A program made the position numbers and the translations under genes. Under the pieces are notes generated by a model that ran no database searches, was not told where the DNA came from, and saw nothing but the letters and a program-made list of their open reading frames with translations. Shown piece after piece: positions 1 through 64,000 of a stretch of 64,000 bases of DNA. Position 1 is the stretch's first letter. Every line of letters starts with the position of its first letter. This DNA comes from Trichodelitschia bisporula (taxonomy: Eukaryota): the NCBI GenBank assembly GCA_010356995.1, contig ML996706.1, forward strand, positions 563,789 to 627,788. The letters run 5' to 3'.

Positions 1-214
1 CTCAAACATATCATTGACACATTATCCTCCGTCTTCTTCAGCTCAGCGGCCCTGGCCTGTTGATGTGTAGAGTACTAGACGCAGAGATGGTGTACGGAAG
101 GTACGAAGAGAACAGAGTCTTGAATTCAGTATTTGTGATCTGGATGAAGAGAAGAGAACGCAAGGCTAAGCTAAGGTACGATATATAAAGTCTGCTCTTC
201 TTTCTGTGTAACCT

Positions 215-304
215 ACCTTCGCCCCTCCTCGTGGAGACCTCCGCCCCTCTTCGTGGAAACCTTCGCCCCTCTTCGTGGAAACCTTCGCCCCTCTTCGTGG
301 AGAC
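215..304. repeat. 22-bp tandem repeat, 4 copies
   Basis: Unit ACCT(T/C)CGCCCCTC(T/C)TCGTGGA(A/G) read four times in succession. Confidence 0.9.
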
Positions 305-465
305 TGCGGTCGCGATATGCAGGCCTCCCGCCTCCGAAATCCCGACTGGCGGCACTATATCGTCGTTAGCCGATTGGAAGATTCCGCGTACCTGGATTGG
401 ACCATGTGCTCTCCCGCAGCTGCAACCCTGGCCGAAGACGGAGGTGGGGTAGATTGACGGGGTGA

Positions 466-489
466 TAGAGAGAGAGAGATAGAGAGAGA
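466..489. repeat. (GA)n microsatellite, interrupted
   Basis: tagagagagagagatagagagaga. Confidence 0.7.
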
Positions 490-1049
490 AGGAGGGGAAC
501 AGTGACCACCTCTCTTCACTCTCCACATTCCACAAGCACTAGAACACTCCCACAGGTCCTCCACCCTCTACATTCCGCTTGCGGAAGCTTAAGCAGTTTC
601 ATCTTGAGCGTTGTCTCCTCAAAGCGTCCTTAACAAGCATCCGCTACAGACGCGCTTCGCTGGCTTCTCCTGCAGCTATTGGCGGATCCCCAGTCGAGGT
701 GGAGTACAACGCATCATTCGCAGTCACGCCGGCAGAAACTACCCACCACTTGCTTTCTTCATCGTCGCAAAGCTGCTTGCTACTCACCAGTCGCAGTATT
801 CACTTTATTGAATAACCGTACAAACGAAGCTCTTCGGCAGCCAGCACTCGAACGAACCTCGACGCCCTTGCACCAGCCACACACCAGCCACGCAAAAAAG
901 CAAGGTACACCGAGGAGCGCGTCCGCCGAACTAAGCGCTATTGGCGCGCCAGAACCCCCCGAACCCCCCGAACCCCCCAAGCCCTTCCCCAGATCTTGCT
1001 CCACTCCAACACCCATCAACCCTCCCATCCCCCATCGCAAACCATCACC

Positions 1050-2505
1050 ATGGTGTCGGCCACGCGATCCCTGCCCGAAGCGCACAATCCGCTGCTCGAT
1101 CCAGAGCACACTCCGCCGCGTACGTTCCTCTTTCCTGCGCCGCGTCGGCGCGCGTGCGCCGCGCAATCGCGTCTTCCAGCCACCTTGCCAACGTCAAACT
1201 AACGCGCCGTCGCAGTCGAGATCCTCGTTGAGCGCCGTCGCCTCGGCCAGACGGATCTGTCCGTCAAGCATATGCAGCTGGGCCTGGTGAACGCAGCGAA
1301 GCCGGAGAATTTGGGCTTGTTCGACTATGCCCACTTGCGCGTGCCGCTGCCCAAGGATCTCAATGGGTCGGGCATCTTTTCGCTGCAGAAGACCCATACG
1401 TATCCCGAAAGCTACTTTCTGATGGTGCGCGCGCTCTTTTTTTGTCGTTTGGTTTTGTGACTGACGATGCGACAGCGCCGCTCGACGGATGGGTACATCT
1501 CCGCAACCGGCATGTTCAAGGCGGCCTACCCGTGGGCCACGGTCGAAGAGGAGCAGGTCGAGCGCAAGTACCACAAGGAGCTGCCGAGCGCCGGTCCAGA
1601 AGAGATCGCAGGCAACGTGTGGATCTCCCCCGAGCAAGGTCCGTTTCTCCAGCGCAACCAAACCCGCACAAACTAACATCACCAGCCCTGACCCTTGCCG
1701 ATGAGTACCGCATGCGCCCCTGGATCGTAGCCCTCCTCGACTCCTCCCCCATCGAAAAGGGCGCCAAGGACAAATCCGCCACGCAAATCTCTACCCCGCC
1801 CAAGTTCGTCGTCCCGGACAAGGACAAGCTGTTCACCGGCCCGCGCCTCGACGCGAGCACCATGCGCCGCCGTCTGCGGTCTGCGTCGCCCAGCAAGGCG
1901 CCCTCGCTCGCTGCGACCCCCACGCAGGCGGCGCGCAAGATCGCGTCCCCGCGCAAGCGTGGCCGGCCTAAGAAGGCGCCTGTCTCGGATACGGACGAGA
2001 ATGCGTCGAGTCAGCTTAACGGCGGTGATGAGGTGGGTGTGGTTGTCCGGCCGGAGAGCAGCAAGCCGAATCCGGCGGAGGACGATGTCGTGCGTGTCCA
2101 GGTCGATGAGACGGTTCAAGCGACGGGTGATGTGGAGACGACGACGACGAGCGTGCGCGTTGAGATGCCTGCTTCGCATCCTGACCTTCCGCTCCCTGAG
2201 ACGACGGAGGAGATGATTGCGCGTGCGCGCGAGATGGTCGAGGAGGCGGCGCGGTTGGAGGGTGAGGGTAGTTCGAGTGGGAAGAAGCGTAAGGCGGAGG
2301 AGGAGCTAGTGGAGGTGGATGGGGAGGCGCTGGTGAGGCCGGAGAAGAGGGCGCGGGGTGGCTTGGTCGAGCAGTTGAGGACGGAGAGGGTCAAGACGCG
2401 CGCGTTGATTGGGTTGACGGCTACGTTGGGGCTTGGGTGAGTTTTTCCGTTGATGTGGGAGGGCGATGCTAATGAAACAGTGTCATCATTCCGTACTTCA
2501 TATAG
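1050..2505 (+). CDS. bqt4: APSES/KilA-N domain, tail-anchored nuclear envelope protein (Bqt4-like), about 405 aa, 5 exons
   Basis: Exons 1050-1119, 1216-1424, 1476-1638, 1686-2436 and 2481-2505 are joined by GT-AG introns and sum to 406 codons. APSES-type segment [25 protein letters not shown]...[18 protein letters not shown]-terminal hydrophobic tail [20 protein letters not shown]. Confidence 0.85.
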
Positions 2506-4999
2506 GGATCGCATGCTGGCATCTGGCTGACGTGTGGTAGTTGACCTGGCGGGTTGATTATCCGTTCGGCTGTGGTGTGCGCGTGTGGTGCTGATGCGGA
2601 GTAGCGGAGGTAAATGGCACGGAATGCCTTGTGTGATACCAGGTTTCCCTTTTCTCTTTGTTGTCCGTTGGGTATCTGCTTTTCCTGACATGTCGTTTTT
2701 GGTTGGTCGCTCTTGGAGATTCAGGGTCCTACTCTCGCGGTGGACGTGGGTCATTGGGTGTTCTAAATTTTTATTGCGAGGCTATCGCTGGCTTCTAGCT
2801 ACTGGTGGAGGGGTTGAACTGAACTGAAAAAGTGGCGTTTGGAGGCCTGGAGTTGGCGGGGATGGGGTTGGGCGGGGAGGGAGGGAGGGCGAGGCGGAGG
2901 AGACGGGGAGGAGATGGAGAGGGGTGTACCACTGTAATTTTGGATGTTTCCGGGGATGAAGGGAGAGTTGTAGGGGAGTAGGTAGAATGACGATGTGTCT
3001 TGATTTTTGCGTGCGATGGAGTGATATGGATACGGCGGGGAGTCAAGAGGAAGGTCTCCACATCCACAGTAGCATGTCAAGTGAAGAAATGCGTGTACAT
3101 AGGAAGGTTCGCGCGAAGCGGCCGCGGAGATAGACTTTGAGCTTTCCATCCTTCGTCCGATATAGCATGCCCGTCTCGACATCTCACCTCTCATCACCCT
3201 CAACAAAGTCATCCCTGCTGCGAGATGGAAGATAATGTCACCCGCCGGCAAACCATACACCAATCCACCACCTCACGTCACGTCTCCAGCACTCTCTTCT
3301 CGGCATGTATACTTAATGGTACCATGATTCCCCTCACCATCCTCGCCATCCACTCCTCAACTACCTCGCCGTCAAGCACAAACCGGGATGTAGTTCTCAC
3401 GATCGTCACCCTTCCTCTTCCACCATCTCGCCGCCCCCCAGCCACTCATATCCCAGCGAGCCTTACACACCAGCCCTAGTCAGGCCAAGCCCCCGCGGCT
3501 AGTCGTTGTGGAATCGGCGGCCGGGGCTCGCTGCTGCGTCTGGCAGTGGTCGGCGCGAGGCTGGTGGGCTGCGATGGTGTGTATATAGGAAAGTAGTTCT
3601 CAATGCAGATGTCGTTGCCAGCCGGCAGGGCGAGCGGCAAGTGTACGGCTCATCGACGACACGGGCGAGGTGGGGAGCGCGAGGGATGGGACGAAGAGAT
3701 GCCTCACGATTCGGATTTCGCGACGACGGGATTCGGAGTCCGCCTGGAAGTATTCGGGGGAGCGGAGCGGGGACTAGCACCGCACTGCTGATTTCGGAGG
3801 CCCGATGCCCATGAAGCTGTGCGCGGTGGTGTTTGAGCATCAAGTCGTAAAAGAGGCGCTGCTTGGGCGTGAGGGACGAGCGTGAGGGTCTCCGCAAGCT
3901 CGGGAGCTATATGACCAATTGCCTGCCGGACCGGGGGATGGGTCTTTCCTTGGATGATGGGAATGGTTAAGCTTTCCTTGGTGTCCAGGAGGAGGAGCAG
4001 GGAGAGTTGTGGGCGTTTGATGTGTCGAGGTGGGTTCGTCGTGCCATGCTGTTGGGTAAACTAACTGAGGTACTGTAGATGGCCGAAACGCCGCCAAAAT
4101 GACCTCCAGTCTCCATCCCGCAGCCAGACGCATCCCTTCTTGTCCTCGCGTTCCACCGTCTGAGTCTTGCGGGTAGAGCGATGAACCGATTCACCTCGTC
4201 TGCCTTGGCCTTCTTCGGCTTGGTGTTTGGGGCAGGCTCAAGGACAGAAGTGGCTACCACAGTGCATGTCTTATCCGCGGAAGACTCCTTACGAGATGGA
4301 GCAGGGTGCGTTGCTTTGGGAGTCGTTGCATCGGAAGAACCGCCATCTGCAAAAGCAGTGGATGCCTCGTGAGCAACGGCGGCCGTGGGATGTACGGTCA
4401 ATCCCACAGACGTTGAGGGCTGCTCGTCGAAAAAGTCCTGTTGTGCGGGGGCGAGCTCACCGCACGATCAAGGTCAAGTGCTAGGCAAGCCGTGCTTCGT
4501 TGTCGCTCTTTCTGAGCCTTTCGGACAGTGATTACTGCTCGGGGGCGCGAATGGAAAAGGATCCGTCGAGAGTGTCGTGTCCATGGACTGGGACTGAATG
4601 CCATTTCCCGGTTAGACCAGCCCCTAGAAAAACTCCGTCCCGTCTTCGGTCGTCCAGATCCATACATACTCGTCGTCGTGGTATGTAAACCGCGAGCCTT
4701 CGAACAGGTTGCATGGCCCAGGGATCCAGATGTCACTGAAGAAGTCGAGGCCGATGCGCAGACCCTCTGCCGTCGAGGCCTCGAGTCAGGGGAGGCGTGA
4801 GGTGGTGCGTTGAGGGGAGGTGGTGCAATGTGAGATGGAATGCGAAGGGTTGATGAGCACGGGGATGGCGTTGGTGAGGTTGGAGGTGAGGGTTGGAGAG
4901 AGGCTGGACTTGCGGTGTGGACGGTGGGAGTGGTTGGTTTTGGGGGCTGTGTATGCGGAGTCCGCGCTATTGAGCGAGAAGGACAACCCGGTCCGTTCC

Positions 5000-6524
5000 C
5001 AAGAGTTGAGGTCCGCGGATTTGTGGGCGAGCGGTCGGGCGAGACAGTCGGTGATCATCTCGTCGGGTGCGGAGAGGCATAAGAAGATAATGGTGGATGC
5101 AGGAGATGTGAAAGCAATGTCATCCTCGATGAGTTCGAACATCACACCGTCCCCAAAGTCCTTGCCAGTAGGCCAGATCCACCGCCAGTGTAAGGCTACT
5201 AGAAGGAGATCGCCTTTGTTGTGCATTAAGAACCTCTTGATCGTCAAACAGGCGCCGAGATGCGTGAAGTCGTTGAGTTCCCGAAGTGTCATGCGTATGA
5301 CCTCCGGCTTCAAACCACTTCATAGAAGTGCTTTACAGCAATGGTCGGATTGACCCGAAGATGGCGCGGCCTCTTCGAAAGCTCTTCCGTGGGGTCTCGG
5401 CTGGCCACGAACAGTGGAGCCGGAGCTGAGTTTCGTGCGGTTGATCATGAGACACCGAGGTGGTCGTCCTCCTGACATACCTCCGAAAACTGACACTCGA
5501 AGCTAAAAGGGAAGTTAGACCGATGACAAGAGGTAGTTCCAGCACAAATTCTCACCATCCGTGTAGCTGCGTCTCCATCGGGCCGGCGAGGCAGAGGGGT
5601 GGAGATTGATGTGAGAGGGTGGCTTGAGGTCTGTGGAATTGCCCATCGTTTTCAACACAGCCAACCATTCTTCTCCTCTGCTGCCTGCTCCTTGCTCTGT
5701 TGCTCCCCTTCCCACTCGACACCTGCTAAGGTGCGATGGCTGCATGCAGGTACGGCCTGATAGCACCGAATACAACTGGAAGATGATGCCCTTTCCGAGC
5801 ACCGTTCGAGCTATCAGGAGTACGTCGCCTTCCTAGTATACCAGGAGTTTTAGCGCCTGTACCAGCTGCAAGTGTGGCTCATGGCCGCCGAAAGGATGGA
5901 GCACCTTCAACGCATCCAGTTGTTCTTCTCCGAGTCTGCTGATAGGCGATAGCTGAATACACGTGCGACCTGTTAGCAGCGCGTAGAGCTGGAAGATGAT
6001 GCTCTTTCCGAACGCGAGAGCACGTCGCCTTCCTGGTATGCCAAGCGTTTCGGCGCCTGTACCTGCTGCGGGTGCGGCTCATGGCCACCGGAAGGATGGA
6101 GCACCTTCAACGCATCCAGTTGCTCTTCTCCGGGGCTATTGAGGGGTGAGAGCTACATACACGTGCAACCCAGCTAGCCAGCGACGGGATAGCTGGAAGA
6201 CGATACTCTTCCCGAACGCCGTTCGGGATATCAGGAGCATGTCGCCCTCCTGGTATACCGAGAATTTTAGCGCATGTACTTGCTGCGGGTGTGGCTCATG
6301 GCCGCCGGAGAAATCGATCGCCTTTAACACATCCAGTTGCTCTGCTCCAAATTTTTGAGGGGCGGTAGCTGCAGACACGTACGGCCTGTTAGCAGCGGGT
6401 AAAGCTGGAAGATAATACTCTTCCCGAACGCCGTTCGGGATATCAGGAGCACGTCGCCCTCCTGGTATAACAGGCGTTTCAGCGTCTGTGCCTGCCGCAC
6501 GTGCGCCCACACCCATCTAGCCAT
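5000..6524 (-). pseudogene. RecQ/DEAD-like helicase remnant with its N-terminal Q-motif/Walker A module tandemly repeated four times
   Basis: Four ~180-200 bp units (about 6480-5730) translate as EPHPQQV.ALK.L.YQEGDVLLI(S/A)RT(A/V)(F/L)GK(S/G)IIFQLY...CLQ..PL...EEQ, matching the Q motif, motif I and motif Ia. Frameshifts and stops are present. The downstream boundary is approximate. Confidence 0.7.
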
Positions 6525-7119
6525 CGTAACCTCGGATCAACCTCCGCGGTGCCGGCGGACGAAACATCGGTAGAATCGAAAAACCTTGGACCAGAGCCAG
6601 ATAATCCGAGCCGAGTGCCACCCATACTCTCAGCGAAACGGGGTTTCGAATTGGACGCCCTTTCCCACATTCGGTGCGCGATGGGTATATGACGGGCGTG
6701 GGACATCGCCGGGCTCGATGGTGTTGCGGAAGAGAGCAACCGGGCAGGTGTTTGTACGGGTACGGTACCAGAGCGATGGAACTCAAGGGCGCCAGCAGAC
6801 AAAGCCCGGCTAGCATACTGGACGGAAGCCCTTGGTAGGGGGTGAGTCGAGGCCATGCGCGGCATCAGGAAGAAGTGCAGACCGCAGGCCGGGGTGTCCG
6901 TGGTCAATGAGTCTTTCTTGTGTCACAGCAGAGCAGATGGTTCGCAACTTCGGGTCTTCCTCGCAGGCACATCGCGGAGCGTGTGGCGGGCCAAGGGAGG
7001 CATTGCCGTGCCCCAGCTGGTGCGCTGAAGGCTTCGAGGAAATGATGAAACGTTTCCCAGAAGCGTCACACTACGTTCCAACAGTCGACTAGGCGTACCA
7101 TTACAATTGCTGGGTTGTT

Positions 7120-7275
7120 GATGGCGAAGAAGAGGCCCTTCCTGAAGGGATTATACACAACACTGACCACGGGCTGCTTGACGGCGGACAAGGAGGGCAA
7201 AATTGCTGTGCTCCGGAAGGCGTGAATGAAGTTCAGAGTCTCATCAATGGAGTCGACAACGAAAGTGAGTGGAAC
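7120..7275 (-). pseudogene. Inositol monophosphatase gene fragment
   Basis: LTFVVDSIDETLNFIHAF...KQPVVSVVYNPF resembles the IMPase signature T(F/W)IVDPIDGTxNFVHG...PVVGVVYNP with catalytic residues altered. No flanking parts of the gene were recognised. Confidence 0.65.
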
Positions 7276-9712
7276 GCGCACTCCCGAGGCTCCCGGCTCC
7301 GCGTGCGGAGGGTGCGAGTCGGATTCGCCTCGTCGGGCTTAAGCCAAGGGACAGAGTGGAAAAGGATGCTCAGTTTTTGGAATTTATAGAGCCAACCACG
7401 CCCGTCGGCGGAGGCCTGGACATCGAGCTCCTAAAGGAAGGGATGGAGTTTTTGGGCTGTCTGATTTTGGCGACGGGTAAGGGGAGTTGGTGTGAAAGTG
7501 AAGGGCCGGGTCGTATATTCTTCGGCCGGGACGGGTTCTCCAGGCCTGTATGGAGACCGGCCGGTTGCTGACTGAACTCACCGGGCGAAGGCGACCCATC
7601 CTTCGGGGTATGTAGGCGGCACGTAAGACTTGGACTTCTTCGAGGGCTCGTCAGCCCAATTTGAAGCGTCTTTCTTTCGCCGCTTGGAGGCGGCCTCAAT
7701 GCCGGCATGGGTGCTGGCGCTGGCAAGCTCCCTAGCCGTATCCAGCGACGCAGCAATCCCCTTCGTCGGAACGATGGAGCGACCGCTGGAAGACCTCGGT
7801 GCTGGCGAAACACCGACGGTGGCTCGCGGCGCTTTGACGAGAATGACTGCGGTTGAGCATGTCGGCGGTGGTTGGCTTGTAATTGCGGATGGAGATGGGT
7901 GCCTCGTGAACCTCTATACGTGGGCTGAGAGAGCAGCCTGCGACGAGGGCGCACCGCTCACATGCCGCACGAACGTCGTGAGTTGAGTTTTTGTGATTCT
8001 TCATGTGGATGGCGTAGGCAGAGTTAATGTGTTCAAGCGCCACGACGCTTGAACATGTGCACGATGGCTGACTCGAAGCTATGGGTGAGATAGACGCCTT
8101 GCGGACCAGATACGAATTCCACCAGAGTAGCGTGCGGCGACTGCGGACCGATCAAATGTCGCACGAATATCGTGAGTTGAGTTCTTGTGGTTCTTCACGT
8201 CACTGGAATGTACGCCGAAGCATCTCATTTTTGATCTTCGCGAAGAGGGCCGGGGCCGTCGGAATATCAAAGAAACGCTCCATCCAGATCTTCGCTTTCA
8301 GCTCCGACGAAAGTTGCTTCACCAGCCACACCCGGAGCTCATGGTGCAAGTTCTTCATATCGATGACGTAGGCAGCGTTCATGTGTTCAAGCGCCACGTC
8401 GGGTGCCTTCTTCGTGCCGTAGCGGAAATGAGAATGAGTGCGAAGGTGGGAGGAATAGATGGAAGTGACAAGAAGATACCGGTGAGATTGACAAGACCGG
8501 AGGCGAGAATCGCAGCTTGAAGCTCCGGTGTGCAAACGCCATCGCTTGTTAGCTATACCCAAAGCGCAGCTGAAGAACGAGAAACAGCTCTTGTATATAA
8601 TCGGCACAGACCACAGTGTAGAAGAGAACGCGGAAGGCAACGGAAGTATGCGTTGATGGTTGAAGGTGGTAATGTCATCGCGCTTGGGGAAGATTCGGAG
8701 AATGTCCGAGGACTCTTATGTGGCCCGGATGGCTGCACTCCAAATCAGAGACTGAAGCTGGGGTAAGCGCCAGGCGCCATGTCATCGCTGGACTGAGCCT
8801 ACCCGAGAAGAGTGTTGGCATTGTTGTAGCTGCGCATGGAAACAAGGTGAGGTACTGGCGGGACCGTTCGTGTCGGGTTCTTGCGCCGCAGTCGAAGTAT
8901 ATCTACACTCTGTCAGGGTGGCGCAGATGCGGTGAAGGCGGAAGAGCTTGCCTTGTTTTTCGGATTAGTCTTTAGCTTCGCGAAGATGTTTTGCGACTCG
9001 GTCTTCGTTGCGACAGACGTGTTGAGCAACCATAAGAGAGAATGTTAGGAGTAAGGAGCGTCTGCGTGGAGAAGAGAGATGCAGCGTCAAATATTGGGAA
9101 TTGACCAAAGCGGCGCGAACACGTCCTCAAAGCGATCGACGCTGCGTCGAGTAACTTTCAGACGGGCAGTTAAAATGATGGCGGTGCTGGGCTTCTGTGC
9201 GTGCATTGAAGGAAAAAGGATGCCAAGTTGAACGAGCTGAAGAGCCGTGACAACGAGAGAAGCAGTCCAGCGCCGGCCGTTGTCGAAGAACGAAGAAATG
9301 ATGTGGTCTGCCTTGGCGATTGAAATCTCGCGCCGGCACCGCCTCCACCGGTAAATCCGAAGAGCGTGCCCACCCAGCAAGCTTGATGTTAAACCATCGC
9401 TGCTGGCACCGGACGCATGCTTGCGAACCTGAGCGCCCTCCAGAACTCTGTCCCGCAGCCACGTCCAGAAGGAGATCCCGCAGACCAGCTGACCTCAGGG
9501 AGTGTCCAAGCGGGCCAGAACGGGAGTAGGCAAGACGGGTGCTGAGGGTAGGATGGATGTGCGATAGCGTGAAAGGAGTGTTTCACAGGCGCAGTTTCGG
9601 AAAGGGTTTGGTGCACCGAGAGAAACAGGAACACGGATGCTTGGGGTGAGTTTGGAGCGCCCGCGAGCGGACACCGCATGTCGAGAGGTACCAGACCGCT
9701 CCATGCCCTGTG

Positions 9713-10135
9713 TCAGGGGATGTTGAGTCCGGTGAGCCGATATGGTGGGCGCGATGAGCGCGGGCCGAGGGCATCGGAAAGGCAGAACGGATGGTGAAGC
9801 ATGGCGGTTGGAAGCTTCATCGAAGTATAAAAGATGACGTCGTCCTTGATGTCAGTGGTGGTAGATTTGTGATTAAGGTGAAATACCCTCAGCACGACCG
9901 ATGACCAGTATATACGTCAAAAGAACTCCTCACGGAACCGTATAGGGCCTGCCTTGTCAAGCATCACATGGCGTTGGAGCATGGCGATGTCAGAGCTCCG
10001 GTTGCGCTCCTCGTGCTCCGGATACATCGGCAGGGCATCCTTCACGAAGGCACTACTATTAGCAAGCAGCCGTGTAATCAGTCGATAACGCACCTTGTCC
10101 TTGAGAATCTTCGCCACTGTCAGAAAGATTGGCAT
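9713..10135 (-). pseudogene. Interrupted reading frame of unknown family
   Basis: ORFs 10135-9917 and 9895-9713 are in the same frame, separated by one TGA, and have protein-like composition. Confidence 0.3.
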
Positions 10136-10518
10136 ATATAGCTATACAGTTGATGGATGAAGAGTGACCGTCAACACAAAGACGGCGTGCGTATATACCT
10201 AGTGGACGAAGAGAGATCATCAACCCGCGGGGTGGCGAGCGTATATATCGCCCCCCATTCAACACCTAGGGACAAAGCAAGAAACAAGCACACGGGATAG
10301 ACGTGACTCACGGCGGGCAAATGCCGAACGCTGGGGAGCAGGTTTGAACAACGCCGCTTGCCGTGGCGGGACAAACACCAAAGCGGATGCGAGCAAGCGG
10401 TTTGCCGAAATATCTTTCAATCGACCGCGGGCAAGTGCGGCCATATCGTCTATCATCTACTGTGATATCACGAGAGCCTACATACCGTCAGCCTTCGCTT
10501 TTACGGGGTATACACGCA

Positions 10519-13313
10519 TCATCCCGTCCCCGCCCCCTTGTCCACCGTCTCCTTGTCCCCCGTCTTTCCCTTCTTTCTCCTTGGCTTCCCCTCCTCCGGC
10601 ACCGGCAGCTTCTTCCTCCCCGGCTTCTGCTTCGGCCCAAACACAACCGGCGCCTTCCACGTCCTCTTCCTCTTCTCCCCCTTCTCCCCGGGCAACCGCA
10701 ACTTCTTCCGCCTGCCCGGTCTCATCTTCGGCCCAAACACTACCTCCCCGCAAATCTTCGTCAAACCCCCGTTATGCCAAGTTTCCGCGCGCGGGTACGT
10801 CCGCGGCCGCCGTATACGCCTCGACGCCTCCCCCCCCGCCGCGCGGATCTGATCCGCCTTCATCTTGACCACGAAACGCGGCACTACGCCGCTGAACGTC
10901 TCTAAAGCAAAGTCCCATATCTCGTGCCAGCCCACCGCGCTTAGCTCCAGCGGCCCGGGGAGGACCCCGAACCTGGGGGCGGTGGCCTCGCCCGGCCCCG
11001 CGCCCGGCGTCGGCAGCGTGACCCACCGCCGCACCGCACCGGGCACTTCCTCCTTCCTGTGCGAGACAACGATCAGCGCCTGCTCGTCCGTCAAGCCGCG
11101 GATCGTGACCAGCCCCGCGCGGACATGGTCCGAGATCCGCGCCGGCGGCTCGCGCGCCTGCATGTTCATCGTGGAGCGGCGGAAGTGGCGATGCACCGCC
11201 TCCTCCCCCTTACTCAGGAACAAAATACACTTGTCGCGCGCCGCGTCGTCCATGCCGCTGAACGCCTCGTCCAGGACCACGACATCGGGCTGCGCGATAA
11301 TGGCGCGCAGAAACAGCGCCACACGCTGCGCACTAAAGTCCAGCTCTCCAAAGCGCACATCGTCCGCAAAGGCCATCGAGCTCTCATCCAGCGCCTGCGC
11401 GCGCAGCTTAGCGCTCAACTCCTTCCGGATCGTGAACCAGCGCTTGCCGTGGCGGTCGGGCGGGGGCGCGACTTGCTCGGTGCTGAACGGGTCGTAGCAC
11501 TTGGCGCCGTCGAAGTTGGGGTCTAGCTCTGGGGCGAACCAGCGCAGGGCGGCGGAGACGCGCACGTCGATTGCGTTGGTGAGTTTGGGGCGGGCGAGGG
11601 GCGCGTCGGCCCAGGCGGATTCGAGGACGCGTCGCACGGAGAGGTGTTTGGGGAAGAAGGCGTGAACTTCGGGGGAGGAGTGGCCGATGCGGCGCTGGAG
11701 GGCGAAGAGCGGGATGCCGGGTTTGCCGGGGGAGGGGAGGCGGGATTGGCCGAAGTGCTTGATGGGGAGGGAGTAGGATTGGGGGTGGTCGGAGGTGAGG
11801 AGGCTGATGAGTGTGGTTTTGCCCGAGCCTGGGCGATGTTAGATCCTGTAGCTAGACGTATGGGGAACGTACCGTTGGCCCCAAAGACGCCCCAGCGCTC
11901 GCCGCGGCGAATCGTCCACCACAGGCCCTGACGCTGCTCCCCTTCAACCTCCTGCGTCCAGTCGCCCAGCACCGTCTTATCCCCATACGCAACCTTAACC
12001 CCCTCCATCTCAATCAGCGGCTCGCCCACTACCTCCGGCCCAAACAATTTGCCATACCCATCGCGACTCTGAAGCCATGACTTGGGGGACTTCTCCAGCG
12101 CGCCCCTCTGCCGCAGCTTGAACTCGCGGCAGAAGTATATGTAGTTCTTGTCGATATAAGAGTTCAGCACCTGGTACAGCTTCGACACATGCCCCTTGAG
12201 ATGCTGCGCCACCTCGTACAGCTCCGCGTCTTGCGCGCTGATCGCCGTGTGCGGGTCGTGGAATCCCCTACCGTGCACCGCCTCCCCCCGCTTGCTCAGC
12301 GACTCAAGCACCTTGTCCATGGGACCCTGCTCCAGGATATCGAAGCCACGGCTCACGTAGATCAGATGCGTGACCCACGCAGGTATATGCTCGTCCGGCC
12401 TAAGGGAAAACAACACGCGCGGCGCCCGCTCCACAGCCACCGAGTGAAGAAGATTAGAAACAAACTTCACGCTCGCAGGATCAAGCCCCATAAACGCGCC
12501 ATCCACAAGCACCAACTCGGGCCTCATCGCCAGCGCCCTCGCAATCTTCGCCCGCCTCATCTGTCCATTACTCAGCGCCTCTACCGGGCGCTCCTCCAAC
12601 CCGCCCAGCCCCACCCCTTGCAAAATATACCTCACCTCCTCTTCACTCGGCCAGAACCCCACCTCCCCATCTACCAGCGCATTCAGCCCCATCCGCCCGC
12701 CCACGTACTCCGCGACGCTGGCCCCGCGATCCCCGCCCCAGGCCTCGTACCGCGAGGCTAAATACCCACCCCCTGCCTTCACGCGCTCGGCGTCGAAGCC
12801 AATGTACGCGATTGCGGATTCGGGGGTACGCCAGTGGGGCCGCGCAGCGGCGAAGGCGGGGTCGCTGAGGAGCGGGTATCGCCGCGCGGTCGGCGGGACG
12901 CACGAATAGGATCCACGGAGCATTTGTAGGAAGGAGGTGCGGGAGAGGGCGGCGGCGGACATTACGGCCCAGTGTTGTTCGGCGGGGGCGGGCGGGGAGG
13001 TGGGGGACGTGTCGTCGGTGGGAGTTGGGTCGGGGGCGCCTCCGATTTTCATTGTGAGGCCGCTGAACATGGGGGGATTCCCCGCTCTGGCCGTCTCCTC
13101 GGATAGCACCGCTGTGAGCGGATGTCGGTAGAAGGTCGCATCCTTGATGTCAATTAGCGGGAGATCCGAAAAGCCTTCATCACGGCGTCGCGAAGCGGCA
13201 TGAATTCGCGCGGTCGCGGTGTATGTGAGTCCAAGGGGTAGTATGAGTCCGGGATGTATTCGCCGTCCAGCATGAGTATAGGCGCGTATTCGCACGGGGC
13301 GTGCGAGCAACAT
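10519..13313 (-). CDS. Soluble tandem-NBD ABC ATPase, YDR061W/ModF-like, probably mitochondrial, about 916 aa
   Basis: Intron 11872-11829 (GTACGT...CTAAC...CAG) reconstitutes Walker A GANGSGKTT. Also LSNGQMRRAKIARAL, LVLVDGAFMGLD and VVVLDEAFSGMD. Arg-rich N-terminus and no TM domains; exons sum to 917 codons. Confidence 0.85.
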
Positions 13314-14228
13314 TGGTGTCGTAGTCCTCCAGCAGGGGTCGTGATGACTTTTTGGAGTTGAAGTCGAAATACGCGGAGCCACTCGCGCCAAGCTTGCGGG
13401 GTTAGCGGCGTTAGCCCGCGTGGCGGGATGACGCCGGCCGAGGCTAGCTCCTCCGCGTCGCAACCTCACGCATCGCCAACTTCGACGCCACTTCGACATT
13501 ATCAACTCCCTGGTGCAATTGCGATGTTTTCTACGCTCCAGCCCCATCGGCCGCAGGTGCGTCGTACTCCTTGTTGGATTAGCAGAAAGCTAATGCGAAT
13601 TCAGGTCCGCCCGAATCCGTTCCCGGCGCAGCAGACAAGGCAATATGATCCCGCGACGACGCATCCCGTTTTCTTCAGCGGGACGCTGCGCAAAGCGCCG
13701 GCGGCTAGGATGAATGCGGGGACGAATCCGGCAGCGGCGGGATATGTGGTGCAAGAGAGGAGGGAGGTTAAATTGTGATGGAGGGGGTGGGGCGGGATGC
13801 TGGTTTTTACGGAACGATAGGATATGCGGTGATGATGGTTTAAGCGCGCGATGGGATACACACAAATGCATATTATTTACTGTACAAGCTCGGGAGTATG
13901 CACATGCTTAACCCTTCGTATGATGGCCAGGGGCCTCAGTGTTGGGGTTAGGTATGGGGTTGTGGTTGGTGATTTGACGGGCTTTAATGGGTATGGACTG
14001 GGAGGGAGGATAGGGAGGGGGACGGTTAGGTGGCGGCATGAGAGTTAGGGTTAGGGTTAAGGAACGTTGGGGATGTGGTGCGGGTACGTCAACTGTTCTC
14101 GCCGGCCCCAGGCCGCATCGCGAGCACGACACCGTGAACAAGAGACGAGATATCCACAAATGCATTGATATACAAACCAACAAAGTATGCACAAGCCCAG
14201 CCCTCCAACCCATATCCTTACACACCTC

Positions 14229-16683
14229 TCATAACCTCCCCAAATCCACCCGTCTCCTCCGTCCCCTCGCCCTAACCTCCCCCCCCGCCCCCCTCTCCTC
14301 CTCAAACAACAACCCCCCCACAGTCTCCACCAACCCCAGCACCCTCCTCCTCACCGTCCCCCCATCCCGCCTATTCTTCCCCTCCCTCCTAAACGCACTA
14401 ATCCCCTCCGCAAACTCCCACAGCCTGCCCTCAGCCCTCACCTTCCCATCCTCCCCGCGCATCGGAACCCACTCCTCTGCCAGCCTCACAACCTCCCCGC
14501 GCGGTCCCTTACTAACAACCACAATCCCCTCCTCCTCAAACCTTGCGTACGCATTCTTAAGCGTCTCTTTGTTGACAGCCTCAAAGTAGCTCAGATCCCC
14601 TTGGTGATACAACGTCTTGCCCAGCACCTGCGCCGCATTCTGCACCGCCTTCATCCCCAACCACGCACTTCCCCCCTCCGTCCCCGCCGGCGGCGCAAGC
14701 ATAATCAGCGACACGGCACCCAGCCAACTCGCCTCCACAAACGGCCAAATCAGGAAACAATAGAAGTCGAAGTTCTCCCGTCCCGATTCCCTCTCCTTCG
14801 CACTCAACTCCACGGTCAAAATCTCCCCCTTCCCTTCCTCATCCCCGACCCCAGCCGCATGGGTCACGGTAAGAACAGCATCCCCCTCGAGTCTCGCCAC
14901 CGTCCTTGCGAGATTGGCATCCAGCCCTTCAGGCGGGAAGATAAATTCGCCGCGGAAGAGCTGAGAGAGGAAGAAGACGGCCCGGCGTAGGTCGGACCAG
15001 GGCATGCGTTCTGCGGCTGCGCCGCCGCCGGCTTTGACGCGGGTGTAGAGTGCGGCGGAGACGAGGGCTTCGAGGATGAAGAGGTGGATTGTCATGTTGC
15101 GGTAGAAGGAGAGTTGGAATCTGCTCCGCGTTAGTGAAGGCTCCATGCCAAAGAGTGGCGACTTACCGGTCGACGGCGAAGTAGGTCTCTTCGACGAGGC
15201 CGTCTACTCGTCCTACGAGCCCGCTCCCGAGTACTTCCAACCCGCGCTCGACGACCACGCCCGTCGGCTGCCCGCCAAAATGCGCGACTCGTCCACCCGC
15301 CGCGCGAACCCGCTCGCACAGCCACTCCACCCGCCGAATCAACTCCGCGCGCCCAACCCCACGGCCCCTCAGCGTAAGTAGCACCGTGCCAATAAGCGCC
15401 GTGGGCATCGTAACGCTAACCTCATTAATATCTGCCAGCACGCGGTACCCCAAACTCCTCAACAACCGCACCCTGCGCTCCGGCTCCGTCTCCAGCGGGC
15501 CCGGCACGGCATCAAACCGCGCGAACTGGTCGACGCAGAACTCGCGCAGAGACCATGGCTTGTGGAACCGCACGTCGACGCGGCCGAGCTTGAGGCTGAG
15601 GATGGACGAGGCGGAGAGAAAGTCCCGGAGATTTTCCTTCGGTTTGGGTTGTCCGAGGAGTTCGCTGATGTAGCTGTCGACCTCGATAACCTTGTCGTAT
15701 GCCGTGCTAACCGGGCAGACGATCGCGTCCTCAACCCGGCCGGAGAGCACGCTGTCGAGTAAAAAGCGCAAGATGCCGAATTTCGGGCCCAGCAGCTTCC
15801 CCGTCCTACTCCGCCCTCCCTCAATGAAACACTCAAAATTGAACCCGCCCTGCAGCAACGTATCAATATACGCCTGCACCAACGTGCCATAAAGCTGATC
15901 ATCCCCAAAACTCCGTCTAATCCACATCGCCCCCGCATGTTGCAAAAACGGCCCCACCAGCGGAAAATTAAGATTATCCCCAGCCACAACCGTCGGAAGC
16001 CCAATCCCCAACCTGTAACATATAATCTGCAGCGAGACATAGTCCACATGGCTCTTATGACAGGGCAAGAAAATAATGCTCTGCTTCTTCTTCGCCGCTT
16101 GCGCCGCGACGTGCCGGAGCGCAACGACCTCTTCGCTGCTGACGTGGATCCCCTGGTGGTACGCGCGGGTCAGGAGTTGCGTGACGAGGTAATACGCGCT
16201 GCGGATGAAGCGCTTGGAATCCATCTTGCAAATCATCGCATCGGTCCATTTATCCGCCACATCGCCCAACTGCGCCCTCAACACCCTCTCCCTCGCCTCC
16301 CTTTCCTCAGCAGCACACAAATGCCCACCAACCTCCACCTCCACCCTCCTCCTCGCCAGCTCCGCGATCTTAGCCTGCAGCATCGGACTCCCGAGCACAG
16401 CATCGCGCATCTTCTCACTGAACCCGGGGTAAAAAATTGGCTGCCCGACCACATCTTCATAGCTCCTCCATCCCGTCCCACTAACATGCAGCCCGACTTC
16501 GCGGAAGAAATCGAGCGGCGCGCGACGAAACCGTGCCATCGTCTCGATGAGCTCGCGCTCCGAATCGGTCTGCGCGGTGAAGCCCGGTGGGTGGAGGCTG
16601 ACTTCGGAACCCAGAATGGAGAGGTCGGGCGGCATGGTGACATCGCCTGAGGGCGCCATGGCTGGATCGTCGGGGGGTGGCAT
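14229..16683 (-). CDS. Glycerol-3-phosphate/DHAP O-acyltransferase (PlsB/GPAT family), about 802 aa
   Basis: Acyltransferase motifs HKSHVDY, GAMWIRR, FIEGGRSRTGK and IVCPVSTAYD. Intron 15166-15121 joins YFAVDR|FQLSFYRN; exons sum to 803 codons. Confidence 0.92.
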
Positions 16684-17227
16684 CGTTGTGAGTGGTAACG
16701 CGTTGATGTGTTTTCAATGGGAAGGTGGAGGTGACGTGCGTCGATGTGGCAGCGTTGGGGATAGGTGTGGCTGGAGCTTGTTGAGCGCCACGACGCTCTT
16801 CCGCGGGTCGCGGAGTCACGTTGCCGAGGCACGGCCGGGTGAGAACAGGCTCATTGGAGCGGTGGTGCTACTCTACGAGCGACAACGCCGACAAAGACAA
16901 CGACAGCGATACACAACGACAGCGAAACACAATGCGCCCAGAGACACGCAGCGCCGCGCCGGCGTATAACAGGTGCAGGCACCGACACGCTGCAGGCCAA
17001 TGCTGCAGGTATATATTGACTGCACATCCACGTCAGCTCCCCGGCCTGCTGGTTATCCAAGTTCACGTCTCGACGGAACATGCAACTCCAGCGAATTGTT
17101 CTCGACGATGTTTATCTACGGTGGTTATCAGGTTTCTGCACGCATTTCGGCATCCGGGTAGGCTGAACGAAGCTACATGGCCAATGGATAAAAAGAAGCG
17201 CTCATGAGGGAGCAAAGGGGTGGATTC

Positions 17228-17323
17228 TGGTCAGTACGGGGGTCGAACCCGCGACCTTGGCGTGTACAAGTACATTCAAGACTCATATTAGCACCACGCT
17301 CTAACCAACTGAGCTAACCGACC
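17228..17323 (-). tRNA. tRNA-Ile(AAT) with 22-nt intron
   Basis: GGTCGGT TA GCTC AGTTGGTTA GAGC G TGGTG CT AAT A [intron 17285-17264] A CGCCA AGGTC GCGGG TTCGACC CCCGT ACTGACC A; all stems pair. Confidence 0.95.
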
Positions 17324-19411
17324 GGTGGTGGATGCGATGCGGAGTTGGGAAACGGGTCTGAGAGGTGGTGGGCGCGGCGCGCGCGGAGACAGAGTTGACG
17401 GTATCGCGACCGAGCTGCTGCAAGTACCATGCATGTCGTGAGTTGGAGTGAACCGCTCGACGGCCATGCCAGACATGCAGCTGGTGACAGTGAGGATATG
17501 CGACATCGACGATATACCTGAGTAGCCAGTCGCACATCATGAAACCGCAGCAAGCACGCGCAAGGCAAGCCGGCTGAAGCAAAACCTCCGAGTAGAAACC
17601 CCACGAACCACGGACATCGTGATAGGACAGACGCACGACGCGTGGGGTGTACTTCAGCTCAGAACCTCTCGTCCAGTCATCCAATGCGACAGAAGTACAC
17701 TGAAGTACATCAGACCAACGAACAAGCACCGTATTCTGCACCGTCTCCTGCACACGTCGCATTCGCATCTCCATCCCCCCCCCCAATCCCGTTAACCTCA
17801 TAAGCCGAAAAACAGCCCCGAACGCCACAAACGTCACGCCGATCGAACATGCCCATCTCCAGCCCCCAATCGTCACCAGCGCCCCATAAGGCATAAGGCG
17901 TAAATTTCCCCGCACGCCGTCGCCGATCCCGTGCCAGCGCCACCAGAAAGAAGCCGTCGGAGGCAGCATCGGGGACCCGACACGGGACCTTCCCAACCCT
18001 CGCAACCTCTCATCCAGAAAGCACACACCGAAGTACCACCTCTTTCGCCAGCAGCCTAACCTCAATCTCCCATTCCTAAAAGCAATAAATGCTGTGAAAT
18101 TCACTCACAGTCGCAAAAATCCCATTGGTCCCCGCCGGTAATTTCCCTCCCCTCCTCCACCGATTCGCCGCACCCACACCGCGGGCGCACCTTATCTCAG
18201 CCCACGCGCCAATCGGCCTCCCGCAGCCCAGTGCGCCACTACGCAGTGGGTTTTCGACGCCCCCTGCATCTTCCACACCACATTCCACACAACGACGCAG
18301 TCCAAGCCCTCTAGCTGCGCAATGTGCGGAAGGAAGCAACACGTCCGGTGCACTTCCGCTGCGCACGCTGCGCGGACGCTGCGCTCTCCGCCTGCAGTCC
18401 CGGCCCGCAGACCGAACTCGCATGGCAATACACCGCGCATGCATATCGACGCCACCCTAGCACAGCAGCAGCGGGGAAATCGCAAGGCACACACCGAGCT
18501 AACAACGTACGGTAGGTCGGACGGGATATGTTGTGCTCGGGGGGATCAACGCGGGGAAAAGAAGGGGTGCGCGACGTCCCCAACCCTCTCCAGAGCGCAA
18601 ACCAAGGGCGCCATCTCGGCGTCGGCGAGCAAATCTGACAGTTCTATCCGCTATTCCATCGCCGCGGCGTCTCGCGGGCCGGTAGAGCAAGCGATTCGTC
18701 CGCTGTCAGCGAGATGAGATTGCGGAGCTGAGGTCCTGGGTGAGCTGGGGATGAGTGGTGAGTGGTTGGGTGGTCCCTTGGTGGGTGGGTCGGGGTGCGA
18801 TGTGAATGGGGCCGCGCCCTTGCATTGTCGCGTTGTGCTTGCCGGCCTGGTGGGTGTGGGTCTGTGGGTTTGGGGGCGGGACAGGGGGGGGCTCGCGGGA
18901 CGGGACGGGGGCGGAGGGTTAGGTAAGCTGTTTTTTGGGTGGATAAGGGTTGAGTCAGCGTATGTTACGACGGGGGTATTTGGACTAGGGCTGGGTGTGA
19001 CGTCAAACGAAGACGATCAATGGCGAAGGGTGGAAGGTGGTGATCGTTTGGGAAGTGAATGAGGCGGGTGATGGGACGTGGGGGTTTGTTCTTTGATGGG
19101 TGAAAGGGTGGGACAAAGGATGGGGGCTTTATTCGTGTTTTGGCGTTTGCGATGGCAAGGCTGAAACAGCCGCATTTTCAACATCACCAGTGAAAGCTCA
19201 AAGCTCTAGATTCAGCAACCTACGGCTTTAATCTAGCTACTGAACCTTTTCGCAGTCTTTATTCATCCTCCAGAGTCTCGAATCAGCTCTTTCGGACGTT
19301 GCCTCAAGCAAACATTTCGGTCCCGCATCGCCAGCACGGAGAGTCCAAGAGTTGAAGTCTCAGTTCCTAGCCTCCACGCGATAGCATCAAAGTCAGACCT
19401 CCGCTAATGCT

Positions 19412-19612
19412 TTAATCATATCTCCTCCGCATTGCGGCCTCTCTCGCCAGCACATCAAGGATCTGGATCTGACATTGCCGGCACCGAGTGCGTCCGAATG
19501 TCAGTCCATGTAAAACGGTCTCCCGACAGTGCTCTGGAGTTTCGTCGCAGGGGCGGACCATTTCCTTGTCCCTGTGGCCACAGATGTATTCGACCCACTG
19601 ATAGATACACAT
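19412..19612 (-). CDS. Met-Cys CGH/CxxC microprotein, array member 1 (66 aa)
   Basis: MCIYQWVEYICGHRDKEMVRPCDETPEHC...CRQC; TATA-like TATATATA about 70 bp upstream (19681-19688). Confidence 0.75.
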   Translation of the reverse strand: MCIYQWVEYICGHRDKEMVRPCDETPEHCRETVLHGLTFGRTRCRQCQIQILDVLAREAAMRRRYD

Positions 19613-19788
19613 TATGGTTGAAATCGGATTGTGATGGATATGGGATGGATGGACTTAACATTTCGGATGGGATAGGAGGGTATATATACCTCAGACGGGC
19701 GATTCACGTCTAAGTTGGCAAGTGCATTGTAGCAGGTGAATTGTAGCAGGTGAATTAAGCTGATGAATTACAGGTCTTTACAAGGGAC

Positions 19789-20037
19789 TTAACGGCCGGT
19801 TAGCACAAGAAATCCAAAAGGCTGCGGATACTCCTTCGATCGAGATGCGAACGGAACGATCCGCCAACCGTCGGGGAACGTTCTTAATTTCTTACCCTTT
19901 ACGCACATATAACAAAGCTCTCTTGTCTCATTCCAGATTGTCTGCTTGTGCCCGGTACGCGACTCGTCCTCGCAGACCTTGACAGGGACGGTGTATTCGT
20001 GCCCGCACCAATAAGTGATGATCTGGAAGACGCACAT
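19789..20037 (-). CDS. Met-Cys CGH/CxxC microprotein, member 2 (82 aa)
   Basis: AAG ATG TGC start; MCVFQIITYWCGHEYTVPVKVCEDESRTGHKQTIWNETRELCYMC... Confidence 0.75.
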   Translation of the reverse strand: MCVFQIITYWCGHEYTVPVKVCEDESRTGHKQTIWNETRELCYMCVKGKKLRTFPDGWRIVPFASRSKEYPQPFGFLVLTGR

Positions 20038-20996
20038 CTTGATCTGCAGAGTTGGATGGAAGGAGATGCTGGAAGTGGAAGATGGAAGGGTGGTGAATGA
20101 GTTCATGGGACACTCTTCAACGGTATTATACCTGATCGGATGATAAAATGTGAGACCAAACTTTCACTCAGTGAACAACAAATTGTTCGAACCAACAAAG
20201 CAGAACCACTTTCATGAGTTAGCTCTGCGCCATGAGGCAGGCAGCACAGCGGCATTGTTGGAAGCCGCCGCTCAGCCAGAGCGGGCTTGTCAACTTGCTG
20301 GTCTCTGCCCGCCTGCCAAAGTGAGGGAAAAACAGCACCATGTTGAGTTTAGAAACTCGCTGACCTAGCTGAAGGATTAGTATCAATTGCACATCTTGTT
20401 GTATACTTCGAAGTCGTCTCCACTTCGTTGCCTGCCACGCGATCAGGCCTAGAACCACATGGACCCTTGCCGGAGTCCGGGGGTGGAGCTCGGAGGTGGT
20501 TCCGGGTCACCACCACAGCCCTTGCCTTAGGGCAGGATCATGGGAGTCGGGGATTGAAGTCGTCCCTCTACTCCATCTCCTCACGTTTTACCTTCGACTA
20601 GGCAATCTTAGAAGAAACAGCTGGCCTGGCCGCAGAATCAGTTCTATCGCACATTTCATTGAGCATTACGCCCTTGTCGGTCTTTGACGTCTCTCACAGC
20701 ATTGCTACGGGCTTTGTTGTCGAAGAAAGGGAGATCAAGACTGCAACGTTTGTGGGCTAACCGCACAATCGTGAGTTCTCTGTGAAGCTTGCGATATCAC
20801 TTCTGACTTTGCCCAGGGCGTTTATAGAGCTTCGCTTCCGCGCTTCATTTCTGCTCCTCGCCCGCTCTTCTTTGCAAACGCAGCTTGCTAGATCCCTGAT
20901 TTAGGCAAACGACAACGCATTCCAGAACCTCTGCTCTTCTCCGCCGCCCTTACTCGCCCACTTCCTTCACCGAGCCCGAAGATCTCCGTAAGCAAG

Positions 20997-21212
20997 ATGT
21001 GTGTCGGTTCGTATTACACCTACTCGTGCGGGCACGGCAACGACCGACCCATCATCGAGCCTTGCACGCAGAGAGCGAAGCCGGCGCACAAGCTTGTCGA
21101 GCGCCAATACACGCTCGATTATCCTTGTGCCTATTGCAATGGGTATGTTGGCAAGTATCCGAAGGATGTATATGGGGACAGCAATTCCGAGTCTAAGACT
21201 CGGAGGAGGTGA
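20997..21212 (+). CDS. Met-Cys CGH/CxxC microprotein, member 3 (71 aa)
   Basis: AAG ATG TGT start; MCVGSYYTYSCGHGNDRPIIEPCTQRAKPAHKLVERQYTLDYPCAYC... The stop overlaps GTGAGT, so a further exon is possible. Confidence 0.75.
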   Translation: MCVGSYYTYSCGHGNDRPIIEPCTQRAKPAHKLVERQYTLDYPCAYCNGYVGKYPKDVYGDSNSESKTRRR

Positions 21213-21751
21213 GTCTGAACTGACATAACGGCACGGTTGACGAATGATGGCTTACGATTGCTCCTTTTAGGTCGCACACAATTTGACATCTTTTGAAACC
21301 TCTCTGCTAATGATTGGCGTGAAAAGAACCGCTCGCAGTGACCTTCAAGCCGCAGTAAGTATGCCCTTGTGGGCACTAGATCAGCACCGCACAGTGCTTC
21401 TGTTGTGACGTCCCTGCAAGTTTGCGCGTAGAAGTACATCTCTTAGTCCATCCCCGGTGAGTGATGCTGCTCGCATTCGCGTTCCTCCTGTCCGGCGACA
21501 TGAAATGGGCGGCGACTTATCTTCTCGGCATGCCCATTGACGCGGCTGCCCCGTTTTTCAAAATAGTGCTTCATGCCTTCGTATTCGTCTTCGAGAACGG
21601 CTTCTTGGCTTCTCGATTGCTCGTACTGGCCGCCTTCCCCCTTGATATTAACCTCATTCTCCCATGTCTCCGCAACCACGCCACAAACTTCGCAACCTCT
21701 TTCGCCATCCCCGTTCATTTTCTACAACCACTTCGCAAGTCCTTTATCAAA

Positions 21752-22392
21752 ATGTGCCTCCAGACCAACTATCTGTACGCCTGCGGCCACGACGGAGGCT
21801 TTGACTTCCGCCCGTGCTCCCGCCGCGACCCGCCGCATAGGCCCGCCTTATACTGCGCCATCCTCTCCCTTACCAAGACGAAAGAGGCAGAGTGCCAGGC
21901 ATGCGCCGATGAGAAGACCTGCAAGAAGCTGAAGGATGCCAAGAATCTCGCTGAACAGTAAGTCTGCATCCGTGCTTAGTAGCGTGTGGATAGCATTATG
22001 GGCACTTAGAACTTACTAACGGCAACAGGACTGCGACAACCGATACTGAGCCAAAGACTCTAGATCTTCTTGCAGAGTCGATCGAGACTCTCGCAAAGGC
22101 GACGGACGAGATGATAAAGGCTTTGCATGAGGTGGATGAGAAGACGCAGACGCTCAACGAGATGAAGACCGCCTATCAGGATGAGTCGGAGTCGGAGTCG
22201 TCGGAGGGGGGTGGGGTCAAGTTGCCCGCTCAGCTTGCGGAGGGGAAGACCGCCCATCAAGATGAGTCGGAGTCGGAGTCGGAGGAGGGTGGGGTCAAGC
22301 TGCCGCGCCAGTTTGCGGAGGGTACGTTCACTGTCCAGCAAGAGTCCGTGGACGATGACAGCGATGGCGACATGAAGTTGCCTGGCAACTGA
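21752..22392 (+). CDS. Met-Cys CGH/CxxC protein with helical and acidic repeat tail, member 4 (about 189 aa, 2 exons)
   Basis: MCLQTNYLYACGHDGGFDFRPCSRRDPPH...CQAC. Intron 21958-22028 (GTAAGT...ACTAAC...CAG) puts exon 2 in frame with ORF 22111-22392. Confidence 0.75.
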
Positions 22393-23215
22393 TACGTGGG
22401 CTCGAGCACTCTTCACACTTTCGTTTTCGGCATCGTGCCAAAACTTGTTTCTCAATGTCCAAGTCAGGTCAAATCTACCATGAATGACTTTTATTCTCGT
22501 ACACTTCGATGTTTCTTCTCTTGTGGGCGTTTGAGCTGCCGCGCGTCACTATGAGGCTTCGTAGATATCTCGTCTTTCCACACGAACATTGCTTTCTACT
22601 TTCTGCATCGCTAGGAAGACAGTTCACCTTTCGTATTCACATTTTAGGCGATTTTTGCGCCCCTTATACGGCCCTATTAACACACAAGCCGCACCGTAAT
22701 GGCAGACACTAACTGATGGGCAGAGGAAGGGATATATTACCATACATCGTTACTACCTATACAGTATATACTTACTGCCTGTATTTGAACGGCAGGCATA
22801 GTTATAGTATAGTCATTGCCTACTATTAAGGCAGGCAAGGGAGCATGGTCAACACCGTACAGCTGGCAGGTGTTAGCTAGGGGACAGGAGAAGCATCTAT
22901 ATTGTTGACCTACATATATACAGCAGCTCCCCGCGGCCCTTTTGGCCGCGTTGGCAGTTATTCAGTTTTGCTTCTCACACATTGCATCGTGGCATTGTGC
23001 TGTCACAATACTAACGCCGGCCGATACCATACTAACTCGCCAAGCTCAGCCTTGCAGGGATCGCAACGCCGCCGGCATCTGTCCAACATCTAGGAGTATG
23101 AAGCCCGTTGAGCTGCCCGCGCCGGCTGAAGCTTACAGTGATCTAGGACTTGAAGAAGGTGCATGCAAAGCCATGTATTTTGCAAAGGGTTAGGCGAGAG
23201 TGGAATTGGCATGTA

Positions 23216-23378
23216 CTCGGTGAGTTCAAGCCGTTACCCGCTGCACTGGTTACCCGCAACGCTGTTTACCCGCAACACGCATTACCCGCAACGCTGATTA
23301 CCCGCGACTCTCGTTTCCCGCAGCACGGAATAGCCACAAGACAAGTTATTCGCAACGCGCATTGCCTTCAGCACCCAG
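23216..23378. repeat. 16-bp-period TTACCCGC array, possible DNA-transposon end or MITE relic
   Basis: TTACCCGC at 23234, 23250, 23266, 23282 and 23298, TTTCCCGC at 23314, and a degenerate copy at 23346. Flanked by TA-CTCGGTG ... CACCCAG-TA. Confidence 0.55.
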
Positions 23379-24087
23379 TACTCACCTCTAGGCATATTTC
23401 CTTAGATTTATTAGAGGCATTATGTGTACTCACAACTTTCCTCACCAAATCGCATGCCGCCTGAGTGAAGCGAAGGGCGAGGAAAGTGATTCATGAATCC
23501 AACTACGAGGTTCACAGGGTGCCTCGAGTACAGCACAAGTTCGGCATTTTGGCTTCACTTGGGTTAATTATGGGTGATGTATAATCCCATTAGGCTGCAG
23601 TGTAGAATTGTTCCCTATCCGCCTCTACTACATCTTCTCTTCTCCACTTCAGCTTTACAGCCACACTTGAAAATATTCTTGATCGACTGACAGCTTTTTG
23701 CGGTGTCGTTGTAAGATGTTGTCCCACATTAAGGAGATGTTGTCTTGCATTGACGAGGATGTAAAGATGCTCTTACGAGGCTCAAATCAATGAAACTTCG
23801 CACAACGGCTTGCAAGATCCTCTGAATGAGCACCCTCACCCAGCCGGGTGTTACGACAAGCTTCAGAAATGCTCTACCTGCGAAAAGATGGCGGGGGACA
23901 AGGAGCTGGCATATCAGATAGCCTGGGTCCTTTTGTACAGCTACAATGATATCCTTAAGGCAACGAGAATGCGAGACTTGCGGACGAAGTTGGCCGCTCC
24001 CAAGAACTTCTCCCACACTCTCAAGCCTTCAATTTAAGATTTCTGCTCCGCTCACCTCAGATCCGCAGTTTCAAAAGCTCCGCAAAG

Positions 24088-24414
24088 ATTTGCATTGTTA
24101 CCAAGCTCACGTTCAGCGGCTGTAAGCACGGCCACTTGGACCCTCGCAAGGGCCGGGTGTGCGATCGCGTGGGGGATCTAAGCAAAGATCACCTGCGCGT
24201 CTACGGATGGCTTCCGCGGCCAGGCTTTTGCCCTCCCTGCGAAGCACAGTTTAAAGAGCTGAATCGGGCGGAGGCTGAAGAGGCGCGGAGACTAGCGATC
24301 ATTGAAGCGAAGAAGAAACATGAACGGATGGCAGAGGAGAAAGATGGCAGAGGAAAAGTACCTCCGCGAGACGTTGGACCGCTTTTTGAGGGACGGCTCC
24401 GAATGAAGAGGTAA
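24088..24414 (+). pseudogene. Microprotein member 5 with ATT in place of the start ATG
   Basis: AAG ATT TGC..., otherwise open: (I)CIVTKLTFSGCKHGHLDPRKGRVCDRVGDLSKDHLRVYGWLPRPGFCPPC plus a charged helical tail. Confidence 0.7.
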
Positions 24415-24666
24415 GGAGAGCAAGCCTTGATTGATCAGTCCAGCCTTTGAGCGAGATTAATACCATTCACCTTTTTTGACCTGTAAGAAATGAGTTCCAT
24501 TTGCCCCGTGTGAAATGTGATGCCCATTCACTCGTCTCCGCTGCCCATAAAGCGAGTCGAACCTCGGAAGCCAGTCTTTGTCTGCAACCCGACAAAGCAC
24601 CTCAGAATCCACAAGGATCCTAAAGCAAATCACCTTTCCTCTATTGCACCGCTTCTAAAAGCCAAG

Positions 24667-24834
24667 ATGTGTATAGGGACCTACATCACATCCAGTGGAT
24701 GTGGCTGCAAGCGCCTTAAAATGATCACGCGCTGCGGCATGGCTGGTCAGGTGGGCCACGAACCGACAGTTTACGGATCGATATGTCGCCCTGGCCTCTG
24801 CGGAGGCTGTGCTGCGGTGAGATCGTTTTGGTGA
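24667..24834 (+). CDS. Met-Cys microprotein, member 6 (55 aa)
   Basis: AAG ATG TGT; MCIGTYITSSGCGCKRLKMITRCGMAGQVGHEPTVYGSICRPGLCGGCAAVRSFW. Confidence 0.75.
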   Translation: MCIGTYITSSGCGCKRLKMITRCGMAGQVGHEPTVYGSICRPGLCGGCAAVRSFW

Positions 24835-25089
24835 GTCGGGATGAGCTGGGTGTCAATCTAGCTCTGTGAGAAGATCAATACCATCCGCTTTCCAAAGGAC
24901 ATTGAATGAGTCCGCTTGCTGTGTGTAAAATGTGATGCCCATTCACCCATCTCCGCTGCCTACATAAGGCGAGTCGAACCGCAAAACTAGGCTTTGTCTG
25001 CAATCCAATAAAGCACCTCAGAATTCCAAAGATCCTTAAGAAACCCGTTTTTCGCTTCTTGTTGTACTGCATCCCGCTTGACATCCAAC

Positions 25090-25400
25090 ATGTGCCTGGG
25101 TACCAAAGTCACGCTGGAGGGCTGCGGCCACGCGGTGTGTTAAAATGAAGTGTGAACTTGACTGAGTTGCTTAACTAACTAGCAGTGGGAAGTGGGCTGA
25201 CTATATACATCGCCGGGAGACGACCCCTGTCTCCTGGCTCCACTCCAGCCACCCCAGGTTGCCACCACAAATTCAACACGGTGATTGACATTTGGGCGTA
25301 CTGCAACTTGGCTGGTACGCGGAACCACAGGCTGAGGGCGTATGGGTGGATAAGCCGGCCTGGCGTTTGTGAGGATTGCCTCGCGGGGGCTCCGTGGTGA
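25090..25400 (+). pseudogene. Microprotein member 7, interrupted by a solo LTR
   Basis: Removing 25138-25283 restores MCLGTKVTLEGCGHAVIDIWAYCNLAGTRNHRLRAYGWISRPGVCEDCLAGAPW* (54 aa), colinear with member 8. Confidence 0.85.
25138..25278. mobile_element. Solo LTR (141 bp) with 5-bp target-site duplication
   Basis: Starts TGTTAAAAT and ends AATTCAACA (TG...CA, imperfect inverted termini). CGGTG is duplicated at 25133-25137 and 25279-25283; internal TATATA at about 25202. Confidence 0.85.
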
Positions 25401-25702
25401 GAGAAACCGCAGGTCGAGGGTTGATGGATCGATAACTCGTCTTGCCATCCACGGAGGCTGCGCCGCAGTGTGATCGCTTCGGTAAGTGAGGATGAACCGG
25501 TTGTCAGCATAAGACCTTCAGAGGATCAATACCATCGCTTCTTTGAAATGCATCGGATGAATCCCACTTACCGCATGTGGAATCTGATGTGAATTCACTC
25601 AACATTAGCTGGCTATAAAAAGCGATCCGAAGTGCAGAACTACTCTTGGTAGTCGAAACCCCAACAAACCCCTCCATAATCCCATCGCATCGAGCATCCG
25701 GC

Positions 25703-25867
25703 ATGTATTTTGGTACCAAAGTCACGCGGGAGGACTGTGGCCATGTAGAGATTGACATGTGAGGATACTGCAACTTATATGGTACGCGGGGCCACAGGCC
25801 GAGGCTTTACGGATGGATAAGTCAACCGGGTTCCTGCGAGAGGTGCCTCCGGAGGAACCTGTTGTGA
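25703..25867 (+). pseudogene. Microprotein member 8, with Cys2->Tyr and an internal stop
   Basis: MYFGTKVTREDCGHVEIDM*GYCNLYGTRGHRPRLYGWISQPGSCERCLRRNLL*; TGA at 25760-25762 aligns with TGG (Trp) of member 7. Confidence 0.85.
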
Positions 25868-26010
25868 GAGAAAGCCCAGAAAGAGGGTTTATGGATCGAT
25901 TGCTTAGATGATTGAGCAGGAATCGGTTGTCAACCCAGCCTCTGAGAGAATCAATACCATCGCTTCTTTGAAATGCATTGAATGAATCCCACTTACCGTA
26001 TGTGAATGCA

Positions 26011-26140
26011 ATATGAATCGACACATCATCAGCCAGCTGCGGCCTTACGGAGACTGACAGAATGGTAGCCTGTAGCCAGCTTGGTGAGAGGAACCGCAGG
26101 CCGAAGGCTCATGGATGGATAGCCCGTGAGGACTGCAGCT
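26011..26140 (+). pseudogene. Highly decayed microprotein member 9
   Basis: ATA TGA ATC ... SASCGLTETDRMVACSQLGERNRRPKAHGWIAREDC retains CG, C and GWI in family spacing. Confidence 0.55.
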
Positions 26141-26444
26141 CGTGGACATACGGCATTAGTCGGTTGCGATGAAAGTATTGAGCTTTCTCGTTGATTGTCT
26201 GCGAAGAAATCAATGCCCACATTCGTCGGCAAACAATTCGAATCGAGCGACCACCGCTGCTTACCTGTCCGCACATTCCACAATTCTCACAAGCTTCCCT
26301 TGACCATCAACCTCCCTCAAAAGTCAGTCTTTCATTCAGCCTCCGATTTCTAGCGGGAATCAAATTCCTCGCAAGCCCCTCCCCAGGTTTGTCATCCTTT
26401 TTTCGAAGTCCAGCGACTAAAAGCCACAGATCCTACTCGCAAAC

Positions 26445-26612
26445 ATGTGCATATCAACAAAAATCACGTACGCTTGCAGACACACCTACCTGATTGGTGT
26501 TACCTACTGCGAGAACCGCGACACCTATGGCCATCAAAATAGCGTGTACGGGTGGCTCACACGTCCGGAGCTCTGCTTCTACTGCCTCCCAGAACGGTAT
26601 GAAGAGATCTGA
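26445..26612 (+). CDS. Met-Cys microprotein, member 10 (55 aa; below the ORF-track cutoff)
   Basis: AAC ATG TGC; MCISTKITYACRHTYLIGVTYCENRDTYGHQNSVYGWLTRPELCFYCLPERYEEI*. Confidence 0.8.
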   Translation: MCISTKITYACRHTYLIGVTYCENRDTYGHQNSVYGWLTRPELCFYCLPERYEEI

Positions 26613-27200
26613 GGATGCTGATGGGATTGTGAATCGGGACTGGTTGAAGGGTGATTGCCACGATGGTTTGATGATGTTCGATGGTGGACTAGAACCCTGA
26701 AATCAAGACCAACGTAATCCAATCCTTGCTGTCGCGTGAGTTCCATGTGCCTGCAGCCGTCAGTGCAGAACGTGGTGATCGCCCATGATCGCCGACAAGG
26801 CTACGCATCAACGTCGTCAGCCAAGCAGCGGGCATATAGATTACATACACGTACAGAACGTCATACGGTACTGTAAGATGTGGCAAACTGCGTCATCGCA
26901 CCAAGCAAGGCACAGGCGGGTGCACGGACCGCCTGTGGGCTCTCGCAGGGGGCTTAATGTCCGATGAGCGCGTTGTAATTGGCCAGCGCGCGCCACCACT
27001 GAAATGGACGGGCGGGTGTCACGTGGCCTGTGCTACCCGTACTTGACTGCCCAGAGCTGTCGCTTTGGGCTCGTCTCGCCTCTTCTCCCTCTCGCTTCGC
27101 ATTAGCCTCATCTCCACCTACCTTCGCTGTCTACATCACCACTTTCGCTCACCACGCGCACATCGACAACAATACCACCACATCCCACCACCCACATCTG

Positions 27201-29126
27201 ATGGCCTTTTGGCCGTTTCGCAGGAAACGTCGCCGCACAGTCTCTACCGCCCCCGAACCCGCCCCCGCCCCCGCCGCGCTCTACGCTTCCGACCCGGACG
27301 TCAAGTCCAAAGACTTCGGCCACCCCGCCTCGCCCACCTCGCCCACCTCCCCCTCCGACCCCAATCTCTACCGCCCACTCACCACCCTAAGCGCAGAAGA
27401 CATCACCGCACTCCCACGCGCCCGCGCCCTGCACACAAGCCCGCATCTCCGACCCGTGCGCCACGACGCCGACATCCCCTACGACTTCCGCCTCCCGAGC
27501 AGCACCTCGCTCGCCATGCGCAACAACGAAGACGACACTATGCCGCGCCGCAAGCCGAGCAAGAAGCGCAAGCGCCCCGGCGACAAACGGCTGCTGCGCG
27601 AGGAAGAACTGCGCGCCATGAGCGCACCGATGCGCGTCCCGTCGCGACGAGGGCCGAATCTGTTGCGCAAGGATAGCAGGCGCGTGAGGGATGGGCTAGG
27701 CGTCGGGCGGCGAGGCTTCGAGCGCCCGGTTAGCCAGGTTAGCTTGCCGCTGGAAGACAGCGTGCATGAAGACATGGAGGCGTGGCCGCCGCATGCGGTG
27801 CGGCTGAGCATGATGAATATGCTTGCGCCGCGGCCGGTGATTCGCTATGCGACGATGGCGCATTTGTCGAGTTCGAGTGAGCAGCTGGAGCAGCGGGCTG
27901 CGTCGCGCGCGCATCGACGGCCGCAGATGGAGGCGTTGCGGGAGGACACGAAGATTGATGGGTTGGCGGATGATTTGGATTCGAGTGGGTTGCGCGAGAT
28001 TATGGAGCGCGATCAGCGGAGGCGTGATCGGAAGAGGAGGACGCATGCTGAGCGGGTGAAGGTTAAGCTGGAGGAGCCGCGCAAGAAGTCGAAGCGTGGG
28101 CGGCGGAGGAGGGAGCCTGACGTGCGGCCGGCGACTGACGTGCAGCCCGAACCCGCCGCACAGCCCGAACCTGACGTACAGCAAACGGCCGATGTACACC
28201 AACACCCCGAAGCGCTGCAAAAGCTCACGATCCCGCCAATGCCCCTCCTGGAAGACAACGAACCCGAACGAGAACCAGAGCCCGTACCAATTCGCGACAT
28301 CGCCTCCCCCTCCCCTACCCCCACGCCCCTCGAATCCCCAACCCCAACCTCCCCCCTCTCCCCCCGCCGCATCGGAATGTGGGCCTCCATCTTCCGCCGC
28401 GAACACTCCTCCCCCCACCGCCGTTCTACACGCCACGACTCCGGCGCCGCCCTCTCCGGGCGCTCAAGCCGCGAACCCCACTCCCCCTCGCCCATGGTCG
28501 CCGGCGTCGGCATGGGCGGCGTTTCCGACGCATTCAACAAAGACAAGGGTGTCGAATTTCCATCCGAACCCCAGTCTGAGCCCGAGCCCGAGCGCTCGTT
28601 TAGCAATACGAGTAGGGAAAGCATCATGGCCCGACACGCGCAGGGCGCGCTTCCGCCGGCGCATTTGTATCAGCCCCCTAGTGGGTCGACGAGGTCGGGG
28701 AGTGTGCGTGTGGGGGGGAGTATTAGGGCGACGAGTCGGTTTAGGGAGGATTTGCCTGAGTTGTCGGTACCGCTGCAGTCAGGGACGCCGACGCCGGTGG
28801 CTACGCCGCTTGCGGTGCAGCCGCCGCAAACGCCGGATAAAACGAGGCGACATCCGTACCGCTCTGGCTCCCCTGCGGAAGCGGTCCTGGGCCCGAGTCG
28901 GTCGCTGGCGAGCATTGATAGTGAGGGGGAGTGGTTGGCTTCCGGGGGGAGGAGGGTTAGTTCGAGGGTTAGTTCGAGGGCGGGGCCGGTGGAGGATGAG
29001 GAGGAGGATGAGGTTGTGAGGAAGGGGGGGGGGATTGCGAGGACGCCGACGGTTATTTGGAGGGAGAATCGGGTTAAGAGTTCGGAGGGCTTGTTGAGGG
29101 AGGCGGGGGATGGGGATGATCGGTAG
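27201..29126 (+). CDS. Low-complexity, probably disordered hypothetical protein (641 aa)
   Basis: Long intronless ORF from MAFWPFRRKR, with motifs EDITALP...SPHLRP, LADDLDSSGLREIMERDQRRR and SLASIDSEGEWL; gene-like codon pattern. Confidence 0.8.
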   Translation: MAFWPFRRKRRRTVSTAPEPAPAPAALYASDPDVKSKDFGHPASPTSPTSPSDPNLYRPLTTLSAEDITALPRARALHTSPHLRPVRHDADIPYDFRLPSSTSLAMRNNEDDTMPRRKPSKKRKRPGDKRLLREEELRAMSAPMRVPSRRGPNLLRKDSRRVRDGLGVGRRGFERPVSQVSLPLEDSVHEDMEAWPPHAVRLSMMNMLAPRPVIRYATMAHLSSSSEQLEQRAASRAHRRPQMEALREDTKIDGLADDLDSSGLREIMERDQRRRDRKRRTHAERVKVKLEEPRKKSKRGRRRREPDVRPATDVQPEPAAQPEPDVQQTADVHQHPEALQKLTIPPMPLLEDNEPEREPEPVPIRDIASPSPTPTPLESPTPTSPLSPRRIGMWASIFRREHSSPHRRSTRHDSGAALSGRSSREPHSPSPMVAGVGMGGVSDAFNKDKGVEFPSEPQSEPEPERSFSNTSRESIMARHAQGALPPAHLYQPPSGSTRSGSVRVGGSIRATSRFREDLPELSVPLQSGTPTPVATPLAVQPPQTPDKTRRHPYRSGSPAEAVLGPSRSLASIDSEGEWLASGGRRVSSRVSSRAGPVEDEEEDEVVRKGGGIARTPTVIWRENRVKSSEGLLREAGDGDDR

Positions 29127-30141
29127 TGGAGAGAGGGTGATGATTGATGGGGGAAGGAGGGTGGGTGCGTAATGCTGCTGCTGTCTTTTTCGTTCCTGCT
29201 GTGTACTTCGCGAGGTGCTTTTTTTTGGTGTGATCTCGGATTTCCGCTCGTTACGCTCGCTGTTTTTTCTTTGGTTTGATCTCGGACTCGATACGCTGTC
29301 TGGCTTTTTTCTTGGTGTGGCTCGGACATCCATACACTCATTGTTTTTCCTTGGTGCGAGACTCGCGGGCTGGTTCGCAATCGTCGGAATAATGCTCGAC
29401 CGCCGATGAGCATTCCTCCTAGGGAGGCATGCCACGGCCGGCCGGCACATCCGAAAACTGCAGTTCCCCCCCCCCATTCTTATCATTTTCTGCCAGCAGC
29501 ACACCACGCACCCCCCCCCCCACCCACCTCCCATCATTTCTTATTTTCACTTCACAACTGTTTTGACTACAGCTTCTTGAGCGCTTGTAATATTGTATTT
29601 TGGTCTTACGCCTACAGCGGGAACTGGCTGGGAAAGGAGCGGCTGGGAAGGGAAGGGCGGGCGTTATTGAGGCAGTGTGCCTGCTGCTGGCACGGCTTGG
29701 ATGGGAAAAACGCTTGGACAGGATGAGCAGGATTACTGTGGGCTACGGGATTAGCGATGGATGCGTTATGGGTATTGAGCATGCGGCGCTGAGCTGCTGT
29801 AGGGTAGTAGTAAGGTTAATGCGCTGAATTGTCGTTAGACTACTGTCTCTGCATGATTCGAATTGGAGTGAAGTCAAGCCGCGCCGAGGCTCCCCCACAT
29901 TCCCGGATGATCTGGAAGTTAATTTGGCACTTAAGGGAGGGTCCAGGGGTCTATGCGGGCGGGCTAGGGTAGGGTAAGGGTGCTGGGCTCGGTCCGATCC
30001 CGGGCTCGTTCTCGTTCCCGCAAGCCGGCCCGTGCCGAAGGCGTGGGCTGAGGGCTGCGGGGTATCGGGGTATAAGGCTGCCCTTCCCCACGGCCCCTAC
30101 CCTTCCCCATCCTCACCCTCACCATCAGGACAGAAGCAGCA

Positions 30142-31553
30142 ATGGCTCCCGCCGTCCTCTCCCCCGCGCCACCATCGGCTCCTCATCCCATCTCCGCCGA
30201 TTCGAAGGCCACACAATGTCCCTTTGTTACAGAGAAAACGGAGTCGGGCGGCCCGGTCCTCGATCCGAATTGGACGGTAGACACGAGCGCAGCGGTGCTC
30301 AGCGATGATCCGAAGCAGATATATGCCGAATATGAGTATATGCGCGAGCATTGTCCTGTTGCGTGGACGAGTGCGCATGGAGGGTATTGGATCCTCACCA
30401 AGTAATTCTCCCTTCCTCCACCCACCCCATCTCGCGCCTGCTGACCACGGGATAGGTATGAGGATATCAAGGCCTGTGCTGGGGATGGGGTTACTTTTAT
30501 TTCGTCTGTGTGCGCAATCGTGCCATCGGACCCAAGAGGAATCCGTCGCCCGCCCCTTAAATTCGACGGCGCAGCCCACACGCCCTACCGCAAGGCCCTC
30601 GATCGCACGCTAAACCCCCGCCGCCTCGCAAGGCTCGAACCCGCCCTGCGCGGCCACGCGAAGCGCGAACTCGCGCCTTTGCTCGAAGCCGGGCAAGGGG
30701 ACATATGCCAGCGGTTCGGGGCGCGGTTTAGCGCGGCCGTGGAGAGCGAATGGTTGGGGTTGGATGAAGAGGCGGGACGCTTGTTGGCGGAGACGGTGGG
30801 GCCGTTTGTGCAGAGTTGGAGGGGGGGGGAATGGGAATTTGTGCTTAGGGCGAGTCAGGCGTTTTATAAGGTTGCGGAGGGGGTTATGGAGGATAGGAGA
30901 ACCAACCCACGCGACCCTGAAGAAGACCCTGCTAGCAGCCTATTGTTGGAAAGGGACAGTGAGGGGAAGGAGCTGGATCCGTATCATTTGATGTGCGTCA
31001 CCCGGGTCCTTGTGGGAAGGAAGGAGCTGATGAGAGTAGTGGTGCGATCCGCCAGGCGCTTATCGTCGCCATGGTCGCGCCGAGCATCCTCATGGGCGCG
31101 ATAGTCGAGCACCTCGCAGCCGACAAAGCCCTGCAGAACCAACTCCGCTCCGACCCCAGCCTCATCCCGGCGGCAATCGAGGAATTCGTCCGGCTCTACA
31201 CGCCCTACCGCGGTTTCGCGCGGACCGCAACCCACGAGGTAACCATCTCAGGCACGGTCGTCCCGCCCGAAACACCCATCACCATGACGTATGCAGCGGC
31301 GAATCGTGACGGGAGACAATTCCCTGATCCGGAGACGTTTATGCTGGGGCGGGAGAATATTACGTCTCATCTTGGGTTTGGGAGGGGACGGCATCGGTGT
31401 GCGGGGGTGAATTTGGCGAGGATGATGTTGAGGGTTTTCTTGGAGACGTTGCTTGAGGGGACCAAGGATTGGAGTATTGTTGAGGAGGGGAGGGAGTTTG
31501 CGAAGTTGCCGGAGGTGGGGCTTATTGGGTGTAAGGTTAGGTTTGTGGTGTAG
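30142..31553 (+). CDS. Cytochrome P450, short soluble bacterial-type (436 aa, 3 exons)
   Basis: Introns 30402-30455 and 30993-31039; exons sum to 437 codons. EEFVR (ExxR), AANRD...FPDPETF, and heme loop HLGFGRGRHRCAG. No N-terminal membrane anchor. Confidence 0.9.
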
Positions 31554-31881
31554 TGGGTTAAGATATCATGTTTTTTTCTTGCGTGGTGATGCGAGACGAT
31601 GGTGTTTTGCCGGTTGCCGGTTGTTGGTAGTTGTGTGTTATCACGTGATATAAAAGCCCCTGCCGATCTCGATCTCGACCGTGCTCGACGTCGACTTCAA
31701 CTGTCGGTCGCCAACTTCTTAAAATGATGAGGCATGCTACGTAATCACCCCGCACCTGACAGACTACATAAGCGGCTCAGATTTCATCCGCAAAACAACC
31801 GCAACATCATTCCCATCCGCAAACCAACCTCAAGGCTCATCCCCATCCTGAACACCCATCCGTGCTCCTCTAACGGCCAAG

Positions 31882-33375
31882 ATGAGCGGCTACATTGCGG
31901 ACGAGCCGCGTGCTGTCCTTGTGCCGGCGCGGTACGTCAAAACCGTCAAAACCGCCCTCGAAGCCAGGTCATGGTTGGACCGGAGGTCAAAAATCCGCCG
32001 CGACGATAAAGATCCCAGCCTCCACATCATCCCAACCACCCTGCACCACAACAGCCAAATCTGCGCCGAAGTGTTGTTGCTCGCTCACCTCAACCTCCCG
32101 CTTGACCTCCCTATCGAGCTCATCGACCATCCGGATCCCCCAGATCTGCCCAAAGAGTCGAGATTAAAAACTGCGGTGCGAGATTCCCTCCTCCACATGG
32201 ACGTCCCGCGGGAGGAGATTATCGAGCTGTTGAAGGACGTCGCGAAGGGCTATTCAATCTACTATCCAGTCCTACTCCTCCCTGCGCACGCCTTCTCCTC
32301 AGAAGCATGGACCAAGTTCCTCAACAATTGCGGTAAACACGCCTTTGACGATGAAAACAACTTCTTCGTCGCATTAGCACGGCGCATAGACGTCAAGTAC
32401 ATAGCGCGCAACGCGCCGATCCCCCCTAATACGGTGAGGCGTGTACAAAACGTCATGCGCGTCCCGATGCGCCTCGAACCACTTTACGGCGAATGGCCCA
32501 GCAAACCTACTTTCAAGAACGCGATCTGGATGTGCACAACTCAGTATGGGATTACCCAGATTTGGTCCCCCGTGCACAGCATGTTCAGCCGTGGCAATAT
32601 CAAGGAGAAAAAACGGTTGCTGGGATTGGAATCTGTGAAGAGTGCGGCAGAGGAAGGCGGCGTGGCGGTGGATTTGTACGCCGGGATTGGGTATTTTGCC
32701 CTTTGCTATGCGAAGAAGGGACTGAAAGTTCTGTGTTGGGAAGTTAATAAGTGGAGTGTGGAGGGGGTGAAAAGGGGGGCAAATTTCAACAAGTGGGATG
32801 TGGCGGTAGTGGATGCGGGGGGTGAGGAGAGTCTGGAGAATGAGGAGGTGCCGGAGGAGGATCTGAAACGGCAGATTGAGGCGGCGAAGAAGGTGCTAAA
32901 GGTTCCTGTTACCATCCCGCCAAGAGAACCGCTTCGCCTCCCACCGTACCAAGAGTCGCCACCACCGTTCGGGGAGCGGTACCCCTCGCCGGATCGGCTC
33001 TCCTACGAGGGGTACAAACTGATCGTCTTCCACGGGACGAATGCAGGTGCGGGACCGGTCGTCGACGCGTTGCGGTCAAAGCTAGGCCCGGTGCGGCATG
33101 TCAACTGCGGACTGCTGCCGACGTCGCGGTGGAGTTGGCCCACAGCGGTGCGGTGTCTGGACGAGAGCGGCGGGTGGATCCACGTGCACGAGAACTTCTC
33201 AGCAGCCACCATTTCCGAGGAAGCGGAGGAAGTGCGCATGGGGATTCAGGCTGAGGTCGACAAGTTGTATGACCCAGGGCAGAGGGTGGCGAGTGTGGAG
33301 CATGTTGAGCGGGTGAAGACGTATGCGCCGGGGGTGGTGCACTGCGTGGTGGATGTGAGGATCAGTCCTTATTAA
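31882..33375 (+). CDS. TYW2: tRNA wybutosine-synthesizing protein 2 (Trm12/TYW2)
   Basis: QYGITQIWSPVHSMFSRGNIKEKKR, VDLYAGIGYF, HVNCGLLPTS, GGWIHVHEN and VERVKTYAPGVVHCVVD. Confidence 0.92.
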   Translation: MSGYIADEPRAVLVPARYVKTVKTALEARSWLDRRSKIRRDDKDPSLHIIPTTLHHNSQICAEVLLLAHLNLPLDLPIELIDHPDPPDLPKESRLKTAVRDSLLHMDVPREEIIELLKDVAKGYSIYYPVLLLPAHAFSSEAWTKFLNNCGKHAFDDENNFFVALARRIDVKYIARNAPIPPNTVRRVQNVMRVPMRLEPLYGEWPSKPTFKNAIWMCTTQYGITQIWSPVHSMFSRGNIKEKKRLLGLESVKSAAEEGGVAVDLYAGIGYFALCYAKKGLKVLCWEVNKWSVEGVKRGANFNKWDVAVVDAGGEESLENEEVPEEDLKRQIEAAKKVLKVPVTIPPREPLRLPPYQESPPPFGERYPSPDRLSYEGYKLIVFHGTNAGAGPVVDALRSKLGPVRHVNCGLLPTSRWSWPTAVRCLDESGGWIHVHENFSAATISEEAEEVRMGIQAEVDKLYDPGQRVASVEHVERVKTYAPGVVHCVVDVRISPY

Positions 33376-33617
33376 TTACGAGGGGAAGAGAAAGGTGTCA
33401 TCCAATGGCCAGTGCTTTTGTACTGTAGACTGATAGATCTGCGAGGACAATACCACCATAACGAGCCATAGATAGATGCATAAAACACAAACCGGGGATA
33501 TACCTACACGTCAAGATTAGAGCCAAACAAGTTCATCAAACTTCCTTGCATTGTCGCGAGCTGCTACCCTTTCCCAAGCCCAACATGTAGCCCACCATTT
33601 TCTCCTCCCCCGCATGC

Positions 33618-34307
33618 CTACAACTCCCTCAAAAACTTCCTCGGAATATTCTTGACCACAACCCTCCCCTCCTTCTCAATCTTCGCCCACTCCTCCTCCC
33701 TCCTCTCCCTCTCCTCATGCTCCGCATAATGCTTAATATCCTCAGGGTGATTCAACTCGCCCTCTCCCCCGGGTCCACCATGATACTTCTCCCAATGATG
33801 AATCTCATACTCATACTCATCATCCCCATGATGTCCCGGCCCGAGCCCAAAATCCGGCAAGCGCTTCCCCTTCTCAATTCCAGCCACAAATTCCTCCCTG
33901 CTAACCGCACCGTCGTGATTCGAGTCATAGAGTTTGAGAATCGCGTCGCTGACGTCTTTGCGCTTTGAGGCGGGCACGTGCGAGGCGGATTTATCGTCTA
34001 GACCGTAGAAGCGTTGGATGTCTGCTGGGGACCACGTGCCGGTGTTGGAGAAGTCGTGGAGTTTGTGGAAGGAGGGAGGGTCGAAGTTGGAGATGTGGTG
34101 CTCTTCTGTTGCGCTTGTTAGTCTTGTTCCGGTTTGAGTTCTGGTTCTAAGGGAGGGGCGGGGGCGGGTGGGTGGGGGGAGGGGAAGAGGCGGACCTAGG
34201 AGATGCCACGTCGCCCAATCCGCGGGATGTCCACTCGCAGCAGCGGCGTCAGGCGCGCCATGCGCAGCTGCACCAGCGGCGGCGAGGAAGACGAGTGTTA
34301 AGCGCAT
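33618..34307 (-). CDS. SSP120: Secretory-pathway EF-hand protein Ssp120 (199 aa)
   Basis: Signal peptide MRLTLVFLAAAGAAA; W(A)TWHL|EEHH; EF-hand DSNHDGAVSREEF; GHHGDDEYEYEIHHWEKYH and NIPRKF. Intron 34195-34106. Confidence 0.9.
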   Translation of the reverse strand: MRLTLVFLAAAGAAAHGAPDAAAASGHPADWATWHLLGPPLPLPPPTRPRPSLRTRTQTGTRLTSATEEHHISNFDPPSFHKLHDFSNTGTWSPADIQRFYGLDDKSASHVPASKRKDVSDAILKLYDSNHDGAVSREEFVAGIEKGKRLPDFGLGPGHHGDDEYEYEIHHWEKYHGGPGGEGELNHPEDIKHYAEHEERERREEEWAKIEKEGRVVVKNIPRKFLREL

Positions 34308-34864
34308 GGTGGTGGTTGTACTGGTGGAAGTTCGACGCGACGCGAAGTCGTTGCGCAAACGGCCAGGGACCAGGGCTTGTCTGGGCAGGGGCGCGTTGCT
34401 TGGCAGTGACGTTGAGCGAAGCTTTGCGGGTTAGGGCCACTAGTTCCAAACGAGTGCCGGGTAATAGCCAAGTGGAGATTACTCTTGCGGGGACCCGTCA
34501 GCCTTGCGGGAATAATGACATTGGGGGGAGATCGAGCCCTCGGACGCCTGTGCGGGGTTGTACGATAAGGCTGGCCGGTGCCGAGCGGGGGCAGCGGGTG
34601 CCTGTCGTGCCTGTTTGGCTGAAGTTCGGGAGTTTGTTATCACGACATTTGAGGCACAGAATGTTTGTTGGCTTTCATCTGACGTCTGCCTGCGAGCATT
34701 GGATATGCTGCTTCTGCACCGCTGAGCCACTTCTTTTCCCATTGTACTGGGTAAAGGGACGTGCTTCCCAATACAACCCACCGGCCGGCCAATCTCTTCA
34801 AATTCAACCTTGTCAGCTCCTTGAGCTTAGATCTCTTGTCTGATGACGTTGATGGTTTGGATTC

Positions 34865-35963
34865 ATGATATGCCAAGACCTCTACGTCTACCACAACCTG
34901 TGCACAGACCACCTTGCCTGCTATATAATACTCCTGAGAGCTGTACGCTCCATAACCAGTAATCTACACACACATTCTGACCTTGAGGCTTTGACGAACC
35001 TCATCCCAACATCCTACAACAGAACCCCACAGCATCGTACGGTATGTCCGCTCCTCCAATCTCCTCCCTCTAACCACACCCCAGATGATCCGCCCTCAAT
35101 GCCGCAGCACCGAGTGTCGCAAATGCCACCCTCACACCCAAATCAAAAATCATGAATATGCACAGGACAGCTATACCAGAAGCACCGTCGCCTCCCGCCA
35201 GCGTTCCTTCACCCTCAGTAACTCCACTCCCCGCCGTCCTAAACAGCCCCTCGTTCAACCACCCACCAAACCCCGAATCTCCTTACTCACACTCCCCCCC
35301 GAAATCCGCCTCGAAATCTACTCCTACCTCCTAGACCACCGGTACTTCGGCTACTGGCACCCCATCGAGCACCTCCCCGAGGGCCATCAACTCTACGGGA
35401 CCGTCATGGGCGGCGCCCGGCACCCCGACTACATAGCCGTAGGCCCCAACTCCTGCTTCCTACACCTCAGCCATACCTTCCCCGTCGCCATCCTCCGCAC
35501 CTGCCGCACCATCAACAACGAAGCCAGCGCCGCGCTCTACGGTACCCTATCAGCGGGTCTGCTCGTCACCCGACCCGCGCACGTGGCTTGCGCCTCATAC
35601 TGGCTAACTCAGCACCCGGTGCGCTTCTTGCATACCCTTGAGATGCCGCTGCTCGTCGAGCTGCGGAGGCAGGCCGATCTGATGAACTGCGAGTTCTGGC
35701 ACCCGAAGGGTGAATCCCTAGGCGCAGCCGGGATTGCGCACCTGTGCCGCGTGCTCAGAGCCACAAGCGTGAAGATGCTGCGCTTGAAGATTGTGCTCAA
35801 TTGTAGCGTGGAGTGGGAGCCGAGGCCTGGCCTTCCGAACGGGGCCCCGCGGCTTATAGTGCCCAGGCTTGGGAATGGGGGGTTGGAGAGGGCGTTAAAG
35901 GGTGTGGATGAGGTGGCGGGGACGAGAGGGAGAGAGGGCGTAGTGCTCTATGTTGGGGTGTAG
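34865..35963 (+). CDS. F-box-like protein with Cys/His-rich N-terminus
   Basis: SLLTLPPEIRLEIYSYLL and AILRTCRTINNEASAALYG. Intron 35042-35084 (GTATGT...CTAAC...CAG) links the frame starting at ATG 34865. A possible further intron 34943-34987 is uncertain. Confidence 0.65.
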
Positions 35964-36837
35964 GGGGTTACTAATGGTGCGCAGCCGAAGGGGGAGGTGA
36001 TTGTGGAACGGGTTGCTGGGTGGTTGGAGGGGAGGGGGTGGAAAGTAGAGAGGTGTGGGGTTTGGCGGGGGACTGGGTGGCATATGCCGGCGTCTTTGAA
36101 TGAGCGGAAACGTGAGGAGGTTCAGAGGAAATGGATTTCGTAGCATGTCCGGCTTTGTTGGAATGTATTGAGGCATAGCCTAAGTACGTGCAGAGCAACG
36201 AGTGCAAAGTTGAAAGTTCATTGAAGGACGAAGAGAAGAAAAAGGAGAGGGGACGGCGGAGATATTTATACTGTCCTGCCAAGTGTCTACCTCCGCACTT
36301 GCCATAGTCGTATTGTCCCTTCCTCCAAAGCTAAGGACGTTCCTTTCGATGCTGATGCGTGCCTTCTTTAGAATAAAGATGCTCTTTCTCGCAGTGAGTT
36401 ACGCCTTCCTCAGGGCTATGTCAGAAGGAGCGGTGATGGGGGGAAAGAGCGCTGAGGCCGGTGCGAAGAACTGATGATACTTTGGCGTGATGTCATGAAC
36501 CACAGTGTTTATTATTCTGTCCCTTTGTTATCCGGCTGTAGGCTGGACTGGTATCATGCTCCACATTGTTGGAATTGAGCGACCATGAGGTAAAAGGCGC
36601 CGGAGTCGGTTCGGTGCATCGGATTGATACTGTCATCATTGTGTCATTGGGCTGCAGTCGCGATGCATCTATCCCATCCGTCATTCATCTATGCCACTTC
36701 CGTAACCATTGACATCGTAAAACTACAGTTTTAGTACCTATCCCATCCGTGATCCGTCTACGCCGTTTCCCGTCCAACCGCAGATACCACATCTTACGCC
36801 GCCATACCCACCATCCCAACGCACTACCACCCACCAC

Positions 36838-37930
36838 TCAAAACTCCAAATCCTTCTCCCCCCCCCCCACCCCCCCCCCCACAACAGGCGGCAAATAAAA
36901 CGGCTGCACAACCACCCTCCTCCGCCCCACCGCAAACGCCATATCCCCCATAACCCCCAGCCCCCTCTCCCCCAGCACCGGCACCTTAACCACCCTCAAC
37001 AACCCCTGCATCTTCTCCTCCTCCCCCCTCCCCTCCCCCCCCTCCCCACTAAACGCATGCGGAAACGGCTCCAGCACAATAACCCCATCGAACAAATGCC
37101 CCGCCCACCGCGCCACCACCCCGTCGGCTGGATACAACGCCAACGGCCACGACGCCATGATGGTCACACCGCGATGCCGCCGTAACAGGCCTCGCAACCC
37201 GTGTAACAGCGGAAGTAACTCCCCCGGCGCCGCCGCCTCCACCGGCCACGCCAGAGGCGTCAGCAATCCGGGGATGACAATCCGCGCCACCGGCGCCGTC
37301 GCGAGCTCGTCCTCTAGCACCCTGAATAACGAGGTCCAGGGGTCGGGGCTCAGCAGGCCTGGCTGGGGAAAATACCGCACGCGGGGCGCGCCCGCCGGCA
37401 GCACGAGCCGCTTCGTCAGATCGAATGCGTGGCAGAAGGGCGCATCCGCGTCCGGCGGGCGGTCTAGCTGTCAGCGCCTTGTGTCGTCAGTCCGCGGGCC
37501 ACGCACCTCTCGTCTCCCCATGCGGACCGAGCCGCTTATACCGCCACGCGATGCGCATATCCTCCCCCGCACCGGGCGCATCCTTCGCAGGAGGCGGCGC
37601 GCGCTCAGCGGCGAGTCCAGGCAGGGGAAGGGACCCTTCAGGTGCGAGGACGATGACGGTATGCCCCTGCAGGATGCCCTCGGAGGCATAGGTGCCGAGG
37701 AGGGCGCGGGCGAAGTCCGTGGTGCCTGATTCTTGGAGGAGGAGGGAGGTGCCGAGGGCGAGGCCCGCGCCTAGGCCGAGGAGTTTGTCCAGCGAGGGGG
37801 TGCCGGTTGAGGTTGTGGTGCGGGAGTGGGTTGTTGAGGGGCGGGTTCCTGGGAGAGCTTGGGGGGTTGATGAGGAGGTAGAGGGGGTGGAGGGGGAGGA
37901 GAGGGGGATGGAGCGCTTGCGGAAGGACAT
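36838..37930 (-). CDS. ELP4: Elongator complex subunit 4 (349 aa)
   Basis: MSFRKR...STGTPSLDKLLG...GLALGTSLLLQESGTTDFA, MRIAWRY, FCHAFDLTKRL, DMAF...FYLPP and C-terminal LEF. Intron 37506-37464. Confidence 0.92.
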
Positions 37931-38239
37931 TTTTGTGGTGGTGGTGGTGGGGGAGTGGTGGGGTTCGTGATGTTTTGGTGGTGTTAGAGATGGCGATATG
38001 GGCCAGATAGCCACTAAAAGAAAGTTGTAGCAGCCCCGCCCAGGCGCTTTGGTGACAGAGGCGGCTACAACCTTTTAGGCAGACCCATGTCGATGCGGCT
38101 CCTGAGCGATCGGCCCGGAGAACCCCTGCTGAAATCTCAACCTCCTCTCGTCCCACATCAGACAAGAACCTCATCCAAAGCCTCCTTCCTCGCGTCTCTT
38201 GTGTCCTTGATGTAGCCCATCTCGCCATACCTAGCCGCC

Positions 38240-38515
38240 ATGAACGGCGTCACTATAATCGTCCTGTTCGTCGTCCTGCCGCTGCTCCTGCTCTTCAGTA
38301 AGCCGTAGTCTGCCATTCGTCACCCCATCTCTAACCGCCTAGTCTATCTCGCCCTCTCGTCATGTCTCGGTGACTCACTTCGCCGTAGAGATTCTGTCCG
38401 GCCTGCGACTTTTGGCACCATATACGCGCGCTCGCTGGCTGCTGGCCAGGGTGGCTGGGAGCAGATTGAGATGCAGGACGTGGTGAATCGGGATGACCAC
38501 GAGAGGGGCTACTAG
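38240..38515 (+). CDS. Small single-pass membrane protein (76 aa, 2 exons; not in the ORF track)
   Basis: Intron 38298-38342 (GTAAGC...CTAAC...TAG) gives MNGVTIIVLFVVLPLLLLFIYLALSSCLGDSLRRR...GGWEQIEMQDVVNRDDHERGY*. Confidence 0.7.
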
Positions 38516-39370
38516 CACAACAATACGCATTGCATAGTTGTATCCCTCCGGAGAGGATCCGGACCGTCATTCCGGGATTCAGGCCGTCGCAGGACACTTG
38601 TCATTGGACACATGTCATTGGGAGCACCCACGGGAAGCTCAGTACCGGATTTTGGCTGGCATACGACCTCATCTCCAGGTGCATGCTACGAGTGCGTGGT
38701 GTGGAGTGTTCGCACAGTATCGCGACTGCGGGCAGCTCGTCATGCTTTACCGATCCCGTCTCCTGTAAAACAGGGGTTCAGCGTGCAGGAGATCATCTTC
38801 AACATCCCACTATGGGACTTGCCATACATCCTAGGAATTTGGCTGCAACTCCATGGTCCGCTCCTTAGGAAGCTGGCACTCTTGTAATAAGTCTTTGGAC
38901 ACGACCCTCGACGATCTTGGTGTGGGCAAATGATGTTTCGATGAGAAGATCGATCAGAAAGAGGGTGAAGCCCATGAGTACTTTCCACAGCGGTCAGAAG
39001 GTGCTTCACAGACGACATGTTTTCTCCGTACTGGTCACGCAACAAGCAACAGCAAGGCTTCCGGTCAGGATCCAGCACATCTTTCCTCCAGGTTTTGGAC
39101 CGCCTTGCCGAAAAGCGTGTGGAAGCAGCGTCAGACTAGGACGCCGGTAAAAAAGTGTCCAACCAGTCCGAACACCGTTATTACAGTCTCATCGCTGACG
39201 GGCTGCTGTCAGCCCTTTTTATCCTATGTCGAAGGCATTCGATGTGGAAGGATGCCGTCAGGGGTGCGTTGTGGCGATGCAGTGTGTGGAGCTTGGTGCT
39301 GAAATCCGATTGCTACCAGGCGTTATGCAAGAAAGGGTTGCAACAAACGGCGTGCAACAAACGGCATGCA

Positions 39371-39584
39371 GGATGCTGCCTCGACGCGGTGCTGTGCGGG
39401 ATGCGACTTTGGGAAAATGGCGTGGAAGATGCAGCTTCAGCAAAGGGGCACGAAGGATGTGACATCGACAAAGTGCGGTAGGGGATGCGGCGTCGACAAA
39501 GTGCAGTAGGGGATGCGGCGTCGACAAAGTGCAGTGGGGGATGCGACGTCGACTAAGTGCGGTGCGGGATGCGACATCCACAAA
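39371..39584. repeat. 28-bp minisatellite, about 7.6 units
   Basis: Core GGATGCGGCGTCGACAAAGTGCAGTAGG. (G/A)GATG recurs every 28 bp from 39371 to 39567; the inner four units are near-identical and the upstream ones are decayed. Confidence 0.85.
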
Positions 39585-41502
39585 ATGGCGTGCATCGCGG
39601 CTTCAAAAGGGTGTGGACGCTGTGCAGTGCCTGCAGGCAGACACCGGAGTCTACGTTGAATGCTGGCGGCTGAGCAAAAGCCTAGTGCTGCATACAATCA
39701 GCGACTTGGGGTTCATAAGGACGTTTTTCGCAAAACCTTTCGCTGCGGCAGTGGACTGCAGAGTTGGCCGAGTGGTCAACCTGTTCGTCCACTGCTCCGG
39801 GGGTTGGGACCAAGAGGTCATTGCCGTAGAAACGTAGAAAGAGAGAAGTCCAGGGTTCAATTCCCGGACATGGCCCTCCTAACAGGATGTGGTTTCGAAA
39901 GACAGAAAAAGGCATTCTCCATATAACGGACCCGGGCGAAGCAGTTGGTGGCAATAGACGGGGGTTAACACACCCCATCTACAATATTTTTTTGCTCCTT
40001 TATCATTGGTATGGGCTTGTGGGGTGGCTGTGGATGCTGGTGGAGGCATCATAATGATGCTTTTTGACTTTTGACGCTGGCTTCGTCGCTTTTTCCCACC
40101 ACCACCACCGCGTTTGTTGACGAGCTGATTTCAGTGCCGTATTTGCCAGGCTCGATTCTAGGGGGTGCAGGCCTTTCAGGAGCGAAAAGGGGGTTGCTTT
40201 GCGTCCATCTCGGTGGTATGCAAAATCATCACGGAAACGGGCAGTCCGTTGGAATGGATTAGGATGAGATGGGCTTCCGGAGAGCACCCCGCGAGTCAAA
40301 GTACAACATTGCCATCTGGACATGTAACTCCCGCAACGTAACTGCTGAACCCCCTGCCTGCAGGACGTTCCTTCTGACAAGCACGTCGGGACGTGACACT
40401 TCTCGGGTGGAAAGGTCTTTCCATTCGCTTGAGGAGCAGTGTCCTGCATCTTTATCTCATCTACGCCGGCGCCTGCGGAATCTCGAAGGTTAGACTCAAT
40501 CTCGCTAGATTCATGTCCACGGCCATCTCAACCCGCACACCTGCAGCAGGCATTCCTATTACCTTGTTTTACACTTGCAACCCGCACCTTCTCGAGACTG
40601 GTGTGCCATCTCCATCCCCCTCCCCCTTTTCGCACCCCCACGCCTACCACTCCCTCGTCCACTACCCTCATCCCCGAATGAATTCCGCAATCCGTACCCA
40701 CTCCGCCAAGCCACCATCCCTCCTTACAGTTGCATCCCCACACCCAAATCTTAAGCTCCACACCCAGCATCGACTTCACCCCGATGTACATTTCAAATAT
40801 GCCAGTCGTCCCGTTCCTAACGCTAGTATCCCGGCACTGCCCGGATCCACACGCTAGCGCTGCGCGCGGGTCGGGCCGCGCCGAGATCCGGGGTAGATCC
40901 GCGGCTGAGGCGCGTCATCCCTATTTCCCGCAAATGTCTACCGTAGTTCTCAACTGTGGAGAACAGGAGAGAGCTTTGCTTGATCTACATGTAGCCAAAG
41001 GGGAGCATTACACCGCCAAGATTTGTGATTGCTCTTTATGCTAGTTCTAGTACTTGTGCGTGGATGTCGTTTGCACAAGCTTTTTGTCCGTCCTACCTCC
41101 ACATGCCGCTAGATCAGTGGTGGGAAGGAGCAGTCATACTGTTGGAAGGGACATACCTAGCCGGCGAAGTGGCAGTGGTAGGAGAGGAGGGAACATCGGA
41201 GGCTGTGGGCGGACACTGTATCTAACACTGTTTCTAACCTATCTAGCTGTTTCCACCAACTTTCCGCGGTTACTTCCCTAGGAGTGGATGCTCTCTCCCA
41301 AACCCAGCTGTGGTTGCTCATCCCAAGAATCGGAATGTGCCTTCTGATGTAAGAATACTCTTTCCTTTGGCTAGCCCACCCATTGCTACCATGTAGCCAC
41401 TACGGACTTACGACGTTCAACGTTCACTAGAGCTCCGAAGCATCCTGTTCTTCGTCAAAAGGTCTTGCAACATCCTGCATATTTTACCAACAGTCTTATA
41501 AA

Positions 41503-42347
41503 ATGCTCCATCGTTTAGCAACTATGGCGTCAACTGAAGAACTCGGCATGAGGCCGACCGTCTCCGTTAACTCTGATCCCAAATCTGACACGCCGCCGAC
41601 AACGGAGCCCTGGAAGAAAATTTTGCTGGATTTGCCATGCGAAATACGCCTTCGCATCTATTCATTCCTCACCCTGACTATGCCCTCGTCCCTCCGTATA
41701 CAGGCTTTCACCATGCCCTACCTCTTCCTCTGCGCCAGGACGGAGAGTTGTGCCACCCGGTTATACTCCGAGTCAACAGGCAGATCTACTATGAAGCGAT
41801 GGAGATTTTCTACTCCAGGACCTTCTATGAAATGCATATTCAAGATGGCTGGATTGGCCTTTGCGGCAGGTTATACGGTCCTTTTGTCTGTCCTGATGAC
41901 CCGTTTACGAAACTCGCCTGGATCACGCGTCTTCAACTGACGATGGTTTTGGGAAGATGCTTGGCTTGCCCAAAGTTTGTGCGGGCGGCTCTTGGAAAAA
42001 ATTTCAGTTCTCTCTCGGCCGGCACGTGTAAACTCTGGGACGTGGACATATGCATCTACGTCCAGTTGCCTGGTGGGGTGCCGAGTCGGAATACCGGGGA
42101 CCGCCAGTTGGAGACCTGGAATGTCGAGCTGGCCCCCCTCAGACAGCTTAAAGGCGTGTCAGTGGGTGATGCGTTCGTCCAGATCGACCCGACAGAAATC
42201 AGAATGATACAGCGGCCTGATCAATTGGGCCTTGTCGTTAGGTGGATGGATGGGCTTGGCGACCATCTCAAAGACATTGTTCGTGAAATCGAGTGCGGGA
42301 ATGGCGAGTCCGAGGGAGTATCTGATCCGACGGTGGACAGCGGATGA
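41503..42347 (+). pseudogene. F-box-like gene with an apparent frameshift
   Basis: LLDLPCEIRLRIYSFL is in frame 41503, while PVILRVNRQIYYEAMEIFYS and the remainder are in frame 41637. No intron was seen at the switch near 41670. Confidence 0.6.
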
Positions 42348-43408
42348 GTGGCTCGACGGCAGCAGGGAGCGTGTTTCATTTTGCATCGTACTGAGAATCA
42401 TAGGGGGCGTCTTATCGTTTTTCTTTTGGTCCGAGATGGTTTCGGGAAATGGTTATGCTCTGTCCGATGGAGCTGCATCTGAGTCGTGCGGTGTTTGCTT
42501 CAGCAATTGGATATTCTTGTCCCCTTGCTTTGGTCAAAGCTTGCGAGTAGGACGGAGAGATTTGTCTCCATCCCACTATGTATCTTGCTTACCTTGGCCT
42601 TCGGGCCAGTCGTCTGGTGGGCGCGTAGGCGTTAAACGACCTTCATGGGTACATGGTCAGGTTCACTCGAGAGCGGCATCCGTCGAGAGCAGGTCGTCAA
42701 GAAACGCTGCTTGCCGCTAAGCGCCCTACACTTTTAGTCGTTATGAGTCCCTAGCGAAGGAGAATCACTACAGAGGGCCATAGGTCGGAGAGTACCGCAG
42801 TACGTAGTATGGATGAAGATGAGGTTGGCTTGGATTACGGCTTGTGAAGTTGGTCCTTGGTCCATGGGTTACTCAATAAAGTCGTAGCCGCTCCGACCTG
42901 CAAAGACGTTAGGCAGGGAGGCCACGACTTGTTCGACCGGCCCTTGGTCCATGGGAAGTTAGTTCGCCACCCAACAACTCCTAAAGTCCTGACCACCTCC
43001 GTCACCAAAGATGGCCTAGTTGGACAGCTATGACTTCCTGCGCCCGGCCTTTACACGTATGGTGGAAACCCAACCTCATTAATCCCCCCTTCGACCAACA
43101 TATGCAGTACGTCAGTCGACGGCTACATAATTCCCCATATGCAGCATCCCAGCGCACAAGGCAGGCAACAGTCCTATCAACGCCAATCAGACGTCATCAC
43201 AGCGCAGGATTCACGTTGGAACGTCGAACGCGCAAAGGCTGTGCCCCAACACCACTTCCCCATCCTCTGACTCGTCAGCTAACCAAGCAGCATCTCGCCT
43301 TTCGCACTCAAAAGCCGGCTGATTCCCTGGAAAGATCTAGTTCTAGCATCAGTTCTCACTTCCACAGACTCCATAGTTGTATTCCCGAATCACAGTGGCT
43401 GTTTCACG

Positions 43409-44119
43409 ATGTCATTCCTCTTTTGCACGGCGTCTACTCTGAGTGATGCGCAGAGTGCAGATGTAAGCCTTACCCCACAATACGGATGGCCCTTCACTCT
43501 GAGCGCCTCGCTGACAATACAGCTCGTCAACGAGCTAGTGCGAGAGTCCAATAGGTGTTCATATGGCCTGTGGTTCGTCCTCGCTCTGGACCCGATGAAA
43601 GCCTACGACCAGCATCAAGACAGTATCAAGATCTCTCCCGCCTGTCATACCTCTCCTGCCATATGTCAGAATTTCCCTCTCAGTCCTGTAGACCTTCAGA
43701 ACAACTCATTCCGAGGCTACACTCTCGAGCAACTGAAAGAGGTGTGTAGGGATCTCCAGGTAAAGCAGGGGAAACGAGATGGGCCTTGGTTGCCTGATCA
43801 CTTTATCGTGCTGGACGATCGAAGTGCGAGGGATAAGTCCGCGCTCATTGTCAAGCACAGCTGGGCGCCACCTGACGAGCCACTGGAAGAAAGCTTTCAG
43901 CCTTGGACTTATACGCGCACCATCTTCCGCCATGTTGGCTTCATTGCGACGCTGTATGAAGTGGCTGGTGGTTCTGGCTGGGATGAAATGGAGGACGGAC
44001 GAGGGAAGTACACCGACGAGCACGGCATTGTGCAAATTCCCGAATGGGACCGTGACCCGAGTACCTTCCCTGATTTGCCGGAGGAGCTGTGGGCGCCTTG
44101 GGGTGATGAGAGGCGTTAA
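43409..44119 (+). CDS. Hypothetical protein (216 aa, 2 exons)
   Basis: Intron 43463-43522 (GTAAGC...CTGAC...CAG); globular composition; motif FIVLDDRSARDKSALIV. Confidence 0.7.
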   Translation: MSFLFCTASTLSDAQSADVSLTPQYGWPFTLSASLTIQLVNELVRESNRCSYGLWFVLALDPMKAYDQHQDSIKISPACHTSPAICQNFPLSPVDLQNNSFRGYTLEQLKEVCRDLQVKQGKRDGPWLPDHFIVLDDRSARDKSALIVKHSWAPPDEPLEESFQPWTYTRTIFRHVGFIATLYEVAGGSGWDEMEDGRGKYTDEHGIVQIPEWDRDPSTFPDLPEELWAPWGDERR

Positions 44120-44600
44120 GAGGAAGGGAAGGCAAATATCTGATACGTCAACTGGTCTGTCCGCTATCATGTTTCCAAATTGTTATCGCTGAGCATTCTC
44201 TTTGAGAAAGGCAATGGAACCTTGAATTCTAGCAACCCGCAATCGATCCTAAAGTCTTTCCGGTGCAAATCGCAACGCGCTGAAGGAGCGGAATCTTGAA
44301 TTTTAGCAGCCCGCAATCGACCCTTTAGTCTTCCCGGTGCAAATCACAACGAGCCAAATTGAACGGAACGCCCAGGGAGCTGTGGGAGCCTCGGGGTGAA
44401 AAAAGGCATTAAGAGGAAGAAGGGAAGGCAAAACTTTGACACACCAACTGGTATGTCCCCATCATCTTTTCAAATCGTTATCGCTGAGCATTCTCTTTGC
44501 GAAAGGCAATGGAATCTTGAATTCTAGAACTAGCAACCCGCAATCGATCCTACAATCTTCCCGCTGCAAATCACAACGCATCAAAAGAGCGGAACGCCTA
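44082..44600. repeat. Local duplication of the gene 3' end and UTR
   Basis: About 44082-44290 (GGAGCTGTGGG...TTAAGAGGAAG...CTGAGCATTCTCTTTG) recurs at about 44376-44600. The sub-block CTTGAATT.TAG...CCCGCAATCGA occurs three times. Confidence 0.85.
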
Positions 44601-44687
44601 GGGAAGCGCCACTTCGCCTGAGCTAAAAGTCAAAGACAAAGACACGAAGCAAAGCAAAGCAAAGCCCCAAGTTTCCTCCGCAGGTTA

Positions 44688-45375
44688 CTATGAGCTATCC
44701 TCCATCGCATAAGCGTCCCATGTGACAACAGGGTCCCCGGTAGCCCACTGGCCTCCTTTGGTGTCCTTGTTTCTCGAGCCATAGCAGCTGGCTTTGGCAT
44801 TATCGAACTGAGCGAAAGACTGCTTGCATACAACCGTACTGGGTATCAACAGGGCAGAACCAAGGTTCGTAATGGTAACTTGGGACATTAGCCTGTTCAT
44901 CAAGCAATCGGCGAGAAGACGACTCACAGACTACACTGCCGACCCTTCCGTTGGTAAGCTTCACGCGCGGCGTGGTAAAGTCCCCTTCAATCCCATACTG
45001 CACAGCAGTGCTGAACCCATGACCCTGGACCAAGCGAAGCGGGCTGCCGAGTGGATCCTGCATTCTGCTTTCGCAGAATCGGGTAACGGCGTCGGTGAAC
45101 CCCATGAAGGCGGGATCTGAGTTTCTGAGTGGAACCCATTGCCAGGTTTTTTTGTCGCTTGCTCCGCACGTCCTGATACAGTTTTTGCAACTGCTACGCT
45201 TCTCGAGGGCGCTGGGGTCGACTTGGAAGATTGTGGAGGTGACGTTTCCTACCGTCCAAGATTGTACCATGGTGGTCGATCTTGGGAGGTTGGGGTGCCG
45301 ATGTACATCGGTGGACACGGCGAGGCTGAAGGCCACGCTGGCAAAGGCAAGGAGGCCAAGAGCAGGAAACTTCAT
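44688..45375 (-). CDS. Small secreted Cys-containing protein, effector-like (212 aa, 2 exons)
   Basis: Signal peptide MKFPALGLLAFASVAFSLA; LEKR Kex2-type site; 6 Cys in the mature part. Intron 44927-44879; C-terminus CYGSRNKDTKGGQW. Confidence 0.8.
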
Positions 45376-45590
45376 GATGTGTGGATGGATTGAAATTGAA
45401 TGGGATGTGAAGGTGGATGTATGAATGGATGCCTCTTTGCCGCTGCTGTCGAAAGGTGAGAGGTCTGCATTGGTGCTTTATAGCTGCTCACTTTACTGAT
45501 CGGTTGCCTCCAGTTCATCAAGCTCGTCTTCCATCAGCTAGATGTCCAAAAAAAACCAATACCAACACGAGTGGGATGATGTTCGTAACC

Positions 45591-45875
45591 AACACGGTTT
45601 CAGGATCTCGAACTTGTTGGCATCAAGTGATGCCGCGATAATGGTCTCTAGTTCTACTGCGCCCATCGAGGCCAGCATCTGGTATAGAGGCATTTTCTGC
45701 CGGTATTCTAGACATCCGAAGGTAACTCAGGATTATGTTGGCCGCCAACACGGTTTCAGGATCTTGAACTGCTGGCATCAAGTGAAGCTGCGATAATAGT
45801 CTCCATTGCGCCCATCAAAGCCAGCATCTGGTATGGATGCATTGTCTGCCGGTGTTCTAGATATTCGAAGGCAAC
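45591..45875. repeat. Direct duplication (~157-bp period) in the divergent intergenic region
   Basis: AACACGGTTTCAGGATCT.GAAC...GGCATCAAGTGA...GCCAGCATCTGGTAT...TTCTAGA at 45591 and 45748. Confidence 0.85.
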
Positions 45876-46300
45876 CCAGTGGCTCAGTCCCAAGTCTTCC
45901 CTTTTTAGGAATAACTCATGATCCCGCAGGTGCAGAAAGGGCATCAGCAGGAATGCGGCGCTCGAACGACGTTCTGCTCCATAAACCAACAAGCATAACA
46001 CTACGATATCCATCGCAGAAGGATTTACCGTGAGTACGATATTCATCGGAGAAGGATTTTACCGTGAGAGAACCGAAGGCTGTGTAAGTATCCAAGGGCG
46101 AAGAGGTTGGTGCCGAAGATGTTGGTAGCACGAGGATGTTGGACGGAGAGCATTGGAGGAATTGACACGTTGGAATTGGTCCTTTGGGTGCGAGGATATT
46201 GACGATAGCCTTCTAAATCTACTGTGCCTGGTGAGAAAGTGGATATATAATGCTGTTCAATGAGCCCTCCAGAAGTCAGTATCAGTTCACGTAGCCCAAA

Positions 46301-47118
46301 ATGCAGGTTTTCATCCTTATTCAGTTGTTGCTGGCAGGCGCCTCTTGCCTTGTCATACCCTCTTTCAAAGCTCTTCTTCCATCAGCCTTCAAGCGGAATG
46401 GAGACTCAGCCTTGTCTATTTCCCCCAAGCAAACCGACAACGAAACACATCTCATCTCTCGTGCCAACACTCCAGACGGCTCGGACGCAAAACCTTTTCA
46501 CATGCAATGGACAGTCAATCGCAACATTCTCCCCATTACAGAGGCGAATTGCTACGCATTACTTTGTCTCGGCGTCCCACAAGCCTTCCAATATGATAGC
46601 GTCAACGCTACACAAGATACGCGAAGGAGAGAATGTGGGGCGTTGCCTTCCCCGTTTGGCAACTCTGCGTCGGAACGAGTAGCTCAACAGGTTTCCAAAC
46701 CTTCGGACCATCCGGATTACGTCAGTGCGGAGGAGATTCCATTTGCTAGCACACATCAAGGAGGAAACGGAGCCATTGTCTTTCCTGTACCCATTGGTGC
46801 ACAGCGTGGTGAGTTCTTCTACTGGAGTCGTTTGGGACGAGTTAACACTGTCCAGCACAAGGGGGGCAGCTGGGTGATTTTGTGCAACACTCGAACATGG
46901 GACAGGGCGATCATTACACAAATAGCTTCGTACAAGGCGAAATACCATTGGGGAAATGGTGCACAGCTTATATGGCGGGGGATAGGTCAAAGTGCCCGGA
47001 GAAACCGGAGGAGGGTGACGATTTCCCTGAGGGGTACGCATACCGCAGGAATCAACTGAACCCGAAGAAGTACGAATTCATGGGTGAGGGCAAGAAGTGG
47101 ACAAAGCCGGCGTATTAG
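46301..47118 (+). CDS. Secreted NucA/NucB-like deoxyribonuclease (256 aa, 2 exons)
   Basis: Signal peptide MQVFILIQLLLAGASC; KR site; RRRECG, SAEEIPFASTHQGGNGA and, after intron 46809-46855, AQRAQGGQL, matching the DNase_NucA_NucB (D/E)E.PFAST.EGG...QGG pattern. TATATAA at about 46244. Confidence 0.75.
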
Positions 47119-48890
47119 TGATGACAGCCGATGGGAAATTTAGGGTAGAGGACTTACGCGCTCGAGGGCCATCACCAGCTACCTGATACTGAGAGATGGG
47201 CAAGGCTGATGGAATACTACCACACTTTCGTTAGCAAGAATCCAAAACTTCGGTCTCTTGAACACAAATGTAAGCGAGTCGTGTCCGTGCCTCTGGCCGT
47301 AAAACTTGGTGTTGATATGCGAGACCACCTTGCAAATCTAAAGGCCAAAAGCGTCTCTTTTGCTCTAGACACATCCAAGAAAGATAGTGAGCGGAAATAT
47401 GCCATGCATGCTAAGCAGGACGTGCCCGCAAGACTTTTGACTGACGTGACTTACCTCAGTGATATAAATTAGCCTTCACAGCACCGACCAATGTGCCAGC
47501 CGTCTAGCCGCAGGAGCTCAACAGCCACTGACAGCATCGCTTCCGTACTAACAATCTCTGCCCTGCGCTCGCTCATTTCCGCCTAGAGCACCTCCGCCCT
47601 CCCTTCCTTACCTTCAGAATCGGCACCCAGCGCCTCGCCGCTCATCTCCGCAAATTGCCGCCACAGCACCGCGCACACCGCGCTTAGAATCGGCGAGCGC
47701 CTCCCTAGCCGCCGCCGTAGGGCTGCGAAATGAACGTTCTCCGCGGTCGGGCCGGTCGTTCAAGGTACGTGCCCTACCAGGATTGGGCGGGGAATGCGGA
47801 GGTTAGGAAAATCAGTGGAATGACGGCACGCACTATGGCAAAATTAGGTGGCGAGCGTGGCCTTAAGAGGCGTGATATGGGACGGGTTGAAGTGGAGAGG
47901 CGGAAATGAGGCGCCTGGCGAACTGGTATGGCGTCCGTAGGGGCATGCTGAACTGATTCCGCCTCCTGATATAGGTCCGGTCAAGAGCGGGACCTTGCCG
48001 ATATGTGCCCCCGGTCGCAATATCGGGCCGAAGCCATCGTCTTCGCCTCTGAGGCTTTGACCCGTTCGTGCCGTGCACACGAAATGAGCGCAATATATGG
48101 CGATCATGCAGGGCACAGGCGTCAAAAAACTGGTCGAACGAGCAGCGGCGAGGACGAAAGAAAACAGAAGAGCGGAAAGTCAATGATCTCCGTTGGCATG
48201 AAAGCTGGTGAGATTGACTTGCGGATTCGGACACGGAACGGGCAATTCTCATCTTGGTCCCCTGTGGAGATCAGGTACGCGGACGGGGGGACATCGTCAT
48301 CCAGGCTCGATTTAGTGCTCGAAGAGTCCTGGACCTGGATGTGTGCATCTTAATAATCTCCCGACAGCTTGATATGCTGGTTGTTTACGGGTCTGACCTG
48401 GAAATGTTGGAGTGGGCACGGTCGATGACCGACGATATGCGGTTGCATATCATGGAAACCCCCGCCGGCCATTTGATCCTTCAGTAGCGCTCTCGTCTGT
48501 ATACGATTCACGGTCGAGTGAGTGCCTGGATCCTGGATTGAAACTGCTATATCAAGTGCCTGAGATGGGTAACCTGGTTCGGAAGAGATGACGGTAAGAG
48601 GCCCTAATGGGCATTGTCTCTTCGCAAGTCGCATTTTACGGACTCGCCTTCTTGGACAATTCAATGCTGGGCACAAGTACTATGCGATCGACCCAATTTT
48701 GAGGAATGGTGGTGAAGGAGCGGCGCGGTCCTCCAAGATTATGCATTTGACCTGCTCGATGAAGTTAGCCTTCTGCAGTCGACAATTGCATATAATGGCT
48801 CCCCATCTCATCTCCTTCCATCGCATATCACTGGTGGCAAAAATCATGTCAGGCGTCTTCAAATGCGTCGGACAAAAAGGCAAAAGGAAT

Positions 48891-48994
48891 CGACAACGGC
48901 AGGATTCGAACCTACGCTCCCGAAGGAACTGCCTTACTAACCCAAGATGATGGCGTATAGCAGGGCAGCGCGTTAACCACTCCGCCACGTTGCC
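48891..48994 (-). tRNA. tRNA-Ser(GCT) with 23-nt intron
   Basis: GGCAACG TG GCG GAGTGGTTAA CGC G CTGCC CT GCT A [intron] A GGCAG, long variable arm TTCCTTCGGGAG, then GTAGG TTCGAAT CCTGC CGTTGTC G. Confidence 0.95.
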
Positions 48995-51900
48995 TGTTGA
49001 TGAACTTTGCGCTGCAGATAACAAATATGTTCACCTAACTGCGTTGGGATGACATGAAAGTTTTGACCCTTCTTGCCGTAGTTGAGAGGATACACACTCG
49101 ACTATCGTGACACAAACAGAAACCAACGTCGGTACAAGCTGCCCACGACAAAGACATCAAAATGCACTCGAATTGGCTAGCTCATCTGAAGCTTGATGAT
49201 CCGTTCGCCTCCTGAAGTCATGCCAATATTCGTCACCCGAGGCCTAGCGCTAGCCATCAACTTCATCCCGAACACAAAGCTTTCGGGGGCGCCGAGTTCG
49301 ATGGAATGTCGATCGTGCGCCTCTGCAGCCCAGTTCCCGCACAGCGCCCCTCAACAAAGCTAGAAGTTGACATTCGGGATTTGGAAGGCGACTAGCCATG
49401 CGGTACATGGCTAGGGGCATGGGGTGAAGCGGGATGGTTGTGATTGGAGTGTGCCTGTTTGTGCTGCTGTTCTTCCACAACTGAGACTGACGACTGACAA
49501 GTGAAAGGCACTGAGACTAATCACATCGGCTGTGTGCGAGGGACGCGGAGCAGGCGACCCGCTATCGTCTTCAGATGCAAACTCATGGACGAGAGCACAT
49601 CGTAAGGCACAATGCCATCCTCAACCACACGTAGCCGAGATACCGACTGGCAGGTTACCGGCAATGATGGATTCTCCGCACAGTACAGCCCTTCCTATAC
49701 CGATGACACGTCGTCGGAGCAACACCGGCAAGCCCGATGCAAGAAGTTCCGAAGGCAGGCCCATCCATGCGACACGTCGCGACTCTGCCAAATTACCCTT
49801 CGAGCGTACAATCACGACCGTCCTCGCGCTCATGACAAATCTCGTACAAGCCAGCTGCCATCGTTGTGTCTACTTGCTTGATGCTGAATCGCCGAGCAGA
49901 ACAAACTGCGTGCGGCATCGAGAAGACCGTGGTGTGTAATTCTGTGCTGGGCATGCTGTCATCGGAAAGTGTGCCAAATACTGTACCCAAACCGGACGTC
50001 CGAAACCCTTATCACATACCGAAGCGAAATGATCAATTCTCGCGTGTCTGCCATGTGTACGCCACACGAAAACGTCGAGAGCCGTCCGGCTCCTGGATCG
50101 TGTACAACGGCATCGTGAACGCCATGCAGAAAGCAGTTCCCGGTTTCTACTTCATCAGATTCCAAAGCCATGGCCAGAGTGTGAAGTTAATTGGAATTCT
50201 ATGTTGTTTGGATGAAGGCCAGCCAGTGAGGCGGGTTGCCATCGACGAGAATCCTTCGCGTCTTGGGGGGCGCATTGCACGAATCACAAGCGAAAGGAGC
50301 GACAATTTGCAAAATGCAGGGCCAATCACGACGCTTCGGGATGTGATGCTCGACGAAATGGTTGAAGCTCGACTTCTGAGGCTGAAGAGATATTCCAAAA
50401 TCTTGCGGAAAGCTTGTTCAGTGGTCCTTTGGAACAAATGTCAGACCGCCTAATATGATCAGTTCGCCAACCTCACCTCGTACAAGAACTCCATCATCAT
50501 GCTATCTGGCCAAAGCAACCAATCATATGCCACGGAATGCGGAGGAAGGGCTTCCACAGCCAGCCGCATCCCGAGACAACGGGCTGGCAGCGCCATCAGA
50601 CCAACGGAGCTAGGGGCAACCGAGCCGAGGAGCCGATGATGCTGGCCGTGTGCCTCTGTTCCGAACTCTGACAAAAAATGCATGTACTATCGCGGTACTG
50701 CCTGCTTATTGAGACAGCTGCCGCTGCGTATGAGGCGTGATGAGGTGCACCTATTCCCGGTCAGGTGATGTGATGGCGTCGTGGTCGGGTGTTCTTTGGG
50801 ATTCGGGATTTGGGATATTGAGCAAGGACACTTGCGTGCTCAAATGCTGGCTTTCCAGTAGTCCTTTTAACACCACCCCCTAGCCACCATCGCAACCTCG
50901 GTGTGTTCCTGCGACGCAACCTGTTTGCCGTTTCACGTCCGGAGCAACGCGCTTAACAGATCTGCGGCGGATCGGACGGATCCCGGGCTGCTGCAAAGCT
51001 GCATACCGCATTGGGGCGCCTGGAAACAGAGTGTGTGTAGGGATATTGATTGCGGTCGCGGGTATGTGGTATGCCGATTGGCCACTTGCCACTTGCCTTG
51101 CGCGTCACCTGGCGCGTATGGAGAGGGTGCTGCTATGAAGACCGTATCCCGCACACGCCAACAAGGTGTTGGCGTTGCGATGGCCGAAAGTTTGGGAGAG
51201 AGAACGAGCGTACCCAAAACGGACCTGGTGACTGACGCGATGGCTGAAACTGCCGCAAATTAGCCTCCATATTCCCCGCAGGCAACACAGCTGGCAAGGG
51301 AATGCCTTTGCAAGGGGCTGAAACGACGCTTGAAGGGGTGCTTTTCTCCTTATCTTATTTCCAAACTCCCGTGGCGGGAAGGATTAACGGGGTTTCAGGA
51401 CCGAGAGGGTTGGTTTTCTGCTTCAGCTCAAACTTTGGCTTCAAAATCCATCGAATCGGGAAGGCGGCGGCTGACGGTCAATTTCAAGGTTTTGAGCGAC
51501 CAACGAACGGCGCTCCCCACAATCGCTCTATCCACTCACAGGACAAATTACACGCATCAGCCGGCGGCTCGTGAGCATGGCACACACGATGTCCGCTAGG
51601 GCAACTGTACCCTAGGTGACAACCAGCGGAAGCCGTCTCGATGCGCAGAGGCTGCTCTCTCCACGGGCCAAAGGCAGCTGCCCAAACGACAACCAACAAG
51701 GCCAATATCTTCCGACTGGCCGCGCGCTTCCCTGCCTGTACGACGGTCCAGGTTGCGACGAGAGCGCGCGCTGGCCTGCCGGGTAATATCCAGCCTTTCC
51801 GCCCGGCCCGGGCCTAGTTCTAGTACCGCCCTCCACATCCGCGCACCCCAGCCGCGTCAGTTGAGAAGGTACTCAACGAGTTCCGCAATCAATGCTGCCC

Positions 51901-53851
51901 CAAACAGACGCCATCTCGCCCAACGGAACATACAGTAACCCAGGTCTCCCCCGGATTCGCAGAGTGCGCCTAACTTGCAATTCTTCCTCTTCATCTCTCC
52001 CCTCTCCCTCCCCCCTTCCTCGACTCCCCGCGTCTATCCCCGCCAACCGTCCCGCCCTAACCCCAAACAGCCAGCGCCCAAATCTACGCCCCGCGGGCCG
52101 CATCGCATCCCCTCTGCCCCCCTCCCCCAATGCATACCCGCCATCCCTGCCACCCCGCGGCCGGCGGCTAGCGGGCACAGTCGGGCCAATAGCGGGGCGA
52201 GGCGCGGGTTGGCGCGGCGGTGCGGGGTGACGTGTGGGGAGAGCGTTCACCGACCGCGCAGCCGTGGGCGCAGCGTGGGAGCGAGCATTGACGCGAGTAG
52301 TGCAACGGCTGGCGGAGTGTCTGGCGGAGCGGACGGGGCGGTGGCATTGTCGGCGCTGGCCGGTTCCCGTGAGTGGGGTTGGCCAAAGTACTCTTCGTTT
52401 CGCGGCCGTTTCGTGCGCGCAGAGGGCCGGGGGTGGGATCCTTCATGGGCATGGGGGGGAATGCAAAGAGTGGGCGGATTAGGCGGGGGACGCTGTGCGA
52501 GCTGGCTGGCTTTGAGCGGGCTGGTGCGATGAAGGTGAAGCGTCATTCCGCTCACCCGTCCTTTTCTGGCCGCTCTCTGTTCCGGGTCATTGCTGCTGAT
52601 GCTCCAACCGCTAAGAATTCTCAATACTGCGCCACTGTCGTCCAAGCAAGCTCGACTCTTCCGTGCCTGGCAACGCTGATGCATCGCTTCGTCCAGGGCT
52701 ATCCATCGCAGACCATGCACCGCGCGTACTCCTTTCGCGGGGTGCAGCCGCTGCGGCTATTACGCTGTTTGGCGGGGGGGGGGGGCATGCCCGCCCTTCG
52801 CACCGTGTGTGCCTCGTCTTCCGCCGCCGGCCGCCGCACAGCCGCGCTCAGTCATGGGATCTGGGCCGCAAAGCCGTTGTACGGTACTGCTGCTAGGGTT
52901 CAATTATCCGGAAAAGATGGTGTTGGGGCAAGACTAGGCTACGTCTTCGCCTTGTAGTCTACAGCCTGCCCCTCAGTCGCATCTAGCCCGGCGGTGTAAT
53001 GAGCGCTGCTCCACCCCTGCGGAAGTCAAGCATTCGAGCAGAACTCGATAGGCCATCGTGCTCCCTGGCGAAAGGCAGGTACCTCCGCCGCCTCTCACGC
53101 ACCCTGCAACGCCCCGCCCACGACTTTCCCGAAGCGGCCATCGGTCACTCCGCCCACCCCCAGACGCCCCTCACGCAGCACTGCAACCCTTAGCCACTGG
53201 AATCTGGAATGACTTCACAGACACGCAAGTCTCGTGGATGCCCGTGTGGCCGATATGTACAATACATTAAGGCTGCGTCCTGCCCGGCGCGGGCCAAGCA
53301 CGCACAGTGCAGGCAGCGGGTCGCTGCCTGGACTATCATCGCTCACTCACTACTAGCTAGATACTGACTGCCGTTCGCTGCTTCAAGACCAAATTCCCCA
53401 AGACTGTTCGTGTGGCGCGTTGTCGGTGCCTGGTTCCCGACGACGGCGCAAGAGGTTTCCTCCGCATTACCTGGCTCTCAGGCTCTCTTCCTCCGGGCCG
53501 TGTAAAGACATGCGTGAATGCTCCTGCGGCAAAAGTGCAGGGCCAACACATCGTGAAGAAAAGAAAGGATCAGACCAAAACTCAACATCGCAACGCGTGA
53601 TACCGCGCAAAAACAGATTCCCTCCACTGTGCCCTTGACATTCCCCACCCACCCAAAACGCCATAGCCTCGTCAATCGATTCCGCAGCGTGCTCAAAATA
53701 GGTTTCTCCAAACCAAAGAGCGACGACAACGAAAAACATTCGAGCTTTCGCAATCAATCTCCATTCCTCCCAACGCACCGTATCTTCCGCATCGAAATTG
53801 AGAATATTCATTATCCAGCCCCCAATCACACGTCAATTTCCAACCCGCATC

Positions 53852-55265
53852 CTACGAAACCCACACCGCCCCCCCACCCGGCGAAATGCTACCTTCACGC
53901 TTCACGGGCCCGGCGGAGGTGAGGTAATGTGAGCCCAGGATCGAGATACCGGCTTGCGGAAGGAGAAGCTGATGGTTCGCATGAGGATTGGGCCCCGTCT
54001 GCTGTTGGGGCTGCATGTCCGTGGGGAGCGGCTTCGCGCGCAGCGTAGGGTTCGCCTTAGGCCCAGAGTGCGAAACGGATCGTGCCTTTTGTGAGCGCCG
54101 CTTTGTGCACCCGTCCTCAACATGTCTGCACTCGTTAGCTACCATCCCTTGAGCCTTGAGCAGAGCCCTCGACCTACCTCCGCAGCGTATCCTTCCTCGC
54201 AAACGTACTCTTACAGTACCCACACGCATGCGGCCTCTTCTTCAAATGCTTCTGGTCACAAAATCAGCCCGCATCCCCACCACCCCCACAAGGGGTACAA
54301 GTACTCACACTACTCTCATGCCTCCTCAAATCCGTAAGCCTGACAAACGGATGCCCACACCCCGCATACGGACACACGAACGGCCGTTCCCTGTTCGGAT
54401 TATGCACATGCATGTGCTGGTTGTAGTTATACGTCCTGTCGAAATGGTGTCCACACAGCGCGCACCGGTGCGTGGCGAATTCGCTGACCGTGGTCCGGCG
54501 CCGCCGTTTGCGGACCCGTGCTACGGAGGCTAGGATTGCGTCTTCGCCTTCGCCCCTTACTCCTTCCATGGGTGAGCTAGGGAGACTGGCGCTCCGCGTC
54601 TCGCGCTCGTCGACTGAGGCCGGGCACCGCGCTAGCGACGGGCTCGACGCGCTGCTGCCCGGCCACTGCTCCCCGTCGTACCGCACGTAGGGTCCCGCGG
54701 GGTACAGCGTCTCGGGGCCGGGCCACTCAGGGGGTGAGGCGAGACTGGCCGTTGAGTCGGAGGCGTAGAGTTCGGGGGCGTAGCCTGAGGAGACGGAGGA
54801 GCGGTTTGAAGGCTGACCACGCTGCGGGAGCATGTCGGTGAAGGCGAGGGCGGCGCCGAGGGCGGCGCAGGTTGTGGTACTGCTTGGGAGGTGTTGCGAG
54901 GGATAGGAGGTTACGGAGGTGTCCCAGAGGTGTTGGGGGGAGGTTAGGGGGACGTCGAACCAGGGGATTGAGGAGGGGTCAATGTTGTGGGCATGGTTGT
55001 GCTGGGGGTCTTGATGTTGATGTTGGTGTTGATGTTCATGTTGAGAGGGGAGTGGGCGCCATTGGTTTCCTGCGTCTCCGCTTCCGCCGCCGCTCCCGGG
55101 TGGAGAGATGGGATAGAGCGGGGGAGTCGGCTGGGCTGCAGTGAAGGTGTAGGCGTAGATTCCGAGAGCATCGGTGTTGCTGGTGGTGAAGCAGTCGGAG
55201 GAGGTGTCGAAGGGGGGGGTGTGGATGGTGGGCTGCATGATGGGGAGAATGATGGTGTTGGGCAT
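53852..55265 (-). CDS. C2H2 zinc-finger transcription factor, 3 fingers (about 434 aa, 3 exons)
   Basis: CALCGHHFDRTYNYNQHMHVH, CPYAGCGHPFVRLTDLRRHESS|KH and CGYCKSTFARKDTLRR|HVEDGC. Introns 54308-54252 and 54177-54126. The start could also be 55238. Confidence 0.88.
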
Positions 55266-56138
55266 GAAGCGAAGGTGAGGTTGAAGGTACAAAGGTACAA
55301 AGAGCTATGAAATAGCTGTGACCGCGAAGGGCATAAAGGTTAGGCGAAACGACCGATGCTGGACTGTAGGTAGAGTAGTGAAAGAGTAGTTGCAGCTTGG
55401 AGACTGGGATGTGTGGAGGGGGTGGGGGGCGTGGGAAGCAGCAGCTAAGTAGTAGCTAGTGGCCGTTTGGGCCGACAGGACGGTTTTGGCTCGAGGCTTG
55501 AATGGGAGGAATCATTCGAGAACGGGTCGAGGGCCATTAGATGAAGCCAAGGCAGACCTCAAAAGAGACATCAAGCATAAACTCCCACTGTCCAGGCTGG
55601 TCCTAGCACCGCGGCAGGCGGTTAATGACAATATGGCAGCGGGTGATAGACGGGCAGTGTGCCTATGGAGGGACCGGGGATGGCATGGAGGAGACCATGG
55701 ATTCATGGGGGCGGGGTGGTGGGGAGTGTTGGAGGAGGAGGAGAGTGGGAGGGGGGTGATGGTGGATGGTGGATGATGGATTTCATGGGGGCCGGGGTTA
55801 TTGAGATGGGGTGTGGGATGTGGGTTTGGAAGGAAAAAGAGTATGTGTGTTTTTTTTCCTCTCTTTTGTTCCGCCTGGCCAGTTGGGGAAAGTTGGGCTA
55901 TGGGGTGGGGGGGGGGGGTTGCGGGATTAGGACGGCGGCTCACAGACTGAATGGTGGAGTTTAGACCAAGTCGCCTGTCGCCTGTCGCCTGCGGTACCGT
56001 CCGCTCGGGACGACGCGCCTCTCAGCCCGGGGATCAACGCAATCGAAGAGATTTGAGAGACATTTGCCCTCATTCAATCCATTTTGGTCGCATTATTTTC
56101 CTTCTCTTTGCGTTCCACTCTTTCTTTACAATTCCTCC

Positions 56139-59055
56139 CTACAACTTCACCTTACCAGGTCCTAGCGAAGCCACCGCCGCTTGGAGCTCTTCCACCTGCT
56201 CGCTCAATCGCAGCACCAACGGTCGGAGATCATCCGGAGTGGAATGCGGCGGCGCTGCGGACGTCGCAGACCTTGTCCCGCGAAACTCAGGGCTAAAGCC
56301 GGGGCCCGAGGCTGCAGCTGGGGCGCGCGCAAGCGGTCGCTTCAGCGATGCATTTGTACCGCTCATCGGCCCGCTCAGCGATGAGCTGCGCATGCTGCGC
56401 CTGGCTTGCACCCAGTCCAAGACAGCTTCAAAGGCGAAGATGGCTGCAACGTGCGGCGCGTGGGTCAATTTCAACAACACGATGCGTGCGCTGCGGAGTG
56501 TTTCCGTCGACACAACCAGGCGGAGCGGGCGCAGAAGCAGCGGGATGAGGTTCTAGCAAAATCAGCCTGGTTGCAACACAAAAAAATGCCCCGCAGTCAA
56601 CGAGCGCTCGCACCCAACGGGCCTGCTCCCGAAGCGCCCTTTGCGCAATGCGCAGTGATGGGCTGTTCCGCGATGGCGGGGGTGCGAACGCCTCTGGCGC
56701 TTATCTGCAGTGCCGAGCGCCACCACAATTCGGACCACTCACCAGCGGCGGGAGATAGTATGTCAGCTTTTTGGACATGGACGCCTCCAGCACATACACC
56801 GAATAACTGTCCGTGTCAGTTGCATTGACGTGCCTGCGGGTTGGCTCACTTGTAGAGGTACTCCTCGCGCCCTTGATCGAGTACCTGGGCCTGTTAACGA
56901 CGTTCGGAGCGAACCGCTTCACCCACTCTAGTCAGACTGTTGCTAAGCAAACTGATGAGGGACGTGATGAGAAGTACGTTGGTCATGCACACGAAGATGA
57001 GCTGTTCGTTAATTTTCGCTCCGCTCAAAACGGCAAGGAACTCACCATCAACAAGGGTCCAAGGAACGGGCTTCTGTATGCTGTTAGCAAACTGCACATA
57101 GTCACGACTGCGTCTAGCCCGGAGGTTCCGCCCCACATTTGACGCGCAACATCCTGTACTTGTTAATTAATCCTCCCGGTGATAAGTGGACCGAAATACG
57201 TACAAATCCCAGGCTGGACGAGCTGCAAGTTGCGATTCATTAGCAGGTGGCCAGAGAAAGCAGTGCGCGCATTGACTCACCCGAAAAACACTCGGACAAG
57301 TACCCATGACATTTGCTCTAGCGTGAAATTGTCGCGCGCCAGCAGGGTGAAGGTCGTCAGGAAACCTACCCATTAGCCGCCGCCGGCCCGCAACCCGGTG
57401 ATGCTCACCCAGATACAGAATGATGACCAGTATCAAGAACTTTACAAAGTCCTTGGTCTGACGGGATTAGCAGTTGGGCCTGCACGGTACGTGCACACTT
57501 ACCATCTCGCGCAGGCAGGGTATCTGCGCGGTCAGTCGCTCTTCGATCAGACGTTTCACTTAGCACTCACCAGGGTTCCAAAGTACGGGTTCAAGCTTAG
57601 CAGCGTTGAGCAGATCCTGTTCAATTAGACCGAGGCCGACGCCGCAATATAACTGACCGTGGGACCAAAAAGAGCGCTTCCAGGGCTAGAATGTCGAATG
57701 CAGTCTCGATGAGCTGGTCAGAGCCGTTGGCAATGCCAATGGATCCTGGTCGTTAGCGCCAGGCAGTGAGGGCAGTGACAAACTCACGCGTGACAAGAAA
57801 TGCAACGCCGATGACTACGATGGCTATGTCCCACAGGCTCCAGAAGTCGGTGGCGTAGAAAGCCTGGCCAGCATCGATGTATTCGCCGACTGCGGCCAGT
57901 GTCAGAGGTGGTGGGCAAATGCAAATCAGAGAAACCCACACTCGTCGTACGCAAAACTCGCAACCCACACGTAGAGAAAGATCTCAGCCGGTGTAATGGA
58001 GCGCATCGCATGCGGCGCAAGCCCGGGCGATCCGCTGGTGCGCTGAATCGGGACAAGTACGGCGTAATAGAGTGCCAAAAACGAAATGAAGAAGATGCAC
58101 TGGAATGCCTTGAGATATTGAGGCACTCGGAGCCTGCAAAACGGGTCCGCCTTTCTGCACCGGTTAGCCGGAAATTATCGCCGTAACTGGCACGGCAGCA
58201 CCGGAGCACCTTTTGTTGTAGACTTTGGCCTCTTTGGTTGATTCGACGCTCAGGGTTTCCCAGAAGACAATATCGCCACGCCAGATGCTTTCGACGATGC
58301 GCTGCACCACTTTCTGGCTGAGAAACTTTTTGGCGCGCACGACCGCTGCAATCTCGAGGGCATGTAGGTTCTCGAACGAGGCCCCAAAGTCGTCCCGCTC
58401 AACCAGTGGGTCGCCAGTTCCGTCATTCTGTGGTGTGTCCCGCAAAAGTGGCGTTCCTTCGAAGGGGAGGCGGCCCGGGTGACTGCCAGCCGATGTGCCG
58501 GACTCAGATTCCTCGTCGGCGAATCGACGACCGCCGATGAATGCCGGCGGCAACTCAGTAAGCAGATAGTCGATGGCATCTCTGCCAGATAGACTGGACA
58601 CAAAGCGCCATGCTACATATTCGCACGCGGCACTGCGCGAGTCGTTGATGCCGCCATCATCGTCGGGGTCCAGAACGTCAAAATGGCCTTTGAGGGCGCT
58701 GCACACGCCGTGAGCACTTCAAATTTGGACAGGAGGTATCGGTAACTGACAGAAGTGCACAGACAATAGCACGATGGCTGACGTCCTCACTTAGATACCA
58801 TATCAACGGGGAAATGGTCTTGTGGTGTCCGGTGATCCGCAGCTCGTCATACGTCTGCGGCACCCGCACAGCCTCCGTTATATAGCTAAAAGTATGTCAA
58901 TAGGCATAAAATTACGTCTCCCTCTCCAGCGCAACTCGCCTTTCGAGCTTGCACAGTAAAACAGCGAAGGAATCATCATCCTTGATGTGGGGTAGTTGCG
59001 GGACATCTGCGGGCGATACAAAGGACGTGGCGGTCCCTGGCCTACTCCAGGACAT
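56139..59055 (-). CDS. TRP-type cation channel (Yvc1-like), multi-exon
   Basis: GINDSRSAACEYVAWRF, ALEIAAVVRAKKFLSQKVVQRIVESIWRGDIVFW, RLRVPQYLKAFQ, SLWDIAI, TKDFVKFL, TM helices and a C-terminal coiled coil. Not all exon boundaries were resolved. Confidence 0.85.
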
Positions 59056-59418
59056 CGGGGAGGTTCGATAGATGAGGCTTGCACAGTTTTTGAGCCATAA
59101 AACAAACGGTGTGGAGTAAAAGCCAAAGGGTGTCGCGGATGGGCTATGCGCATGTGGTCGGTTTGGAGCGTCTGTGGCGGCAGCTGCGGCAGAGCCCCAG
59201 CCACGCACTAATGCACGGCGGCAGGAGCGGCTCGATGCGCTTGGCTGTGGCGGGTAACGCGGGTATCCCGCTCGGCGTGATGCAAGGTACCGATTCCCGC
59301 GTCTAATCCCTGAACAGGCGACGGTCCCCACTTTTTCGGTGGACCGAACATCACCATCAGCACAGTCAACCCCAGAAAACGTGTTCAACAGCACAAAAGA
59401 GCCGTCAAGTTTTGCTCA

Positions 59419-60223
59419 ATGGATACGCAGTCACTGTTCAGTCAGGCTCCGATGACTTATGATCAATACATTGCGGCCTCGCGCCGGAGGGTAAAGTTTC
59501 ACGCAGAAAGCGATGGCCTTGTGCCAGACGCATCTCCTGCAATATACGAAGAGGAGTTTGGCAGTGACGATTCTGAAGCGGTTGCAGCAAATGACGTGCC
59601 CGATAACGTCACGAAGACTTGTGAGGATGCAAGTCTTAGAAGCATAACGGAGATCACAGCGAACATCCGCGGTGTGCCGCGCCGCCAAACGCCGTGGAAA
59701 ACTCTACGGTCGGCAAGCTCATTGAGTGATGGGTTCGAAGCGCATGAGCGCCAGATAGAGGGATACTCACGCGGCAAAGACCGTTCAAAGCGACACTCTC
59801 TTCCCAGAAAGCAGCTCGAGCTTGTTCATGTTCCGGTTCAAAACGTATGTTGCAGCAATGAGTCAAGATCAAGGCTTACTTCTCCAGCCCTCGGTTCCGA
59901 ATCGAAGGACTGCCGCAGAACTTGATGCATTGGCGCGGCCAGGTCAAGCCGAGCGTATGAGTGGCCACGGTCCTTGGGTGGAAGTTCCCGAGATCATCGA
60001 GGATGACCCACCGGCGGCTTCGAATGCCGTCAGCCCGGAAGGACAGTTGACGAGTATGCTCCATCCGAAGTTCGGATTTCGAATGTGCCCAGTCTACGCC
60101 TGGTTAATGCTAACAAATATCTCAGCCTCTCAATTGTTGTTTGCCGAAGCTGAGGATCGAGCAGTTCCGCGCACCACATCGTTGTCCTTTGTCCCTCCCT
60201 TTCTCCCTTCATTTAGATTATAA
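59419..60223 (+). CDS. Hypothetical protein (about 229 aa, 3 exons), divergent from the TRP channel gene
   Basis: Introns 59845-59887 and 60054-60125 (GTATG...CAG) give a continuous frame of 230 codons; no recognisable domain. Confidence 0.5.
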
Positions 60224-63200
60224 ACTTCAGTTGAGAATCAAATGGCGTCCGCTCCGCCAAAAAATTGAATTTCAGGGATCTCGGATAAGCCTGTCGAGAT
60301 TGTCTGCGACCTATTTTCATCCAATCTTTTCGCAAGCCATGGCAAACACATGATCAAAGAGTGCTGCAGGTCATCCAAATGGGATATGCAAGCGCGAGAA
60401 GCTCAGTTGCCGCTAACCCGCTTGCAACCCCCACACTATCCGTGCAGCCAATGATTCTACGCGGATCATCGGGTAGATGGCAGCGCGGGGCTGACGGGCG
60501 CCGCCCCGGCCCGCAACCTCGGGATCGGGCCGTCGGCTCGATGAAGCTGCAGCCCGTGCACACACAGCCAGCACACTTCGCCCACCTACATTACGAAACG
60601 ACGATTGGACGGCGTGCCGGCAAGAAAGATTGTGCCTGGACCAGCAGTTCGCCGATTTTCCGTTTGCACCTTGGTCGACGGCAGCAGCGGAATGTGGGGA
60701 TCAAGCCTTCAATGATCTGCGTGGGTTCATCTTCTGAATCGCCATGCGATTGGCCGATGCTCCCAAATTTGTTTCGTCTGAGATGCGAAGCTTTTGTGCG
60801 GAAAGCTTCACCCCTGGTTTGAGTTGTTGAGTCGGTACGGGCTGAACGATTGGTAGGCGACGCTGGGAGCTTCTCCATTTTTCGCTAACCCACACGCACA
60901 ATCGTTGCCAGCATGCCGCTTCGTGCTCATCCAACCCGCGCAGCGCCATCCACGTCGCCCGCGACGGATGTCACTTCTGGGGTGTTGCCAAGTCGTGCAA
61001 GCGCGGACGATGTCCGGCCCGCCAACCACGCTGCCCCGCTGCGTTCCAACCTCATCAGGTTGCATGACGCCAGACCCGCGCGGCCACCGCGTCACGGCCA
61101 TGCTGGATGTGCGGGCCATCTATCGATCTACGTGTGGAATTCCGCGCACCTGGGTCGGAATAGTCTCCGTCATGAGAATCATTTCGCTACACTTTAGGAC
61201 GAAGGGCCGACGGACGGGCAGTCAGCCACTATAAATCATCACGGCCGAATTGGTGCTTTGACTCGCTTGCTAAAACCCATCCGGTTGGGAAAGTCAAAGG
61301 ACACCGCTTCCGGAGGTCGTTTCTGACCGGCACGGGCTGATCGGGATGTCATCCTCTGCTTCTCGAAAAAGCTGCTGCCACATGGTGGCTGCAAGACACT
61401 TTACGCGGGTGTCATGATTTAGATGTCCTGTTTGCATGGCGAGGTGTGCGTCTCGTTCATGCGGGTTAGACTGAGTCGGGTGTTGTTGCCGTTTGCAGCG
61501 GCTTGGATGTCTGATGCCTTTGCGCCGGCCTCCTGCAAGAGGGTGTATGGGGATATGTCCCGACTGGGCCTTGCATGAATGCCATGCGCTCCGGGATGGC
61601 GGGAACACCATGCAGTATTTTTCTGACTCTCTCACTGCAACCTCTCTACGGCTGACCGTATATCTGATTTCTGATCTGGGTAGATTTGCGGCCTTTCGTT
61701 CCTGTTTGACCATTCGGATTTCGGATAGCGGCCCGTGGCTGGCGCCAGGTGATGGTCGAGAAGGTGTTGCCCCGCTGAGGTACTGCTTCGGGAGCAGTTT
61801 GCCCGTCCGCAATCGCTTACAATGACAATCTGTCATTGAGCTTCCAACCACCAGACTCTGTCGCTGTCCTAACTAATACTTCTCGGTCAACGAACCCGCC
61901 ACGCGGGAAAAGTACTCCTCACCAGCGGCTAGACGGCTCGATATTGTCTAGACAAGCGCCATGTGCCCACGCCTTCGCACTGCATTTCTCATAGCCCCCA
62001 CAAGCTCGTAGCTTGCAGGCCTGTTGTCTAGCGTCCTCTCGTGGAACCTCAGTCCCCACGACCTCTCCACGATTAACCCCATAACCCTCGGCAAACAGTG
62101 TCCCATCCTCTCCGCCACCGCGGCATTGACTCCTCTGCAGAACGGCATTCCCTCGCCTCGATCTCGCGCGCGCCCCCTCTCCAACCCATCCCCCACTCCG
62201 TACCTCCCGATGCCGTTGAAGACGTCCATGCAACCCAACACACAGACATCCTTATCCCCCCGCAGGTCGTATCTCCAAGCCCCACATACGAAGTACAGCC
62301 ACGAAGTACCTCCGCGGCGTTTAACCCGCACCATTAAGCGCAGGGGTACATGTACCGTACCTCACCAGGGTCTTGCTCACGCATGCCGCGTCAAATCCAG
62401 CTGGGCCCATCTCCACGACTGGCAACGCGGTCACACTTTGCAGCGCCTGGCGCCACGCCTGTGATCGCGCCCGCTGCTGCGGAGAAGCAGCTGATCAGAT
62501 GCGCATGCGGGCTTCCCTGCTGTTTCTCACATGGATTGATGCTGTGCGCGCATAGGTTGATATGTGGAACTGTCGGCGTGGTGGTCCGCGCTTCCGCGCG
62601 AGCCGGAGTGACTCTTTCACTATAGGTGTGCCTGCGTTGGCGACGTGCTGCTGTGCTGTATTGCTGGGGATGGGAGTGAGGGAGTCCGGTGTGAGGGGAT
62701 TAAGGGGTTGGGGGCGGGGATTTGGCTGGATGTGTTTGGGGTTCGTGGGGGGGAGGGCGGTTGTTGCGAGGCCTTACTGGTACCCGTAGAGACGGAGTTC
62801 ACGGGCTCAGTGCTATTTATGGGGTTGAAGACACGGTACTGGTGCTGTGTTCGCCTTGAGTGGGATGGAGAAGATTAGGGTGGGATGCTGTGGGTTTGTG
62901 ATGTGATGAACTGACAATCCCGCGCTCGCGGGAATGAGAGAGGTGAAGGAGCTGATGAAAATGTCTTATGAGGGCCCGGCGCGTTGGGTTTCTGGACGGC
63001 TGAGGGAGAGACGGTTTGTGAGGGAAAGTTGGGCTGCGTTGGGTTGTCGGGCAGCAATCTGGTCTGACAGTCTTTCCGGGTAAGTTGTTCCCTTCGGTTT
63101 TACTGCTCTCCTTCAAACCGTTTCGTACCGTCGGTCTTGTTCTAGTTCTATTCCTCTAGGACATCCTTCTGACAAACGCGTTATCCCGAGTCCAGTCTCG

Positions 63201-64000
63201 AGGTATCCGATCCCCTGCCCTTCAGGCTCTTGTTGTTTTCCCGCCCCCTGGCCCGCGAGCGCTCCCATCGCCGGCATCACACAATGGAGCTGTACGAGTG
63301 TTCGTTGCGGGGGAGTATGGCACGGAGCCATCGCTGCTGCGCTCGGCTGAGGCTTGCTTTCAGTCATTTGAACCTGGTCACTGGTGCTTACTGCCGTTTT
63401 CGAGCCCATGGAGTTCCCTCAGTCACAGCGACGCTGGCGGCGATACTCTCAATCCAGTCGAACCTCATACCGTCCGAACAAGCTTTTCGAAGTTGATGCT
63501 TTGTCAAGACTCCTGCCTACGATCCTACTATTACAGACTCATGTTGCTAACGGACCGTTGATATACAGCGGGAGACGGGATGCTGCCGCTTCGCAGCTCC
63601 GTTACCGTCTCTGCATTGGCCTCACATCGCACACACCGTGTAACGGCGTGTAGCACGCTTGCAAAGCGCAGTCACGTCTCTCCGCTCATCGGTTCCCAGC
63701 AATGTGAACGACCGGAGGCTGTTTCCCGCTGGCAGCGAGACGCATTCTCCTCTCCGACGTCTGCAAATCCACCGCAACCCGCCCATCCGCAGCCATGAAG
63801 CTAGCCCCCTCTCCGACAAGCTTCCCCCACGCTGTACGCCGACACAATGGCCTAGACTCCGCACCCCCCCCGCTGCACGCCGGCCCAACAGCCTAGACTC
63901 CGCAGCCGTGGTCCTCAGTCCCGGGTACTCCCCATCGGCGCACCCATCTCTGACCACATGGCCAGCATCAAGTTGCCCGCCGGCACATTCAGCGTACGTC

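Follow-up and report, generated by a model that had tools for sequence, protein, structure and literature searches.

In the zinc ribbon, one zinc is bound by two knuckles, CxxC (or CxxH), that sit at beta-hairpin tips, whilst the RING finger uses eight ligands spaced CxxC ... CxH ... CxxC ... CxxC. Metallothioneins are characterised by CxC/CC cysteine clusters. In the copper-fist of fungal copper-responsive transcription factors, a module of ~40 residues that begins at Met1 forms a small sheet and binds one zinc via Cys3His. Here we compare these systems with a gene array in a 64-kb window (the whole stretch of DNA that was analysed) of Trichodelitschia bisporula. The reading that we favour, with a probability of roughly 0.6, is that a large uncurated fungal-type family, which encodes an intracellular putative zinc mini-domain, has undergone a local tandem expansion here that is partly decaying. 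The family is probably one of filamentous ascomycetes.

Eleven copies of a Cys/His module within 7.2 kb

Eleven neighbouring copies lie between 19.4 and 26.6 kb: six are intact, one is without a start codon, and four are decayed or fragmentary. The six intact ORFs of the original prediction were all found at the starts that it gave. Two are on the minus strand: c1 (19412–19612), an ORF of 66 aa (MCIYQWVEYICGH...CRQC) with a family-profile E of 2.6e-10, where upstream a stop is reached before any in-frame ATG; and c2 (19789–20037), with 82 aa from a Met-Cys start that is an internal ATG of a 105-aa ORF. The other four are on the plus strand: c3 (20997–21212; 71 aa), c4 (a 69-aa ORF, 21752–21957, which carries the Cys/His module), c5 (24667–24834; 55 aa) and c6 (26445–26612; 55 aa), the copy used for modelling. 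Also on the plus strand, c7 (24088–24414) has ATT for ATG but is otherwise open for 108 codons, with a charged helical tail, and retains every ligand position despite the lost start codon.

The decayed copies are all on the plus strand. A 149-nt insertion after CGHA introduces a stop and a frameshift into c8, leaving a truncated N-terminal piece (25090–25143; MCLGTKVTLEGCGHAVC followed by a stop) and a C-terminal piece in a different frame (25284–25399; ..YCN..H..YGWISRPGVCEDC..); we found no GT-AG intron able to rescue the reading frame. In the c9 pseudogene (25703–25867), Cys2 is replaced by Tyr and there is an in-frame TGA, and c10 (26017–26172; previously placed at 26011) is a strongly decayed C-terminal remnant. 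The lesions are as originally described for four damaged copies (24088, 25090, 25703 and 26011), but that count was incomplete. An eleventh fragment (c11, 25405–25490), a decayed piece homologous to the C-terminal region of c5, was identified by blastn (24769–24997 against 25420–25650, 70% identity); its translation lacks the first Cys of the CxxC and contains a stop.

The motif proposed as common to the array, M-C-x8-9-C-[GKR]-[HC]-x8-10-C-..-H-..-C-x2-C, was recovered both with a regular expression and with a profile. The regular expression matched seven times in the six frames of the window, always within 19472–26585, compared to a single match in total in 100 first-order Markov sequences of 64 kb each. 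Met precedes the first Cys in 6 of the 7 window matches, and never in the Markov sequences. The within-window profile was trained on the seven full copies, with the decayed pieces left out, and found four of these untrained pieces at 25763–25864 (E 2.2e-6), 25179–25397 (8.3e-6), 26017–26169 (6.2e-4) and 25012–25140 (6.1e-3). Nothing else in the window scored E < 0.01 with this profile, the best match outside the array having an E of 0.029.

The seven full copies contain 5–7 Cys and 1–4 His in 55–108 residues. Five Cys are invariant (7/7; C11 and C22 among them), the CxxC is always present, and the His near position 30 aligns in six copies; in c7, a His sits a few residues past that position. 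The sequence Y9-x-C11-G12-H13, with a further Cys 8–10 residues on, is exact in c1–c4; c5 has C for H13 (GCGC in place of CGH), c6 has R for G12 (CRH), and c7 has K for G12 (CKH). All six intact copies start with Met-Cys. Of nine starts, the proposed AA[GAC] precedes the start codon in six and is absent from the rest, with A at -3 in eight. The residues between the ligands are indeed highly divergent (15–31% identity outside the ligand columns). Judged by these alignments, the copies are genuine paralogues in which the Cys/His positions are fixed, and the module is a unit of ~50 residues that starts with Met1-Cys2 and keeps C2, C11, H13, C22, H/C near 30 and C44-x2-C47 as its putative ligands.

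Divergence, decay and coding signal

Among the copies, pS is 0.53–1.01 and pN is 0.44–0.59. The ligand positions have been held whilst all else, synonymous sites included, has diverged to saturation; dN/dS is uninformative for the old copies because of this saturation. A younger tandem duplication (24489–26127) consists of DNA repeats at 24.49–26.13 kb with units of ~415–650 bp at 66–82% identity, and holds c5, c8, c11, c9 and c10 together with their flanks. This younger sub-array was born by tandem DNA duplication, and is losing copies via start-codon loss, insertion with frameshift, nonsense mutation and deletion. The proposal of birth-and-death evolution therefore stands, with the members of the younger duplication decaying. 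For c8 against c9, dN/dS is 0.41 over 37 codons (dS 0.77), suggesting that constraint persisted for a time after duplication. RIP indices at 24.0–26.3 kb (TpA/ApT 0.53; (CpA+TpG)/(ApC+GpT) 1.46) gave no sign of repeat-induced point mutation.

Splicing of c4 through a consensus intron of 71 nt (21958–22028, plus strand; GTAAGT ... TACTAAC ... CAG) joins exon 1 to exon 2 (22029–22392, plus strand), which encodes an acidic tail containing a tandem repeat of 78 nt (26 aa). The product is identical to the NCBI hypothetical protein P0001 of T. bisporula (189 aa), exon 1 corresponding to residues 1–69. The term microprotein is thus only partly apt: c4 is the first exon of a longer protein, and the stop codons of c3 and c5 lie inside consensus 5' splice sites (AG/GTGAGT and TG/GTGAGT, respectively). 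Pooled GC3 is 0.65 compared to a GC2 of 0.47 and a regional GC of 0.50–0.53. The coding signal is strongest in c4 (GC3 0.79, against 0.58–0.66 in the other copies) and weak in c5 (0.58) and c7 (0.59). Among the six intact copies, only c4 is present in public collections of predicted proteins; some intact copies could be silent.

By a measure of hydrophobicity, the first 30 residues contain a hydrophobic run of two at the longest in 7/7 copies, in line with the predicted lack of a signal peptide, and Kyte-Doolittle means over 9 residues reach at most 1.89 across the seven. We considered a secreted small cysteine-rich fungal effector and rejected it, since by the same measure none of the seven has an N-terminal stretch that resembles a signal peptide.

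The wider family and the competing explanations

To place the array in a wider context, we searched DNA with a pattern for the N-terminal motif, M-C-x6-Y-x-C-G-H-x8-C. It matches at least 113 metagenome loci; in 596 Gb of prokaryote genomes there were eight matches, of which five were chance ORFs of 3–18 aa. This difference argues that the array belongs to a large fungal-type family with the module at the extreme N-terminus. Among the matches listed, the CxxC, which the pattern does not demand, is found in 52 of 74 distinct ORFs of at least 45 aa; A is at -3 in 75 of 98 distinct metagenome matches; and an in-frame stop lies upstream of 95 matches, with no intervening ATG before the Met-Cys start in 75 of them. 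A second copy was seen in 4 of the 108 matched metagenome loci listed (within flanks of at most 4 kb on either side; three of these cases are independent). The independent second copies from these four loci, found by profile alone, have the Met-Cys start in 3/3. A fungal-type record of 6.7 Mb has two copies. The wider-family profile scores all seven full copies from the window (E 7e-11 to 3.4e-5). In the 60-row alignment of the family, M1, C2, Y9, C11, G12, H13 and C22 were imposed by the pattern and the CxxC by a filter, so for those columns the alignment offers no independent support.

The nearest ESM Atlas clusters are hypothetical proteins of Ascomycota without a Pfam family (scores 0.90–0.92). 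Together with the metagenome ORFs, they agree with the mention, in the original prediction, of similar ascomycete proteins. Like the window copies, these relatives begin with Met-Cys and have the Y-x-C-G-H turn, followed eight residues on by a Cys, then a fifth Cys/His and a late CxxC; they range from ~50 to ~900 aa, with variable tails. They differ in that the fifth ligand is mostly Cys compared to His in six of the seven window copies, and in that most loci have one copy where the window has eleven. None of them is named, assigned to a Pfam family or linked to a function, and topical literature searches listed no paper on this module. Of ten complete small metagenome ORFs, seven are missing from a collection of 15 billion proteins; the family has escaped curation in part because gene calling passes over its small members.

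AlphaFold2 gave the same topology for c6 in two runs, with a mean pLDDT of 73.7 (8 sequences) and 77.0 (60 sequences); all five models of the second run score 74–77. The models are metal-free and of medium confidence. The predicted fold is a three-stranded sheet followed by a helix (from residue 49/50) that would begin at the CxxC knuckle. On this model, the module would be an intracellular mini-domain stabilised by metal, most likely zinc. Cys2 is a putative ligand at the start of strand 1, and as such would not allow an N-terminal extension to be tolerated. The odd number of ligands, seven, fits no standard two-zinc site; with one bridging thiolate, they could accommodate two metal ions. In the original prediction, the alpha-amine of Cys2 could be an eighth ligand after Met removal, or Cys2 could be a hypothetical N-degron or acylation site. 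The module probably acts as a scaffold for binding nucleic acid or protein, and its surface would be free to evolve whilst its charged tails vary.

That seven ligands would be unusual for zinc fingers also bears on a different reading, in which the Cys/His set is not a structural zinc site but binds copper or an iron-sulfur cluster, or works as a thiol-based redox switch or a buffer for metal. The Cys-rich composition of these small intracellular proteins would suit it. The ligands are, however, far apart along the predicted beta sheet, unlike the clusters of metallothioneins; neither the window copies nor the 60 family members match a Pfam family of iron-sulfur, copper or metallothionein proteins; and the structural matches are far below significance. 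We regard this reading as unlikely. Similarly improbable in our view is that c4 alone is functional, the other intact ORFs being unexpressed open relics in a gene graveyard. The absence of the other copies from the predicted proteins, the top coding signal of c4, and the visible breakage of 5 of the 11 copies are what such a graveyard would leave, but gene callers routinely miss small ORFs of this family, as the seven of ten absent from the protein collection illustrate. Moreover, in c1, c2, c3, c5 and c6 the start codon, A at -3, the open frame and all ligands have survived despite saturated synonymous sites, a pattern that neutral decay would not produce.

The original prediction preferred a different reading, in which the array would be a rapidly evolving cluster devoted to recognition or conflict (allorecognition, defence against viruses or transposons, meiotic drive), with a fixed metal scaffold under a hypervariable surface. 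Fixed ligands within a near-random surface (15–31% identity), frequent pseudogenes, and a density that is exceptional beside the rarity of second copies in the listed metagenome loci are all consistent with this. Nevertheless, there is no signal of positive selection (dN/dS is 0.41 in the sole young pair, c8/c9), no toxin, nuclease, NLR, HET or transposon domain in or adjoining the array, and tandem duplication with decay is also seen in ordinary gene families. We consider this quite doubtful. We give just as little weight to a bolder version, namely a new metal or redox domain that needs Cys as its first residue after Met removal (as ligand, oxidation sensor or degron), which would make the family one of fungal sensors or switches and the array a recognition or conflict cluster with fast turnover. 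The partly decaying expansion of a putative zinc mini-domain remains the reading that we prefer.

On any of these readings, the module is abundant in fungal DNA yet uncurated, with no Pfam family and no solved relative. The strict Met-Cys start is an unusual and testable constraint on a putative metal domain, and the array, with broken copies next to intact and diverged ones, is handy material with which to define the key residues. If the family is regulatory or conflict-related, it would be a new fungal-specific class of small putative zinc proteins; if merely structural, the gain would be better annotation of small fungal genes.

Comparison with known families and folds

Searches by Pfam, PDB sequence and fold returned no confident match to a characterised family; such a match had been named beforehand as counting against the original prediction. 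With Pfam-A, the six intact copies gave only two chance rows, both sub-threshold; no family was matched by more than two of the 60 family members, and all such matches were below the cut-off; and none of 15 long relatives, nor P0001, had a match at or above the gathering cut-off. The PDB sequence search gave no match to the module. A RING finger (the C3HC4 cross-brace) was rejected, since seven ligands, not eight, are conserved in the copies and CxxC occurs only once; zf-C3HC4_3 was matched by 2 of the 60 members, with E 0.22 or worse.

The bacterial large-subunit ribosomal proteins of the zinc-ribbon type (e.g. 7kgb_6) are the top rows in both Foldseek searches. They and the module model are both small and beta-rich, with a CxxC knuckle, but the matches are non-significant (E 0.49 and 0.56, TM 0.33–0.45, rmsd 5–13 Å), and the window proteins differ in having one CxxC, a lone Cys2 at the start and no sequence match. 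The C-terminal Zn(Cys)4 dimerisation domain of Fur/PerR (2fe3_A, 9ire_B and 2xig_A) recurs in both VIA-align searches, below significance; like the module model, it is a sheet plus helix with cysteine ligands. Neither the Pfam families listed for the window copies nor those for the 60 members include the copper-fist, and no fold match to it was listed. Its ligand spacing differs from that of the module, but it offers an analogy for a metal module that is obligately N-terminal.

Intact and damaged copies of the Met-Cys gene

An ATG-started ORF listing over 19.0-27.2 kb contained all six of the intact ORFs in the original prediction: c1 (start 19612, minus strand, 66 aa), c2 (start 20037, minus strand, 82 aa from an ATG internal to a 105-aa ORF), c3 (start 20997, plus strand, 71 aa), c4 (start 21752, plus strand, 69 aa), c5 (start 24667, plus strand, 55 aa) and c6 (start 26445, plus strand, 55 aa). 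A six-frame search of the whole 64-kb window with a regular expression for the Cys/His spacing gave seven matches, which all fell within 19472-26585. The seventh match was c7, at 24088, in which ATT replaces ATG whilst the rest is open for 108 codons with all ligands kept. As a control, 100 first-order Markov random sequences of window length produced one match in total; a Met preceded the first Cys in 6 of the 7 window matches and in none from the random sequences.

In an alignment of these seven full copies, five Cys were invariant (C2, C11, C22, C44 and C47 in c1 numbering), and Met1, Tyr9, Gly12, His13 and a His at ~30 were common to most. In three of the six intact copies, the ATG of Met-Cys is the first in-frame ATG after the nearest upstream stop. 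An A was present at -3 at 8 of 9 array starts; the AA[GAC] proposed to precede the start codon was found at six of the nine and was absent from the other three. The expected lack of a signal peptide was borne out by hydrophobicity only, not by a dedicated predictor, the longest hydrophobic run in the first 30 residues being 2 in all seven copies. GC3 of the pooled family ORFs was 0.65 versus a GC2 of 0.47 (the surrounding stretch is 0.50-0.53 GC overall); the housekeeping ORFs of the window had GC3 values of 0.70-0.74. Among the copies, c4 had the highest GC3 (0.79) and c5 and c7 the lowest (0.58-0.59).

A profile built from the seven full copies was then run on 2168 six-frame pieces of the window. 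Untrained pieces were found at 25763-25864 (E 2.2e-6), 25179-25397 (E 8.3e-6), 26017-26169 (E 6.2e-4) and 25012-25140 (E 6.1e-3); the piece ranked after these was located outside the array (E 0.029). Copy c8, at 25090, retains an N-terminal part (MCLGTKVTLEGCGHAVC) followed by a stop, a 149-nt insertion and a C-terminal half at 25284-25399 in a different frame. Rescue of c8 by an intron was rejected, there being no GT-AG pair that restores the frame. In c9, at 25703, Cys2 is changed to Tyr and there is an in-frame TGA, and c10 (~26017-26172) is a decayed C-terminal remnant. Self-blastn paired 24769-24997 with 25420-25650 at 70% identity and, with translation, revealed an eleventh fragment, c11 (~25405-25490), homologous to the C-terminal part of c5. 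The count is thus eleven (six intact, c7 and four decayed pieces or copies), and the predicted 'at least 10' paralogues was therefore correct.

The c4 gene model and the surroundings of the array

The source names a 189-aa hypothetical protein of Trichodelitschia bisporula, EJ06DRAFT_559822 (here P0001), whose sequence corresponds to c4 plus a downstream ORF at 22111-22392. The public gene model includes the c4 intron (21958-22028, 71 nt), which has textbook signals (CA/GTAAGT, TACTAAC and CAG), and a splice scan of the c4 DNA yielded the same 189-aa product. Therefore, at least one of the predicted 'microproteins' is exon 1 of a longer protein, and the label does not hold for c4. The tail of the c4-encoded protein is acidic, with a 26-aa tandem repeat. 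In exon 2 at 22164-22322 there is a 78-nt tandem repeat of two units with 87% identity (acidic unit, ..QDESESES..GGVKLP..AEG).

Stop codons lie within consensus 5' splice sites in c3 (AG/GTGAGT, 21209-21214), c4 (CA/GTAAGT, 21957-21963) and c5 (TG/GTGAGT, 24829-24836). The splice scan gave no convincing second exons for c1, c2, c3, c5, c6 or c7. The 5' splice site at the module end may have survived from an ancestral gene organised as module, intron and tail.

The array is flanked by ordinary eukaryotic genes (a glycerol-3-phosphate acyltransferase, an ABC ATPase, a TRM5/TYW2-like methyltransferase and an EF-hand protein), and no transposon or other domains were found in the remaining array ORFs and flanks. 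A 1.6-kb spacer at 22400-24000 has a poorer GC content (0.48), no family-matching ORF, and a TpA/ApT of 0.94 versus 0.41-0.89 over the rest of the window; inside it, at 23234-23329, is a 16-nt tandem repeat (TTACCCGCAACACTGA) of ~4.5-6 units. Adjoining the array downstream is a 707-aa open frame (27003-29126, plus strand) that matches no Pfam family. Further away, a 254-aa frame (46295-47059, plus strand) matches the NucA/NucB deoxyribonuclease family (E 1.1e-7). Rfam tRNA genes are located at 17228-17323 and 48891-48994 (both minus strand); both exceed the 71-position model and are probably intron-bearing. ARAGORN called the gene at 17228-17323 alone, with an odd four-base anticodon.

Relatives beyond the window

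A word-index search of short proteins gave 1 candidate, which did not score, and the same search of longer proteins gave 470 candidates, amongst which P0001 alone scored. When the profile was run against 1.84 billion representative proteins, two matches had E <= 0.001: P0001 and an 80-aa metagenome ORF (P0002). With P0002 as the query, a protein search returned P0002 itself and nothing else, and a related-locus search returned zero relatives. Because the predicted-protein searches were nearly blank, we turned to metagenome contigs, using a degenerate DNA pattern that encodes M-C-x6-Y-x-C-G-H-x8-C; it matched at least 113 metagenome loci. Almost all of the pattern loci listed have open frames of the same kind from the ATG (~40-895 aa, introns ignored). 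Among the matches listed, a downstream CxxC, undemanded by the pattern, was present in 52 of 74 distinct ORFs of at least 45 aa, an A was at -3 in 75 of 98 distinct matches, and an upstream in-frame stop was found in 95 of the 98, with no intervening ATG in 75 of those 95. A Met-Cys start was also present in all three independent extra copies found by the profile only (four such loci). At the level of sequence, these undemanded features argue that the pattern matches are true relatives with true starts.

As a control, we searched 596 Gb of prokaryote genomes with the same DNA pattern. There were 8 matches, comprising 5 chance ORFs of 3-18 aa and 3 that were family-like. Two of the latter are in one record of 6.7 Mb that carries the label of an actinobacterial MAG chromosome (loci L118 and L121-L123). 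The record is 53-57% GC locally, lacks dense ORFs, and carries its two fungal-type members ~1 Mb apart; it looks like eukaryotic sequence, mislabelled or chimeric. One of its members has an apparent intron after ..NVVAV.

The blank protein searches reflect the absence of small family ORFs from the protein collection: 7 of 10 complete small metagenome ORFs (52-93 aa; L013, L036, L025, L030, L061, L002 and L020) were missing from a set of 15 billion proteins. Gene callers are systematically missing small family members. In the ESM Atlas, the entries nearest to c3 and P0001 were Ascomycota hypothetical-protein clusters without a Pfam family (scores of 0.90-0.92 and 0.84-0.85, respectively, to be taken as leads only). 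The titles and abstract openings retrieved for the topic and the organism contained nothing on the family, whose database presence is as unnamed hypothetical proteins only, with many small members uncalled.

Evolution of the array and proposed role of the module

Between the seven full copies, synonymous differences were saturated (pS 0.53-1.01) and non-synonymous differences nearly so (pN 0.44-0.59); c5, c6 and c7 were mutually nearest. The residues between the ligands are as divergent as first described (15-31% identity outside the ligand columns). Against neutral sites, the predicted conservation of the Cys/His codons is clear, with ligands fixed and synonymous sites saturated. That the ligands are unchanged through such divergence is direct evidence that purifying selection has long acted on these residues. 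The dN/dS of the old copies was uninformative because of the synonymous saturation.

DNA-level similarity (66-82%) was restricted to 24.49-26.13 kb, where c5, c8, c11, c9 and c10, together with flanks that they share, sit in repeat units of ~415-650 bp. Comparison of c8 with c9 over their C-terminal halves gave a dN/dS of 0.41 (dS 0.77, 37 codons). Judged from these sequences, both copies seem to have remained under constraint for some time after duplication and to have been disabled later; this and the tandem units are consistent with the birth-and-death evolution of the original prediction. The family has been amplified locally via tandem duplication and pruned via ordinary mutations. Repeat-induced point mutation was rejected as the cause of decay, since the indices within the array, a TpA/ApT of 0.53 and a (CpA+TpG)/(ApC+GpT) of 1.46, are not RIP-like.

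A tree of 60 modules was poorly resolved (3 of 57 branches well supported) and grouped six of the seven window copies in a 12-row set with weak support. One clade of all seven was not rejected by the AU test (p 0.217), a result that proves no clade. Among the matches listed, a second copy was present in the flanks covered (<=4 kb a side) at 4 of 108 metagenome loci, of which three were independent; arrays are the exception for this family, not the norm. A tandem array with divergent residues around fixed ligands could be read as a conflict system, a reading that we think unlikely. It is similarly improbable that the array is a graveyard with one live gene: decayed copies and a single spliced gene model would fit, and the five other intact frames (c1, c2, c3, c5 and c6) with their ligands in place would not.

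No Pfam match at or above cut-off was obtained for the six intact copies, P0001, 15 long relatives or 60 aligned modules, and any single Pfam family was matched by at most 2 of these 60. PDB sequence searches with profiles of 7 and 60 sequences gave 0 matches at E <= 10. AlphaFold2 twice returned the same topology for c6: three strands (2-8, 14-20/21 and 32-39), then a helix beginning at 49/50. Mean pLDDT was 73.7 for the 8-sequence run and 77.0 for the 60-sequence run, in which all five models were at 74-77. Foldseek against the PDB gave best E values of 0.49 and 0.56, neither significant, in rows of zinc-ribbon ribosomal proteins. In the 60-row alignment, M1, C2, Y9, C11, G12, H13 and C22 are fixed by the search pattern and the CxxC by a filter; the independent evidence for ligand conservation is the seven copies of the window and the undemanded features, nothing else.

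The family consists of predicted-intracellular proteins built on a ~50-residue Met-Cys module in which seven Cys/His are conserved; their tails vary and often carry charge. On the predicted fold, a metal, with zinc the likeliest, would be bound by the Cys/His set on a small sheet of three strands that the CxxC helix caps. Cys2 is a putative ligand where strand 1 begins, and this would account for the module being strictly N-terminal. The module is probably a binding scaffold. The same Cys and His residues could instead serve a redox or other-metal role, to which we give little credence.

The array is best described as a small, putative Cys/His metal module amplified in tandem. The array observation is solid, the family is broad and uncurated, and nothing yet suggests an unexpected mechanism. 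What is unusual about the family, and open to testing, is that the Met-Cys start is obligate. Two ions could be held on seven ligands if one thiolate bridges them; the fungal Zn2Cys6 cluster is built on bridging of this kind.
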